Source: Pseudomonadota bacterium
Lineage (GTDB): Bacteria; Bdellovibrionota_B; Oligoflexia; Oligoflexales; CAIYRB01
NCBI GenBank assembly: GCA_031416315.1
Contig: JANOTL010000075.1
Span: 1-64,000 of the forward strand
Length of the DNA stretch: 64,000 nucleotides
Direction: 5' to 3'
In this document: piece after piece, positions 1 through 64,000 of the stretch
How positions within the stretch are numbered: position 1 is the stretch's first letter
How the letters are laid out: each line of letters begins with the position of its first letter
Program-made: the position numbers and the translations under genes
The notes under the pieces: model-generated
What the model was told of the DNA's origin: nothing
Database searches by the model: none
The model's input: the letters and a program-made list of their open reading frames with translations, nothing else

Positions 1-146
1 CGGAGCACGGACATGCGGCTAGCAGCCTGCCGTCAGCGGCAGGCAGAAAGCGGTCGGCGGAGCACGGACCGCGGAATGCCGCAAGCGGTCAGCGGTTGCG
101 GATCGCGGGACCGTAAACCTGCGTCCCGCGCCTTTTTAGACTCCCT
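1..146. repeat. Structured non-coding repeat region, cut by the left window edge
   Basis: CGGAGCACGGAC at 1-12 and 58-69. Hairpins at 25-44 (GCCTGCCG-TCAG-CGGCAGGC), 79-101 and 104-130. Confidence 0.45.
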
Positions 147-668
147 CTAACGCTCGAGCGCCGCCAGCACGGCCCGCGGAACATCGAGCGGCTCATCCTC
201 GGACGCCAGCTCCTGCTCCCGCATCAACTCCTGGTCCGACGCACAATTCTCCCCGTCCCGCACTCCCGGCGCCCGCGCGTTGAACGCCAAACATCCATAG
301 GGCTTCGCTTCCGGCACGATCGTGCACCGCCCCAAATCCGAGAAAAACGGGCACGTGTAACGCCGCCGTCCAAAGACCCTCCGGCCGTCGCCCGGCGCCG
401 GCCGATCCAGCCCGAAGCGCGCGATCGTCGCGCGCAGCACCACGCGCATCTCCTCGGTATCGCGCCCCGTCTCGCGCAAGTGCGCCGCAAGCTCGTCCGC
501 TTCCAGCGCCGAGATCCGCATCGAGTTCTTCTCGAACGTGCAGCACGTCCCACGGCAGCCGCGGCACGAAATCCCCGCCCCCTCCAGCTTCGCCATCGCT
601 TCGATCAACGGCAAACGCCGCGAAGAAGTCTCCTTCTCCGCGGCGTCGCGTTGTTCTTCTCGGCTCAA
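147..668 (-). CDS. YkgJ-family cysteine-cluster (Fe-S/Zn-binding) protein
   Basis: CRGCRGTCC, CPFF...RCTI...KPYGCLAF pattern; immediately downstream of pnp; TTG start. Confidence 0.75.
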   Translation of the reverse strand: MSREEQRDAAEKETSSRRLPLIEAMAKLEGAGISCRGCRGTCCTFEKNSMRISALEADELAAHLRETGRDTEEMRVVLRATIARFGLDRPAPGDGRRVFGRRRYTCPFFSDLGRCTIVPEAKPYGCLAFNARAPGVRDGENCASDQELMREQELASEDEPLDVPRAVLAALER

Positions 669-672
669 GCGC

Positions 673-2766
673 TCAGTGCGTGGGCTTTTTGCCCAGCGCG
701 GCCTTGCGCGAAAGCTTGATTTTGCCCTGGCGGTCGATGTCCAGAACGCGGACGATGACTTCCTCGTTCTCTTTCAGGACGTCGGTCACTTTGTTGACGC
801 GGCCTTCTTCCAGCTCCGAGATGTGGCAGAGGCCTTCCTGGCCCGGCTTGATCTCGATGAAGGCGCCGAAGTCCATGATCCGCTTCACGGTGCCGAGATA
901 GATGCCGCCGACTTCCGGGTCGGTGGTCACGGCGCGGATGAGCTTTTTCGCCGCTTCGGCGGACACGACGTCCGGGGCGACGATGTTGATCATGCCGTCG
1001 TCGTTGATGTCGACCTTGGCGCCCGACTCCGCGACGATGCGCTTGACGTTCTTGCCGCCCGGGCCGATGAGATCGCGGATCCGGTCCGTCGGGATCTTCA
1101 GCTGGAAGATCCGCGGCGCATACTCGCTGAGCTCTTTCGGGGCGTTGATCGTCTCGTTCATCTTCTTCAGGATGGTGCGACGGCCTTCTTTGGCCTGATC
1201 GAGCGCTTCGCGCATGATCTCTTTGGTCAGGCCGCCGATCTTGATGTCCATCTGGAGCGCCGTGATGCCGTTCTCGCCGCCGCAGACTTTGAAGTCCATG
1301 TCGCCGAGATGGTCTTCGTCGCCGAGGATGTCCGACAGGACCGCGTACTTCGAGCCTTCCATGATCAGGCCCATCGCGATGCCGGCGACCGGCTCGGCCA
1401 AGGGCACGCCGGCGTCGTAAAGCGCCATGACGCCCGAGCACACCGCGGCCATCGAGGACGAGCCGTTGGACTCGAGGGTCTCGGAGACGAGGCGGATGGT
1501 GTAGCCGAACTTGTTCTTGTCCGGGAGGACGGCGGTGATCGCGCGCTCGGCGAGGGCACCGTGGCCGAGCTCGCGACGGCCCGGAGCGCCGATGCGCTTC
1601 GGCTCGCCGACGGAGTATCCCGGGAAGTTGTAGTGCATCATGAAGCGCTTGTACTCGTCGACCATGTGGACCGAGTCGAGGCGCTGCTCGTCGTCGCCGC
1701 CGCCGAGGGTGACGATCGCGACCGCTTGGGTCTCGCCGCGCTGGAAGAGCGCGGACCCGTGCGGACGCTTCAAGACTTTCGTCTCGCAAGTGATGTTGCG
1801 GACGTCCTTGAAGCCGCGACCGCCGATGCGGCGCTTCTCGTCGAGGATCTGGGCGCGCATCATCTTGTACTTGAGGTCCTCGACGATGAGCTTCACTTCG
1901 CCCTTGAGCTTGGCTTTCTCGTCGTCGGTGGTGAGCACGGCCGCGGCGACCGTCTTGCCGACGAGTCCCATCGCCTTCGAGCGCTCGCCCTTCTCGTTCA
2001 TCGCCAGGGCGGCCGCGATCGGGCCTTTGCCGGCGGCGAGGCAGCGCTCGTAGAGCGCCTTATCGAACTCTTTCTTCTCCACCTTGCGCTTCGGCTTGCC
2101 GATCGCCTTCTGCACTTCGATCTGGACGTCGAAGAGGGGCTTCATCATCTCGTGCGCCTTGGTGATGGCGTCGAGCATCTGGTCTTCGGAAAGGAAGTTG
2201 GCGCCGGCCTCGACCATCAGGATCGCGTCCGGACGGCAGGCGACGTTGAGGTCCAAGTCCGAGGAGTCTTTCCACGGCGGATCGAGGATCAGCTTGCCGT
2301 CCTTCATGCCCATGCGCAACGAGGCGACGGGACCGTTGAACGGGATGTCCGAGATCATCAGCGCGGCCGATGCGCCGAGCAGCGCGAGGGGCGCCGGATG
2401 GTGGGCCGGATCGACCGACATCACCGTGGCGACGACCTGCGTCTCGTTCATGTATTCTTCGGGGAAGCTCGGGCGGAGCGGACGGTCGATGACGCGGGCC
2501 GTCAGGGCCTCGCGGTCGCTCGGCTTCATCTCGCGCTTGAAGAAGCCGCCCGGGATGCGACCCACGGAATAGAACTTCTCGAAGTAGTCGACGGTCAACG
2601 GGAAGAAGTCCTGGCCTTCTTTCGGCTCGGCGGCGGCGCAAACCGTCACGAGCACTTGCGTGTCTCCCGACGAGACCATCACCGATCCGCCGGCTTGCTT
2701 CGCGTATTTCTGGAATTCCAACCGGATCAGCTTGTCGCCGATGGTGACTTCACGCACGAGACTCAT
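673..2766 (-). CDS. pnp: Polyribonucleotide nucleotidyltransferase (PNPase)
   Basis: FFPLTVDY, RRELGHG, SNGSSSMA and DMDFKV motifs; C-terminal KH and S1 domains; follows rpsO. Confidence 0.99.
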   Translation of the reverse strand: MSLVREVTIGDKLIRLEFQKYAKQAGGSVMVSSGDTQVLVTVCAAAEPKEGQDFFPLTVDYFEKFYSVGRIPGGFFKREMKPSDREALTARVIDRPLRPSFPEEYMNETQVVATVMSVDPAHHPAPLALLGASAALMISDIPFNGPVASLRMGMKDGKLILDPPWKDSSDLDLNVACRPDAILMVEAGANFLSEDQMLDAITKAHEMMKPLFDVQIEVQKAIGKPKRKVEKKEFDKALYERCLAAGKGPIAAALAMNEKGERSKAMGLVGKTVAAAVLTTDDEKAKLKGEVKLIVEDLKYKMMRAQILDEKRRIGGRGFKDVRNITCETKVLKRPHGSALFQRGETQAVAIVTLGGGDDEQRLDSVHMVDEYKRFMMHYNFPGYSVGEPKRIGAPGRRELGHGALAERAITAVLPDKNKFGYTIRLVSETLESNGSSSMAAVCSGVMALYDAGVPLAEPVAGIAMGLIMEGSKYAVLSDILGDEDHLGDMDFKVCGGENGITALQMDIKIGGLTKEIMREALDQAKEGRRTILKKMNETINAPKELSEYAPRIFQLKIPTDRIRDLIGPGGKNVKRIVAESGAKVDINDDGMINIVAPDVVSAEAAKKLIRAVTTDPEVGGIYLGTVKRIMDFGAFIEIKPGQEGLCHISELEEGRVNKVTDVLKENEEVIVRVLDIDRQGKIKLSRKAALGKKPTH

Positions 2767-2807
2767 TGGGGCTTTCCTTTAGACAGCGTCGGAAACAACC
2801 AACCAGA

Positions 2808-3077
2808 TTATTTGCGGATCCCGAGGTCGGTGATCAGCTTCTTGTAAGCGACGGCATCGCGGCGGTGGAGATAGTCGAGAAGGCGGCGGCGCTGGCCGAC
2901 CATCTTCATCAGACCCGTGCGCGAATGATGATCCTTCGGGTTGGCTTTGAAGTGATCATTCAAATAGGTGAGGCGCGCGGTCAGCAGCGCCACTTGCGCT
3001 TGCGGGGAGCCAGTGTCGCCGTCGCGGTTGCCATGCTTCTTGATGATGTCCGCAGTTTGCGCGGTCGTCAGGGCCAT
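2808..3077 (-). CDS. rpsO: 30S ribosomal protein S15
   Basis: DTGSPQAQVALLT, KDHHSRTGL, RRRLLDYL; 89 aa. Confidence 0.99.
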   Translation of the reverse strand: MALTTAQTADIIKKHGNRDGDTGSPQAQVALLTARLTYLNDHFKANPKDHHSRTGLMKMVGQRRRLLDYLHRRDAVAYKKLITDLGIRK

Positions 3078-3172
3078 GAGTCCAGTTCTCCAACGGTTAT
3101 CTATATGAGGGGACGATAGTTACCTGAATTGCCAGGGAATGGCAACGTTCTGGGGGAAATCCATACGCCGGC

Positions 3173-3200
3173 TTGACAAATCGCAAAAATATGATAAAGT
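3173..3200 (+). promoter_or_regulatory. sigma70-type promoter upstream of carD
   Basis: TTGACA (3173-3178), N16, TAAAGT (3195-3200) with a TGn extension. Confidence 0.6.
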
Positions 3201-3401
3201 ACGGATCGCTAGAACCTTACGCTGAATACTGCCGCGCTTCCTTCGGCTTGCGGGTCTCATGCTTTTCTAGCGACCCAAGAGTCATCATCGAAGTGGGATC
3301 CCCCCTACCGGCGCGAACCTCGCCCGCGGACGGCCGCTCCATGGCCTTTCGACGTAGACGGACTTCCGGATCTCAAACCGATACAACAACCGGAGTGAAT
3401 C

Positions 3402-3887
3402 ATGCAATTCAAAGTCGGTGACAAAGCGGTTTACCCGGCGCACGGCGTGGGCGTGATCAAGCGCATCGAGTCCCGGTCGGTTGGCGGCACGAATCAGGAC
3501 TTCTACGTGATCCAGATCCTGTCCTCGGGCGCGACCCTCATGGTTCCGACCAACAGCTGCGAGCGCGCCGGCATGCGCGGTCTCATCTCTGACGACGAGA
3601 TCGCCAAGGTCTATTCGATCCTCCGGAGCAAGGGCAAGGTCAGTCACACGACCTGGAACCGCCGCTTCCGCGAGTTCAACGACAAGCTCCGCACCGGCTC
3701 CGTCGGCGACATCGCCGAGGTCCTGCGCGACCTGTGCTCCCTCCGTGGAGACAAGGACCTGTCCTACGGCGAGAAGAAGATGATGGACAAGGCGCTTTCC
3801 ATGCTGGTTTCCGAGATCAGCGCCGCAGCGGGCCGGACCGACACCGACGTCGAGGCCGAGCTGCATCAAATGCTGCTGCCGAACTAG
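3402..3887 (+). CDS. carD: CarD/CdnL family RNA polymerase-binding transcription regulator
   Basis: FKVGDKAVYPAHGVG N-terminus, WNRRFRE, EVLRDL. Confidence 0.95.
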   Translation: MQFKVGDKAVYPAHGVGVIKRIESRSVGGTNQDFYVIQILSSGATLMVPTNSCERAGMRGLISDDEIAKVYSILRSKGKVSHTTWNRRFREFNDKLRTGSVGDIAEVLRDLCSLRGDKDLSYGEKKMMDKALSMLVSEISAAAGRTDTDVEAELHQMLLPN

Positions 3888-3908
3888 CCAGTCGATGCAT
3901 TCAAAATG

Positions 3909-3937
3909 ACCACGGCTCAAACGAGCCGTGGTTTTTT
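3909..3937 (+). terminator. Rho-independent terminator of carD
   Basis: ACCACGGCTC-AAAC-GAGCCGTGGT followed by a T-run. Confidence 0.85.
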
Positions 3938-3951
3938 GTTATGCTGCGCGC

Positions 3952-4587
3952 ATGCAAATCGTCAACGTCATGGCCGCGACTTTAGACGGCGCCATCGCCG
4001 CGCACGCAGACGAGGCGGACACCGCGCGCGCTGCCTCTGGTTTCACGCCGCCGGACGATCGTGACCACCTCTTGGGCCTCGTCCGCACCGCCGACGCCGT
4101 CGTCGTCGGCGCGCGGTCGCTGATCGCCAGCGGCGCCGCCTTCGAGGAGCGCAACGCGCACGGACGGCTGCCGCTCTGGGTCGTGCTCTCCAACCGCGGC
4201 TTGCCGCCAGAGCTCCCGTTCTGGCGCCAAGCCGCGGTCCCGCGCCTCCTCGTGTCCCAAAAGCCGCTCTCCATGCCGGTTTCGAGCCCTAACCTCGAGA
4301 ACCTCGTCGTCGGCCCCGGCTCCGCTCCGCGCTTCGTCGTGGAGGCCTTGAAGGCTCGTGGCTGCGAGCGGGTCCTCCTTTTCGGGGGCGCCGAGGTGAA
4401 TCGTCAGTTCTACGCCGAGGGCTTGGTCGATCAGCTATGGCTGACGGTTTGTCCATTGATTCTCGCGAGCAGTGCCGCCTTGCCCCTAGTCCGACCCGAG
4501 CTCCCCCGCCCCGTGCATCTCAGGCTGCTGACTTCCCAATCACGTGGCGATCTCGTATTCTTGAATTACCAAGTCAAGAATGTTTGA
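3952..4587 (+). CDS. RibD C-terminal (DHFR-like) domain protein
   Basis: MAATLDG, DAVVVGARS, LLFGGAEVN, LVDQLWLTVCPLI; ATG at 3952 preferred. Confidence 0.85.
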   Translation: MQIVNVMAATLDGAIAAHADEADTARAASGFTPPDDRDHLLGLVRTADAVVVGARSLIASGAAFEERNAHGRLPLWVVLSNRGLPPELPFWRQAAVPRLLVSQKPLSMPVSSPNLENLVVGPGSAPRFVVEALKARGCERVLLFGGAEVNRQFYAEGLVDQLWLTVCPLILASSAALPLVRPELPRPVHLRLLTSQSRGDLVFLNYQVKNV

Positions 4588-4608
4588 TTCTCCGCGAGGG
4601 ACGTCCCG

Positions 4609-5532
4609 ATGGGCCTTCGGATCCGCACAAACGTGCAATCTCTTGTCGCGCAGCGCCATATGATGGGCTCGACGGAAGAAGTGCAAAAGTCCACCGAGCG
4701 GTTGGCCTCGGGCTACCGCATCAACCGTGGCGGCGACGACGCCGCCGGCTTCGCCATCGCCGAGGTTCTGCGCGCCGACGTGCGCAGCTTGGTGCAGGCC
4801 CGCCGCAACGCGAACGACGGCGTCTCGCTCGTCGAGGTCGCCGAGGGCGGTCTCAACGAGATCAACAACATCATGATCCGTCTCCGGGAGCTCGGCGTCC
4901 AAGCCGCCTCGGATACGATCGGCACGCGCGAGCGCAACTACTTGAACCAGGAGTACTTCGCCCTGAAGGACGAGGTCGACCGCATCGCGGTGTCGACCGA
5001 GTTCAACGGCACGCGCCTGCTCACCGGCAACCATGCGATGCCGGAAGAGCTGATGGAAGACCACAACCTCCCGCCCCTCGAGATCCAAGTCGGCAAGGAC
5101 TACTACTTGAACGCCGACTCCCTCGAGGTGAAGAACCCGATCAACGTCATCCGCATCGACCTTTCGAAGCTCAACGCCTTCACCGACGGCGAAGGCTCCT
5201 TGAACCTCGGCAACACGCTCGACGAGGAAGGGACGCGCATCGACTCCAAGCAGAAAGCGCAGCTGTCGATCAATGCCATCGACGGCGCGATGCAGAAGGT
5301 CGCGTCCTACCGCGCCGACCTCGGCGCCGTTTATAATCGCCTCGAGAAGACAGACAAGGCCATCGCCCTCCAGGTCGAGGCCTTGAGCGCCGCTCGCTCG
5401 CGGATCAAGGACGTGGACTTCGCCTCCGAGACCGCGAACATGACCCAGCAGTCGATCATGCAGCAGGCCGGCGCCTCCGTCCTCGCCCAGGCGAACCAAC
5501 AGCCGCAGATCGCGCTCAAGCTGCTCCAGTAA
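4609..5532 (+). CDS. fliC: Flagellin
   Basis: RIRTNVQSL, ERLASGYRINRGGDDAAG, RSRIKDVDFASE, LAQANQQPQIALKLL; short variable region. Confidence 0.97.
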   Translation: MGLRIRTNVQSLVAQRHMMGSTEEVQKSTERLASGYRINRGGDDAAGFAIAEVLRADVRSLVQARRNANDGVSLVEVAEGGLNEINNIMIRLRELGVQAASDTIGTRERNYLNQEYFALKDEVDRIAVSTEFNGTRLLTGNHAMPEELMEDHNLPPLEIQVGKDYYLNADSLEVKNPINVIRIDLSKLNAFTDGEGSLNLGNTLDEEGTRIDSKQKAQLSINAIDGAMQKVASYRADLGAVYNRLEKTDKAIALQVEALSAARSRIKDVDFASETANMTQQSIMQQAGASVLAQANQQPQIALKLLQ

Positions 5533-5598
5533 GGGCTTGCGGGCAGGCGCTCCAACACTTCGACATCGTAGCGGAATCTGGCGAGCTTGGGCGAGGGC

Positions 5599-5626
5599 TC
5601 AAGCGCCGGGGCTGCCGGTCCGAAGA
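5599..5626 (+). promoter_or_regulatory. sigma28 (FliA)-like promoter
   Basis: TCAAG-N15-TCCGAAGA upstream of a lipoprotein gene. Confidence 0.55.
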
Positions 5627-5669
5627 GTGTCTTGGACCGCTCGCAAGCTAGCTTCAAGGAGTGCACATC

Positions 5670-6443
5670 GTGCGTGACACGCGCCTATGGGCCCATTGGC
5701 TCGCCGCCTCCCTCATCGGGGGAGCGTTGGTGCTTGCGCAGAGTTGCGACAGCGGCGCGCCTGTCGCGCCGCCGCCGTCGACAGCCTCGGCCACGAAAGC
5801 TGGGAGCAGCGCCGCGACCGGGAAAGACAAGGAAAAAGAAGACAAGGACGAGAAGAAGAAGGGCGACGACGACGACGACGACGACTCTTCCTCCGATAAG
5901 GCCAGCGGCGACGACGACGACGACGACTCGGGCTCCGAAGACTCGAGCGGCTCTTCCTCCGACGACTCCGGCAGCGATGCCTCGGGTGACGACGCCTCGA
6001 TTGGCTCCGGTTCCGGTAGCGCCAGCATGACCGATCCCGGCTCCTACGAGCGCCCGGGCGCCGACATCGGCGACGATAAGACGAAGGCGGACGTCCTGAA
6101 ATGCATCAAAGAGGGTAAGTTCTTCGACCGGATCGCGGACGCCAACAATTGCCTGCCCCTCGATCTCGCGAAAGTCGACTGCACCGTCGACGGCATCAAG
6201 GGTTTTCTCGAGGCCATTGGCTTCACCAATCTCAAGACCTCGTTCACGGCGAAAGTCGCCGGCGAATACGCGCCCTTCCAAATCGATTTCTGCGTCGACT
6301 GTCCTCCGGGCAACGGGATCAAGCAATGCGAGACGAAGGATCCGCCGAAGAAGGGCGGTACCAAAGTGTTTTTCGCAAAGACCACTGATAGCAAGGTCGA
6401 GGTCCGCGGTATGATGATCCCGATTCGACCTTACCGAGACTGA
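5670..6443 (+). CDS. Hypothetical lipoprotein with Asp/Ser-rich linker and Cys-containing C-terminal domain
   Basis: Signal-like N-terminus ending LAQSC; D/S low-complexity tract; SD AAGGAG favours GTG at 5670 over 5661. Confidence 0.8.
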   Translation: MRDTRLWAHWLAASLIGGALVLAQSCDSGAPVAPPPSTASATKAGSSAATGKDKEKEDKDEKKKGDDDDDDDSSSDKASGDDDDDDSGSEDSSGSSSDDSGSDASGDDASIGSGSGSASMTDPGSYERPGADIGDDKTKADVLKCIKEGKFFDRIADANNCLPLDLAKVDCTVDGIKGFLEAIGFTNLKTSFTAKVAGEYAPFQIDFCVDCPPGNGIKQCETKDPPKKGGTKVFFAKTTDSKVEVRGMMIPIRPYRD

Positions 6444-6446
6444 TCC

Positions 6447-7646
6447 ATGCGTGATGTGCATGTCATCGGCCGGGGAGTTCTCTCCCCGGCCGGCCCTTTT
6501 TTGGCGGCGAACTGGGCGGCGATCGCGCGTGGCGTGCCGGCTTTCACCCTTGACGAGGAGGTCGGCTGGCTCGGGCGCTTAGGAACCGCGGGCGAGGACG
6601 TGCTGACGGCGCTCGCTGCGGAGAAAAGGCACCGGCACTCCGACCGCGCGGTGCTGATGGGGGTCGCGGTCGCGCGCGAAGCCTGGGCCGAGGCGAAAAA
6701 ACCGGGGATCGACCGCGTGCCGGGTAAGACCGCCGTGATCATGGGCTCGTCCCGCGGCGCTACGGCGACGCTCGAGCGGGAGCACGCGCGCTTCGAGAAA
6801 GAGGCGAAGGTCGCGCTGACGTCGAGCCCGACCACCACGGCCGGAGCCTTCGCGTCGGAGGTCGCGCAGGACCTGGCGCTGGATGGGATGGCGCTCTCCG
6901 TCTCGTCGGCGTGCTCCACCGGCCTAAACGCGATCGGTGTCGCGTACTCTTTGGTGGCCAGCGGTTTGGCGGATCACGCTCTCGCTGGCGGCGCCGAGGC
7001 GAGCCTGACACCGTTCACCCTGGCGCAACTCGACGGGCTCGGCGTGCGCATGGTGCGACGCGGCTCGGCGCTCTATCCGTGCCGGCCGATGCATGCGGGG
7101 CGGAGCGGGCTTGTCGCGGCCGAGGGCGCGGCCTGTCTGGCGCTGACCGCGCGGCCGGAGATCCTTTCCGGCGTGAGCCTCGGGCGCATAGGCGGCTTCG
7201 GCTCGGCGACCGAGGGCGCGAGCCGGACCGGCGTGAGCCCGGACGGGCAGGTGCTCGTCGACGCGATCGAGCAGGCGCTCGAGCAGGCGGGGCTCGAGCC
7301 GGAAGACGTCGACCTGGTCTGCGGCCACGGCTCGAGCACGGTGAAAGGCGACGCCGCGGAGCTGAACGCGTACCGCCGGATCTTCGGCGCGCATCTTCCC
7401 GCGATGAGCTTCCACAAGTGGCTCGTCGGACACATGATCGGCGCCTCGGCCGCTTATTCGGCGGCTTTGGCCTCGATGGCGCTGACGACGGGAATCGTGC
7501 ATTCCTTGCCGTATGGCGACGAGGCCGAGCTGGGATTTCCGCAGCAGCCGCGTGGGGCGCTGCGGACCGTGCTCGTGACGGCGTTCGGGTTCGGCGGCAA
7601 TGCGGCGGCGATGATCTTGACCACGGCGCCGCGGGTGGAGAGGTAA
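6447..7646 (+). CDS. Beta-ketoacyl synthase (FabF-like), stand-alone
   Basis: SSACSTG (catalytic Cys), CGHGSST, KWLVGHMIGA, AFGFGGN. Confidence 0.9.
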   Translation: MRDVHVIGRGVLSPAGPFLAANWAAIARGVPAFTLDEEVGWLGRLGTAGEDVLTALAAEKRHRHSDRAVLMGVAVAREAWAEAKKPGIDRVPGKTAVIMGSSRGATATLEREHARFEKEAKVALTSSPTTTAGAFASEVAQDLALDGMALSVSSACSTGLNAIGVAYSLVASGLADHALAGGAEASLTPFTLAQLDGLGVRMVRRGSALYPCRPMHAGRSGLVAAEGAACLALTARPEILSGVSLGRIGGFGSATEGASRTGVSPDGQVLVDAIEQALEQAGLEPEDVDLVCGHGSSTVKGDAAELNAYRRIFGAHLPAMSFHKWLVGHMIGASAAYSAALASMALTTGIVHSLPYGDEAELGFPQQPRGALRTVLVTAFGFGGNAAAMILTTAPRVER

Positions 7647-7897
7647 CGAGCGCCGCGGATTCCGGCGCGGCCCTTTACAGCAGCATCCCGGGCGAAGCCC
7701 GCGTCGCGCTCGGCGCGACCGCGTTCGGCTTTCCCGCGGAGATTTTCCACGGCAACGGCACGGAGATCGTCTCGGCCGCGAACGGGCGCACTGGCAAGGG
7801 TCTCGCGCTGGAGCTCGACGTGCCGAGCATCGTCTTCATCTGTAAGAACGATGCCGTCGGCTCCGTCGAGTGCACGGTCGTCCTCGACCGGAAGTAG
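7643..7897 (+). pseudogene. Start-less 84-codon reading frame, possible gene remnant
   Basis: Coding-like GC3-rich frame VTSAADSG...CTVVLDRK* beginning at a GTA that overlaps the KAS TAA stop; no ATG/GTG/TTG at its 5' end. Confidence 0.4.
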
Positions 7898-7917
7898 GGT
7901 CATTTTTCGGCGTCGGG

Positions 7918-8079
7918 CGTCAAGATCCTGGCGCCGTAGGGGCGTAGGACCTTTGACGTGCGGCAAGTTCGGCTGCGCGCCGGCGACGGATTTCCGCCGC
8001 TCGCGGCGTAGGCGCTTCCAGCAAAGGCGCGCAGAACGTCGGGCGCATCCGCAGCTTGCGGAGCGTCAGCTTTCCGGCG
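7918..8079. promoter_or_regulatory. Putative enhancer-binding-protein (FleQ/FlrA-like) sites
   Basis: Imperfect palindromes CGTCA-N6-TGGCG (7918-7933), CGTAG-N6-TGACG (7943-7958) and CGTCA-N6-CGGCG (8064-8079). Confidence 0.5.
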
Positions 8080-8088
8080 CGCGAGCTT

Positions 8089-8104
8089 TGGCACTGAAGT
8101 TGCT
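8089..8104 (+). promoter_or_regulatory. sigma54 (-24/-12) promoter of the flg operon
   Basis: TGGCAC-TGAAG-TTGCT matches TGGCAC-N5-TTGCW; ends 43 nt before flgF. Confidence 0.85.
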
Positions 8105-8147
8105 TCTCTGACACTGACCCACCCTTCGCTCGAACCCTAGGAACGCC

Positions 8148-8936
8148 ATGGAAAAGGCCATCTTCACGCCGCTCGCCGGCGCGCTCGCCCAGGAAAAGGT
8201 CCTGGAGATGATCGCGAACAACATGGCGAACTTGAACACGGTCGCGTTCAAAGGCGATCGGGCGACCTTCGTCCTGCAGGAGCCGGAGCCGGAGAAGAGA
8301 TACGAGAGCCCCTTGCCGCCCGCCAACTTCAAGGTCGGGATGGAGCAGCTCATGTATCTCAAGGGCAACGAGATCTTCAACGTCGGCATAGCCGAGATGT
8401 TCCGCGACACGCAGCAGGGCCCGGCCGTGCAGACCTTGAACCCGACCGACGTGATGGTCGAGGGCGAAGGCCTCTTCAAGGTCGAGACGCCGGACGGCGA
8501 GCGCTACACGCGCGCGGGCAACTTCGCCGTCTCACGCGACGGCGTGCTGGCGACGCAAGACGGCTTCCCGATCATGGGCGACAAAGGCGACATCGTCGTG
8601 CGCGCCGGCTCGTTCCAGGTGAACGACACGGGCGAGATCTGGCAAGACGGGAAGATGGTGGACAAGCTCCAGCTCTTCCGCTTCGACGACGAGAACGCCT
8701 TGGAGCGCGTCGGCGGCAACATGTTCCACTACGGCGGTCCGCCCGAGGGCGTGAAGCGCATCGCCTTGCCGAGCGTGCGCCAAGGCTTCATCGAAGGCTC
8801 GAACGTCAACGCGATCAAGAACCTTACGGACATGATCATCGCGCATCGCTCCTACGATGCGTACCAGAAAGCAGTGCAGAGCTACGACAAGATGATGGAC
8901 CGGACGAATAATTCTATCGGCGAGGTACGTGCCTAA
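8148..8936 (+). CDS. flgF: Flagellar basal-body rod protein FlgF
   Basis: IANNMANLNTVAFK, YTRAGNF, IEGSNVN; precedes flgG. Confidence 0.9.
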   Translation: MEKAIFTPLAGALAQEKVLEMIANNMANLNTVAFKGDRATFVLQEPEPEKRYESPLPPANFKVGMEQLMYLKGNEIFNVGIAEMFRDTQQGPAVQTLNPTDVMVEGEGLFKVETPDGERYTRAGNFAVSRDGVLATQDGFPIMGDKGDIVVRAGSFQVNDTGEIWQDGKMVDKLQLFRFDDENALERVGGNMFHYGGPPEGVKRIALPSVRQGFIEGSNVNAIKNLTDMIIAHRSYDAYQKAVQSYDKMMDRTNNSIGEVRA

Positions 8937-9715
8937 TGATGCGACTCCTACTCACTGCGGCCACGGGCATGGAAGCTCAGCAGCAGCACATCGACGTCGT
9001 GTCCAACAACTTGGCCAACGTCAACACCAACGCTTTCAAGAAGTCGCGCGCCAATTTCCACGACCTTCTTTATCAGACCCTGCGCGCGCCGGGCCAAAAC
9101 ACCACCACCGGCACGGTCGTGCCGTCCGGCATCCAGATCGGCTCCGGTACGAAGCTCACCTCGGTAGACAAGATGTTCACCACGGGCGCGCCGAAGATGA
9201 CCGGCAACGACTCGGACATGATGATCACGGGCGACGGCTTTTTCCGCGTGCAGTTGGAGGACGGGACGACCGCCTACACGCGCGACGGCAGCTTCAAGTG
9301 GGACAACAACGGCCGCCTCGTCACCTCCGACGGCTTCCCGCTTTCCGACGAGATCACCAAGCCGCAGGGGGCGACCAAGCTCGTGGTCGGCATCGACGGC
9401 GTCGTTACCTGCACGGTGAACGGCGAGAAGCAGGACCTGGGCCAGATCCAGCTCGCGAACTTCATCAACCCGATGGGCCTCTCGTCCAAGGGTCGAAACC
9501 TCTATACCTCCACCGAGGCCAGCGGCGAGGCGACCGTCGGCGTGCCGAACCAGAACGGCGTCGGCGCGGTCGATCACATGTCGCTCGAAGCGGCGAACGT
9601 GAATATCGTCGAAGAAATGATCAACATGATCTCGGGGCAGCGCGCCTACGAGATGAACTCCAAGGTCATCCAAACCGGCGATCAGATGCTGCAGGCCACC
9701 GTCGCCATCAGGTAA
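8936..9715 (+). CDS. flgG: Flagellar basal-body rod protein FlgG
   Basis: SNNLANVNTNAFKKSRANFHDLLYQ, YTRDGSF, QRAYEMNSK. Confidence 0.97.
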   Translation: MMRLLLTAATGMEAQQQHIDVVSNNLANVNTNAFKKSRANFHDLLYQTLRAPGQNTTTGTVVPSGIQIGSGTKLTSVDKMFTTGAPKMTGNDSDMMITGDGFFRVQLEDGTTAYTRDGSFKWDNNGRLVTSDGFPLSDEITKPQGATKLVVGIDGVVTCTVNGEKQDLGQIQLANFINPMGLSSKGRNLYTSTEASGEATVGVPNQNGVGAVDHMSLEAANVNIVEEMINMISGQRAYEMNSKVIQTGDQMLQATVAIR

Positions 9716-9718
9716 TCG

Positions 9719-10735
9719 ATGCTCAGGCTTCTCCTAGCGCTCTGCTTTTGCCTCACGCTCCTCGCCTCCCGACCTGTCGGGGCGGCGGAGGGCGTTCTGC
9801 AGTTCGCGCCGCAAGTGAAGAAGCCCGCGACCTTCACTTTCAAGCCCGTGCTCGAGACCGCCGCGGCACGGATCGAGCTCGGCATGCTCGCCGTCTGCGC
9901 CGGCATCGACGCGATCTGCGAGGAAGCTTACGGCGTCGATCTCGGTCCCGCGCCTGAGCCGGGGAAGACCGCGGTCCTGAGCCGCGAGCGGCTGAGCGAG
10001 CTCTTGAGCCGCGAGTGGGACGAGGCCGCCGTGGAGGTCAAGGCTCCACCCGGCGGAGTGCGGATCATTTCCTTGGGCGAAGAGCTCGACGGCGACCTCC
10101 TCGCCGCCGAGCTTCAGGCGTTCATCGCGGCGAGCCTCGGCGAGAAGGCGCCGTTTAGGATCGAGGTGATGAAGCTCCGCCTCGCCGGTCGCCCGAAGCT
10201 CAGGCCGGGCGAGCACAAGACGCTTTTTCCCGATTTCGACGGCTTGGCCACGCGCAACGAGGATTGGCTCGTGAAGCACGCGACCGGGAACCACAAGATC
10301 GACGTGCGCATCGACGAGCGCACCTATACGGCGAGCGCGGTCTTGAGCTTGAAGAAAGAGCTGCCCGTCGCCGCGAGAAACCTCCTCCGCGGGAGCTTCG
10401 TCCACGAGAAAGACCTGGAGCTCGGCTGGGTCGAGCTCGGCCGCGGCGCTCAGCGCTGGGCGGTCGTGCCGCGCGAGGCCTTGGGCAAAAGGCTCAGGCG
10501 CAACGTCCCGCTCGGCGCGCCGATCTTGCTCGCTGACCTGGAGACGCCGCTCGCCATCCGCCGCGGCGATTTGGTGCGCCTCGTCATGAACTCGGGCGAC
10601 CTCTCCGTCTCCGGCCACGTGAAAGCGCTCGACAACGGCGCTTACGGGCAGACGATCGACGCCCTTTATCCGACCACCAAGAAGCGCATGCGCGTCAAAG
10701 TCATCGACTCCTCGACCGTGGAATACCTCGAATGA
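9719..10735 (+). CDS. flgA: P-ring assembly chaperone FlgA (long form)
   Basis: Signal peptide, C-terminal SAF-like domain (IRRGDLVRL...KALDNGAYGQTI), position between flgG and flgH. Confidence 0.85.
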   Translation: MLRLLLALCFCLTLLASRPVGAAEGVLQFAPQVKKPATFTFKPVLETAAARIELGMLAVCAGIDAICEEAYGVDLGPAPEPGKTAVLSRERLSELLSREWDEAAVEVKAPPGGVRIISLGEELDGDLLAAELQAFIAASLGEKAPFRIEVMKLRLAGRPKLRPGEHKTLFPDFDGLATRNEDWLVKHATGNHKIDVRIDERTYTASAVLSLKKELPVAARNLLRGSFVHEKDLELGWVELGRGAQRWAVVPREALGKRLRRNVPLGAPILLADLETPLAIRRGDLVRLVMNSGDLSVSGHVKALDNGAYGQTIDALYPTTKKRMRVKVIDSSTVEYLE

Positions 10736-11760
10736 CCAGCTTTCGCTTCCGGCCCTTCACGTTCGCGCTCCTCCTGGTCCCGGCCTGCTCGCCGAAGATC
10801 CAGACGGCGTCGATTCGCAATCCCGACCTCTTCGAGAAAGAGTCGGACCACTTCGTCGGCCGCGGCGCCGGCCCCTCGGAGCCGGCGCCGGAGCTTTACG
10901 TCCGCCGCCCGGGGATCGCCATCACCAAAAAAGACCGCCCGAACGAGACCGGCTCCCTCTACAATCCGGAAGACGAGCGCAACTGGCTCTTCACCTCGAC
11001 GGGTCCGCTCAACGTCGGCCGCTTCCTGACCATCAAGCTCGCCTCGAACCGGCAGGACCCGGCCGCCAAGGGGAAGGACCCGAAGGCCGCGGTCGCCGCG
11101 GAGGAGAAGAAGGGCGACGCGATCGAGGCGGAGCTCCTCAAGGCGATCCCCGACTTGGCGCCCGCGGTGCCGGGCGAGACCTCGCTGCTCAAAGCGTTCA
11201 AGATGAAAATCGTGCACCGCTACGACAACGGTGACGTGCTCGCGATGACGGAGCGGAACTCGCGCGTCGGCGAGACGGAGACCGACGTGCACGCGATCCA
11301 GGTTAAGGCCCGCATTCCTTACGACCGACTCGCTTCCGGCGATCCCCTCACCACCGAGGATCTCCTCGCGGTGAAGTTCATCGAAAGCCAGGATGGCGAG
11401 CTCGCCGACCGCGACTCCTCCGGCTGGGAAGACGAATACTCCTTGCGCCTCAGCGGCTACACCGAGGCGAAGTCGAAAGTCGCGATGGAGATCGACGACA
11501 AGCGCCGTCAGCTCGACGACGCCAAAGGTAAGCTCGAGAACCAGGTCAAATCCTTCTCGAAGGAGCGCGAGACGGTCGCCAAGACCCGCGAGGACCTGGC
11601 GAAGCGGAAGACGGCCCAAGAAGAGAAGCTGAGGACCGTGACCGACGAGCTCAGCGAGACGAAGGACGACCTGAAGGACAAGGAAGAGACGATCAAGGAG
11701 CAGGAAGAGCAGATCAAAGAGCTCGAAGAGAAGCCGGGCGACAAGAAGGACGGAACCTGA
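10732..11760 (+). CDS. flgH: Flagellar L-ring lipoprotein FlgH, divergent, with C-terminal coiled coil
   Basis: Lipobox LVPAC; GSLY...LF...LNVGRFLTI and YDNGDVL motifs; position between flgA and flgI. Confidence 0.75.
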   Translation: MTSFRFRPFTFALLLVPACSPKIQTASIRNPDLFEKESDHFVGRGAGPSEPAPELYVRRPGIAITKKDRPNETGSLYNPEDERNWLFTSTGPLNVGRFLTIKLASNRQDPAAKGKDPKAAVAAEEKKGDAIEAELLKAIPDLAPAVPGETSLLKAFKMKIVHRYDNGDVLAMTERNSRVGETETDVHAIQVKARIPYDRLASGDPLTTEDLLAVKFIESQDGELADRDSSGWEDEYSLRLSGYTEAKSKVAMEIDDKRRQLDDAKGKLENQVKSFSKERETVAKTREDLAKRKTAQEEKLRTVTDELSETKDDLKDKEETIKEQEEQIKELEEKPGDKKDGT

Positions 11761-12776
11761 TGAAAAAGCTTCTGCTCGCGCTCATCCTCCTCGCCACCGT
11801 CGCCGAGGCGCGTCCCGTCCGGGTCAAGGATCTCGTGGCGATCCGCGGCGTCCGCGCCAACTACATGAACGGCCTAGGCCTCGTCGTCGGCCTGAAGAAC
11901 ACCGGCGACACGAAGAAGTCGCTTGCGACCAACCGAGCCGTCGCCACCATGTTGACGCGGATGGGCCTGAAGACCAATGCGAACGAGGTCGCCGCCGGCA
12001 ACATGGCGGCCGTGCTCGTCACCGGCGAGCTGCCGCCCTTCGCCCGCATCGGCGAAGCCCTCGACGTGAAGGTCTCCGCCATCGGCGACGCCAAGAGCTT
12101 GGCCGGCGGCACCCTCGTTCTTACCCCGATGAAAGCCGGAAACAGCGAGGTCTTCGCCGTCGCGCAAGGCGCCGTGGTCGTCGGGCAGGCGAGCGGCTCG
12201 GGCGCCCAGGTTCTCACCGTCGCGCGGGTTCCCGGCGGCGGCACGGTCGAGCGGGAGTTCGCGCCGGTCATCGCTGCCGACGGCAAGCTCACGCTGGCGC
12301 TCAAGGACGCGGACTTCACCACGGCCGCGCGCATCGCCGACGCCATCAACGAGCGCCTCAAGGGCTTTTTCGCCGCGGCGAAAGACGTCGGCAGCGTCGA
12401 GGTCACGATCCCGCCGCCGTTCGAGGGCCGCACGGTCGAGTTCGTAGCCGAGATCGAGGCGACCGAGGTCGAGGCGGACTCCAAGGCCGTCGTCGTCCTG
12501 AACGAGCGCACGGGCACCGTCGTCATGGGCGGCGGCGTCGCCCTGGCTCCCGTCGCGATCGCGCACGGCGACCTCTCGATCCGGGTGGGCGAGGGGAAGA
12601 AGGCGGCCAAGACCGGCGGGAAATCCGTGGTCAACATGGGCGGCAGCGCCGGCGCCACCGTCGGCGAGCTCGTCGAGACTCTGAATGCGCTCGGCGTGAA
12701 GCCGGCGGACTTGGTCGGCATCCTCCAGTCCATGCACGCCGCGGGCGCGCTCAAGGCGGAGCTGAAGTTCCTATGA
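11760..12776 (+). CDS. flgI: Flagellar P-ring protein FlgI
   Basis: RVKDLVAIRGVRAN, GLGLVVGL, IGDAKSLAGGTL, LNERTGTVV. Confidence 0.97.
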   Translation: MKKLLLALILLATVAEARPVRVKDLVAIRGVRANYMNGLGLVVGLKNTGDTKKSLATNRAVATMLTRMGLKTNANEVAAGNMAAVLVTGELPPFARIGEALDVKVSAIGDAKSLAGGTLVLTPMKAGNSEVFAVAQGAVVVGQASGSGAQVLTVARVPGGGTVEREFAPVIAADGKLTLALKDADFTTAARIADAINERLKGFFAAAKDVGSVEVTIPPPFEGRTVEFVAEIEATEVEADSKAVVVLNERTGTVVMGGGVALAPVAIAHGDLSIRVGEGKKAAKTGGKSVVNMGGSAGATVGELVETLNALGVKPADLVGILQSMHAAGALKAELKFL

Positions 12777-13234
12777 ACGTTGATGGCGCCAGCGGGCTCA
12801 AGCCCGTCATATCGGTGAACGGAGAGGGCGAGAAGGTCCGCGACGAAAAGGCGGAGATCCGTCAGCTGTCGGAGGACTTCGAGTCGCTCTTCCTCGGGAT
12901 CGTCCTGAAAGCGATGCGGGACACCGTGCCGAAGTCGGGCTTAGTCGACGGCGGCAATGCCGAGGAGATCTACCGGTCGATGCTCGACGGCGAATACGCC
13001 AAGCAGATGGCGAGCCAGCGTCACACGGGACTCGCCGATAATATTGAGGAATTCATGCTCCGTGCGCGAGGCGCCCAAGAGGCGGCGAAGGCGGAGGGCG
13101 GGGCCAACGGCGTCAAAGCCATGGGCCTCAAGGCTTACGCGCCGAAGGCATTGCCTCCCGCGCCGATCCCTGCGACAATGAACAACGGACCCGTTCCCGC
13201 GGATCTCCTGCAAAAGCTCTCCCGCCCGCTGTAA
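12773..13234 (+). CDS. flgJ: Rod-binding FlgJ-like protein (no muramidase domain)
   Basis: DFESLFL...KAMRDTVP...IYRSMLDGEYA. Confidence 0.85.
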   Translation: MNVDGASGLKPVISVNGEGEKVRDEKAEIRQLSEDFESLFLGIVLKAMRDTVPKSGLVDGGNAEEIYRSMLDGEYAKQMASQRHTGLADNIEEFMLRARGAQEAAKAEGGANGVKAMGLKAYAPKALPPAPIPATMNNGPVPADLLQKLSRPL

Positions 13235-13290
13235 ATCCCGACCTTCCCGAATTTCCCTTCATGTCCTTCATTTTACGCGAGAGGTGAGTC

Positions 13291-13668
13291 ATGGCGACCA
13301 AGCCGATCAACAACGGCGCTTCGATGACGAACCCGCTGCTGGCGCCGAAAGCGCAGGCAAGCGACAAGAAGAAGGCCGTCGACGGCGCCGCGGCGCTCGA
13401 CGCCAGCCTCTTCAAAGAAGGCGCGTCCGCGAAGGGCGGCGCGGCCGACGTGAAGATCTCGGGCGGCGCGAAGGATCGCGCGGCGGCCGCGAGCAAGGCC
13501 TTCGACATCGCCAAGAACACGCCCGACGTGCGCGAAGACCGCGTCGCGGCGCTGAAGGCGCAGATCGACGCCGGCACGTATCAGCCCGACTCGGGCAAGA
13601 TCGCCGACGGCATCCTGCGCGAGGCCGTGCGCGAGCACCTGGCCGAGTCCCAAGCGAACGAGCCCTGA
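13291..13668 (+). CDS. flgM: Anti-sigma28 factor FlgM
   Basis: PDVREDRVAALKAQIDAGTYQPDSGKIADGIL. Confidence 0.92.
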   Translation: MATKPINNGASMTNPLLAPKAQASDKKKAVDGAAALDASLFKEGASAKGGAADVKISGGAKDRAAAASKAFDIAKNTPDVREDRVAALKAQIDAGTYQPDSGKIADGILREAVREHLAESQANEP

Positions 13669-13756
13669 TCCGCCTACGCTAAAGCTTCGGCGGACAAGTC
13701 CCAAGTCCGCGTGAGCATCCCCCCCCTGAACCGATTTCCTTCGGAGGCACTACTCC

Positions 13757-14353
13757 ATGTCGACGGCTGCCGAAGCCGTGATCACGCTTGCCTCGGAGCT
13801 CAAGGCCGAGGCGGCCGCGCTATACGAAGCGTACGTGAAGCTGCCGCTCGCGATCGAGAAGGAGCACCGCGCCATCCGCTCGCGCGACTTCCCCGACATC
13901 GAGAACGCCGGCGCGGCGAAGGCCGAGGTCTGCGAGCAGATCGAGAAGTCCTTCCACGCCATGGCCATCGCCGCCGCGCGGATCGGCCAGCACCGGGCGC
14001 GCATCCTGGGCGGCGAGGCGCGCTGCCCCGCAGCCCTGAAAGAGTGCGTCGCCGCGCTCGAGGAGTTGCGCGCCGCGTTTCCTTCGACGCCGGGTGAAGG
14101 CGCTCTGGCGATGGGCGTCCTTACGCACCAGATCGACGGCCTGCGCAAGCTCGCCCAAGCTTTCGAGGCCAAGGTCCGCGAGGTGAAGCCGCTCGTCGAG
14201 GCCAACCGCGCTCTGGTCGGCAAGCTCCTGCGCGACTACCAGGACAGCTACCGCTTCTGGCAAAAAGTCAGCGAAGAGACCATCTCTGCCTACAACGAGC
14301 GCGGCGTCCAAGAGACGAGCGGTCGCCTCTCCGGTTTCAGCGCCTCCGCCTGA
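13757..14353 (+). CDS. flgN: FlgN-like flagellar export chaperone
   Basis: Helical protein between flgM and flgK, with C-terminal Y-x-x-x-G. Confidence 0.65.
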   Translation: MSTAAEAVITLASELKAEAAALYEAYVKLPLAIEKEHRAIRSRDFPDIENAGAAKAEVCEQIEKSFHAMAIAAARIGQHRARILGGEARCPAALKECVAALEELRAAFPSTPGEGALAMGVLTHQIDGLRKLAQAFEAKVREVKPLVEANRALVGKLLRDYQDSYRFWQKVSEETISAYNERGVQETSGRLSGFSASA

Positions 14354-14359
14354 GGTCTC

Positions 14360-15787
14360 ATGCCCAGCCTTTTCCACACCCTAAACATCGGCTCCGAGTC
14401 GCTTTACGCGACCCGGCAGGGCGTCGACACGGCCGGCCACAACATCGCCAACGCGCAGGTCGCCGGCTTCTCGCGCCAGCGCATCAACCTCATCCAGCGC
14501 GAGCCCCTGCAAAAGAGCGGGCTCCTGATCGGCAACGGCAACTACGTCGGCTCGATCTCGCGCCTCCACGACAAGTTCATCGAGAAGCAGATCAACCAGG
14601 CGCGCCAGGACTTCGGCCGCGCCGCCGCCAAAGCCGACGCGATGAAGCAGCTCGAGGTCATCTTCAGCCCCGAGCTCAACGCCTCGGTCGCCGACGAGAT
14701 GGCGGAGTTCTTCAACCGTATGCAGGATCTCTCGAACTTCCCCGAGGACTTCACCGTCCGCACGTCGGTCGTCGAAAGCGGCAAGAACATCGCCTCCGCC
14801 TTCCAGCGGATCGACACCAACCTGAAACAGAACCGAACCGACCTGAACGAGCGCGTCGCCGAGCAGTCCCGCAAGCTCACCGACAACTTGGCCGAGATCG
14901 CCTCCCTCAACGTGAAGATCCAGGTCCAGGAGGCGGGCCAGAAGCAGGACGCCAACGACCTCCGTGACCAGCGCGACCGCCTCCTCCAGGAGGTCACCGG
15001 CACGGTCGACTGCCATTACTACGAGGACAAGTTCGGGATGCTGATGGTGCGCGGCCCGAACGAGACCACGCTCGTCGACGCCGGCAACTCGTCCATCATC
15101 GAGCTCTCGCGCAACGGCGACAACGCCGGCATGTACGACGTCATGATCACCGACTGGGAAGGCAACCGTAGCCGCGACGTGACGAGCATGCTGGAAGGCG
15201 GCTCACTCGCCGCGTTCGTCAACATGCGCGACGAGGTCGTCCCCGACCTGATCGCAAAGAACAACGAGAGCGCTTTCACATTTGCCAATAATTTGAATGA
15301 CGCGCATCGCGAGGGCTTTGGCCTGAAGGTTTACGCCGAGGCCCGGGGCCGAGACTTCTTCGCCATCGGTGGAGACGTCGACTCCGCCGCCTCGTCCATT
15401 GCGCTCAGCGACGCCGTCGCCGAGTCGGTCGACGCCATCTCCGCCGGCATGTCGCCCTCGGCCCCCGGCGACAACGTCAACCTGCTCCAGATCCTGAAGT
15501 TGAAGGACACGCGGCTCTACGGCGACGACAGTGACGCCACGTTCACCGACTTCTATGCCAACTACGTCGGCACGCTTGGCCTCGACGTCTTACGCGCGAG
15601 CCATATCAAAGAAGCGAACGATATCGTCATGCAGGACCTGACGAAGCGGCGCGAGTCGACCTCGGGCGTCTCCCTCGATGAAGAGGCGACCAACCTCCTC
15701 AAGTGGCAGGCGAACTTCACGGCCTCTTCCAAGCTGATCACGACCGTCGACGAGATGCTCGAGACCGTGCTCTCGCTCAAACGCTGA
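14360..15787 (+). CDS. flgK: Hook-associated protein FlgK
   Basis: GHNIANAQVAGFSRQR, NDLRDQRD, SGVSLDEE. Confidence 0.97.
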   Translation: MPSLFHTLNIGSESLYATRQGVDTAGHNIANAQVAGFSRQRINLIQREPLQKSGLLIGNGNYVGSISRLHDKFIEKQINQARQDFGRAAAKADAMKQLEVIFSPELNASVADEMAEFFNRMQDLSNFPEDFTVRTSVVESGKNIASAFQRIDTNLKQNRTDLNERVAEQSRKLTDNLAEIASLNVKIQVQEAGQKQDANDLRDQRDRLLQEVTGTVDCHYYEDKFGMLMVRGPNETTLVDAGNSSIIELSRNGDNAGMYDVMITDWEGNRSRDVTSMLEGGSLAAFVNMRDEVVPDLIAKNNESAFTFANNLNDAHREGFGLKVYAEARGRDFFAIGGDVDSAASSIALSDAVAESVDAISAGMSPSAPGDNVNLLQILKLKDTRLYGDDSDATFTDFYANYVGTLGLDVLRASHIKEANDIVMQDLTKRRESTSGVSLDEEATNLLKWQANFTASSKLITTVDEMLETVLSLKR

Positions 15788-15804
15788 TCTAGGAGGCCCT
15801 AGCG

Positions 15805-16707
15805 ATGGTGCGCGTCTCCGAGAAAATGCGCTATGACACGGTGCAAAATCGCGTCGAGGACGCGAAGAACCAGAACATGCGGCAGATGGACCGCCTGTCC
15901 TCGCAGAAGGACATCCTCAACCTGTCGGACGACCCGATCCGGGCGAAGCAAGCCATCCGCTTCCGCGACAACATCTACGACGTCACCCAGTTCCAGAAGA
16001 ACATCGAGTTCTCGAAAGGGCTCCTCGAGCGCTCGGAGTCGGCGCTCCAATCGATCGGCGACAGCCTCATACGCGCCAAGGAGCTGTCGGTCGCGATGTC
16101 CAACGACACCTACGACGCGAACAGCAGAGACGCCACGGGCCGCGAGATCCGCGAGATCATGGAGGAGGTCGTCCAGCTCGCCAACTCGACTTTCAACGGG
16201 CGCTTCGTCTTCGGCGGCTTTCGCAACCAGACGCCGCCCTTGAACCTCGAAGGCGACTATCTGGGCGACGACGGCGCCCTCTTCCTGCAGGTGTCGAAAG
16301 ACAACTTTCGCCAGGTGAATCTGCAGGCGCGCAACCTCTTCGACGCCTCGCCCGAGGACCGCGCCAAGGGGCACTTCGGCATGATGCAGACCATGACGGT
16401 CCTCTACGAGGGCCTGATCACCAACGACAAAGCCATGATCCGCAGGTCGATGGACGAGCTCGATTTTCAGCTCGAGAAGACGACGAGCTTCCAGGCCTCT
16501 CTCGGCGGCATGTGGAAGTCGCTCCACGACGCCGGCGACCGCCTCGCGAACGAGGAGGTGCAGAACCGCGCCGCCCTCTCCAAGGCGCAGGACGCCGACA
16601 TCTACGACGCGACCTCGCAGTTCAAGCGCACGGAGGCGCAGCTGCAGGGGACTTTGCTGTCGTCCACGAAGATGTTGCAGCCGTCGCTTCTGAACTTCCT
16701 CCAATGA
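15805..16707 (+). CDS. flgL: Hook-associated protein FlgL
   Basis: LSDDPI, NGRFVFGG, C-terminal SLLNFL. Confidence 0.95.
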   Translation: MVRVSEKMRYDTVQNRVEDAKNQNMRQMDRLSSQKDILNLSDDPIRAKQAIRFRDNIYDVTQFQKNIEFSKGLLERSESALQSIGDSLIRAKELSVAMSNDTYDANSRDATGREIREIMEEVVQLANSTFNGRFVFGGFRNQTPPLNLEGDYLGDDGALFLQVSKDNFRQVNLQARNLFDASPEDRAKGHFGMMQTMTVLYEGLITNDKAMIRRSMDELDFQLEKTTSFQASLGGMWKSLHDAGDRLANEEVQNRAALSKAQDADIYDATSQFKRTEAQLQGTLLSSTKMLQPSLLNFLQ

Positions 16708-16818
16708 GAAATTGATCTTTTGCCAAAGCATGGCCATTTGCATGAAAATCGCGGATAATCTTTAGATACGACAGCTCTTGGTGCGGTTCGGTCAAGGGAG
16801 CCATGGAGGGTTCTCACG

Positions 16819-17127
16819 GTGCTCGTTCTGACGCGAAAAGTGGGCGAGGGAATCGCCATTGGTGACGACGTCAAAATCGTCGTCATGCAAATCAAAGGGA
16901 AGCAGGTCCGCCTCGGGATCAAGGCCTCGCCGTCGACGGCCGTGCACCGCGAAGAGATCTACCAGAAGATCCAGGATGAGAACCGGGCGGCGAGCTCGCC
17001 GCGCCCGGACGCCGTGCGCGAGGCCGGCGGCATGCTCGCCGGCAGCGCCGTGGCGTCGGGGGACACGACGCAGGCTCCGCTGCGCAAGACGGTGAAGATG
17101 ACGCCCCCCAAAGGGTCTGGCGAATAG
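16819..17127 (+). CDS. csrA: Carbon storage regulator CsrA
   Basis: [29 protein letters not shown]. Confidence 0.97.
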
Positions 17128-17261
17128 GCTCCGCTATCTTTCTTCCGTCGCGGGGCTTGAAGCGCTCACGCACGGTACGGTAAGCTAGGACAAGCACACT
17201 CAGCGAACGAAGACAGGGACGAAGTAGGTCGCGCGATTCATGCGCGCGATGGAGGGTTCGT

Positions 17262-17816
17262 GTGATCCAGGTGAAAACGACGCGATTCGGCGAGATCGAA
17301 GTCAAGGACGCGGATCTGATCGAGCTTCCGGCCGGTCTGATCGGCTTCCCGGAGCTGAAGCGCTACGTCATTCTCGATCACGACAAGGACTCGCCGTTCA
17401 AATGGCTGCAGTCCCTGGACGACGGCGCCATCGCCTTCGTGCTGATCAATCCCCTGCTCTTCAAGCCGGATTACACCGTCGAGGTCACCGAGGCGGAAGT
17501 CTCCGACCTCGGCCTGAAGACGGAAGAAGACGCGGTCATCAGCGTGATCATCACGATCCCGACGAACCCGCAGAACATGACGGCGAACCTCAAGGCGCCG
17601 CTCGTGTTCAACCTGCAGACGCGCCGCGGAAAACAGCTCGTCCTGTCGAACTCGGCGTATACGACGCGGCACAACATCATGGAAGAAGTGCGCAAGCAGT
17701 CGACGACCGGCGAATCGACGAGCGTGCAGGAAGCGATCGCGAAGGCGAAGCAGGATCAGGAAGGGAAGAAAGACACTGCGCAGGTGGCGGTGGGTGGCGA
17801 TAAAACGGGGAAATAG
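17262..17816 (+). CDS. fliW: Flagellar assembly factor FliW
   Basis: TTRFGEI, GLIGFPE, FKWLQS, TANLKAPLVFN. Confidence 0.95.
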   Translation: MIQVKTTRFGEIEVKDADLIELPAGLIGFPELKRYVILDHDKDSPFKWLQSLDDGAIAFVLINPLLFKPDYTVEVTEAEVSDLGLKTEEDAVISVIITIPTNPQNMTANLKAPLVFNLQTRRGKQLVLSNSAYTTRHNIMEEVRKQSTTGESTSVQEAIAKAKQDQEGKKDTAQVAVGGDKTGK

Positions 17817-17838
17817 AGCGGCTTCGCGTGCCATTCTA

Positions 17839-17878
17839 CCGATGAAGATGCCCGCCTTTCGGCGGGCTCTTTCGTCGG
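17839..17878 (+). terminator. Terminator-like hairpin ending the flagellar operon
   Basis: GCCCGCC-TTTC-GGCGGGC followed by TCTTTC, with extended flanking pairing. Confidence 0.6.
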
Positions 17879-17986
17879 CGTGTCCGCCGTGGGCCGAAGG
17901 CGTTTCGCCCCTCGCCTCAAATTCGCCACTCCCAACAAAGCTAAGCTCACAAGCCTACCCGCCCCCCATCGTCTATCTTCCTCCCC

Positions 17987-18613
17987 ATGACGTACTCCTT
18001 CTCCATCATTTTCCTCCTAGCCAGCGTCTACGCCGACCTCAAGCCCGTGCTCGACGCCACCTGTCTGCGCTGCCACAATCCGCGCGGTGCCGCCGGCTTC
18101 CTGCCGCTGACGACGCTTGAGGAGATCAAGCCGAATCGGGAGGCGATGGTCTCGGCCCTCGCGGACGGCTACATGCCCCAGGGCAATCCGACGTTCAAGG
18201 ACACGCCCGACGGCCTGCGCCTGCAAGATTGGTTGAAGACCGGTACCGATCTCGTCCCGGCCCAGCCCTGTCCAGATCCCGGGCCGCCGCATCTCCTCAT
18301 GCGCGATCCGCGCGAGCTGCGTTATGAGGATCTGAAGCCGATCGTCGACCGCAAATGCACCGGCTGCCATGGCTCCGAAGGACGCATGGCGCGCAAGCCG
18401 CTCACGAGCCTGGCCGAGATCCGGCGGCATGCTCGCGACGCCTGGAATGAGCTCGACTTCGGGACGATGCCGCAGAACGACCGCGAATTCGCCTACACGC
18501 CGGACGGGCGCGCGCTCGCGGCGTGGCTGCGTTTCGGCGCCGACGTCACCTGGCGCGAGCCGGGCGGCGGCGATGACGACGACGACCGAATCATCGTCGG
18601 AGACGACGACTAG
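17987..18613 (+). CDS. Di-heme c-type cytochrome (internal duplication)
   Basis: Two CxxCH motifs (CLRCH, CTGCH), each followed by an MPQ distal-Met motif; hydrophobic N-terminus. Confidence 0.85.
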   Translation: MTYSFSIIFLLASVYADLKPVLDATCLRCHNPRGAAGFLPLTTLEEIKPNREAMVSALADGYMPQGNPTFKDTPDGLRLQDWLKTGTDLVPAQPCPDPGPPHLLMRDPRELRYEDLKPIVDRKCTGCHGSEGRMARKPLTSLAEIRRHARDAWNELDFGTMPQNDREFAYTPDGRALAAWLRFGADVTWREPGGGDDDDDRIIVGDDD

Positions 18614-18642
18614 TGCGTACCCTTCACCCTTTGGAGCTCATC

Positions 18643-19047
18643 ATGCGAACCTTTGCACGCAACGTCCTCATCACCCTGACCCTCGCCGCAAGCGCCACCG
18701 GCGCCCACGCCGCCTGCGACCCGACCCCGATCCTCGAGATCGACATCGCCGCCATGGTGTTCGCGCCCGCGGACACGGAAGTCTGTCTCGGCCAGACGGT
18801 GCGCTGGACGAACAAGGAGCCGACCGGCGTGCCGCGGCCGATTCGGCACACCGTGACGGCAGACGCGACGCTGGCGTTTGATCCGCTGAATGTCGTCATT
18901 CCCGAAGGTGCGGAGCCCTTCCATTCGGGCTTCCTTCTCCCCGGCGCGACTTTTGAGCACACGTTCACCGTGCTCGGCGAGTACAAATACATCTGCGTGC
19001 CGCATGAGGAGATGGGGCATTTCGGGACGCTGCGCGTCGTTGAGTAA
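18643..19047 (+). CDS. Secreted cupredoxin (plastocyanin/azurin family)
   Basis: Signal peptide, GQTVRWTN, RHTVT, YKYICVPH; SD GGAG before ATG 18643. Confidence 0.88.
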   Translation: MRTFARNVLITLTLAASATGAHAACDPTPILEIDIAAMVFAPADTEVCLGQTVRWTNKEPTGVPRPIRHTVTADATLAFDPLNVVIPEGAEPFHSGFLLPGATFEHTFTVLGEYKYICVPHEEMGHFGTLRVVE

Positions 19048-19097
19048 GGTCGCCATGATAAGCTGAGGCGCCAGAACACGTAGTAAAGGCGCTCACC

Positions 19098-19625
19098 ATG
19101 CTTCGCTTGCCGTTCCTCGTCTTGCTCCTTTGCTCGGGCCTCGCGCGTGCAGAGGACGCAAGCTTCGCGGCCGTCGGAAAGGGCATCTTCGCCGCGGTGA
19201 AGGGCGGAAAGCCGTTGGCGCCGTTCGTGCAGTCCGAGGGCTTCGAGCTGACGTACGGCGGCTCCGACCGCGTCGACGGGACCAAGAATGCCTCGCCGGT
19301 GAAGCTCGCGGCCAAAAAAATCGACGAAAAGATCGAAGTGGTCGTCAAGGCCGACGGCAGGGGCTGGATGGTGGAGGAATCGAAGCAGAAGCCAAAGGCG
19401 CGCACCTTCAAGCACGTGCTGCGAATCGCGGACGAGCTGCGCCACGGCATGCCGGTAGCGGACCTCGACTCCTACCTCGTCACGAGCCTCGACGAAAAGG
19501 CGCGCAAGGTTACGATCGGCAACACGTCGGTCACGGTCGAGTTCGCGCTGGCGAAGGAGGGGGAAGGCAAGAAGGCTCCGTGGAAGATCCGCACGGTCGC
19601 CCTCTCGGAGGACGACCCGGGATAG
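19098..19625 (+). CDS. Hypothetical secreted protein
   Basis: Signal peptide ending LARA; genome-like codon usage. Confidence 0.75.
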   Translation: MLRLPFLVLLLCSGLARAEDASFAAVGKGIFAAVKGGKPLAPFVQSEGFELTYGGSDRVDGTKNASPVKLAAKKIDEKIEVVVKADGRGWMVEESKQKPKARTFKHVLRIADELRHGMPVADLDSYLVTSLDEKARKVTIGNTSVTVEFALAKEGEGKKAPWKIRTVALSEDDPG

Positions 19626-21680
19626 TCAAGAACGCTTTTCTCCCCGCAAAAGCCTCTCCGCATCCGCCAACCCATCCGGCGACCCGATCAAGTGCGCGAC
19701 GTCCCCAGGCCGGAACACGAAATCTCCTCCCGGCACCGTCGTCCCCAACCCATCCCGGAAAATCGAGACCACCGAGGTTCCCGTCCTTTCGCGCAGATTG
19801 AGGTCGGCGAGGGTGCGGTTGACGGCGGCATACTGGTCGCCGATGCGCATCGGGCGGATCGAAGACAAAGCCTCCCAGGACGGGAGATTCAAGGTCGGGC
19901 TCTGCAGCGCCGAGGTCATTTGCGCGAACGTGTTGAGTTGTTGCCGCGCTTGCTGCATGTAGCTTCGGATCTCGTCCGACTCGACGCCGTAAACTTTCAG
20001 GGCCCGCGCCAAAAGCTCGACCGAAGTCTCCACCTCGGCGACGACGATGTCCAAGGCCGGATCGCGCTTGATGGATTCGAGCTCGCGCAGATACTGCGCG
20101 CGGACGATGATCTGGACGTCCGGACGCAGCGCGCGCACCTCGGCGATGATGTGGGGCACGATCTTCGAGCCGGATACCGAGATCACCACGAGCTTGGCCT
20201 CGCCGAGGCCCGCGTGCTCCAGGACGTCGCCCCGCGTCGCGTCGCCGAAATGCACCGGCACGCCCTCGGCCTTCAGCTTCTTCACCATGTCGTAATTGAG
20301 CTCGATCGCCTGAAAATGGATGCCGAGCGCGTCCATCGCGGCCGCCATGTTTTTTCCGGCGATGCCGAAGCCGATGATGATGGCGTGGCCGACTCCGCCT
20401 TTTTTCAGGGTCGAGCGCAGGCCGCGGCCCTCCGGCGAGGCGCCCGCCGCGCGCCACGCCGAGCCGCCGAAGCGCGCGTTGAGGGCCAGCTTCGGCGCGA
20501 GGCGGAAAAGAAAGGGAGTAAACACCATCGAGAGCACCGAGACGCTGAGAAAGTACTGATGCTCGTCCTTGGTGAAGAGCCCGAGGTCGAGCCCGCGCGA
20601 CGCGAGGATGAACGAGAACTCGCCGACCTGCGCGATCATCAGCGCGACGATCGCCGCGATCGAAAGGGGCGAGCGGTTGAACAGGCAGACGATGACGCCG
20701 ATGAAGGCCTTGATCGCCAGACCCGCCAAACCGAGGCCCAGGACCATGGCGAGGTGCGTGAAGACGAAATTGAGGTCGAGCAGCATGCCGATCGAGGCGA
20801 AGAAAAGGCCGAGGAAGTTGTCCCGCATCGGCACCACGTCGGCCGTCACCTGTCTTCCGTAGGGGCTTTCCGACACCATCATCCCCGCGGCAAAGGCGCC
20901 GAGGCCGAGGGACAGGCCCCCGAGGTGGAAGAGATAGGCGACGCCGAGCAGGAGAAAGAGGACGCAGAAGAAGAAGACCTCGCGGCTCCGCGTGCTCACC
21001 ACCTTCTCGAAAAACAAGGGGATCACGTAGCGAGACAACGTATAGAGGAGGGCGAGTGAGCCCACGACCTTGCCGACCGTGAGCAGCGCGCCGCGCACCG
21101 ACCAGAACTCGGCCAGGGAATCGCCGAGCGAGGCGCCGACCGCCGACACGACGCCGCCGCCGGCCGCCAGAAAGGGAAGGGCGAGCATCATCGGGATGAC
21201 CGCGAGATCCTGGAAGAGGAGGATCGAGACGGCGCTCTTGCCGTAAGGCGTCTCGACGTCCCGCGCGTCCTGCAGGAGCTTCATCACCAAAGCCGTCGAG
21301 CTCAGGGCGATGAGGCAGCCGAAGAAGACGCCTTTCGGCATCGACACGCCTAGGACCCCGTGTGCGACGATCGCCGTCAGCATCACGGTGAGGAGGACCT
21401 GCAGGAGCCCGAGCTTGAGGAATTCGCGCCGGAGCTCGATCAATTTTCGAAACGAGAACTCGAGCCCGATGGTGAACATCAGGAAAACGCCGGCGATCTC
21501 CGCCAAACTGTCGGCCGCCGGGAGCGACGAGACGAGGCCGATGCCGGAGGGGCCGACCAGCATGCCGGCGACGATGAAGCCGACGATGGTTGGGAGCTTC
21601 AGCCAAAAGCAAACGGTCGCCACCAGCGTCGCGGCGCCGAATAGGATCAAGAGCTCTAAGAAGATTCCGGAATCGATCAT
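19626..21680 (-). CDS. CPA2 cation:proton antiporter (KefC/KefB-like) with TrkA-N and TrkA-C domains
   Basis: LMFTIGLEFS, ILLFQDLAV, QVGEFSFI, IIGFGIAG, FGDATR. Confidence 0.95.
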   Translation of the reverse strand: MIDSGIFLELLILFGAATLVATVCFWLKLPTIVGFIVAGMLVGPSGIGLVSSLPAADSLAEIAGVFLMFTIGLEFSFRKLIELRREFLKLGLLQVLLTVMLTAIVAHGVLGVSMPKGVFFGCLIALSSTALVMKLLQDARDVETPYGKSAVSILLFQDLAVIPMMLALPFLAAGGGVVSAVGASLGDSLAEFWSVRGALLTVGKVVGSLALLYTLSRYVIPLFFEKVVSTRSREVFFFCVLFLLLGVAYLFHLGGLSLGLGAFAAGMMVSESPYGRQVTADVVPMRDNFLGLFFASIGMLLDLNFVFTHLAMVLGLGLAGLAIKAFIGVIVCLFNRSPLSIAAIVALMIAQVGEFSFILASRGLDLGLFTKDEHQYFLSVSVLSMVFTPFLFRLAPKLALNARFGGSAWRAAGASPEGRGLRSTLKKGGVGHAIIIGFGIAGKNMAAAMDALGIHFQAIELNYDMVKKLKAEGVPVHFGDATRGDVLEHAGLGEAKLVVISVSGSKIVPHIIAEVRALRPDVQIIVRAQYLRELESIKRDPALDIVVAEVETSVELLARALKVYGVESDEIRSYMQQARQQLNTFAQMTSALQSPTLNLPSWEALSSIRPMRIGDQYAAVNRTLADLNLRERTGTSVVSIFRDGLGTTVPGGDFVFRPGDVAHLIGSPDGLADAERLLRGEKRS

Positions 21681-21732
21681 CCCGGCAGTTTACCAGATTG
21701 CCCGAGGCGGCGGCACCTAGTCGGAAAGCCCC

Positions 21733-24603
21733 TTACGGCAGAACCGGCAGTCGGAAGTCGAAAGATACCGAGGCGCTGTAAGCCTCGACGAAGAGCAAAG
21801 CCTCGCCCGTCGGCGTGATCGAGGCGTCGAGCTTCGGCATCGCAGCGAGACCCCCGAGCGCGTCGATGATCGATGACGCCGGCTTCAACCTGCCCCCGTT
21901 CGAGGGGTCTGGGCCGAAGCGTACGGCTTTGGCACCCTTGATCGTTCCATCGACCGTCAGCATCAACATCCCGCCGCCTTCAGAAACGGCCATGCGGACC
22001 AATGTCGTCGGGTCGAAGACAGCACCGTCCAAGCTCGCAATCATAGCGGGAGAGAACGCTCCGTTCGCATCGACGGACGCGACGCCGAATTGGCCGCTGC
22101 CGTCGTTGGTGGCCATGAAGTACCGCTCATTCGTCGTAAAAAACGCTGCGGGACGGGCATTCTGGAACCATAACAAATTTCCGCCCACCACTCCGGCGCT
22201 GACACGACTCAAGCGCACGGACGGATCCCCCGTAGTCCCCGCAGGAGGGGGGTCTTTGAAGACGATGTCGAATCGGTCGACGCCGAGCTTGCCGATCCCG
22301 AGAAGCTCGGCGCCGGCGCCTTGGTAGATCAGAGAAGGCGCCGACCAAGCGCGCGGGCCGCCGCCTGCAGGGAAGCGGATCGTGCGCATCTCGACCGACG
22401 GATCGCCCGCCGCCGGCTGGCGGGTCCAGGCGACGACGCCGTTACCTTGGTCGTCGAGGGTCGCTTGCATGACTCCGATAAGGGCCGAGCCGACGACGAG
22501 GTCGAGTGGGCTCAGCGGCCACTTCAGTCCGGGAGTCGCACCGTTCGGAAGATATGTGCCGTAGAGAGCCTTCCAGTTGCTCCCGTAATTGTAGGTCACC
22601 ACATGATCGCCATTATTGTTGGTGACGACTTTGACCGTCGTAGGAAGGTCTACGTACGGCGTTTTGGCCTCGAGGTCGGGATCATATTTTAACATTCCAT
22701 CCCGCGTGACGCGGTTGTCGAATATTAAGTAGGGCGAAGAAATCCCTTTAGTGCCGATCACCACGGCATCTCCGGCCTCGTTTATCGAGACGCTTACCAG
22801 ATAGGGTTTGGCAAGCAGGCCCGACCGGGCGAGGGTGGTTGGTTGCCAGGTGCCGGTGTTGGTGGCGGCGTCGTACTTCCAGCGCCTCACAAACACACAA
22901 AATCTCGAGGTCGGGTCGACGTCCTTGCTCCACGCAAAGACGATGTCCCGATTGGCGCCCATTGCCGCGACACTTTCGCCTGGGGCGACCGCAACCTGAT
23001 CCATCGTCGGGTCGAGAAGGCTCGTCCAGACACCGCCGTCCGCACCGAACCGCTTCGCCGTCATGCCGAACGAATGTCTCTTGAGCAAGACCACGTCGCC
23101 GCGGGCATTGCTCAAGAAATGTTGCAGGTTCTCGCCGCCGACGATCAAGCCCGGCGTCGCCGCCGACCACTGCGCGGGACTCGTCCGGAACATCATCGAC
23201 TGTGCTTGCGACGTCGCGAACCTCCCATCCCGCAAGCCACTCGAGATCGCGATCCTATAGGCCGAGTCGACGCGCAAATCGCGATTGAAGTCGACGCGCA
23301 AGCGGTCGCCTTCCACGACCACGGTCGAGGGGATCGCCTCGCCGGTCGTGAGGTCCAGGAGCGCGACCGTCGCCGAAGACGCTAGGAAGGGAACGGTGCC
23401 GGTATTGACGCTCGCGACCTCGAGCTTTCGATCAAAAATCATGTCTATGCCGCGCGCACGCGGATCGAGGGTACTTCCTGGCGCAACGCTGAGATGGAGG
23501 AGCTTGGCGCCCCCGTCACTCGGCTCGACCGCAGTCCCTGGCGCTTCGCCGTCTGGCGTCGTGGCGGAGTCCGAGCCGAGCGGGATTGCAACCGACTCCG
23601 TCGACCAGGCAGATGCCGTGATCCTTTCCAGCGCATCGCGACACTCGACGCGGCAGAATGCCGTGCGAACAACCTTATCCGGCGGGACCATCGTCGAGCC
23701 AGAGGTCTCGGTGCGGGTGGGGACGCGATATTGAGCCCTGATGCGGTCGCTGCCGAAAGCCACCGAACAATACTGTACGGGCGTGCTCGCCGACGCGCTG
23801 CAGTAAAGCGTGCGACTCCGCTCATCGAACTTGATCGAAGGGGTCGACCAGGTCGTCACTGCTTCTGCACGGGTCGTCGTCGCACGAGTGACGGCCGTCT
23901 GCAGCTCCGTCGTGGCGACGATGCGTTTCTCGAGCGCTCGATCCGAGAGCGCCGGCTGGTAGACGCCGAAGAACTGGATGGCGAAGCTGACGTTACCGTC
24001 GGGAAGGAAGGTCAGCTCGCTGGGGGGAATGGCGCCCACGACGTAGCGATTCTCGGCCGCGACGAAGACCCGAAAGGCGATGAAGACGCGCGCACGATCG
24101 AGCTCGACGAGGCCAAGGCCTTCTCCGAGCGCCACGGAGACGGTGAACGGCACCGCGGCGTCGATTGGAGTCGAGGAGTTGACGATGACGGCGGCGCCGG
24201 CGGTGCTGATGAAGTTGTCCGTCTCGAGGCCGAGCTCGTCGGCGAGGCCGCCGCCGACGATCGACTCCCCCTCCTCGACGGAGACCTCGGTGTCGATCGC
24301 GAGGGCACCCGGCGGAAACGAGACGCTGGAGCTCGAGATGGCTGACCCGCCGCTCGCCTGCACGAGCTGCGCTGACGTGCTGGCCTTGCTCACCTTGGCG
24401 GTGACGACCGCTCCGTCATCTTGCAGGACGACTGGTTGATTCGAAGCGGGAACTGCGGCGGTCGGCAAGGCGATGACCGAAGCCAACGGTCTCGTACTCT
24501 TGTCCGTTTTCTGCGCCGCTTTGTCTTGGCTGAGAAAGCCGGGCCCGTTGAGACACCCGCTCAGCAAAAAGACAACCATCAATGCGATATGCTTGCCGTT
24601 CAT
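21733..24603 (-). CDS. Large lipoprotein: ZU5-like N-terminal region, Ig-like (Big_5-like) domain, beta-rich repeats
   Basis: Lipobox LSGC; SVSFPPGAL; SVAPGST...FDRKL...YRIAISSGLRD...FRT. Confidence 0.8.
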   Translation of the reverse strand: MNGKHIALMVVFLLSGCLNGPGFLSQDKAAQKTDKSTRPLASVIALPTAAVPASNQPVVLQDDGAVVTAKVSKASTSAQLVQASGGSAISSSSVSFPPGALAIDTEVSVEEGESIVGGGLADELGLETDNFISTAGAAVIVNSSTPIDAAVPFTVSVALGEGLGLVELDRARVFIAFRVFVAAENRYVVGAIPPSELTFLPDGNVSFAIQFFGVYQPALSDRALEKRIVATTELQTAVTRATTTRAEAVTTWSTPSIKFDERSRTLYCSASASTPVQYCSVAFGSDRIRAQYRVPTRTETSGSTMVPPDKVVRTAFCRVECRDALERITASAWSTESVAIPLGSDSATTPDGEAPGTAVEPSDGGAKLLHLSVAPGSTLDPRARGIDMIFDRKLEVASVNTGTVPFLASSATVALLDLTTGEAIPSTVVVEGDRLRVDFNRDLRVDSAYRIAISSGLRDGRFATSQAQSMMFRTSPAQWSAATPGLIVGGENLQHFLSNARGDVVLLKRHSFGMTAKRFGADGGVWTSLLDPTMDQVAVAPGESVAAMGANRDIVFAWSKDVDPTSRFCVFVRRWKYDAATNTGTWQPTTLARSGLLAKPYLVSVSINEAGDAVVIGTKGISSPYLIFDNRVTRDGMLKYDPDLEAKTPYVDLPTTVKVVTNNNGDHVVTYNYGSNWKALYGTYLPNGATPGLKWPLSPLDLVVGSALIGVMQATLDDQGNGVVAWTRQPAAGDPSVEMRTIRFPAGGGPRAWSAPSLIYQGAGAELLGIGKLGVDRFDIVFKDPPPAGTTGDPSVRLSRVSAGVVGGNLLWFQNARPAAFFTTNERYFMATNDGSGQFGVASVDANGAFSPAMIASLDGAVFDPTTLVRMAVSEGGGMLMLTVDGTIKGAKAVRFGPDPSNGGRLKPASSIIDALGGLAAMPKLDASITPTGEALLFVEAYSASVSFDFRLPVLP

Positions 24604-24639
24604 CCGTCACCCCGAAGCGTCTAAAAGCCGGCTGATTCT

Positions 24640-24667
24640 GTTTCGGGGCCGATTGATCTTCACTTGA
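24640..24667 (-). promoter_or_regulatory. sigma28 (FliA)-like promoter
   Basis: TCAAG-N15-CCCGAAAC on the minus strand. Confidence 0.55.
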
Positions 24668-24736
24668 GGGCAGAAGATAAAACCTTATCCTTACAATTAT
24701 TTAACCGTGACGGAGGGTCGGCCCTCGCGGGACCGA

Positions 24737-24774
24737 ATCTGGCGGCCCGCTCGCCGCCGAGCGGGCCGCCAGAT
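24737..24774. terminator. Perfect 17-bp hairpin after the small secreted-protein gene
   Basis: ATCTGGCGGCCCGCTCG-CCGC-CGAGCGGGCCGCCAGAT; no adjacent U-tract. Confidence 0.55.
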
Positions 24775-24782
24775 CGCGCGCG

Positions 24783-25202
24783 TCACTCCTTGATGAGGCC
24801 CTGCACATCCGCCTCGGCGGGGAGATAATCCTTGTCGAGCTTGAACGAGAGGGTGCCGCCGGCAAGCCCCGTGGCCCCGCAGTGGAGCACGATCTTCTTC
24901 ACGGACTTTTTCATCACGGCTTTCGCCGTTTTGTCGGTGCAGTAGTTGGCGAGCGCGGTGTAGATGGGCGCAATCGAGTGCCGGGCGTTGGCCGCGACGG
25001 CCGCGTCCGTGCACTTGTCGATGTTGACGGAGGCGGCAATTTTGACGCCGCAGGCTTTGTCGGCGGCTGCCGCGCCCGTAGCGGCATTCGTCTTGTACGC
25101 CTCTTCGACATCCTTGAAAGCGTCGCGAACCGCCTTCGGGGCTCCCGCGAATGCGATCGTCGCGCTCAAAGCTGCAGCTAGTGCCAAGGTCTGGCGAATC
25201 AT
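24783..25202 (-). CDS. Small secreted protein with four Cys
   Basis: SD GGAGG before ATG 25202; signal peptide MIRQTLALAAALSATIAFA. Confidence 0.8.
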   Translation of the reverse strand: MIRQTLALAAALSATIAFAGAPKAVRDAFKDVEEAYKTNAATGAAAADKACGVKIAASVNIDKCTDAAVAANARHSIAPIYTALANYCTDKTAKAVMKKSVKKIVLHCGATGLAGGTLSFKLDKDYLPAEADVQGLIKE

Positions 25203-25294
25203 CGGAACCTCCACGCAAGGAAAATTGAAAGTCGAGCAGTTGCCATAGATTTCGGTGACACGATGATAGCACGCGGCGAACGTTGCCGCTCTTC

Positions 25295-27154
25295 TCAGAA
25301 CTGCAGGTGAATCGCCTGAAGCTTCTTCCGTGCCTTTTCGCCCTCGGCGTCGAGGCGGAAGGAGGTCGCGGCGTCCTCTTCGATCATCTTCCGCAGCTTC
25401 TTGCGCAGCGCACGCTTCGGCTCGGGCAGCTGCTCTAACGAAGTCCAATAGGCCTCGCGCTCTTGCGCCACCATCTCCGGCGTCACCGAGCGCAACGCGG
25501 TGTACTCGGGAGCACGCGCACGCTTCTTGTCCGTGACCAACTCAGCGCGCAGCTTCGTCAACCAGGCGCGGTATTGGCTCGCCATCGACGGCCCGGAGGC
25601 CGAGGGTCCGATGACGAGGCTGTTGCCCGTGTCGAGCAACTCGCAGCGTGGATCGGCGTTGATCGAGCCGACGAAGAGATAGTCGCCGGCGATCCACACT
25701 TTGGCGTGCAGCGACTCCTCGGTCATGTATTCGTAGATCTCGACCTGCCCGGGTTGCGCGATCTTGAAGAGGTTCTCGTACTGGATGCGCGCGCCCTTGG
25801 CGATGTAGCCCAGGTCCGACGAAGCCGGCGAGTTCGACTGGATCACGAGCCGGACGCCGCGCGACAGCGCCCGCTGGATCGCTTCCTGGATGCGGGCCGG
25901 CAGGAAGAGGTAGGCGTTGTGGAGCGTGATCTCCTCGCCGCTCTTCAGCTCGTCGACCTTTTTCACGAAGAGCAGAGCTTGCTCGCTCGGCTCCTCGCGA
26001 AGGAGCTTCGAGCCCGTGCCGCCGCCGGGGAACATGCGGTTCTCCACGTACGCGACCGAGGCATCCTTCGCCACGAGACGACCGGCGTGAATGGGCTCGT
26101 AGGTGCGGGCGTATCCGCGCGTGCTCTTGAACTCGGCGGCGCGCTTTTGGATCTCGGCCATGACCGTCTTCGCCGTCGCGTCGTCGGCCGGCGTCTCGAG
26201 CGCGTGCGCGATGCCGGCGCTGCAGCTCGTGCTCGCCGTGCACTCCCAGTACTTGTCAAAAGTCTCGAGCGCGCGCTTCGCGATGCGTGCGTCACGCACG
26301 AAAAAGTCGGCGTCCATGAAGATGTACTTCTTGATGTTGTGGTCGACGCGCAGCTGGTCGTCCTTCTCCCAGTGGTAGGCGTCCTCCATGTTGCGGCCGC
26401 CTCCCTGGAGGTAGAGGCCGTCGACGAGCAAGAGCTTGTGGTGGTTCCACTTGGTGAGGTCGAACCACGACTGACCAGAGAAGGTGCCCTGGGGCACGGC
26501 CTCTTTGAGGTTCGCGAGCAGGGCCTCGAAGCGCGCTTCGTTCAGGTCGGCGGAGGCCATCTCGTCGAAGAACTTGCGGAAGGCCGTGCCGATCGGACCT
26601 TCCTTCTTGAGCAGCGCGTTGCCGGCAACGAGCTTGTTCAGGCTCGCGGGATCGCCCGTGGCGATGATCTCGGCGAAGGCGCGGAAATCGCCGAATCCGA
26701 GGGCCTTGAGGTCGTCGATCACGTCCTGCGGAAACGGGCGGAAGTAGCCGACCTGCAGGTTGCCGCCGCCCGCTTTCACCAGCGTCTTGAAGAAGGGGAG
26801 CGTGGTCATCGTCGTCTTCGCGTCGACGATGATGCGCACTTTGACGCCGGCCTTGGCCCTCTCGATCAGGGCCTCGGCCATGCGCGAGGCGGCGAAGTCT
26901 TCGCCGAACAAGAAGTATTGCACCTCGATCGAAGTCTTCGCGCTTTCGACCGCCGCGATCTTGGCGTCGAACGAGCTGCCGTTGCCGACGTCTACGGTCG
27001 CTTCGTCCACTTTGGCGAAGCGGGGGTCCTCGATCGATAAGGCGATGGTGGCCGATGCGCCTTGGTCGTCTCCGTCCGTTGCCTTGAGGCCCGTGCCACC
27101 ATTCGGCGTCCGGCACGCCGTCAACAGCACGAGCGTCGCGAGTGCGAGTCTCAT
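25295..27154 (-). CDS. Phospholipase D superfamily lipoprotein
   Basis: Lipobox LTAC; HHKLLLVD...GGRN and HAKVWIAGD...GSIN motifs. Confidence 0.9.
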   Translation of the reverse strand: MRLALATLVLLTACRTPNGGTGLKATDGDDQGASATIALSIEDPRFAKVDEATVDVGNGSSFDAKIAAVESAKTSIEVQYFLFGEDFAASRMAEALIERAKAGVKVRIIVDAKTTMTTLPFFKTLVKAGGGNLQVGYFRPFPQDVIDDLKALGFGDFRAFAEIIATGDPASLNKLVAGNALLKKEGPIGTAFRKFFDEMASADLNEARFEALLANLKEAVPQGTFSGQSWFDLTKWNHHKLLLVDGLYLQGGGRNMEDAYHWEKDDQLRVDHNIKKYIFMDADFFVRDARIAKRALETFDKYWECTASTSCSAGIAHALETPADDATAKTVMAEIQKRAAEFKSTRGYARTYEPIHAGRLVAKDASVAYVENRMFPGGGTGSKLLREEPSEQALLFVKKVDELKSGEEITLHNAYLFLPARIQEAIQRALSRGVRLVIQSNSPASSDLGYIAKGARIQYENLFKIAQPGQVEIYEYMTEESLHAKVWIAGDYLFVGSINADPRCELLDTGNSLVIGPSASGPSMASQYRAWLTKLRAELVTDKKRARAPEYTALRSVTPEMVAQEREAYWTSLEQLPEPKRALRKKLRKMIEEDAATSFRLDAEGEKARKKLQAIHLQF

Positions 27155-27219
27155 CGCGCGATCTCCGCCTGGTTCCTGGTTGTTTCCGAGGGATTCAGAC
27201 GAATGATATCATAGCGGTA

Positions 27220-27603
27220 TCAGGGCCGGCGCCGAACGTGGCCGCCCGTGTGAACGCGGCCCGACGGCGCTTCCGTGAAGCTCACGTAAACGTTCCCCGG
27301 CTCGAGCCGGAAGCCTTCCGCCAGGCAGCGCGCCGTCGTCTCCAGCATCGCGGCGATCAGGGCATCGCTGCGGCCCTCGAAGGCGATGAGCTCGACGAGC
27401 GGCGGATGCGTGTCGCGCTCGGCGCCCGTCGCGGCCGTCTCACCCTCGACGTAGTGCGCCGGCGCGAGCGGCAGAAACGTCGCCCAGATGGCGTGCGCGG
27501 GAACGCCGGCAACGCGGGCGAGCTCGACGCAGGTCGCGCTCAGCACGGCGGTGACGTCGACTTCGGGCGGAGGCGGTAAGGCCATGATCTTCAAGACGGG
27601 CAT
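27220..27603 (-). CDS. Tautomerase/MIF-superfamily-like protein
   Basis: Pro directly after Met, beta-alpha-beta pattern, LEPGNVYVSF. Confidence 0.6.
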   Translation of the reverse strand: MPVLKIMALPPPPEVDVTAVLSATCVELARVAGVPAHAIWATFLPLAPAHYVEGETAATGAERDTHPPLVELIAFEGRSDALIAAMLETTARCLAEGFRLEPGNVYVSFTEAPSGRVHTGGHVRRRP

Positions 27604-27606
27604 GGA

Positions 27607-29004
27607 TCAAAGCCTCGACAGGACGCGCGCCAAACCCGAGCGACGCTCGACGAGCGCCGCAACTGACGGCGCGTCGTCACCGGCGAAAAGCGCCAGCGGA
27701 CGCCCCGTCGCCTGCACGAATTCTCCCTGGAGGAAGAGCGCGCGGGCGAAGGCCAGGGGATTCGTCCGGTATGGCTCGCCGCCGTCGAGAAGGGCCAGGA
27801 GTGGGACCAGGGTCTTGCTCTCGGTCGGGCCGACGGTCGCCTGCCCGCGCGCCGCGTTTTTCGGCCGCCCGACGCTCTCCGCTGCCACGATCCGCACGAA
27901 GCCCTCGGGCACGTCGGCGCCGCCGAGCTGCATCGCCGCGCCCCGTGTCAGAGCGACCGCGAGCTGCGCGTCCCGGCTCGCCGCGATGCGGGCGCCCTCG
28001 AGCGCGGCCACGAACTTTTGCGTCGCAGGCGGCAAGCTCGTCGCACGGATCAGCTCGCCGCCTTGGCCGGCGTCGCTGCGGCGCACGTGGCGGCCGAGCG
28101 CGATCAGCTCGATGGCCGGAGGCACCTCCAAATCGAGCGCAGCGACCTTGGTCGCGACGCGCTCCAAGGCTCTTTCGTCGCGTTTGCCCGCGCTGACGTA
28201 GCCGGCGGCCGCGGCGCCGAGGAAGGCCAAGACCGCGAGCAAAGCCCCCGCTTTTTGCGTCCGGCGGCTGGAGGCAGAGACCGCGAGCTGCCCTAGTTTC
28301 CCGACGACAGAGACGAGTGCGAGCACCAAGGCTGCCGGCGCGACGGCCAGGACGCCGAGCGCGATCCGGTCGACGACGATGCGATGCCGCAGGAAATCGT
28401 GCGCGAGAAAGGCCGGCTCGTAAAGCTGCACGGCCAAGAGAAAGAGCGCGAGCACGCCGGCGACGGCGGGCGCGATCAAGGCGCGGCGCCGGGGTAGGGT
28501 CACCGCGGCGAGGAGGCCGCCGAAAAAAGCGACGAGCAGCGTCACTTCGTAGACGCCGTAGAGCCAGAGCAGGTTCGATGCGTAGATCGGCGTGCCGCGC
28601 CCGTGCGCGTCGATCTCGGGCCGCCGTTCCACGTATTGGCCGACGTTCGGATCGTCCAAGGCGTGCTCGAGCGCTCGGAGCCGAATCCGGTGGCGGACGA
28701 AGGCCGTGCCCGAAGCGATCGGCTCGGCCCAAAGCTTGCGGGTCCCGGAAGACAGCACGAGCTCGGGCGCGTCGCTCCCGCGCGCCGGAAAAAGCTGCTG
28801 GTTCGTGTAGACGACCGCCTCGTCCTTGTCGACTTGCGGGATCCAGGCCTTGCCCGCTTCGAGGAGGAGGGCGGCCTCGACCGCGCCCATCGGCTTCAGA
28901 TAGACGACGTCGCCGGTGCGCTCGCCGCTCCAGCCCTGCCACAGCCCGAGGCCAACGGCGCCAAGCGCTAGGACGAAGACGAGGCCCACGGCCTCCGACC
29001 TCAC
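27607..29004 (-). CDS. Hypothetical membrane protein
   Basis: Several hydrophobic segments; GTG start overlapping the upstream TGA (GTGA at 29004-29001). Confidence 0.7.
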   Translation of the reverse strand: MRSEAVGLVFVLALGAVGLGLWQGWSGERTGDVVYLKPMGAVEAALLLEAGKAWIPQVDKDEAVVYTNQQLFPARGSDAPELVLSSGTRKLWAEPIASGTAFVRHRIRLRALEHALDDPNVGQYVERRPEIDAHGRGTPIYASNLLWLYGVYEVTLLVAFFGGLLAAVTLPRRRALIAPAVAGVLALFLLAVQLYEPAFLAHDFLRHRIVVDRIALGVLAVAPAALVLALVSVVGKLGQLAVSASSRRTQKAGALLAVLAFLGAAAAGYVSAGKRDERALERVATKVAALDLEVPPAIELIALGRHVRRSDAGQGGELIRATSLPPATQKFVAALEGARIAASRDAQLAVALTRGAAMQLGGADVPEGFVRIVAAESVGRPKNAARGQATVGPTESKTLVPLLALLDGGEPYRTNPLAFARALFLQGEFVQATGRPLALFAGDDAPSVAALVERRSGLARVLSRL

Positions 29005-29906
29005 AGCTTTCTCCCCGTCGGCCAATCGACGCGGAAGCCGAGCTGGCTCTCCACCCACGCGAAATAGAGGCGCTCGATGTGCCGATAAGTCGCGGTCGGT
29101 CGCGTGGTATACAACTTTTGTTTATCGATGCGGTTGATCGGCACGAGGCCGCGCACGGTCGAGCAGAGGAAGGCTTCGTCGAAGCGCGGGAGCTCGTCGG
29201 CGAAGATGATCTGCTCGCGCGCCGGGATTTTCGCGGCGTTGAGCAGGCTCAAGATCTTCTCCCGCGTGATGCCGAGGAGGATGCCGCTGGCGGCGGGCGG
29301 CGTCACGATCTCGACCAGATCGCCTTGGCGCGCGAGGAAGAAGACGTTGGCGATGCTCGACTCGCCGATCTCGCCTTCGGCGTTGGTCCAGAGGATGTCC
29401 TGGAAGCCCTCTTGCTGCGCGCGGTCGATGGCGACGACGCTCTGCTGGTAGTTCGCCGTCTTCGGCGCCGCGCCGCGCGCGGCACCGGCTTTCACCAGGC
29501 GCTTCAGCGCGAGCCCGTCCTCGTAGGTCTCTTTGGGCTCGGTTCCGGCCGGGAGGCAAAATGCGACGCGGTTCGGCCGCAAGTCCTTGGAGACCCGAAG
29601 CCCCATCCCTTCGCCGCGGGTGACCACGAAGCGGAGGCTGGCCTTGGGCGCCCCGACGGCCTCGGCCAGGGCGGAGAGCTCGAAGGCCAGCTCGGCGTCC
29701 GTCCAGGGGATGACCATGCCGACGGCCTCGGCCGAATCCCTGAGGCGGGCGAAGTGCCGAGGGGCGTCCAGAAGCTGGCCATGGAACGAGACAATGGTCT
29801 CGAAGATGGCGTCGGCAAAGAGGAATCCGCGATCCAACGGGGAAATCCGGGCGGCCTCGGGACGGCTCACCTGACCATTTACGGATATGAGCCCCTGGAA
29901 TTCCAT
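29001..29906 (-). CDS. PLP-dependent aminotransferase class IV (IlvE/Dat/PabC family)
   Basis: LDRGFLFADAIFET, KTANY, ESSIANVF, ILLGITR, DEAFLCST. Confidence 0.93.
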   Translation of the reverse strand: MEFQGLISVNGQVSRPEAARISPLDRGFLFADAIFETIVSFHGQLLDAPRHFARLRDSAEAVGMVIPWTDAELAFELSALAEAVGAPKASLRFVVTRGEGMGLRVSKDLRPNRVAFCLPAGTEPKETYEDGLALKRLVKAGAARGAAPKTANYQQSVVAIDRAQQEGFQDILWTNAEGEIGESSIANVFFLARQGDLVEIVTPPAASGILLGITREKILSLLNAAKIPAREQIIFADELPRFDEAFLCSTVRGLVPINRIDKQKLYTTRPTATYRHIERLYFAWVESQLGFRVDWPTGRKL

Positions 29907-29959
29907 AACGTTTCTATGGTAGAGAGTCGCGTCTTAATAAAAATGCAGGATCCGACTAA

Positions 29960-31390
29960 ATGATCACGCAAGATCTCGCCCCCGTCGAGCGCAAAGTGCA
30001 TCTGATCTCCCTTGGCTGCGCGCGTAACCGCGTCGACTCCGAGGTGATGCTCGGCACGATGATGGGCAAGGGCTGGAAGAGCGTCGATCTCCCCGAGGAC
30101 GCGGACGCCATCGTGGTCAACACGTGCGGCTTCATCGGGGCGGCCAAAGAGGAATCGATCGACACGATCCTCACCGCTGCCGAGCTGAAGAAGACGAAGC
30201 CGGGCATGCGGCTCGTCGTCACTGGCTGCCTCACGCAGCGCTACAAGACGCAGCTCGCCAAAGGCCTTCCGGAAGTCGACCTTTTCATCGGCACGGACGA
30301 GTTCACCCGCATCGGCGAGCTCCTCGACTCCGTCGAGGCGGGCCAGGAGCAGGGCTCGATCCACGCCAAGCGCACGCACTACCTCTACAATGAAGAGATG
30401 CCGCGCGTGAACACGTTGGCGAAGCACTCCGCCTACGTGAAGGTCGCCGAGGGCTGCCAGCACAACTGCGCCTTCTGCATCATTCCCGCGATCCGCGGCC
30501 GCTTGCGCTCGCGCCCAATCGCCAGCGTCGTCAAGGAAGTCGAGGCGCTGGTGGCGGACGGCGTGGTCGAGATCAACCTCATCGCCCAGGATCTCGCGGC
30601 CTACGGCAGAGACCGTAAAGACGCCGCCGATCTCTTCTCCCTCCTCAAGGCCCTGGTGAAGGTCGAGGGTCTGGAGTGGGTGCGCTGCCTCTACGTCTAT
30701 CCCGAGAACATCGACGACGCGCTTCTCGACTTCATCGCGCGCGAGCCGAAGATCGTCAAGTACCTCGACATCCCGGTGCAGCACGCCAGCGACGACGTCC
30801 TAAAGCGCATGAACCGCGGCGTCACGCGGGCCCAGCTCGAAGAGATCTTCTCGAAGATCCGCACGCGCATCCCCGACATGGCGATCCGCACCTCGGTGAT
30901 GGTCGGCTTCCCCGGCGAGACCGAGGCGGACTTCGAGGAGCTCCTCGACTTCGTCAAGACGCAGAAGATCCGGCACCTCGGCTGCTTCTCCTATTCGCAA
31001 GAAGAGGGCACGGTCGCTGGCCGCATGCAGGACCAGATCGACGAAGAGACGAAGGGCCGCCGCCAGGCGCTCGTGATGGAAGCTCAGCGCGACGTCTCGC
31101 GCGAGCTGATGCAGAGCTACGTCGGTAAAGTCCTCTCAGTCCTCGTCGAAGGCCCCAGCGACGAGAGCGATCTGCTGTGGCAGGGCCGCCTGTCCATCCA
31201 GGCGCCCGAGGTCGACGGCGTCGTCTATTTGAACGACGGCCCCGAAGGCGCCTTCACCGACTGCCTCCGCGGCACCATTCAGCAGGTCCGGATCAGTGAG
31301 TCCCACGACTACGACCTGGTCGGCGAGATCCTCGACAACCAGCCGCGAGCGTCAAGGCCTTCGACAGGCTTCGAAGCCAGAACCACCTGA
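29960..31390 (+). CDS. rimO: Ribosomal protein S12 methylthiotransferase
   Basis: SLGCARNRVDSE, VNTCGFI, EGCQHNCAFCIIP, APEVDG, TRAM domain. Confidence 0.97.
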   Translation: MITQDLAPVERKVHLISLGCARNRVDSEVMLGTMMGKGWKSVDLPEDADAIVVNTCGFIGAAKEESIDTILTAAELKKTKPGMRLVVTGCLTQRYKTQLAKGLPEVDLFIGTDEFTRIGELLDSVEAGQEQGSIHAKRTHYLYNEEMPRVNTLAKHSAYVKVAEGCQHNCAFCIIPAIRGRLRSRPIASVVKEVEALVADGVVEINLIAQDLAAYGRDRKDAADLFSLLKALVKVEGLEWVRCLYVYPENIDDALLDFIAREPKIVKYLDIPVQHASDDVLKRMNRGVTRAQLEEIFSKIRTRIPDMAIRTSVMVGFPGETEADFEELLDFVKTQKIRHLGCFSYSQEEGTVAGRMQDQIDEETKGRRQALVMEAQRDVSRELMQSYVGKVLSVLVEGPSDESDLLWQGRLSIQAPEVDGVVYLNDGPEGAFTDCLRGTIQQVRISESHDYDLVGEILDNQPRASRPSTGFEARTT

Positions 31391-31470
31391 TTCGACTAAG
31401 TAATTTTCTGGCCACGAGCTTGCAGGATCAATCGGAGAAACCCCATTTCTTCGCGTTGCCGCTGCCTGCT

Positions 31471-31498
31471 TCAAGCTGCCCGATTTTCTCGCCGATGA
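31471..31498 (+). promoter_or_regulatory. sigma28 (FliA)-like promoter
   Basis: TCAAG-N15-GCCGATGA. Confidence 0.7.
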
Positions 31499-31521
31499 AC
31501 CAATCGTAGGGAGAGCTCGGA

Positions 31522-32529
31522 ATGAAGGTCCTCACGCAAGTCGCCCTCGTCGCCCTTCTCGGCGGCTGCTCGGCCAACCCCGCGCTGGATGGCACGACCT
31601 CCCGGCTCCGCGCCGATGCTGACGCGACCGGCGCCAGCTTCGCGGTCGCGTTGATGAACGCTGCGAGCAACAAGGATCCCGAGGCCTATAAGCTCGTCGC
31701 CTACACGCCGAAGACGATCGACCCAGCGTCGGTGAAGTTCTGCTTCGACGTCGTCGCTAACTGCGGCCCGACCTCGACCGCGCAGTCCTTGGCCGGTGTC
31801 GCCCAGGACGTAAGCGGCACCAAGGTCTACCTGACCGAAAAGTTCGTGCGTCTCGCCGCGAACCTCAATATCACCGTCGTCGCCAAGGACACCACTGGCG
31901 CCGACGTGCTGCAGGGCATCAAAATCGTCGCGAAAGGCGCGCCCGGCGGCACAACGCCTCCCGGCGGCACGACGCCCCCCGGCGGCACGACGCCCCCCGG
32001 CGGCACGACGCCCCCCGGCGGCACGACGCCCCCCGGCGGCACGACGCCTCCCGGCGGCACGACGCCGCCTTCGGGCCCAACGCCTCCCGCGGCCGGCGAA
32101 TGCCACAAAGCTCCGGATGAGTTCACTTGCAAGGTCGAGCAGGAGATCCGCCGCTTGACCAACGACAAGATCGCGACCGAGGGCAAGAGCCCCCAAGCGT
32201 TTGATAAGAAGATGGGCTACGTCTCGCGCCTTTGGTCGGCCGAGCAGGCCCGCCTAGGCAACATTTCCCACGACTGGTTCTCCAACGGCACGTGGAAGCA
32301 GAAGTACACGGAAGAGTTCAACGAGCCGTCGCCGACCTCGGCCGAGAACGTCGCGATGACCGGCGGCGGCGGCAGCGACGCGACCGCGCTCGCGACGGAG
32401 TTCGTCGAGATGTGGTGGGCGAGCCCCGGTCACCACGCGAACATGGTCGGCGGCTATTCGCGCATCGGCGTCGGCGTGGCGAAGAGCGCCGACGGCGGCT
32501 GGTACGCGACGCAGAACTTCGCCAACTAG
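31522..32529 (+). CDS. CAP (SCP-like) domain lipoprotein with Pro/Gly/Thr linker
   Basis: Lipobox LGGC; ISHD, AENVA, WWASPGHHANM, IGVGVA...YATQNF. Confidence 0.9.
   Translation: MKVLTQVALVALLGGCSANPALDGTTSRLRADADATGASFAVALMNAASNKDPEAYKLVAYTPKTIDPASVKFCFDVVANCGPTSTAQSLAGVAQDVSGTKVYLTEKFVRLAANLNITVVAKDTTGADVLQGIKIVAKGAPGGTTPPGGTTPPGGTTPPGGTTPPGGTTPPGGTTPPGGTTPPSGPTPPAAGECHKAPDEFTCKVEQEIRRLTNDKIATEGKSPQAFDKKMGYVSRLWSAEQARLGNISHDWFSNGTWKQKYTEEFNEPSPTSAENVAMTGGGGSDATALATEFVEMWWASPGHHANMVGGYSRIGVGVAKSADGGWYATQNFAN
31942..32067 (+). repeat. Intragenic 18-bp tandem repeat x7 (PGGTTP)
   Basis: CCCGGCGGCACGACGCC(C/T/G) repeated seven times. Confidence 0.95.
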
Positions 32530-32765
32530 TCGATAACCGCATGGGCCTTGACGCGCGTCGCTACCCTGCGCGCCGCGCGTCGGACGCGCTGCTCCGGTAC
32601 GCGGCACGCATCGAGACCCATGACTAACGGCCCGAGGGCCCGAGCCTCCGGCCCCTGAACAAGACTCGGTCTCTTCGACCAAGTACTCTTTGAGCGCGCT
32701 CGACCGCTTCGACGTGAAATGAGAGGCGCCGAAACGGTCGCGCTGCCGCCGAGAGCTTAGCGCCG

Positions 32766-34190
32766 CTAAGGCTGGCAGCCCGGCGCCGAGTTCGGGATCG
32801 AGCCGACCGCATAGAGCACTTCGACGTACGAGGACTTAGGAACGCGCGTGCCGACGAAGCTCGCCCCGGTTCCGGTTTCGAAGGCGAGCGCATGATACCT
32901 CCTCAGGCTCTCCACCTGAGTGTTGCAGCGGATCTGGCCGTTCGTCGGCCCGGCGTCGTTGTCACCGATGGCGGTGCCGGTGACGTCGGCACCGATGAGG
33001 ATCCCGCCTTGCGTGTTGCTGACGACGTTGCCCACGACGGTGCCGTTGACGATGCGACTCGCCTCGTACCAGGCGCGCGATCCGACGTAGAGCCCGTAGC
33101 CGCAAGCGGCCTTCGCGCCGCAGTCGACGACGTTGTCCCGTATAACACTGCCGTCGTAGCGCCCGCTCGTCGTCAAGCCGAACGCCTGAATCATGATGGC
33201 GGCGAAAGCCCCCATCTCGTAAGAGCCGCCGTGCGTCACGGTATTCCGCTCGATCACGCAGTTTTGGCAGCCGCCGAAGATCAAGTCCACGTCGGTATTG
33301 TCGTGGAAGCGGTTGCCGACGAAACGGCCGCCGGAGACGTCGTGGACCGTAAGGCCATCGGCCCAGCCCTGCGCGACCGCGTGCAGCCCGTTGCGCACGA
33401 AGTCGGAGTCGGAGACGTTGATGCGCTCGTTGACGCCCGCGACCTCGAGCCCCGTGCCGCACGGCGCGAGCTTCGACGTGCTGGAAACGAAGGCGCAGTC
33501 GGGGCAGGCGATCATCCGCGCGTTGAAGCCCGCGGTACGACGCACGGGGTCGCCGGTGTGGCACTCGGCCAGCGCCTGGGCGCGGGCGGGAAGATTGCCG
33601 TTCAGGACCAAGTGATCGATAACGATCTTCGGCCCGCTCACGAGCAGGAGGCCGTAGGGAGTGACGAGCGTCGGCGCCGCGATCAGCTCGGCGCAGCCGT
33701 GAGCGTCGGTCCCGCCGCAGGCGCTCGTGCCGAGGCGGGCCGCGGTCGTGATGGTCATCGGCCGCGTCAGATCCAGGCGCGCGGCGATCGTGTAGCGCCC
33801 CGCTGGAAGCTCGAGCAGGGCACCGTCCGGCGTCGCCGCGACACAAGCCGCGAGGACGGCTGAGGCGTCCTGTGCGGTACCGTCGAGGGGAACGAGCTGG
33901 CTGCAGACGTTTTTCGGCGCGGTCTGCGCGTCGGGGACCGCCGGGGAGTTTGGCGACGGCGCCGGAGTTGTGGGCGAGCCCGCCGCGACCGGCCCACCCG
34001 ATCCGGACCCGGACCCCGCCGCCGGGCGCGCCGTCGAGCCGGAGCCTTTCTCCTCGACCGAGCCGTCGCCGTCGTCCGCTGCTTTGCTGCCGCTTCCGAC
34101 GCCGTTGCCCGCTTTTGCGTCGACGGTTTTGGCGCCGCTGCCGCATCCGGGGAGAATCGAGAGGACGAGCGCTAGCACGAGTCGTCGCAT
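32766..34190 (-). CDS. Right-handed parallel beta-helix lipoprotein (pectin-lyase-like fold)
   Basis: Lipobox LPGC; low-complexity linker; LPAGRYTI and repeated N-x-V/F beta-helix turns. Start at 34190 or 34196 rather than 34472. Confidence 0.82.
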   Translation of the reverse strand: MRRLVLALVLSILPGCGSGAKTVDAKAGNGVGSGSKAADDGDGSVEEKGSGSTARPAAGSGSGSGGPVAAGSPTTPAPSPNSPAVPDAQTAPKNVCSQLVPLDGTAQDASAVLAACVAATPDGALLELPAGRYTIAARLDLTRPMTITTAARLGTSACGGTDAHGCAELIAAPTLVTPYGLLLVSGPKIVIDHLVLNGNLPARAQALAECHTGDPVRRTAGFNARMIACPDCAFVSSTSKLAPCGTGLEVAGVNERINVSDSDFVRNGLHAVAQGWADGLTVHDVSGGRFVGNRFHDNTDVDLIFGGCQNCVIERNTVTHGGSYEMGAFAAIMIQAFGLTTSGRYDGSVIRDNVVDCGAKAACGYGLYVGSRAWYEASRIVNGTVVGNVVSNTQGGILIGADVTGTAIGDNDAGPTNGQIRCNTQVESLRRYHALAFETGTGASFVGTRVPKSSYVEVLYAVGSIPNSAPGCQP

Positions 34191-34353
34191 GGGCATTCTC
34201 CCGCTGAGGCTCCCCCTCATCGGCAGAATCCCGCCAAAGCCGTGGTCGCCGAGGCGGTTGAGGGCGAATTCCGCCGTCCCTTCCGTGCCTTGGGCCCGTA
34301 AATTCAACGCCGAAACGGTCGCGCGCGCACCGCGGATTTGATACTCACGGGGC

Positions 34354-36939
34354 ATGACGACCGACCCCCAGAATTTCCCGTTGGCCCGCCGCCTCCCCGA
34401 GCGCGGCGCGCCTTTTGACTCCGGCTCCCTCCTCGACCTCTTTCTCGAGTACGTCACGGAGAAAGGGCTCACCCTCTATCCGGCGCAGGAGGAAGCGATC
34501 CTCGCCCTCTACGAGGGGCAGAACGTCATCCTCAACACGCCGACCGGCTCAGGGAAATCGCTGGTCGCGACGGCCTTGCACTTTCACTCGCTCGCGCACG
34601 GCCGGCGCAGCTACTACACGTGCCCGATCAAGGCGCTGGTGAACGAAAAGTTCCTCGCGCTCTGTCAGGACTTCGGCCCCGACCACGTCGGCATGGTCAC
34701 CGGCGACGCGACGGTCAACGGCAACGCGCCGATCATCTGCTGCACGGCGGAGATCCTATCGAATTTGAGTTTGCGCGAGGGCGCGCGGGCGCCGGTCGAC
34801 GACGTGATCATGGACGAGTTCCACTACTACTCCGACCGCGAGCGCGGCGTCGCTTGGCAGGTGCCGTTTTTGACCCTGCCGAAAGCGCGCTTCATGCTGA
34901 TGTCGGCTACGCTCGGCGACATGAGCTTCTTCGAGGCCGAGCTGACCAAGCGCACCAGCCGCGACACGGCCTACGTGCGCTCGGTCGACCGGCCCGTGCC
35001 TCTGACCTTCGTCTACCAGGAGACGCCGCTGCACGAGACGGTGCAGGACCTGGTGAAGACCGGCAAGGCGCCCGTCTACCTCGTCTGCTTCACGCAGCGC
35101 GAGGCGGCCGAGGAAGCGCAGAACCTCCTCTCCGTCGAGCTCTGCACGAAAGAGGACAAGCAGCGGATCGCTGCCGCGTTGGAAGGTGTGCGGTTCACGA
35201 GCCTCTTCGGCAAGGACGTCCAGAAGCTGGTGAAGCACGGCGTCGGCCTCCATCACGCTGGGCTTTTGCCGCGTTACCGGCTCCTCGTCGAGAGGCTGGC
35301 GCAAAAGGGCCTCCTGAAGGTCATCTGCGGCACCGACACCCTGGGCGTCGGCGTCAACATCCCGATCCGCACCGTGCTCTTCACCAAGCTGTGCAAGTAC
35401 GACGGCGAGAAGACGGGCCTCCTCTCGGTCCGCGACTTCCAGCAGATCGCCGGCCGCGCCGGGCGCAAGGGCTTCGACGACCAGGGCCTCGTGGTGGCGC
35501 AGGCCCCCGAGCACGTCATCGAGAATCTGCGCATGGAGCAAAAGGCCCTCTCGGACCCGAAAAAAGCCAAGAAGATGGTGCGGAAGAAGCCCCCCGAGAA
35601 GGGCTTCGTGATGTGGACGAAGGATACCTTCGAGAAGCTCATCAGCTCGGCCCCCGAGCCGCTTCAGTCGCGCTTCTCCGTCTCCCACGGCATGCTCCTC
35701 AACGTGATCTCGCGCCCGGGCAAGCCGGGCGAAAGCTGCGCCGCGATGCGCCAGTTGATCCGCGACTCGCACGACACGCCGGTCGCGAAGCAAAGGCACG
35801 GGAAGCTCGCCTTCCAGATGTTCCGCTCGCTCGCCACCCGCGGCATCATCGAGTTCGTCGACGAAGGCGCGAAGAAAAAGGGCCTGCGCGTCAATTTGAA
35901 CCTGCAGGACGACTTCTCGCTCCACCATGCGCTCTCGCTCTACCTCGTCGACACGGTCAAGCTCTGCGACCCGTACAGCCCGAGCTACGCTTTGGACATC
36001 GTCACGCTCGCCGAGGCGATCATCGAGAATCCGGACTTGATCTTGCGCAAGCAGCTCGACGTGGTGAAGACGCGCCGCATGTTCGAGATGAAGGCGGAAG
36101 GCATCGAGTACGACGAGCGCATCGCCGAGCTGGAGAAGCTCGAGTACCCGAAGCCGAACCGCGAGTTCATCTACGAGAGCTTCAACCAGTTTGCGGCCAA
36201 GCACCCCTGGATCGGCCAGGAGAACATCCGACCGAAGTCGATCGCGCGCGAGATGTACGAGAACTTCATGAGCTTCCAGGAGTACGTGCGCGAGTACGAG
36301 CTTCAGCGCTCGGAAGGCTTGCTCCTGCGCTATCTCTCCGAAGTTTACAAGGTCGTCGTGCAGACCGTGCCGAGCGCCGCGAAAGACGAGGAGATGGAGT
36401 CGATCGTCGCCTACTTCGGCGGCATCGTCCGCCAGGTCGACTCCACCCTGCTCGACGAGTGGGAGAAACTGAGAAACCCCGGAGCCAGGACCTCCGCGCC
36501 GGCCGCCGAAGATCCCGACGCCGACATGGAGAAGCGCGAGAAGCTGGACATCACGAAGAACCCGCGCGAGTTCACCATCCTGGTACGCAACGAGGTGTTC
36601 CAATACGTGAAGTTCTTGAGCTGGGGACGGATCGACCTTCTCGGCGAGCACGTGCGCGACGCGGACGCGCTTCCCGCCTTGACGCCGGATCAGCTGAAGG
36701 AGCGGCTCGCGACCTATCACGAGGACCATCGCGGGCCCTTGCTCGATCGTACGGCGCGGCATACGCAGCACCTCAAGGTCGAGACCGACGCCGAGAACGC
36801 GGAGCTCTGGAATTTGACGCAGACCCTGCTGGACGAGGACGGGCACAACGACTGGTGTCTCGAGCTCACGGCCGACCTCGCGGCATCGCGAGCGGCCGGG
36901 CGGGCGGTGGTGCGCCTGCGGGATTTCCGCGCTATTTGA
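34354..36939 (+). CDS. Ski2/HelY-like DEAD/DEAH-box helicase with DUF3516-like C-terminus
   Basis: [35 protein letters not shown]. Confidence 0.92.
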
Positions 36940-38683
36940 GGCAGGCTTCCAGGTCCTCGTCGCGCAGGACCCGCGTGGCGCCGGTCAGCGCCAGGTGGTT
37001 GTTGTCGCGGTAGAGGATCGCGCCGTCCATCGCCGTACGGCAGAGCCCGTCCGGGCAAATGCGGCTCGTCAAGTCGACCGTCGTGACCTCGGGGAATAGG
37101 GCGCCCGTCGCGATCACGGCGGCGTTGACGCGCGCGAAGTCCGGCCCGGCGTCGGCAAGCGGGATCTCGCAGTCATCACCGTATTTCAGCCGTTTCAAGA
37201 GGCCGCCGAGGATGCGGCGCGAATGGCACAGCGAGACGTCGAACGGGAATCCGGGGGCATCGCCGATCAAGACGACCCCGCGCCCCAGCTCGCGCAGGCT
37301 GCGCAGCGTCTCGCTGAGCGCGGTGCGCAGCTCGGGCGTGCCCACGTTTACGGAGTCCCACTTCCCGGCGAGAACGATGCAGCGAAACTCCGGCCGATGG
37401 GTGAGCTCTTCGCGCAAGGCGAGGTTGCGTCGGTTGCAGGCTGGATCGACGGGCAAGCGGGCGAACAAGGGGCGGCAGGCCGATTGCACGTGCTGCGCGG
37501 ACCCGACGCCGCGGCGCGTAGCGATCGCCGCGATTGCCGGCGCAACGGCGTCGGCGTGCGAATCGCCAAGGATCAGCAGGCGAACGGGTGAGCTGGGTCC
37601 GGTCTCGCATTTCCGCGCCAATGAGCCCTCGAGCCCGGATTTGACGTCGCCGAAAATGCAGCGGAAACCCGGCGGCCGGGAATCTGCGTAGGCCTCACGT
37701 TGCATCGGCGTCAGGCGCTCGGGGAAGCCTTCGAACCGTACCAGGAGGACGCCCAAGACCGCCACGCCGGCGGCGCCGATGCCCAGCGTGCGCAGCCGTA
37801 TCGTGCGGCCCGGCTCCTCGACGAAGCGCCAAGCGAGGTAAGCGAGCGCGAGCGAAGATCCCGCCGCCGCCGCATTCAACAGCGGCGTGTCGAGGGTGTT
37901 GCGCGCGTTCAGCCATCGACAGAACACGAGCGTCGGCCAATGCCAAAGATAGAGCGAATAGGAAATGCGGCCCACGGCGACGAGCGGGCGCACGGACAGG
38001 CCGCGCGCGAGCGGAGCATACGCACGCGCTAGCCAAGGGCGCTCGCGCCACGCGGTGCGGAAACTTTCTTGCGCGAGTAGAGCGCCGAGCCCCAGCTCCC
38101 ATGCGCGACCAGGGAGGAGGTAGAACGCGTCCGTGGGCGCGTGCGTCTGTTGCCAGAGCCTAAGCCCGAGGCTCATGGCGACCACCGTCGCGATCGAGGC
38201 GAGCGGCGCTCTACGCCAAAAAAACAGCAGAAACGCCGGCCAAATCAGGTAGAACTGCTCCTCGATGCCCAAAGACCAGGTCATCAGCAGCGGGTTCAGC
38301 TCGTTGTTCACCGAGAAGTAGCCGCCCGGAAGGCCTGCCATCGCGACGTTCGCCGCTGACAGGAGAGTGGCGAGCATGAGCCGCCCCAGGTGCATCAGGT
38401 CCCACGCGCGCATCGTCGCTAGGCCGCCGAGGCCGGCGGCGAGGAGGACGGCCAGGAGATTCGGCAGGATCCGCCGCGCACGCCGTGCGTAGAAGCGTCG
38501 GAACGAGAACGTCCCCGCACGCAGCTCGTCCTGGATGATCGTCGTGATCAGATAGCCGCTGATCACGAAAAAAAGGTCGACGCCGTAGTAGCCGCGGCCG
38601 AAATAGGGCGCCTTGAAGTGGTAGAGGCAAACGGCGAGTACCGCGATCCCCCGCATTCCGTCGATGTCTGGGCGCCGCTCCAA
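36932..38683 (-). CDS. Acyltransferase-3 + SGNH O-acetyltransferase (OafA/OatA-like)
   Basis: [55 protein letters not shown]. Confidence 0.92.
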
Positions 38684-38684
38684 A

Positions 38685-39026
38685 CTAAGGTCGACCTCGA
38701 GCCATGGTCGTGAGCGCGCGCTCCCGCACCGCCCCCCGGTTCGCGCGGGAGACGCTCAGCTCCAGGCCGTTCACGAGCCGCACCCGCATCCTCGGCCCGC
38801 CCTGCGCGGAGCGGACGGCGCTTTCGCGCACCAGCGTGTTGCGGTGCAGGCGCTTGAAGACCTTCGGATCGAGATGCGCCTCGAGGCGGTTCAGCGAGAG
38901 CTCGATTCGGTGCTCGGCATCCTTGGTGATGACGCAGGTGAAGTGGTCGCGGCTCGTGAAGCAGAGGATCTCGGACTCGTGCAGGACGATGAGCTCGCGA
39001 CCGCGGCGGACGGTGATGCGGTCCAA
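38685..39026 (-). CDS. LytTR DNA-binding domain protein lacking a receiver domain
   Basis: SLNRLEAHLDPKVFKRLHRNTLV...LELSVSR; TTG start uncertain. Confidence 0.8.
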   Translation of the reverse strand: MDRITVRRGRELIVLHESEILCFTSRDHFTCVITKDAEHRIELSLNRLEAHLDPKVFKRLHRNTLVRESAVRSAQGGPRMRVRLVNGLELSVSRANRGAVRERALTTMARGRP

Positions 39027-39122
39027 GGGGCACGCGCCGCGCGCGGCCTCGGCGCGCGTGGTGCGGCTCAGGGCTCGCGCCAGCGCTTTGTAGATACGCG
39101 CGCTCGTGGTGGCGCCCTTAGC

Positions 39123-39533
39123 TCAAAATTGCAGTAGCGACACGCCACTCTCGACGCTAGTCACGCCCCCGCGCTTCGGATCGAAGCTCGGGCGCAGCAC
39201 GATGCGTCCAGGGGGCAAAGACTGGCCGTCCGCCAAGAGCGACCCGCCGGCGGGGTCGTTTACGGAGCCGAAGGCCGGAGCAAAGATGATATAGGAGCCG
39301 AGGACGCTGCCGCCGAGGAAGCCTAGGGAGGCGCCCATGGCGACGTTGCGGAGTTCCTCCGTCGGGTATTTCGCGAAGGCGAGGGTCGCGGCGCCGAGCG
39401 CGGCCCCGAAGGCGGTGCAGTAGCCGGCGGTGACGAAGAGGTCCTGGAACTTCTCTTCCGTCGACTGCGCCGAGGCCGCCTTCGGGACGAGGAAGCTCGC
39501 GACCAAGCTCAGGGCGGCGGCGGTGGAACGCAT
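39123..39533 (-). CDS. Hypothetical exported/membrane protein
   Basis: SD AAGGAG, signal peptide, Gly-zipper-like helices, C-terminal Phe; TATAAT on the minus strand at 39566-39561. Confidence 0.8.
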   Translation of the reverse strand: MRSTAAALSLVASFLVPKAASAQSTEEKFQDLFVTAGYCTAFGAALGAATLAFAKYPTEELRNVAMGASLGFLGGSVLGSYIIFAPAFGSVNDPAGGSLLADGQSLPPGRIVLRPSFDPKRGGVTSVESGVSLLQF

Positions 39534-39638
39534 CGTGGACTCCTTGCGTATTTGTTAGACATTATACCCAGGCTTCACGGTCCCCGCCAAAGCTCAATAT
39601 CCCAAGCAAAAACCGCCGATTTCCGCCCGACGCCGGCG

Positions 39639-39667
39639 TTGACAAATGGCCTTCGTTGCACTAAGAC
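39639..39667 (+). promoter_or_regulatory. sigma70-like promoter of rho
   Basis: TTGACA-N17-TAAGAC. Confidence 0.5.
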
Positions 39668-39773
39668 CGGATTCTAAACATCGTGCTTCCGTAGTCAGTT
39701 CTAGCCGCCGTCGGCCCAGCCAATAGCTCATTCCAAAAAAAATCCCACCTCATCGAAGCGAGCCAGAGATCCC

Positions 39774-41129
39774 ATGTCTGAAACGACGGCGACTCCGAAG
39801 TCCAAGAAAGCCGCGCAAGCCAAGCAGGAAGACGAGGCCGCGCTGGCGCAGGCCCCGGAGACCAACTCCGACGTTCCCGAGATCAATCTCAAGGAGCTGA
39901 AAGAGAAGCGCATTCCCGACCTGAACCGGGTCGCGAAAGAGCTCGGCATCGAAGGCGCCGCCAACATGCGCAAGCAGGAGCTGATCTTCAGCCTTCTGCA
40001 GGCCCAATCCGAGCGCGGCGGCGTCATCTACGGCGAAGGCGTCCTCGAGACCCTCCCCGACGGCTTCGGCTTCCTTCGCGCCCCCGACTACAACTACCTT
40101 CCTGGTCCGGACGACATCTACGTCAGCCCGTCGCAGATCCGACGCTTCAACCTGCGCACCGGCGACACGATCTCCGGCCAGATCCGCCCTCCCAAAGATT
40201 CCGAGCGTTATTTCGCGCTCTTGAAGGTCGAAAACGTCAACGGCTCCGCGCCCGACCCCGACTTCGAGAAGATCATCTTCGACAACTTGACGCCTCTCTA
40301 CCCGATGGAGAAGTTCAAGATGGAGTGGACGACCAAGAACCTCTCCACGAGGATCTTGGACCTGCTTGCGCCGATCGGCAAAGGCCAGCGCTCGCTCATC
40401 GTCGCCCCGCCGCGCACCGGCAAGACGATCCTTCTGCAAGACATCGCCTCGGCCCTGGCGAAGAACCATCCGGACGTCGTCCTGATCGTCCTTCTCATCG
40501 ACGAGCGTCCCGAAGAAGTCACGGACATGGAGCGCTCCGTGCGCGGCGAGGTCATCAGCTCGACCTTCGACGAGCCTGCCCAGCGCCACGTCCAAGTCGC
40601 CGAGATGGTGATCGAAAAAGCCAAGCGCCTCGTCGAGCACAAGAAGGACGTCGTCATCCTTCTCGACTCCATCACGCGCCTCGCCCGGGCCTACAACTCC
40701 GTCGTCCCCCCCTCGGGCAAGATCCTCTCCGGTGGCGTCGACTCGAACGCCCTGCACAAGCCGAAGCGCTTCTTCGGCGCCGCGCGCAACATCGAGGAGG
40801 GCGGCTCCTTGACTATCATCGCGACCGCGCTTATTGATACGGGCTCGCGGATGGACGAGGTCATCTTCGAGGAGTTCAAGGGTACCGGCAACATGGAGCT
40901 TCACCTCGACCGGAAGCTCTCGGAAAAGCGCACCTTCCCGGCCATCGACATCAACAAGTCGGGCACCCGGAAGGAAGATCTCCTGCTCCCGAAAGACGTG
41001 CTGAACCGCATGTGGATCCTCCGGAAGCTCCTGCAGCCGCTCAACACGGTCGATGCCATGGACTTCCTCTTGGACAAGATGGAAAAGACGAAAACCAACG
41101 GCGAGTTCATCGACTCGATGAACGGCTGA
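39774..41129 (+). CDS. rho: Transcription termination factor Rho
   Basis: [44 protein letters not shown]. Confidence 0.99.
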
Positions 41130-41152
41130 GAGCCAGAAGAAGGGTAAAGACC

Positions 41153-41356
41153 GTGAAAGCCAACATCCACCCGGAATACGTCGAAGCCACCGTGAGCTGC
41201 GCCTGCGGCCACAAGTTCACGACCCGCTCGACCCGCGCCGAGATCTCCCTCGAGATCTGCAGCAACTGTCACCCCTTCTTCACGGGCAAAGTGAAGTTGA
41301 TCGACACGGCCGGCCGGATCGAGAAGTTCCAGAAGAAGTACGGCGCCAAGAAGTAA
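41153..41356 (+). CDS. rpmE: 50S ribosomal protein L31 (Zn-binding type)
   Basis: GTG start; KANIHPEY, CACG, CSNCHPFFTG. Confidence 0.97.
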   Translation: MKANIHPEYVEATVSCACGHKFTTRSTRAEISLEICSNCHPFFTGKVKLIDTAGRIEKFQKKYGAKK

Positions 41357-41380
41357 ACAGAAGAGAAGAAGTACGCAGAC

Positions 41381-42442
41381 TTGTTTGAGAGCCTCGAAGC
41401 CGTTGAGCGTCGCTACTTCGAGATCGAGGACTCTCTCGCTTCGGGGACGCTGAAGCCGCAAGATCTGACCCGGTTGACGAAGGAGCGCGCCTCGATCGAA
41501 GAGGTGGTCCGCTCCTACCGTCATTACCTCAATTTGCAGCTGAGCTTGGTCGAGGCGAAGACCATGCTCGGGAGCGAGAAGGACGCCGAGCTCCGCGCCA
41601 TGGCGAAGGACGAGGTCGACAGCCTCTCCGAGCAGCTCGAGGCGCAGGAAAAGGCGCTCATCTTCCTGATGCTACCGAAGGATCCCAACGACGCGAAGAA
41701 CGTCATCCTGGAGATCCGCGCCGGCACCGGCGGGGAGGAGGCCTCGCTCTTCGTGGCCGACGTCTTGCGCATGTACACGCGCTACGCCGATAAGCACCGC
41801 TGGAAGATCGAGATGCTGTCCTCGACCGCCTCCTCCTCGGGAGGCTTGAAGGAAGTCATCTGCCTGATCGAGGGCCAAAACGTCTTCAGCCGCCTGAAGT
41901 TCGAGAGCGGCGTGCACCGCGTGCAGCGCGTCCCCGCGACCGAGGCGCAAGGCCGAATCCACACCAGCGCCGTCACCGTCGCCATCCTGCCGGAGGCGGA
42001 CGACGTCGAGGTCACGATCCGCCCCGAGGACCTCGAGTTCACCGCGACGCGCAGCTCCGGCTCCGGCGGCCAGCACGTCAACACCACCGATTCGGCCGTG
42101 CGGATCGTCCACAAGCCCTCGGGCGTCGTGGTCGAGTGCCAGGACGAGCGCTCGCAGCACAAGAACCGCGACAAGGCGATGAAGATCCTGAAGGCGAAGC
42201 TGTTCGAGAACGCGCAGCGCGAGCAGGACGACGCCATCAGCGCCTCGCGCAAGAGTCAAGTCGGCAGCGGCGACCGGTCCGAGCGCATCCGCACCTACAA
42301 CTTTCCGCAAGGTCGCTTGACGGATCATCGCATCAACCTCACCCTCTACAAGCTGGCCGACGTGATGGAAGGCGACATTGGCGAGGTGCTCGACGCCTTG
42401 GGCGCCCACCATCAGTCCGAACTCTTGAAACGGGGCTCTTGA
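41381..42442 (+). CDS. prfA: Peptide chain release factor 1
   Basis: PAT tripeptide motif, [12 protein letters not shown]; followed by prmC. Confidence 0.98.
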
Positions 42443-42446
42443 GGCG

Positions 42447-43367
42447 ATGCAGGACTACGAAAACGCGGAAGATCGTCCGGCCGCGCCGCTCGCCGAGTCG
42501 TGGACCATCCAGCGCGTCTTGACCTGGTCCACGAGCTATCTGAAAGAGCGCCAGCCCGATTCGCCGCGTCTGGACGCGGAGATCCTGCTCGGTCACGTCC
42601 TCGGGCTCTCGCGCATCCAGCTCTATACGAACTTCGACAAGCCGCTGAAGACCGACGAGCGCGAGCCCTTCAAAGAGCTGCTGCGCCGCCGCTTGGGCGG
42701 CGAGCCGGTCGCCTACGTCATCGGCAAGAAAGACTTCATGGGTCTCACCTTCGCCGTGACCCGCGACGTCTTGATCCCGCGTCCGGACACCGAGGTGCTC
42801 GTCGAGCAGACCTTGGCCCTGACCAAGGATCGCGAGGCCGAGGCGCTGCGCATCCTCGACGTCGGCAGCGGCTCGGGCTGCGTCGCCCTCGCGCTGGCGA
42901 AGCGCCTGCCGGCGGCGACGGTCGAGTCCTGGGACGTGAGCGAGCCTGCCCTTGCCGTCGCGCGCGCCAACGCCGAGCGACTCGGCATCACCGAGAACGC
43001 CTTCTTCGTGCGCCAAGACGCGCTGGCCGACGCGGCTTGGGACGATTCCGAACGGCTCGGCGCCTTCGACCTCGTCGTCTCGAATCCGCCCTACATCGGC
43101 GAGCGCGAGCGTGCGACCCTCTCCCCTTCGGTCGCGCGCTTCGAGCCGGACCAGGCGCTCTTCGCCGGCGAGGACGGGCTCAACTTCTACCGGCGCTTCG
43201 CGCGCTCGGCGCGCCGGCTCATGAAGCCCGGCGGCGTCTTCCTAGCCGAGATCGGTTACGCGCAGGCGGGGGACGTCACCGTCCTTTTCGCGGCCGAAGG
43301 CTGGAGCTCGGTCACCATTGCCAAGGATTACGCGAAGCACGACCGCGTGGTCATCGCTCGCGTTTGA
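42447..43367 (+). CDS. prmC: Release factor glutamine methyltransferase
   Basis: LIPRPDTE, DVGSGSG, SNPPY. Confidence 0.97.
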   Translation: MQDYENAEDRPAAPLAESWTIQRVLTWSTSYLKERQPDSPRLDAEILLGHVLGLSRIQLYTNFDKPLKTDEREPFKELLRRRLGGEPVAYVIGKKDFMGLTFAVTRDVLIPRPDTEVLVEQTLALTKDREAEALRILDVGSGSGCVALALAKRLPAATVESWDVSEPALAVARANAERLGITENAFFVRQDALADAAWDDSERLGAFDLVVSNPPYIGERERATLSPSVARFEPDQALFAGEDGLNFYRRFARSARRLMKPGGVFLAEIGYAQAGDVTVLFAAEGWSSVTIAKDYAKHDRVVIARV

Positions 43368-43380
43368 GGGTTCGCCGCCG

Positions 43381-44511
43381 ATGTCCGACGCCCCGATCTT
43401 CGAGAGTCCCGAGCCTACGCTGCCGCCGGTGAATTGGCGCCAGGCGCGTCGTTTTATCGTCTTCCTCGCGGTGGCGGCGGCCCTCGTCTTCGGGCTCGGC
43501 CTTTTCTATGCCTCGCTGGTCCTGCCGATCGGCGTCGGCGCCTTCCTCGCGTATCTGCTCTTGCCGCTCGTGGACAAGCTCGAAACCTTGCGCGTGAAGC
43601 GCGTTCTCGCGACGGCGGCGATCATTTTCGTCGCGCTCGGGATCATCGCGATCGCGGTCTCGCGCATGGCGCCCCTGCTTTACGTGCAGGTGCTCTACAT
43701 CGTGAAGCTCCTGCCGAACGCGGTCGCCGCCGTGATGGAGAAATGGCGGCCGCTCGCCGAGCAGTACGTCGTCGACTTGGGCTTCATGACGCCGGCCGAG
43801 ATCCACGACCTCCTGTCTTACTCGAGCCTGCTCGGGAAGCTGCAGTCGCAGCTCCAAGCGGGAATCAGCGGCGTGTGGCGTACGGGTACCTCCCTCGCCG
43901 GCGGGATGGTCAACATCGTGCTCATTCCCGTCGTTACCTTCTTCCTCCTCAACGACTACAGGGCGCTGCGGCGCGCGGCCCTTTCGCTCGTGCCGCAGGA
44001 CCTGATCGTGCCGATGCAATTCGTGACGGCGAAGGTGAATCTCACCTTGCGCTCCGTGATCAAGGGCCAGGCGACGGTGGCCGCGATTTTGGCTGGGCTC
44101 TATGTGATCGGCCTCACGGTCGTGGACCTGCAGTCGGCGATCGCCATCGGCGTCGTCGCGGGCGTTTGCCGCATCGTGCCCTACCTCGACGTCATCGTCG
44201 GCTTGACCTTGAGCATGGTCGTCCTGCTGTCGAATTTCGCCGGCTGGGGGCAGGTCGCCAGCGTCGTCCTCGTCTTCCTCGTCGTGCAGGCGATCGACGG
44301 AGCGTTCATCACGCCGCGCGTGATCGGCGAGCGCGTCGGCTTGCACCCGATGGTGGTGATCCTCTCGGTCTTGGCCTTCAGCGACCGGTTCGGCTTATGG
44401 GGCGTGATCGTGGCGATTCCGCTCGTCGCCATCGTCAAAGTCCTGCTCGAAGCCGCAGCGCCGTTCTATCGCGCCTCGCGCGCGTATCGGGTGTGGAACT
44501 CGAACTCATAG
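43381..44511 (+). CDS. AI-2E family transporter
   Basis: Multi-TM protein; PRVIGERVGLHP, AIPLVA. Confidence 0.9.
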   Translation: MSDAPIFESPEPTLPPVNWRQARRFIVFLAVAAALVFGLGLFYASLVLPIGVGAFLAYLLLPLVDKLETLRVKRVLATAAIIFVALGIIAIAVSRMAPLLYVQVLYIVKLLPNAVAAVMEKWRPLAEQYVVDLGFMTPAEIHDLLSYSSLLGKLQSQLQAGISGVWRTGTSLAGGMVNIVLIPVVTFFLLNDYRALRRAALSLVPQDLIVPMQFVTAKVNLTLRSVIKGQATVAAILAGLYVIGLTVVDLQSAIAIGVVAGVCRIVPYLDVIVGLTLSMVVLLSNFAGWGQVASVVLVFLVVQAIDGAFITPRVIGERVGLHPMVVILSVLAFSDRFGLWGVIVAIPLVAIVKVLLEAAAPFYRASRAYRVWNSNS

Positions 44512-44692
44512 AGTCTGGCCGCCTGGCCAACTCCCGGAAACCACCGGAAATTTGGCTGAATCTACGTGGTCAACAAATGCACACATGAATGTCCGAATTT
44601 TTCCGGGGTTCGCAGATGGACACCCGCCAATGTGTCCTTTATCGTCACATCAACTTACCCCTGAGTCCGAAGTTAATTTTTAGGAGGCCATC

Positions 44693-45166
44693 ATGAAGCT
44701 GATCAATTCGATCATCGCCAGCTCGCTCGTCTTTCTCGCCACGTCGGCATTCGCGGCCAGCCCGGTCGTCAAGTCGGTCGTCGCGGCTGACAAAGCCGAC
44801 AGCAAAGCCTTCCGCGTTTGGTCCAGCGTTTGCGTCGGCAACCTCGCCGTCGAAGCGCCGGTCGCCGCCCAGTACGCCTACGTCACCGGCGCCGAAGGCG
44901 AAGAGATCCAGTGGACCGACCACACCTTCGAGCAGAACACCCTCTGGATCTTCTCGCAGCGCTTCCCGAACGACGTCGAGCCGATGCAGTTCAAAGTGAA
45001 GTTCATGAACGCCGAAGGCGAAGCCGGCCAAGAGCTGAGCTACGACCTCAACCAGACCGAGACCCGCTTCCGTCAAGGCAACTGCAACAGCATCGAGAAC
45101 TACAAGTTCGAGATGACCGACGCCGAAGTCCCGACCCTCGACCTGGTTCACGACATCGAAGAGTGA
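44693..45166 (+). CDS. Hypothetical secreted protein
   Basis: Strong SD AGGAGG, signal peptide ending AFA, two Cys, own terminator. Confidence 0.85.
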   Translation: MKLINSIIASSLVFLATSAFAASPVVKSVVAADKADSKAFRVWSSVCVGNLAVEAPVAAQYAYVTGAEGEEIQWTDHTFEQNTLWIFSQRFPNDVEPMQFKVKFMNAEGEAGQELSYDLNQTETRFRQGNCNSIENYKFEMTDAEVPTLDLVHDIEE

Positions 45167-45196
45167 TTCGCGACTCCTGAGTCCTCTCAGGATGAG

Positions 45197-45224
45197 AACC
45201 CGGGCCAAGTGCCCGGGTTTTTTC
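45197..45224 (+). terminator. Rho-independent terminator
   Basis: AACCCGGGC-CAAGT-GCCCGGGTT followed by a T-run. Confidence 0.85.
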
Positions 45225-45319
45225 GTTAAAAAGAGGTAGCCGGCCGGCTGTCGGAGATGATAGAAGCCGGCTTTCCAAGGTTCTTTTTCCCCCACTGCCA
45301 CGGATCGAGCGCCACGCGG

Positions 45320-46108
45320 ATGGAGCAGGATACCAGTCGGTTTTCGGAGCTCGCGCGGACTCTCAAGCGCGAAAAGCTGCCCCGCCACGTCGCGATCATC
45401 ATGGACGGCAACGGCCGCTGGGCGCGTGAACGGTCGAGACCGCGCGTGTTCGGCCATCGCAAGGGCGCCCAGAGCGTTCGCGCCGTCGTCGAAGGCGCCG
45501 ACTTGCTGGGGATCAAGGTGCTCTCGCTCTTCGCCTTCAGCGAGGAGAACTGGGGCCGCCCGGAGCACGAGGTCGCGGCGCTCATGTCGCTCCTGAACAC
45601 CTACCTTCGGTCCGAGCGCGCCGAGCTGAACAAGAACAACGTCCAGTTCCGCTACACGGGGCGGATCCAGCGTTTGCCGGAGAAGACGCAGCGGATTCTT
45701 CGCGAGACGGCCGAGATGCTATCGGGTAACACCGGCCTCGTGCTCAACCTCGCGCTGAGTTACGGCGGCCGCTCCGAGATCGTCGACGCCGCCCGCGATT
45801 TGGCGCGGCGCGTCCAGGCCGGCGAGCTCCGGCCGCAGGAGATCTCGAGCGAGCTCTTCCAGGAGAGCATCAGCAACGGCGACCTCCCGGACCCCGATTT
45901 GTTGATCCGGACGAGCGGGGAGCACCGCGTCTCGAACTTCATGCTCTGGCAGATCGCCTACACCGAGTTCTATTTTACGCCGGTACACTGGCCGGACTTC
46001 GGCAAGGTCGAGCTCGCGCTCGCCATGCAGGATTACGTGCGGCGCCAGCGTCGCTTCGGGCTGATCGAGGACGAAGGCGAGCCGGTCGCCACGATGGACG
46101 AGGCCTGA
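45320..46108 (+). CDS. uppS: Undecaprenyl diphosphate synthase (isoprenyl transferase)
   Basis: HVAIIMDGNGRWA, FSEENW, DLLIRTSGE, RRFG. Confidence 0.97.
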   Translation: MEQDTSRFSELARTLKREKLPRHVAIIMDGNGRWARERSRPRVFGHRKGAQSVRAVVEGADLLGIKVLSLFAFSEENWGRPEHEVAALMSLLNTYLRSERAELNKNNVQFRYTGRIQRLPEKTQRILRETAEMLSGNTGLVLNLALSYGGRSEIVDAARDLARRVQAGELRPQEISSELFQESISNGDLPDPDLLIRTSGEHRVSNFMLWQIAYTEFYFTPVHWPDFGKVELALAMQDYVRRQRRFGLIEDEGEPVATMDEA

Positions 46109-46109
46109 G

Positions 46110-46967
46110 ATGCTGCGCACGCGGCTGATTACGGCAGCCGTCCTGCTGCCGCTCGTGCTCGGACTCTTCATTTACGCCCCGTCGTGGTTCGTGGGCGGCT
46201 TCGTGCTTCTGTGCATGGTCCTGACCCTGTACGAGGCGGCCCAAATCCTGATTCCCGCGTTCGAGCGCAAGCTCGCGCCGGAGGCCGCCCCTGCGGCCAG
46301 CCCGCACACTTTCCCGGCGATGACCGTCGCCATCGGCGCCATCGCGCTGATCGTCGTCTGCAACAGCAAGAACGAGGCGAGCGTCGGCATCATCGCCGCC
46401 GGCGCCGTCCTGGCCCTGATCGTCGGCTGCTTCTCGGGGAAGTCGATCGAGCAGTCCATGGCCCGCGCCACGGGCATGGTCCTCGCCTATGTGTACGGGG
46501 CTTTACCCTGGATCGTCGTGTGGCACCTCTTCCTCATGGGGGACAACTCCCGCTACCCCTTGCTCGTCATGGCGATCACCTGGGCCGGTGACACGGGCGG
46601 TTACTTCGGCGGCCGCTTCTGCGGCGGCAAGATCTTCGGTAAGGACCGGAAGCTCGCGGCGGCGATCTCGCCGAAAAAGACCTGGGAAGGCGCGATTTTC
46701 GGCCTCGTCCTGTCGATGGTCGGCGCGGTCCTGATGAATCTCTGCTTTCTGAACACCTTGGCGCCGCTTCCTACCGTAATTCTAACGGGCCTCGTGGGAG
46801 GTATGAGCGCGCAGCTCGGCGACCTGATCGAGTCCTTGTTCAAGCGCTTCGCAGGGGTCAAGGATTCGGGTACGATCATCCCGGGCCACGGGGGCTTTCT
46901 CGATCGGATCGACGGGATACTCTTCGCGGCGCCCGTCGTCTGGGCGATCGTCTACTACGCCCGTTGA
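46110..46967 (+). CDS. cdsA: Phosphatidate cytidylyltransferase
   Basis: SPKKTWEG, GDLIESLFKR, PGHGGFLDRIDG. Confidence 0.97.
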   Translation: MLRTRLITAAVLLPLVLGLFIYAPSWFVGGFVLLCMVLTLYEAAQILIPAFERKLAPEAAPAASPHTFPAMTVAIGAIALIVVCNSKNEASVGIIAAGAVLALIVGCFSGKSIEQSMARATGMVLAYVYGALPWIVVWHLFLMGDNSRYPLLVMAITWAGDTGGYFGGRFCGGKIFGKDRKLAAAISPKKTWEGAIFGLVLSMVGAVLMNLCFLNTLAPLPTVILTGLVGGMSAQLGDLIESLFKRFAGVKDSGTIIPGHGGFLDRIDGILFAAPVVWAIVYYAR

Positions 46968-46976
46968 GGGTCACTT

Positions 46977-48719
46977 TTGGCCTCGTTCTTCACGCATCCC
47001 TTGCCGGCCGTCGTCATCTTGCTCGGTGTCCTCGTGTTCTTCCACGAGTTCGGGCATTTCGTCGTCGGCCGCCTTTCGGGGATCGCCGTCGAGATCTTCT
47101 CGATCGGCTTCGGACCCAGGCTCTTCGGCTTCACGTATCGCGGCACGGACTACCGCCTGAGCGGCATCCCGCTCGGCGGCTACGTGAAATTCGCCGGGGC
47201 GCACCCCGCCGAGGACGTGCCTGAGGGCCTCCCCGGCATCGCCTTTCGCGACGCGAGCCTGCCGCGCCGGGCGCTCACGATCCTCGCCGGACCCCTCGCG
47301 AACTTCCTGCTCGCCGTCATCGTCTACAGCGTGCTCGGCATGGACGGGATCTCGCATCCGCCGCCGAGCATCGGCGAGGTGATCGAGGGCAGCGCGGCCG
47401 AAGCGGCCGGCATCAAGCCGGGCGACCGGATCGCTCAGATCGGCGAGACGCCCGTCGTCACTTGGCGCGACATCGAGTCGACGATCTCACAGGCCCCGGG
47501 CAAACGCCTCGATGTCGTGGTCGAGCGTGACGGCAAGCGCGTGCCCCTCGTTCTGACGCCGGCGGAGATCAAGACGCAGGACGGCGCTGGGCGTGCGGTG
47601 ACGATCGGTCGCGCCGGGATCGCGCTCGGCCGCTTGCCGGCGATGTTCGCGGTGATCGAGGACGGGGCTCTGCGGCGCGCGGGCGTCGCAACGGGCGAAC
47701 GGGTCGTCGGCCTGAAAGTCGGCGCCGAGACGTCCGTGACGATCGCGAGCATGACCGAGCTCCTCCACAAGCTCACGGCGGCGGCGAAGACCGAAGACGC
47801 CGTGACCTTGACGATCGAGGCGGCGCATCCTCCGCGCGACGACGACGAGAGCCTAAGCGGCAGCGGCGAAAAGAAGGCGAAGCCTGTGCCGGTGACGCGC
47901 GAGGTCGGCTTGTCCTTGAAGACCTTGAAGACCTTGCCAGAGCCCTTCAGCAAGAAGGCGACGCTCGCGGCGCTCGGCGTCGCGGACGCGCAGCTGACGG
48001 TGGGCAACGCGACGGACGGCGCCAAGGCCTCGCTGAGCCCGGGCGACGTCCTCCTGGCATGGAACGGCAGGCCGCTGCGCGACCTCTACGCGCTGCGGGA
48101 GGAGCTGATCGCGAACACCGAGCCGAAGGCGAAGCTCGACATCGCGCGCGGGCTCGAGCGGCAAGCGGTCGAGATCGATCTGAAGCCGGTCGAGGTGCAG
48201 AAGCCCGAGGGCAAGGCGACGATCTATCAGTTGACCGTCCTCTTTTGGGGTCAGCCGGAAGAGCCGCCGCCGATCATCGAGAAGTACGACGGGTTGGTCG
48301 CCGCTGTCGGCTACGGCCTGCGCGAGACGAAGGCGCAAACGAAAGAGCTCTTCCGCAACGTCATGAGCCTGATCTCCGGCGACATCCCGCTGAAGGCGCT
48401 CGGCGGCCCGATGCTGATCGCGAAGGTCGCCGGCGACTCGGCGAAGCGCGGTTGGCAGAAGTTCCTCGAGGCGCTGGCGCTGATCAGCGTCAACTTGGGG
48501 CTTTTGAACCTGTTTCCGATCCCCGTGCTCGACGGCGGCCAGCTCCTTTTGATGGGGGCCGAAGGCTTGAAGCGGAAGCCTTTGCGCGAGGCGGCGGTGG
48601 AGAACTTCCAAAAAGTCGGCTTCGCCATGATCCTGGCGCTCGTCGTGCTCGCGACGTACAACGACTTGAGTCGGTTTTGGAAGGCGATGCTGGAAAGCGT
48701 GGTCGGGCTCTTTCAGTGA
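46977..48719 (+). CDS. rseP: RIP metalloprotease RseP (M50 family, PDZ domains)
   Basis: HEFGH, IPLGGYVKF, NLFPIPVLDGG. Confidence 0.95.
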   Translation: MASFFTHPLPAVVILLGVLVFFHEFGHFVVGRLSGIAVEIFSIGFGPRLFGFTYRGTDYRLSGIPLGGYVKFAGAHPAEDVPEGLPGIAFRDASLPRRALTILAGPLANFLLAVIVYSVLGMDGISHPPPSIGEVIEGSAAEAAGIKPGDRIAQIGETPVVTWRDIESTISQAPGKRLDVVVERDGKRVPLVLTPAEIKTQDGAGRAVTIGRAGIALGRLPAMFAVIEDGALRRAGVATGERVVGLKVGAETSVTIASMTELLHKLTAAAKTEDAVTLTIEAAHPPRDDDESLSGSGEKKAKPVPVTREVGLSLKTLKTLPEPFSKKATLAALGVADAQLTVGNATDGAKASLSPGDVLLAWNGRPLRDLYALREELIANTEPKAKLDIARGLERQAVEIDLKPVEVQKPEGKATIYQLTVLFWGQPEEPPPIIEKYDGLVAAVGYGLRETKAQTKELFRNVMSLISGDIPLKALGGPMLIAKVAGDSAKRGWQKFLEALALISVNLGLLNLFPIPVLDGGQLLLMGAEGLKRKPLREAAVENFQKVGFAMILALVVLATYNDLSRFWKAMLESVVGLFQ

Positions 48720-48743
48720 GCTGTCTGGGTCGGACTTTTTTAG

Positions 48744-48814
48744 ACCGCAAAGGGCGCAAAGAACGCGAAGGTAGGGTATGAAAAACTCTTCGCGCTCTTT
48801 GCGCCCTTTGCGGT
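48744..48814. repeat. 71-bp palindromic element, copy 1 (intergenic)
   Basis: 27-bp arms (ACCGCAAAGGGCGCAAAGAACGCGAAG and its inverse, 26/27 match) with a 17-nt spacer. Confidence 0.9.
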
Positions 48815-48823
48815 AAAAAATTC

Positions 48824-49534
48824 ATGATCCTGATCATCGATACGAGCATAGTCGGCGTCGCGATGGCCCTGGCCGAGCGCGGCAAGGGCATGCTGTGGAG
48901 CGCAGCGCATACCGAGAATGCCGGCTCGATCCTCGAGATCTCGGAGCTCCTGCGCACTGGCCTCGGGTCCGTCGGCCTAAAATCGGTCGCGGCACTGCAA
49001 GGCGTCGCCGTCTCCGTCGGGCCCGGCTCCTTCACCGGGATCAAGATCGGGCTCGCCTTCGTCCAGGGTTTGCGGCTCGCCGCGCCGGCGCTGAAGTGCC
49101 TGCCGCTCTCCGGCCTGGAAATGGCGGCGCTTCAGCTCGCGCGCGACGCGGGACGTAAAGATTTCGCGTTGCTCCTGCCGGCGACGCGCACCCACGGCTT
49201 TCACGCCGTCGTGACGAACGGCGCGGTGGCGCCGGCGCGGCTCGTCGCATTCGCGGACGGCGGTCCGGCCGAGACCGCCGAGGCCGCTCGGCTCAAGGCT
49301 TTGCCGGAAGGCTTCGCGATCGCCGTCAGCGGCCTCTGGCCTCTCGCGGAAAACGCCTTGGGATCCGCGAGGATCGCCGAAGCACTCGCGCCTTCCGCGG
49401 TGTGCCGCGCGGCGGTTTGTGGTATGTCGGAAAGATCGCTCGACGCGGACTTCGCGGCCTTTTCGGCGGCTTCGCCCGAGCCTCGCTACCTTCGACTGTC
49501 GACCGCCGAAGAGAAGAAAGGAATCGTCCCATGA
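48824..49534 (+). CDS. tsaB: tRNA threonylcarbamoyladenosine biosynthesis protein TsaB
   Basis: MILIIDTS, VSVGPGSFTGIKIG, C-terminal PRYLRLS. Confidence 0.88.
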   Translation: MILIIDTSIVGVAMALAERGKGMLWSAAHTENAGSILEISELLRTGLGSVGLKSVAALQGVAVSVGPGSFTGIKIGLAFVQGLRLAAPALKCLPLSGLEMAALQLARDAGRKDFALLLPATRTHGFHAVVTNGAVAPARLVAFADGGPAETAEAARLKALPEGFAIAVSGLWPLAENALGSARIAEALAPSAVCRAAVCGMSERSLDADFAAFSAASPEPRYLRLSTAEEKKGIVP

Positions 49535-50412
49535 AGCGTCCGCGGATCGGCGGCGCCGTGTACATCCTCCCGAACTTGCTCACCACGGGCAATTTGTTCT
49601 GGGGATTCTTCGCCATCTTCAAGGCGTTGAACGGCGAATTCGCCTGGGCCGGCTCGGCCGTCCTCCTGGCAGCGGTCTTCGACATGCTGGACGGACGCGT
49701 CGCGCGGCTCACGAACTCCTCGAGCGAGTTCGGCGTGCAGTACGACTCGTTGTGCGACCTCGTGTCGTTCGGCTGTGCGCCGGCGATCCTGATGTACCAG
49801 TACGGACTCCACCTCTACGGCCGCATCGGCTTCGTGCTCTGCTTCCTGTTCATGGCCTGCGGCGCCCTGCGCCTGGCGCGCTTCAACGTGATGAGCGGCA
49901 TCGGCAAGGCTTCCGGCGATTTCACCGGCCTGCCGATCCCGATGGCGGCCTCGGTCGTCGCCACCTTCCTGATCTTCATGAGCGATCTCGAGGCGAACGC
50001 GGGCACCGCATCGTGGCTCTCGTCGATCTACAGCCGCTATCTGCACGACTCGGCGAACAAAGCGAACTTCCTCCTAGTCGCGGCGCCGCTCCTGTCGCTC
50101 GCGATGGTGAGCAACATCGTCTACCGCTCGCACAAAGCGCTGAAGATCCGCTCGGTGAAGCCGTTCAAGCTGCTCGCCATCTCGACCTTCTTGATCGCGG
50201 TGATCGCCTACCAGCCGGAGACGGTCGGCTTCCTCTTCTGCGCGCTCTATGCGGTCTCGGGCATGTTCGAGTGGGCCATGGGCTGGCGCAAGGCGACCGA
50301 GGACGACGAGATCTTCGCGCCGCACGACGAAGACGACTCGATCATGGAAGAGGACACCCAACGCCAATCGGAGGCTCTGCGGCTGAAGCTCAGTAAGGAG
50401 AGTCCGAAATGA
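49531..50412 (+). CDS. pssA: CDP-diacylglycerol--serine O-phosphatidyltransferase
   Basis: LPNLLT, DMLDGRVAR, DSLCDLVSFG, RLARFN, FTGLPIP. Confidence 0.95.
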   Translation: MKRPRIGGAVYILPNLLTTGNLFWGFFAIFKALNGEFAWAGSAVLLAAVFDMLDGRVARLTNSSSEFGVQYDSLCDLVSFGCAPAILMYQYGLHLYGRIGFVLCFLFMACGALRLARFNVMSGIGKASGDFTGLPIPMAASVVATFLIFMSDLEANAGTASWLSSIYSRYLHDSANKANFLLVAAPLLSLAMVSNIVYRSHKALKIRSVKPFKLLAISTFLIAVIAYQPETVGFLFCALYAVSGMFEWAMGWRKATEDDEIFAPHDEDDSIMEEDTQRQSEALRLKLSKESPK

Positions 50413-51428
50413 CGGGCGTGAAAGTCGCGATCGTCGGCGCCACCGGGGCCGTCGGCCGGGAGATGGTGAAGGACCTCGAAGATTCGAGCCTCACGGACAT
50501 CGATCTGAGCCTCTACGCCTCGCCGCGCTCCGCCGGCAGCCGCGTGCAGTTCCGCGACAAGACGCAGGAGGTCCAGGCCTTCTCGGTCGAGAAGCTGAAG
50601 GGCGTCGCCTACGTCTTGATGAGCGCGGGCGGCGGTTTTTCGCGCGAGTTCTCCCGTGCCCTGGTTGCCCAAGGCTCTACCGTGATCGACAACAGCAGCG
50701 CCTTCCGCATGGACGAGGGCTCGCCGCTCATCGTCCCCGAGGTGAACGGCGACCTGCTCTTGCGCGACGCGACGCCGAAGATCATCGCCAATCCAAACTG
50801 CTCGACCATCCAGATGGTCGTCGCTTTGAAGCCCTTGGCCGACCACTTTGGCCTCGAGCTCGTCCAGGTCTCGACCTACCAGTCGGTCTCTGGCACGGGG
50901 CAGAAGGGGATGAGCGAGCTCGCCGAGCAGTTGGAGGCGCGCTTCAAGTTCCAGCCGGTCGAGCCCAAGGTCTACGCCCAAGAGATCGCTTTCAACATGA
51001 TCCCGGCGATCGACGTGTTCGACGGGGACGGGCACTGCTACGAAGAAGTGAAGATGGTGAAGGAGACGCGCAAGATCATGAACCTGCCGTCCCTGGAGAT
51101 CCTGTCCTCGACCGTGCGCGTGCCGACCTTCAACTGCCACGGCGAGACCGTCCTGGTGAAGCTTTCGCGGGCGGTGACGCGCGAGGAAGCCTTCCTGGCG
51201 CTGGAGAGCGGCAAGGGCCTGGTCGTAGTACGTGACGACGACCACAAGGAGCTGCCGACCCCGAAGACGGTGACCGGCGACCCTCGGGTCTTCGTGTCGC
51301 GCGTGCGCTTGATGTACGGTTCGAAGAGCTCGCCCTGGGTGCAGTTTTGGAACGTCGCGGACAACCTCAAGAAGGGCGCGGCCACCAACGCGGTGCAGAT
51401 CCTGGAGACCCTGCTCAAACTTCCGTGA
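50409..51428 (+). CDS. asd: Aspartate-semialdehyde dehydrogenase
   Basis: GATGAVG, NPNCSTIQM, DNLKKGAATN. Confidence 0.97.
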   Translation: MTGVKVAIVGATGAVGREMVKDLEDSSLTDIDLSLYASPRSAGSRVQFRDKTQEVQAFSVEKLKGVAYVLMSAGGGFSREFSRALVAQGSTVIDNSSAFRMDEGSPLIVPEVNGDLLLRDATPKIIANPNCSTIQMVVALKPLADHFGLELVQVSTYQSVSGTGQKGMSELAEQLEARFKFQPVEPKVYAQEIAFNMIPAIDVFDGDGHCYEEVKMVKETRKIMNLPSLEILSSTVRVPTFNCHGETVLVKLSRAVTREEAFLALESGKGLVVVRDDDHKELPTPKTVTGDPRVFVSRVRLMYGSKSSPWVQFWNVADNLKKGAATNAVQILETLLKLP

Positions 51429-51465
51429 TATCCTAAGGAATCCCGTTCCTTCGGAGGTGATCGTG

Positions 51466-52449
51466 ATGCGCATCCGCGCGCTGCTCGTCGGTTTCGCACT
51501 TCTCGCCACGCCGTTCAGCGCTCTCGCGCAGGACGACGAGGATCCGCCGATGCCCGAGGATGCGGCGGAGGCGCCGCCTCCCGAGGCAGCCTCTGACGAG
51601 CTCGACGACTCTGTGGCGAAGCCGGAAGACGCAGCGGCCGCGGCCGCTGCGGCTGATGCGCCTGTGGCCCCCGCGCCCGAGACGGCGGCTCCGGCCGCAG
51701 CGGTCGCGCCCGCGCCCGAAGGCTCCCTCAGCCTCGACAAGGCGGTCGTGCCTCGCATGTTCGGCAAGTACCGGATCCGCCTCGGCATCGCCAATCCGAA
51801 GTTCGACGACGGCCTGAAGTTTTACAAAGAGCTCTACGGCAATCCGCGCGGCTTTCCGATGCTGAACGTCGACTACTTCCCGTTCGACTTTCCGGTGACG
51901 GCCGGCCTCGGCTTGCGCATGGGCTACTACACGGACGAGGGCTTCACGGCGAAGCCGGTGACGAGCAAGGACAAGAAGGACTACGACGCGTCGGATGTCA
52001 CGGAAGACCGCAACGGCCCCGCGAGCATGACCCTGATCCCGCTGCAGATCGGCATCTCGGCGGAGTTCTCGCCCTTCGAGCGCAAGTGGATCGTGCTCGA
52101 CGCGTTCCTGGGCTACGAGAAGCTTTACTGGTGGGAGACGCGCACCGTCACCTCGGAGAGCAAACCCTCGACGGGAGCTACGCCCGCCGCGATCCTAGCC
52201 GAGGCGGCCGGGACGGACGACGCGCTGGTGAACAAAGGTGAGAAGAGCGCCACCGTCCTCGGGCTCGCGCTGAACATCCTGCTGAATCCGATCGACGAGG
52301 CGACGGCGCTGGCCGCGCGCGGAACGCTCGGGATCGGCTCAGTCTACCTGTCGCCTTATCTCGAGATCGTGCGCACGCTGGCGAAAGAGAACGCCTCGTT
52401 CGGACGAACCTCGATGGGACTCGGCTTCACCTTCGAGTCGGCGCGCTAA
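51466..52449 (+). CDS. Putative outer-membrane beta-barrel protein
   Basis: Signal peptide, acidic Ala/Pro linker, alternating beta-strands, C-terminal GLGFTF. Confidence 0.7.
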   Translation: MRIRALLVGFALLATPFSALAQDDEDPPMPEDAAEAPPPEAASDELDDSVAKPEDAAAAAAAADAPVAPAPETAAPAAAVAPAPEGSLSLDKAVVPRMFGKYRIRLGIANPKFDDGLKFYKELYGNPRGFPMLNVDYFPFDFPVTAGLGLRMGYYTDEGFTAKPVTSKDKKDYDASDVTEDRNGPASMTLIPLQIGISAEFSPFERKWIVLDAFLGYEKLYWWETRTVTSESKPSTGATPAAILAEAAGTDDALVNKGEKSATVLGLALNILLNPIDEATALAARGTLGIGSVYLSPYLEIVRTLAKENASFGRTSMGLGFTFESAR

Positions 52450-52458
52450 GGGGCTGGC

Positions 52459-53250
52459 GTGGCCCTTTATCGGCTGGATCTGCGCTACGACGGCGCTCCG
52501 TTTCAGGGGTGGCAGAGCCAACCCGATCAGTCGGGAGTGCAGGACCATCTCGAGCGGGCGTTGAAGACTTTCCTGCGCCACGACGTGCGCGTGACCGGCG
52601 CTTCGCGCACCGACAGCGGCGTGCACGCGGAGCACCAGGTCGCGACCTTCCAAAGCGAGGTGGCGTTCGAGCCGCGGCGCTGGCTGAAAAGCCTGAACGG
52701 GCTCTTGCCGGATTCCGTGGGCGTCGACAATCTGGCGCTGGTCGCGCCGGAGTTTCACCCGATCTTGTCGGCGAAGGCGAAGGCCTATCGCTACCGGCTT
52801 TGGGTGAGCGAGCTGCGTCACCCTTTCGTCGCGCCCTTCGTATGGCAGATGCCTGGAGCCCTGGATCTAGGAGCGATGCGCGAAGAGGCGCGCGCCTTCG
52901 TCGGCGCGCACGACTACACCTCGTTCTGCGCGGTCGACTCGAGCGCGAAGACGAAGCTGCGCAAAGTGATCGAAGTGGATCTGCACGCGGACGGTCCCTT
53001 GATCGAGATCTGGGTCGTCGGCGAGGGTTTCCTGAAGCAGATGGTGCGCAGCATGGTCGGCACCCTGGTCGGCGTCGGCGCCGGCCGGCATCCCCGCGGC
53101 AGCGTGGCGCGGATGCTCGCTGCGAAAGATCGCACGGCGGCCGGTCAGACGGCGCCGGCCTTGGGGCTCGCCCTGGTCAAGATCTTCTACGATGAGGTTG
53201 CGACGGCGGAGAGTCTGCGGGCGGGGCGGGGGATGAAGATCGGGTTCTGA
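52459..53250 (+). CDS. truA: tRNA pseudouridine(38-40) synthase
   Basis: YDGAPFQGWQ, ASRTDSGVHA, FLKQMVR, TAPALGL. Confidence 0.97.
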   Translation: MALYRLDLRYDGAPFQGWQSQPDQSGVQDHLERALKTFLRHDVRVTGASRTDSGVHAEHQVATFQSEVAFEPRRWLKSLNGLLPDSVGVDNLALVAPEFHPILSAKAKAYRYRLWVSELRHPFVAPFVWQMPGALDLGAMREEARAFVGAHDYTSFCAVDSSAKTKLRKVIEVDLHADGPLIEIWVVGEGFLKQMVRSMVGTLVGVGAGRHPRGSVARMLAAKDRTAAGQTAPALGLALVKIFYDEVATAESLRAGRGMKIGF

Positions 53251-53343
53251 GGCACATGAGGCCGACCCCATTTGTCCGTGGGAGCGGTCCGGCATAATGT
53301 GCTATCAATGGAACTAACTCCTTTCTTTTCTAGAGGTTTGCGG

Positions 53344-55143
53344 ATGTCCCGACGCCTTAGCCTTGCTCCCGTCGCCCTGTGCCTCGCCCTTGGTCTCGCC
53401 GCGTGCAAGACCAGCGACGAGCAAGGTAGCGGCAGCGGCTCGGGTGAGAACGAGCGCCTCCGCCCGGACGCCCGCGACACGGCCGACACTCGAGTCCCCG
53501 TCGCCCTCTGGTCGCCGCAGCAGCGCCGCGCCACCGCCTCCTATTATTTCCTCGTCGCCGAATACATGGCGATGAAGGAGCGCGACTACAAGAAGGCGCT
53601 GCCGGTCTACGAGGCGGCGTATGGACTCGATCCGAATCCCTTTCTCGGCGGCAAGATGCTGTCGGCGAAGGCCGCGTCCGGCGACCGTGCCGACGCGATC
53701 CTCGACGCGCGGAAGATGGTGCTCCTCTACCCTCGCGACCCGCAGCTCCGGTTTTTCTACGGCGACATGCTGGCGCAAAGCGGCAAGTTCCCAGAGGCCG
53801 CCGAGCAGCTCGAGAAGTGCACCGAGCTGAATCCGAAGATGGAGACCGCCTACCTCGAGCTGGCCGAGGTCTACCAGCAGCAGAAGGAGCCGGCAAAGGC
53901 GACGGTGGTGATCCGAGAGCTGGTGAGGAACGTTCCGAGCTCGATCGCTGGCTGGTCCCTACTGAGCCGCTATCTGTTGAATGCGCGGGACTACAAGGGC
54001 GCCCTGGTCCCGGCGCGGCGCGCTTGGGAGATGCAGAGCCAGAACCCAGCTTTGACGCAGGTCTACGCCATTCTCCTGCAGCTCAACGGCAAGACGAAGC
54101 AGGCCGTGCGCATATACGAGCAGCTCTACCGGATGGATCCGACCGACGAAGAGACGACCAATCGGATGATCGAGCTCTACCGTGAGCTCGGCAACCTGGA
54201 AGACGCGCTCGCCCTCCTGGAGGAGCTCGAGCGCGCCTCCGTCGCGGAGAAGAAGGCCGGCAGTCGCCCCGCCGTGCAGATGCAGAAGGCGTTCATCCTT
54301 TGGGAGCTGAAGCGCTTCCAACAGGCCTCAGACCTCTTGAGCAAACTCTCCAAGGACAATCCCGAGTCGGACCGCCTACGTTACTTGGCCGCGGTCGGCC
54401 TCGAGCGCACCGAGCAATGGAAAGCGGCGCTCGACGCCTACGCGGCCGTGCCGCCGAACTCGGCGTTCCGCTACCACGCGGACTTTCGCATGATCGTCAT
54501 TTTCAAGGAGCTCAAGCGCTGGGACGACGCCATCGAGCTCGGCCGCAAGACCCTGGCCTCGGCGCAGGCCGAATGGGACGCCTGGGGCATGTTGTCGGGC
54601 GTCTATGCCGATGCCGAGCGCTACAAGGACGCCATCGAGGTCACCGACGACGGCTGGAAGAAATTCCCGACGCGGCCGCGCCTCCTCTTCCTGAAGGGCG
54701 TCTATCAGGAGAAGGCCGGCGACCGCGAAGGCTGCATCGAGACGATGCGCCAGGTGATCGTGAAGGACCCGACCAACTCCAGCGCCTACAACTACCTTGG
54801 CTACCTCTTCGTCGAGCGCGGAGAGAACCTGGACGAAGCCGAGACCCTGATCCGCAAGGCTTTGGAGTTGAAGCCCGACGACGGCTTCTACCTCGACTCC
54901 CTGGGCTGGCTCTACTTCCAGAAGAAGGAGCTCGACAAGGCGGTCGAGTTCCTCGAGAAGGCGCTGAAGATCGAGCCGAAGGAAGGCGTGATCATGGAGC
55001 ACCTCGCCGACGTCAAGAAGGTCAAAGGCGATGCCAAGGGCGCACGCGAGCTCTATGAGGCGGCGCTCAAGACCCCCCTCGAGACGAAGGACCGTCCGCG
55101 GATCGAGGAGAAAGCGAAAGAGCTGCAGAAGGCGGGCCGCTGA
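53344..55143 (+). CDS. TPR-repeat lipoprotein
   Basis: Lipobox LAAC; many TPRs; YNYLGY...DSLGWLYF...EHLAD C-terminus. Confidence 0.9.
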   Translation: MSRRLSLAPVALCLALGLAACKTSDEQGSGSGSGENERLRPDARDTADTRVPVALWSPQQRRATASYYFLVAEYMAMKERDYKKALPVYEAAYGLDPNPFLGGKMLSAKAASGDRADAILDARKMVLLYPRDPQLRFFYGDMLAQSGKFPEAAEQLEKCTELNPKMETAYLELAEVYQQQKEPAKATVVIRELVRNVPSSIAGWSLLSRYLLNARDYKGALVPARRAWEMQSQNPALTQVYAILLQLNGKTKQAVRIYEQLYRMDPTDEETTNRMIELYRELGNLEDALALLEELERASVAEKKAGSRPAVQMQKAFILWELKRFQQASDLLSKLSKDNPESDRLRYLAAVGLERTEQWKAALDAYAAVPPNSAFRYHADFRMIVIFKELKRWDDAIELGRKTLASAQAEWDAWGMLSGVYADAERYKDAIEVTDDGWKKFPTRPRLLFLKGVYQEKAGDREGCIETMRQVIVKDPTNSSAYNYLGYLFVERGENLDEAETLIRKALELKPDDGFYLDSLGWLYFQKKELDKAVEFLEKALKIEPKEGVIMEHLADVKKVKGDAKGARELYEAALKTPLETKDRPRIEEKAKELQKAGR

Positions 55144-55817
55144 TGCGCTTCGTCGCCTTGATGCTCCTCCTCACGGGCTGCATCACCGGCGCGCCGTCGG
55201 AGCCGAAGGCCTTGCCGGCCGTCGTGCATCCGCTCTTCGAGCCCTGCGTTCCGAACGACGGCGCCAGCGCCGTGCAGGTCTTCAAGGACGGCCTGATCCA
55301 GGCGACGCTCGAAGTGCAGTGGAAGGCCAAGGACGACGGCGACTGGGCTCTCGAGGTCACCAACGCGGCCGGCATCACCATGGTCTCGCTGGAGAAGTCG
55401 GGCGCGAGGCTCAACTTCACCGGCAAGGGCGTGCAGCGCTTTCCCAAGCTGACGATCGATGCCGAGGGCTTTTTGGAGGTCGACGGCGATCCGGTCGGCA
55501 TCAAGGCCTCCGAGGTCCCATGCGTGCTCGGCTTCCGTCTGCCCCGCAGCTGGATGAGGCTGGCGTACGACGTCGAGAACGAAGGGAAGAAGCTGACGGT
55601 CGAGATGGCCGACGGCCGCCGGGAGATCCGTATGACGGTGAGGGACACCGACAAGGCGGACTCTTCCTGCACGCGCATCACGTGGAAGAACTACGTCCTC
55701 TTCAAGCAGAAGCTGAACTGGTGTCGATCGGGCGCGTCGGGACAGAAACGCCACGCGGCGCTCACCGGCATCGAGAGCTTCACGTTCAAATGGGTGGCCG
55801 CCGATGACGGCGCCTGA
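55143..55817 (+). CDS. Lipoprotein, LolB-like
   Basis: Lipobox LTGC; QW...WALEVTNAAGITMVSL pattern; translationally coupled to the TPR gene. Confidence 0.55.
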   Translation: MRFVALMLLLTGCITGAPSEPKALPAVVHPLFEPCVPNDGASAVQVFKDGLIQATLEVQWKAKDDGDWALEVTNAAGITMVSLEKSGARLNFTGKGVQRFPKLTIDAEGFLEVDGDPVGIKASEVPCVLGFRLPRSWMRLAYDVENEGKKLTVEMADGRREIRMTVRDTDKADSSCTRITWKNYVLFKQKLNWCRSGASGQKRHAALTGIESFTFKWVAADDGA

Positions 55818-56282
55818 AGGCAGCACCGAGATCCTGGACCTCCTGGCGAAGGGCAGCTATTTGACGCCCAACGTCCGCAGCGCTGTCGCGCGCTTCGCCA
55901 AGCGCTGGGAGCTCTCGCATTTCCATGCGCTCCTCATGACCCGCGCGGTCTCCGAGGCCGACTTGGCCGACGCGCTGGCGAAGGGGCTGGGCATCCATCG
56001 CCTCTTTCACGTCCCGACGCTGACCGTGGACGAAGAATGCTTGAAGATCATTGGCTTTCGCCGCGCGCGCCAGTGGGAGTGCCTGGTGCTGAAAACCGAG
56101 GACGGCGCCTACGATCTCGTCTTCGCCGACCCGACCCAGCACGAGCGGACCCGCCAGCTAAAACAAGAGCTTAAGCGCGAATTGACCTTGAGCGTCAGCG
56201 AGCGAGGAGATATCGTGGGAGCGATCGACGAGTTATTCCCTCTCGCTGAGCAACTGCCCAGCCTCTTCCACCAAGACAGACC

Positions 56283-56286
<4 letters not shown>
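55804..56286 (+). CDS. Stand-alone GspE/PilB N-terminal (MshEN/T2SSE_N-like) domain protein
   Basis: [15 protein letters not shown]...LVFADP...IVGAIDELF; no ATPase domain. Confidence 0.7.
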
Positions 56287-57260
<974 letters not shown>

Positions 57261-57266
57261 GGATCC

Positions 57267-58238
57267 ATGACCGCGCTGCTCACCGTCAAAAATCTGAAGA
57301 AGTTCTTCCCGATCAAGGGCGGGATCCTCGGCCGCACCGTCGCCAACGTGCACGCCGTCGACGATGTCTCGTTCACTCTGCGCAAGGGCGAGACGCTCGG
57401 CCTCGTCGGCGAATCTGGCTGCGGCAAGTCGACGCTCGGCCGCACTTTGCTGCGCCTCTACGAGCCGACCTCGGGCTCGATCGAGTTCGACGGCGTCGAC
57501 CTGCTCAAGCTCTCGACCCAAGAGCTTCGCGCGAAACGCCGCGACATGCAGATCATCTTCCAAGACCCGTTCTCGTCGCTCAACCCGCGCATGACCATCG
57601 GCGCCATCCTCGCTGAGCCCTTCGCCATCCACAAGCTCGGCACCAAGTCCGAGATCGAGGGCAAGGTCAAAAAGCTCCTCGAGACCGTGGGCTTGCCCTC
57701 CGAGGCCGACGGCCGCTACCCGCACGAGTTCTCCGGCGGCCAGCGCCAGCGCATCGGCATCGCGCGCGCCATCGCCTTGAACCCGAAGCTCGTCGTCGCC
57801 GACGAGCCGGTGTCGGCGCTCGACGTGTCGATCCAGTCGCAAATCTTGAACCTGCTCGTCGACCTGCGGAAGAAGTTCAATCTCTCGTACGTCTTCGTCG
57901 CGCACGACCTGGCCGTGATCGAGCACATCTCCGACGTCGTCGCCGTGATGTACCTGGGTAAGATCGTCGAGTACGCCTACGGCGACGATCTCTACAAAGG
58001 ACCGAAGCATCCGTATACGCGCGCGCTGATCTCTGCGATCCCGATCCCGGACGTCGACTACAAAAAGGATCGGCAGATCCTCAAGGGCGACGTGCCGAGC
58101 CCGATCAATCCACCCTCGGGCTGCTACTTCCACCCCCGTTGCCCGATGGCGACCGAGAAATGCAAGGTCGAGGCGCCCGCGACGCGCAACGTCGGGACCG
58201 AGAAAAGGCCGCACCTGGCCGCCTGCCACTATGCCTGA
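57267..58238 (+). CDS. oppF: Oligopeptide/dipeptide ABC transporter ATP-binding protein (OppF/DppF)
   Basis: [35 protein letters not shown]. Confidence 0.93.
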
Positions 58239-59310
58239 GATCGACGTCTGCCTGACCGGCGGCGGCACGGCGGGACACGTCACGCCTCACTTCGCGCTCG
58301 TCCCCGGGATGAAGGCGCGTGGCTGGGGTATGTTCTACGTCGGCGGCGCGGGCCTGGAGAAGCCGTTGGTCGAGGCGCAAGGAATCGCCTTCAAGACGAT
58401 CGCGACGGGGAAGCTACGGCGCTACCTTTCGCTCAAGAACCTGGTCGACTTGTTTAAGATCGCCTTCGGGCTCGTGCAGGCGCTCCTGATCCTGATCGCG
58501 CGGCGGCCCAGCGTCGTGTTCAGCAAGGGCGGCTTCGTGTCGGTGCCGGTCGCTTGGGCGGCGTGGCTTTTGCGCATCCCGGTCGTGTCGCACGAGAGCG
58601 ACGTCACGCCGGGGCTCGCGACGAAGCTGATCGCGCCCTTGGCGAAGAAGATCGTGTTCACCTTTGCGGAGACGGCGAAGTACCTTCCCGCCAACGCGGA
58701 ACGGGTGGGGACGCCGGTGCGGGCGGAGCTGTTCGCAGGAGACCGCGCCAAGGGGCTCGCGCTTTGCGGCTTCGACCCGAGCGAGCCCTTGCCGACCTGG
58801 CTCGTGATGGGTGGGAGCCAGGGCTCGCAGCGCTTGAACGACGCCTTGCTCGCGATCCTCCCCGAGCTGGCCAAGACGGCGCGGGTGATTCACCTCACGG
58901 GCAAAGGGAAGACACTTGCGTATGCGCATCCGCGGTACCGCGGGTTCGAGTTCGTCACGGCGGAGCTACCTGACTTATACGCAGCAAGCGATCTCGTCCT
59001 GAGCCGCGCGGGAGCGAACTCGATCTTCGAGTTCCTGGCGCTGCGCAAGCCCATGCTTTTGATTCCGCTCGAGATCGGCAGCCGCGGGGACCAGGTGGTG
59101 AACGCCGCCTCGTTCGTGAAGAGCGGCTGGGCCGAGGTCTTGCGCGAGACGGAGCTGACGGCGGCGAGCCTCGCGATGAAAATGGGCGAGCTCGAGGCGG
59201 GACGTGAGGGGATCATGGCGAAGCAGCAGAGCTTCGACGGGCGAGATGCGGCGGAGAAGATCCTCGGAGTGCTCGAGGCGGTGGCTCGCCCGCCCTCGGC
59301 GCCGCGCTGA
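58231..59310 (+). CDS. murG: Lipid II GlcNAc transferase MurG
   Basis: [35 protein letters not shown]. Confidence 0.93.
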
Positions 59311-60575
59311 TGCTCGGGCAAAGCCTCGCCGGAATCCGAGTGCTCGATGCGTCGCGAGTCCTGGCCGGCCCATTCGCCGGCCAGATTCTTGCCGACCTCG
59401 GCGCCGAGGTCCTAAAGATCGAGGACACGAGCGAGGGCGACGAGACGCGCGGCTGGGGCCCGCCGTTTGGGGAAGACGGCACGAGCGCCTACTTCGCGTC
59501 GTGCAACCGCGGCAAGAAGGGCGTGACTCTAAATTTGAAGACCCCGCGCGGGCGGGAGCTTCTGCACGCCTTGGCGGCGAAGTGCGACATCGTTCTGCTC
59601 AACTTCCGCGCGGCTTCGGCGGCGGGGCTCGGGGCCACGCCGGAGGCGCTCTTGGCGGCGAACCCGAAGGCGGTGATCGTGACGCTCTCTGGTTACGGGA
59701 GCGGACCGGCTTGGGGCGCGAAGCCCGGCTACGATTTCGCGGTCCAGGGCATCAGCGGGATGATGGCCGCGACCGGGCCGAAGGACGGAAGGCCCCACAA
59801 ATTCGGCGTCGCGATCGCAGACCTTGTGACCGGACACTACGCGGCGATCGCGGCCTTGGCCGCATTGCGCGAGCGCGACCGGTCGGGCCAGGGCTTAGTC
59901 GTCGAGCTTGCGCTCGTCGACTGCGCGGTCGCGACGATGGCGAACGTCGCGCAGGCGCATCTGACGACGGGAAAGGCGCCGGCGCGGGTGGGCAATGCGC
60001 ATCTGCAGATCGTGCCGTACGAGATGTTCGAGACGGCGGATGGGTGGTTGATCTTGGCGGTGGGGAATGATCGGCAGTGGCGGGAGTTTTGTGGCGTGGT
60101 GGCGGGGCCGGAAGGCATTTTAACCGCAAAGGGCGCGAAGGACGCGAAGGGGGTGGAAAGAACCTCCTTTGCGCCCTTCGCGCCCTTTGCGGTCAAATTG
60201 CATGACATTCGCTACGCTAGAAACCAGGACCGCGTTCGCTTTCGGGACGAACTCGTCCCGCAAATCGCAGGCGTGATGCGCCTGGCTTCCACCGCCGCCT
60301 GGCGCCAGGCCCTCGACGCCGCGGGCGTCCCCAACGGCCCCGTCTGGACCCTGCCCGAGCTCTTCGCCTCAGACCTCGCCACCGAGCGGAATTTTCGCAT
60401 CTTCGCGCGCCGTGCCGACGGGTCCGAGGTAGCATTGGTGCGTTCACCTCTCGTCGAGTCGCTCGACCCCGCGCCGCCGCCGGCGCGTGGCGAGCATACC
60501 GACGAGGTCTTGTCGGGGATCTTGGGACTTGAATCCGGCGCCATCGCGCGCCTCAGAGCAGAGGGAGTCGTATGA
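59310..60575 (+). CDS. CaiB/BaiF family CoA-transferase carrying a palindromic insertion
   Basis: LAGIRVLD, LAGPFAGQILADLGAEV, NRGKK, GYD, ADLVTG, GEHTDEVL. Confidence 0.93.
   Translation: MLGQSLAGIRVLDASRVLAGPFAGQILADLGAEVLKIEDTSEGDETRGWGPPFGEDGTSAYFASCNRGKKGVTLNLKTPRGRELLHALAAKCDIVLLNFRAASAAGLGATPEALLAANPKAVIVTLSGYGSGPAWGAKPGYDFAVQGISGMMAATGPKDGRPHKFGVAIADLVTGHYAAIAALAALRERDRSGQGLVVELALVDCAVATMANVAQAHLTTGKAPARVGNAHLQIVPYEMFETADGWLILAVGNDRQWREFCGVVAGPEGILTAKGAKDAKGVERTSFAPFAPFAVKLHDIRYARNQDRVRFRDELVPQIAGVMRLASTAAWRQALDAAGVPNGPVWTLPELFASDLATERNFRIFARRADGSEVALVRSPLVESLDPAPPPARGEHTDEVLSGILGLESGAIARLRAEGVV
60123..60193. repeat. 71-bp palindromic element, copy 2 (inside a CDS, in frame)
   Basis: ACCGCAAAGGGCGCGAAGGACGCGAAG - 17 nt - CTTTGCGCCCTTCGCGCCCTTTGCGGT. 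Confidence 0.9.
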
Positions 60576-61051
60576 AGAAGCTGATGAAGATGTTGTCGTT
60601 GACGATCGGGGCCGCTGCATTGGTCACGGGTTGTCTGCACGCGCTGGAGTCGAACGAGGTCACTCGTCTGACAACCTGCAAGAACAACGATTTGAAAAAG
60701 ATCCGCAAGAACCTCTTGCTCGCGGGCTACGAGATCAAGAACGAGTCGGACTCGGACCTCACCACCGACTACAAGCAATACGCCGGCTACGGCGGCGACC
60801 GGAACCTGCGCCGCATCACGGTCGTGAAGCTCGACGGCAAAGACTTCAAGTTCAACGTGCGCCAGAAGTCGAAGTCGATCCAGCGTAACAACAACCAGTA
60901 CTCGAACGGCAACAACAGCAAGAAGGGCGGCACGACGATCAACATCGACGCTTCGCAGCCGATCGAGGTCGAGAACGACTTCGACCAGGAGTACTACAAG
61001 GAGCGGATTGCCCAATACGAGCAAACGCAGCGCGAAGTCTGCGGAAGTTAA
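60572..61051 (+). CDS. Hypothetical lipoprotein
   Basis: Lipobox VTGC; SD GAGGGAG. Confidence 0.8.
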   Translation: MKKLMKMLSLTIGAAALVTGCLHALESNEVTRLTTCKNNDLKKIRKNLLLAGYEIKNESDSDLTTDYKQYAGYGGDRNLRRITVVKLDGKDFKFNVRQKSKSIQRNNNQYSNGNNSKKGGTTINIDASQPIEVENDFDQEYYKERIAQYEQTQREVCGS

Positions 61052-61075
61052 GGGATTTCTAGACGGCATCGGGGC

Positions 61076-61103
61076 TCAAGCCGGGGGCTTGGCGTGCCGA
61101 TCA
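61076..61103 (+). promoter_or_regulatory. sigma28 (FliA)-like promoter
   Basis: TCAAG-N15-GCCGATCA. Confidence 0.7.
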
Positions 61104-61134
61104 AGAGGGAGTCTCTCGGATAAACGAGGTTCCC

Positions 61135-62409
61135 ATGCGTTCGGCACTCTTGATTCTTTGTTTACTGGCCGCTGGCTGCGCCAGTAAGACCGACGTCAAG
61201 AGCGGCGGCTCGAAAGGCAAGGCGGCGGACCCGACGAAGGGCGCCGAGCTGCCGGTTGAGGCCGTGACGCCGAAGCCGGCCGCCCCCGAAGACACTTTCG
61301 TGCCGGCGGGCGAGCCCATCGCCGTCTCTGGCACGAACCTGACCGTCGATTGCAGCTGGAGCAAGGTCTCGGCCGCGGACGACGTGCGCGCCGCCTGCTA
61401 CGTCGCCGGCGAAGTGCCGGCGGGCGCGACCTTTGCCTGGAGCGTTCCCGCGACCGCGACCGGCGTCGTCATCGAGGTCGGCCAGAACGCCGACCGCGTC
61501 GAGTTCACCGCGAAACGTAGCGTCGTCGCCGGCTTGTCGATGAACGTCGCCGTGACCGTCTTCGGCGTCGAGGCGCCGGTCGCGCTGGTCGCGCCCCTGG
61601 TCTCCAAGCTTCCAGGCTTGGGCGAGGGCAGCGCGCTGGGGGCCTGCTTGGCGACCACCGATCCGCTCTCGGGCTGCTTCGTCGCCGCCGGGCTCGGCGT
61701 ACAAGCCGACGGCACCATCGGCGGCGCGCCGCTTTCCGGCGGCTGCGCCATGACCGCGCTGCCGACAATCGTGCGCAAAGGCCGCCCCGACGTCGTGAAG
61801 CTGACGCTCTCGGCCACGGGCGACGCGCCGGTCGCCAATTTCCATTTCGAGGACTTAGCCTTCGCCAACGGCAACCTCGTCGCCGAGTCGCCGACGGTGA
61901 TCGACTTCCAACCGTCGACCTTGAACGTCGCCGCGAACGAGAAGATCCGCTTCTCCGCCACCAACGACGCGGGCGCGACGTGTTTCGTCGAGGTGAAGGC
62001 GGTGAACTTCGAGATGAAGCTCACCGGCCAAACGATCCTCGTCGAGGCGCAGAACGCGGGCGAGCGCGGGCGCATCAAAGCCGATTATCTGGTGCATAAC
62101 CTGAGCCCGACCGAGATCGTGGCCGAAGCGAAGGCGAAAACCGTCTCGGAAGATTTCGCCGATTACATCTTCACCGTCGGCGCCAAGACCTGCGATGCCG
62201 GCATCTGCTCGCAGGCGCTGTCAGTGGAGTTCACCACGCAGTTTCTCACCGGCTCGACGCTCTATCGCGGCCAGATTTACAACGTCATCATCGACGCAGG
62301 CCAGGGCGCGAACCTCCTCGCGATCGACTTCTCGCGCAACATCACGGTCAAGATCGGCGCAGGGCCCGAGATCATCGCCACGTACGACGGCGTCGCTGGC
62401 GCCCCCTGA
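61135..62409 (+). CDS. Hypothetical beta-rich lipoprotein
   Basis: Lipobox AAGC; paired Cys; beta-sandwich-like composition. Confidence 0.8.
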   Translation: MRSALLILCLLAAGCASKTDVKSGGSKGKAADPTKGAELPVEAVTPKPAAPEDTFVPAGEPIAVSGTNLTVDCSWSKVSAADDVRAACYVAGEVPAGATFAWSVPATATGVVIEVGQNADRVEFTAKRSVVAGLSMNVAVTVFGVEAPVALVAPLVSKLPGLGEGSALGACLATTDPLSGCFVAAGLGVQADGTIGGAPLSGGCAMTALPTIVRKGRPDVVKLTLSATGDAPVANFHFEDLAFANGNLVAESPTVIDFQPSTLNVAANEKIRFSATNDAGATCFVEVKAVNFEMKLTGQTILVEAQNAGERGRIKADYLVHNLSPTEIVAEAKAKTVSEDFADYIFTVGAKTCDAGICSQALSVEFTTQFLTGSTLYRGQIYNVIIDAGQGANLLAIDFSRNITVKIGAGPEIIATYDGVAGAP

Positions 62410-62411
62410 AT

Positions 62412-62494
62412 TCCGCGCTCGCGATCGTGATCGTGATCGTGATCGTCGAGTAGACGATCACGTTTACGAGCGCGAGCGCGAGCGCGAGCGCGGA
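62412..62494. repeat. Hexamer-based palindrome between convergent genes
   Basis: (GCGCTC/GTGATC)n arm and inverse (GAGCGC/GATCAC)n arm. Confidence 0.8.
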
Positions 62495-62498
62495 TGGC

Positions 62499-63302
62499 TT
62501 AGTGGTGCGCGATCCGCATCAGATCCTTCACCGTCGGCAAGTCGACGTAGGGCCTCGGGTCGATCAGCTTGCCGTCGAGGCGCATCTCGTAGTGCACGTG
62601 CGGACCTGTCGTCGAGCCGCTGACGCCGACGACCCCCAGGGCTTGGCCGCGGCGCACGCGGTCGCCCGCTTGGACGAAGATGGCGCCGGCATGGGCGAAC
62701 CGGGTCTCGAAGCCGTTCGCGTGCGCGACGGTCAGAAGGGCGCCGTAGCCGGTCTTGCGCTCGAGCGCGACGATCGTGCCGTCGGCGGGCGCGACGAAGA
62801 GGGCGTCGCGGGGCGCCGCGAGGTCCAGCCCCTCGTGCATGACGGCCTTGGCCTTCTTGCGGTTGCCGACCGGCGGCTTGCGATAGCCGAAGCCGCTCGT
62901 GATGATGCCGTAGACCGGCGGAATGAACTGCGGATCGGCGCCCACGGAGGCGAGCTTCGCCTCGGTCGAAAGAGCCTGGAGCTGCGCCACGGCCTGACTG
63001 AGGCAAGCGATGCGGGCGGCCGGAGACGTAGCGCTCGGGCAGTCACCGAAGGTGTCGGACGAGAATGGCAGAACCTGCGGCGCGACTCCCGCCAGCGTCG
63101 TCGTTAACGCACCGATCTCGTAGTCGAGCTGGGCGGTGGCGGCGGCGTCTTCCGCCGTGACGATCTCGACGCGCGGCTCGCCTTTCGGGGAAACCGACGC
63201 GGCCGCGACGCTCGCGATCATTGCGTGCACGACGAGAGTCGCGAGCGGGAAGATGGCGCAGAGCGTGGCGGCGAGCCGATTCCGGATGGCGGGGTGAAGC
63301 AT
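62499..63302 (-). CDS. M23 family metallopeptidase
   Basis: ITSGFGYR, HEGLD (HxxxD), TGPHVHYE (HxH). Confidence 0.92.
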   Translation of the reverse strand: MLHPAIRNRLAATLCAIFPLATLVVHAMIASVAAASVSPKGEPRVEIVTAEDAAATAQLDYEIGALTTTLAGVAPQVLPFSSDTFGDCPSATSPAARIACLSQAVAQLQALSTEAKLASVGADPQFIPPVYGIITSGFGYRKPPVGNRKKAKAVMHEGLDLAAPRDALFVAPADGTIVALERKTGYGALLTVAHANGFETRFAHAGAIFVQAGDRVRRGQALGVVGVSGSTTGPHVHYEMRLDGKLIDPRPYVDLPTVKDLMRIAHH

Positions 63303-63421
63303 CGAACCTCCGGGTAGCGTCAGCAGGCTCCCGAAGATATCAAAGAATTATAAAAGATTCTATGAGATTTCAATAGAATTTTATAGAATCAGCGCCTTAC
63401 CGGCTCTTCCGATCCGCCCGC

Positions 63422-63847
63422 TCAACGCCAGGCGCGAATCTCGTCGATGGCCTCGGCCTGGGTGATGTCGCCGCGGCTCAGCTGGTTGAAGAGGTCCTGC
63501 TCCAGCTGCGCTTTGCGACGCGCGTGGGCTACGAGGAGCGGCCAGACGTTCTCGTCGTCGTTGCTGCCGCCGAGGGAGAGCGGGATGAAGTGGTCGAACT
63601 GATATTGCGCGAAGACTGACGGGTCCAAGCCGTAGGCTGCGCCGATGCGGACTTTGTCGGAGCGGGTGACGTTGCGGCGGCAGTGTGGGATTTGCTCCTC
63701 GTAGCGGCGCTCGTCGAAGTCGGCGTCGGCCGGGGTGCAGAGGTCGCCCGGCGTGAGCTCCGGATCGCGGTCGTCGCCGCCGTCGGCGTAGGCGAAGGAC
63801 GCAAAAGATGCGATCAGGGCGAAGGCGAGGGCCGCGCGACGAAGCAT
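63422..63847 (-). CDS. Secreted HNH-like endonuclease domain protein
   Basis: Signal peptide from ATG 63847; DHFIPLSLGGSNDDENVWP. Confidence 0.75.
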   Translation of the reverse strand: MLRRAALAFALIASFASFAYADGGDDRDPELTPGDLCTPADADFDERRYEEQIPHCRRNVTRSDKVRIGAAYGLDPSVFAQYQFDHFIPLSLGGSNDDENVWPLLVAHARRKAQLEQDLFNQLSRGDITQAEAIDEIRAWR

Positions 63848-63926
63848 TTTGGAACTCCTGGAGATTTGTTGGAAGGGTAAACGAAAGCCGGCGCCCTTGG
63901 AAGGGCGCCGGCTCGAAAATTTATAA

Positions 63927-63953
63927 ACCGCGAAGGGCGCAAAGGGCGCAAAG
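63927..63953. repeat. Solo arm of the 71-bp palindromic element (copy 3)
   Basis: ACCGCGAAGGGCGCAAAGGGCGCAAAG; no matching arm in the remaining 47 nt. Confidence 0.8.
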
Positions 63954-63963
63954 CGAACGGCGA

Positions 63964-64000
63964 TTACTTCGTGTACGTGCATTCGTCCCAGTACTCGTAC
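63964..64000 (-). CDS. Probable 3' end of a gene entering from the right edge
   Basis: Minus-strand frame ...YEYWDECTYTK* ending at TAA 63966-63964. Confidence 0.4.
   Translation of the reverse strand, partial: YEYWDECTYTK

Follow-up and report, generated by a model that had tools for sequence, protein, structure and literature searches.

Introduction

In-frame palindromic inserts are already known from Rickettsia and from the REP families of repeats. Rickettsia palindromic elements (RPEs) are described as sequences of about 105–150 bp, nearly half of which lie within open reading frames (ORFs) in R. conorii (PMC10969869, PMC3184786). REP sequences and REPINs are gene-less dispersed palindromes that are found mostly downstream of genes and sometimes as intragenic inserts of 20–30 residues (PMC3733652). 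Bacterial MITEs are characterised in PMC3184786 as short, non-coding elements with terminal inverted repeats and a stable hairpin, presumably mobilised in trans. The protein family PDDEXK_3/GxxExxY (PF13366, TIGR04256) is listed with unknown function and has a phylogeny with multiple transfers; the accessible sections of the same study make no mention of flanking repeats or mobility of the family (PMC3424549).

Here we describe a palindrome in a CoA-transferase gene of an Oligoflexales bacterium, located in a window of 64,000 nucleotides (the whole stretch of DNA analysed, positions 1 to 64,000 of contig JANOTL010000075.1). Like an RPE, it is read in frame in an intact enzyme gene, and its conserved peptide recurs in unrelated proteins. 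Unlike RPEs, it has a 71-bp core in an 81-nt insert, is built of 9-nt units, belongs to a family that is mostly intergenic and spread over many phyla, and is linked to a PD-(D/E)XK nuclease. The first-pass annotation of this DNA had called the element RPE-like, a label that does not hold for its length (71–81 bp), its tag or its distribution (a confidently called gene contains only one of the 19 palindromes). With REP/REPIN-RAYT systems it shares dispersed gene-less palindromes downstream of genes and a partner gene bracketed by its own repeats. However, it has no GTAG/CGTC tag (its ends are T-rich and then read ACCGC), its long arms consist of tandem units, its copies number in the tens, and the bracketed partner is GxxExxY/PDDEXK_3 rather than a Y1 transposase. 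No repeat-flanked Y1 transposase gene was found in the genome (93% complete), the one weak PF01797 match lying on a contig without copies of the family. Terminal inverted repeats, a stable hairpin, the lack of coding capacity of its own, presumed mobilisation in trans and an internally deleted nuclease cassette on contig C7 are reminiscent of MITEs. In contrast to MITEs, the copies show no detected duplication of the target site, and in the searched sequence their ends are shared with no IS transposase. The ends are common to GxxExxY cassettes. The element acts like an RPE at this locus and like a REPIN or MITE overall, yet it is a member of none of these classes, because it differs from RPEs in length and intragenic share, from REPs in tags and RAYT, and from MITEs in target duplication.

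What is new is a cross-phylum family with a specific candidate mover, a member of a nuclease family listed with unknown function, and that function becomes testable in this way. The GxxExxY link and a switch of GC skew around the palindromes are points that go beyond the first-pass annotation.

The palindrome and its host gene

The host gene occupies positions 59310–60575 on the + strand and encodes an intact family III (CaiB/BaiF) CoA-transferase of 421 aa with the invariant residue D171. The palindromic core at 60123–60193 is 71 bp long and pairs at 29 of 32 arm positions. Its left arm (60123–60149, + strand) consists of three 9-nt units without T and is translated as TAKGAKDAK. The right arm (60167–60193, − strand) again comprises three 9-nt units, lacks A on the + strand and is translated as FAPFAPFAV. 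The region 60110–60210 has a fold energy of −40.3 kcal/mol (z −9.25), which none of 200 shuffles equalled. The palindrome is in frame within the open ORF of 421 codons and is translated as TAKGAKDAKGVERTSFAPFAPFAV. Pairing, fold z-score, open frame and Pfam match (below) confirm the earlier description of a 71-bp palindrome inside an intact CaiB/BaiF ORF. The whole element had also been proposed to be readable without stops. This is true of the arms, which are stop-free in all frames because one has no T and the other no A, but not of the spacers and ends, which often carry stops. About half of the frames are open across whole elements (0.52 vs 0.36 in shuffled sequence in this genome and 0.44 vs 0.23 in GTDB genomes).

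The CoA-transferase gene is part of an operon-like run (58231–61051), in which it overlaps the upstream gene of a MurG-like glycosyltransferase and a downstream ORF of 159 aa with no Pfam match.

The host ORF matches the Pfam family CoA_transf_3 over the full domain (E 3.5e-100), and its predicted fold matches solved family III transferases (TM 0.88). The AlphaFold model has a mean pLDDT of 93, falling to 61–62 over residues 271–290 in the loop after helix 254–265. The insert is thus placed in a predicted low-confidence loop of an otherwise confident model, in line with the loop position that had been expected. D171, which we take to be the catalytic aspartate of family III CoA-transferases, is invariant among the homologues. 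Identity to the closest homologue (P0002, 83%) per 20-residue block is 16–20 before the site and 12, 16, 19, 18, 18 and 19 after it. In view of the invariant D171 and the high identity on both sides, the gene looks maintained despite the insert, which is likely a tolerated passenger in the enzyme.

Length and ends of the insert

Protein alignment reveals that the segment bearing the insert is 69 residues long here and 42 residues long in 115 of 119 homologues, the remaining four having 41, 44, 45 and 46 residues. Because the homologues are 27 residues shorter, the net insert is 81 nt, which matches the core with a 5-nt T/A-rich end on each side (60118–60198, ends approximate; 27 codons). The insert is also absent from all nine alignable orthologues of related genomes. 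Together with the 115 homologues at 42 residues, this bears out its expected absence from orthologues. The gap in the homologues stands, but the size given earlier, 78 nt or about 26 residues, becomes 81 nt and 27 codons: removal of 78 nt between the two TT dinucleotides leaves one residue more than in the 115 homologues.

The homologue P0002 has a loop of its own that is four residues longer, so that the gap to it is 23 residues. The two flanks of the site can be aligned to a relative's contig (run X4), in which 171 nt are replaced by 102 unalignable letters (net 23 codons). Taken together, these two comparisons indicate that the surroundings of the site have diverged too and that the ends of the insert are approximate. 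A metagenome scan for a close relative found none, the best match being 54% over part of the sequence. A target-site duplication at this copy was considered and rejected, as the GCAT repeat in question implies an 85-nt, out-of-frame insert.

A dispersed repeat family in the genome

The strict arm pattern has 35 matches in the genome and 0–1 in three shuffles, and in a control against the reversed pattern the arm matches numbered 44 vs 0. A weight matrix derived from 38 arms of this genome, which carry T at position −3 in 38 of 38 cases and at −4 in 31 of 38, finds 60 sites (0 in a shuffle). The best 52 of these 60 sites merge into 35 loci, namely 19 inward palindromes, 15 solo arms and one outward pair; the insert therefore belongs to a dispersed repeat family, as had been supposed. 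An Rfam search gave no match above the gathering score and 20 sub-threshold hairpin matches.

Two further copies are located in the window. A sister palindrome of 71 bp and of the same subtype (48744–48814) is intergenic between two + strand genes and has the weakest skew flip of the set (D 0.10), and a solo arm of the family (63927–63953, + strand) is situated 10 nt beyond a stop codon on the − strand.

With genes called by a simple purpose-made caller (5,444 genes), the dispersed palindromes are mostly intergenic and downstream of genes, and 18 of the 52 arms are located 6–13 nt past a called stop codon. The CoA-transferase copy is the sole palindrome of the 19 inside a confidently called gene. 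A weak ORF of 80 codons is overlapped by one further palindrome, and there are solo arms in a methyltransferase gene, at the start of one gene and in an ORF with a low score. The solo arm at G000:C170:18186 (L183) belongs to the N-terminal part of a 474-aa methyltransferase ORF, in which it encodes TAKDAKGAK. Four genes next to elements have usable orthologues, whose stop codons fall at almost the same position although no element is present. The search for target-site duplications at 17 loci was negative (mean direct repeat 3.06 vs 3.20 in the null, p 0.85), although mutated flanks could hide old short ones. One copy with 12 arm mismatches, C159, was left out of the target-duplication and frame tests and of the stop-distance and four-fold-site counts.

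Distribution in other phyla and association with GxxExxY nucleases

A scan of 4 of the 64 parts of GTDB gave 120 arm loci, about 2,400 stretches being estimated, in Chloroflexota, Acidobacteriota, Verrucomicrobiota, cyanobacteria, proteobacteria, archaea and others. They comprise 37 short palindromes, 65 solo arms, 15 wider pairs and 3 loci beside a GxxExxY gene; at the other 117, no such gene is present in flanks of 300–800 nt. At one locus (L134), a complete GxxExxY ORF takes up precisely the interval between two AAAG-subtype arms, the subtype of the insert itself, and in the relative G009 a broken GxxExxY gene lies between inward arms (L025). Arms thus bracket a PDDEXK_3 gene at these two loci, and related arrays are present at L001, L219, L220 and L221. 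Seven loci found by means of their GxxExxY gene are readable on both sides, and they show four clear inverted arrays and three weaker ones, a count made with no shuffle control. The gene family itself occurs in only 7 of the 104 searched genomes of the phylum. The only GxxExxY gene of the present genome has arms of another subtype that point outwards, and it may therefore not be the mover of the CoA-transferase copy. No other gene family recurs beside solo arms, except for one pair among 262 ORFs. In the literature, within incomplete coverage of subscription papers and supplements, nothing was found that pairs GxxExxY/PDDEXK_3 with such repeats, and the family is apparently undescribed in print.

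In-frame copies

Among 75 GTDB loci with long flanks, three have an arm or a palindrome inside a Pfam-supported ORF; of 26 palindromes at GTDB loci with 800-nt flanks, one is inside a Pfam-supported gene. One of the three is a whole palindrome in an Mfd gene (L129), read in the same frame as the CoA-transferase copy. The Mfd loop has 40 residues in the L129 protein (P0121) and 21–23 residues in 30 of the 80 homologues that could be parsed (out of 120; 40 could not). Decayed versions of such a peptide occupy this position in another six homologues, giving seven of 80 with loops of the TAK/TAE...FAV/SAV type; the DNA was seen for L129 alone, and the other six, which were judged by peptide, may trace back to a small number of insertions. 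This Mfd loop is an insertion hotspot (L129/P0121, P0122, P0124, P0125, P0127, P0135, P0139), where homologues carry, besides the peptide of the family, different repeat-like peptides. A word-based protein search with the insert peptide, a weak test, matched only the protein itself among 5 candidates.

The suspicion that the same peptide would turn up in an unrelated protein is supported by Mfd, and the repeat evidently leaves lasting loops in enzymes (CaiB-type, Mfd). However, the idea that the element serves mainly to add loops to the proteins of this lineage is not supported: one palindrome in 19 is in a confidently called gene, about half of the frames are open, and the lengths of GTDB copies are spread over the three frames (12/13/12) with no bias to multiples of three. 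Because frames are half open, lengths are unbiased and intragenic copies are few, the in-frame copies look like rare survivors of selection, not the speciality of the element.

GC-skew switch around the palindromes

The + strand is G-rich to the left and C-rich to the right at all 18 palindromes with both flanks, and the effect fades by 130–190 nt. The mean skew flip at 17 loci is 0.46, compared with 0.09 ± 0.05 in controls matched for junction type, and none of 100,000 draws reached 0.46. Both counts omit C25 (contig end), the matched test also omits C93 (no right-hand gene), and C159 is kept in both as well as in the two-fold-site comparison below. At four-fold sites 12–72 nt from the element, on the strand running to it, genes pointing at the element have C 0.13 and G 0.73 (controls 0.43 and 0.41), and genes pointing away have C 0.19 and G 0.76 (controls 0.31 and 0.51). 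Two-fold sites near elements show a C-to-T shift (0.36 vs 0.14 further inside). Gene orientation and amino-acid composition were rejected as artefactual sources of the skew on the strength of the four-fold sites and the matched junctions.

In the CoA-transferase gene, the G-rich left flank (59940–60110, + strand, codons 211–267) has four-fold counts of G28:C3, compared with G12:C23 in the same-genus orthologue L003 (Fisher p 3e-6). The C-rich right flank (60210–60389, + strand, codons 301–360) has G7:C28 compared with G16:C26, which is not significant (p 0.13). This flip in the middle of a gene (D 0.58) is reached by one of 2,670 interior controls. Four gene ends chosen for strong skew have G:C counts of 17:0, 11:0, 10:0 and 14:2, whereas 11 element-free orthologues of these ends total G62:C73, one of them having 16:2; the orthologue loci L207, L208, L213, L215 and L218 were unused or have no usable gene end.

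The switch is not a general property of the family, a possibility rejected because only 20 of 37 GTDB palindromes are positive and the flip is absent on average in other phyla. It is weak at the copies of relatives, and the Mfd copy has no clear flip (left 10:11, right 8:23). Growth of the skew with the age of the element was likewise rejected (against arm decay, rho −0.17, p 0.50). Genome-wide (G000) there are 116 G-left/C-right switches, far above the opposite polarity; 9 of them are at this repeat family and 107 elsewhere, and 45 are at convergent junctions. At several of the 116, other hairpins or tandem repeats are present. A milder G shift is seen at ordinary convergent gene ends (15% strong, compared with 2% of interior windows), and it is smaller before an intrinsic terminator. 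Since the flip is limited to the lineage and most peaks are not at the family, it points to a process in this lineage with a strong effect at these hairpins, not to the repeat alone. No description of a skew switch at palindromes was found in the literature, again with incomplete coverage of subscription papers and supplements.

Possible origin of the insert and of the skew

Starting from the repeat family and its dispersal, the arms around nuclease genes, the negative result for target-site duplications, the in-frame position and the conserved host flanks, we favour, at a probability of about 0.65, the reading that the insert is a copy of a widespread foldback of 9-nt units, mobilised in trans by GxxExxY and tolerated in the enzyme, and that the skew comes from nicked or broken hairpins. 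The copy, itself gene-less, would be mobilised by a GxxExxY (PDDEXK_3) nuclease that may cut at the arms or on their behalf, and host repair would then fix it without a duplication. Most intragenic copies would be purged, and that in the CoA-transferase may have survived because its arms are stop-free, its net length is a multiple of three and its site is a loop. It is further possible, with somewhat less confidence, that nicks or breaks recur at the hairpins of this lineage and that resection leaves the 3'-ending strands single-stranded. The exposed strand would lose C, to G at four-fold sites and to T at two-fold sites, which would create the G-left/C-right switch.

Loss of C on 3'-ending strands after 5' resection is a principle that the polarity of the skew fits, and resected breaks in yeast and cancer carry strand-coordinated mutation clusters. 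The likeness is that C is lost on the strand running 5'–3' to the site and that the strand switches there. In contrast to the yeast and cancer clusters, the present case is bacterial, only 130–190 nt wide and seen as composition, not as observed mutations. The genome encodes DnaE2, and its rho gene lies at 39885–41123 in the window. Mutation on single-stranded DNA around cut hairpins may be the better explanation of the skew, because the polarity fits, DnaE2 is present and selection for termination does not readily account for the mid-gene copy. This copy is the most useful case, since it separates mutation from termination signals. If the skew is mutational, small hairpins in some bacteria would determine which mutations arise nearby on each strand, and this would bias codon usage, protein drift and skew-based analyses. 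A bolder version, in which GxxExxY drives undescribed transposase-free mobile hairpins whose recurrent breaks rewrite about 150 nt on each side with strand-coordinated loss of C, seems doubtful to us. It would represent a bacterial counterpart of break-associated clustered mutation that reshapes silent sites and nearby residues of the enzyme entered.

The skew could instead have been selected for bidirectional Rho-dependent termination, with the palindromes retained for a role in termination or pausing. C-rich RNA is what Rho loads on, and the RNA past the hairpin is C-rich on either strand. Rho is present, 18 of 52 arms follow stop codons by 6–13 nt, nine of 18 palindromes lie between convergent genes, and the genome as a whole shows a G shift at convergent gene ends, which is smaller at those ahead of an intrinsic terminator. 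However, the switch is equally strong (D 0.58) in the middle of a conserved co-directional gene, where termination would be harmful, and tandem junctions are as strong as convergent ones. The chosen gene ends also differ from their element-free orthologues as given above (G62:C73 in total, with the one exception of 16:2), and we regard selection for termination as unlikely. An order of events in which the element prefers pre-existing skew switches, at break-prone sites or sites of colliding transcription, would make the skew a cause, not a scar. The 107 of 116 peaks without a family copy agree with it, as does the remodelled loop of the closest relative (171 nt to 102 in the X4 contig, four extra residues in P0002), but that loop might just as well be what a lost copy left behind, and the left flank of the same-genus orthologue is not G-rich (12:23 vs 28:3), though this orthologue is only ~67% identical. 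Such a preference appears quite improbable.

As to what moves the repeat, a RAYT/IS200-type transposase as in REP/REPIN systems could do so, or replication slippage or template switching could make the repeats, with GxxExxY hitch-hiking. The 117 of 120 GTDB arm loci without a nearby GxxExxY gene and the tandem expansion of 9-nt units at some loci would be explained in this way. We nevertheless give it rather poor odds, as the sole Y1 transposase match (C10:56127) is on a contig without any of the 35 loci, neither GTAG nor CGTC tags are present, and no other gene family recurs beside solo arms (one pair in 262 ORFs). That the element is adapted to in-frame insertion and adds peptide loops in the manner of RPEs is very unlikely. 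Stop-free arms, the excess of open frames (0.52 vs 0.36 here, 0.44 vs 0.23 in GTDB) and the loops at one site in seven of 80 parsed Mfd homologues are what it would lead one to expect, yet a Pfam-supported gene is entered by only one of 19 palindromes here and one of 26 in GTDB (800-nt flanks), lengths are distributed 12/13/12, and the insert peptide, in the weak word-based search, matched only itself among 5 candidates. Mobilisation by GxxExxY followed by selection on the products remains our preferred reading of the insert.

Variant arrangements of the arms

Several loci show other arrangements. At L025 (G009:C18:15–522), the GxxExxY cassette is broken by a deletion together with an apparent transposase fragment, and both arms are intact. 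An internally deleted copy of the GxxExxY cassette of the present genome (L184, G000:C7, ~330–500) has kept both outward arms and adjoins a further, unrelated palindromic repeat. At L141:801–1464, the arms flanking a GxxExxY gene share one orientation, and a tandem run of arm plus spacer lies upstream. Nested arms, with a shorter outer arm before the main arm, are present at L034, L036, L037, L039, L041, L053, L056 and L059 in related genomes, which suggests either that elements inserted into older copies or that the end has two tiers. At G000:C71:3169–3212, the 9-nt unit forms a long tandem expansion without the terminal arm motif.
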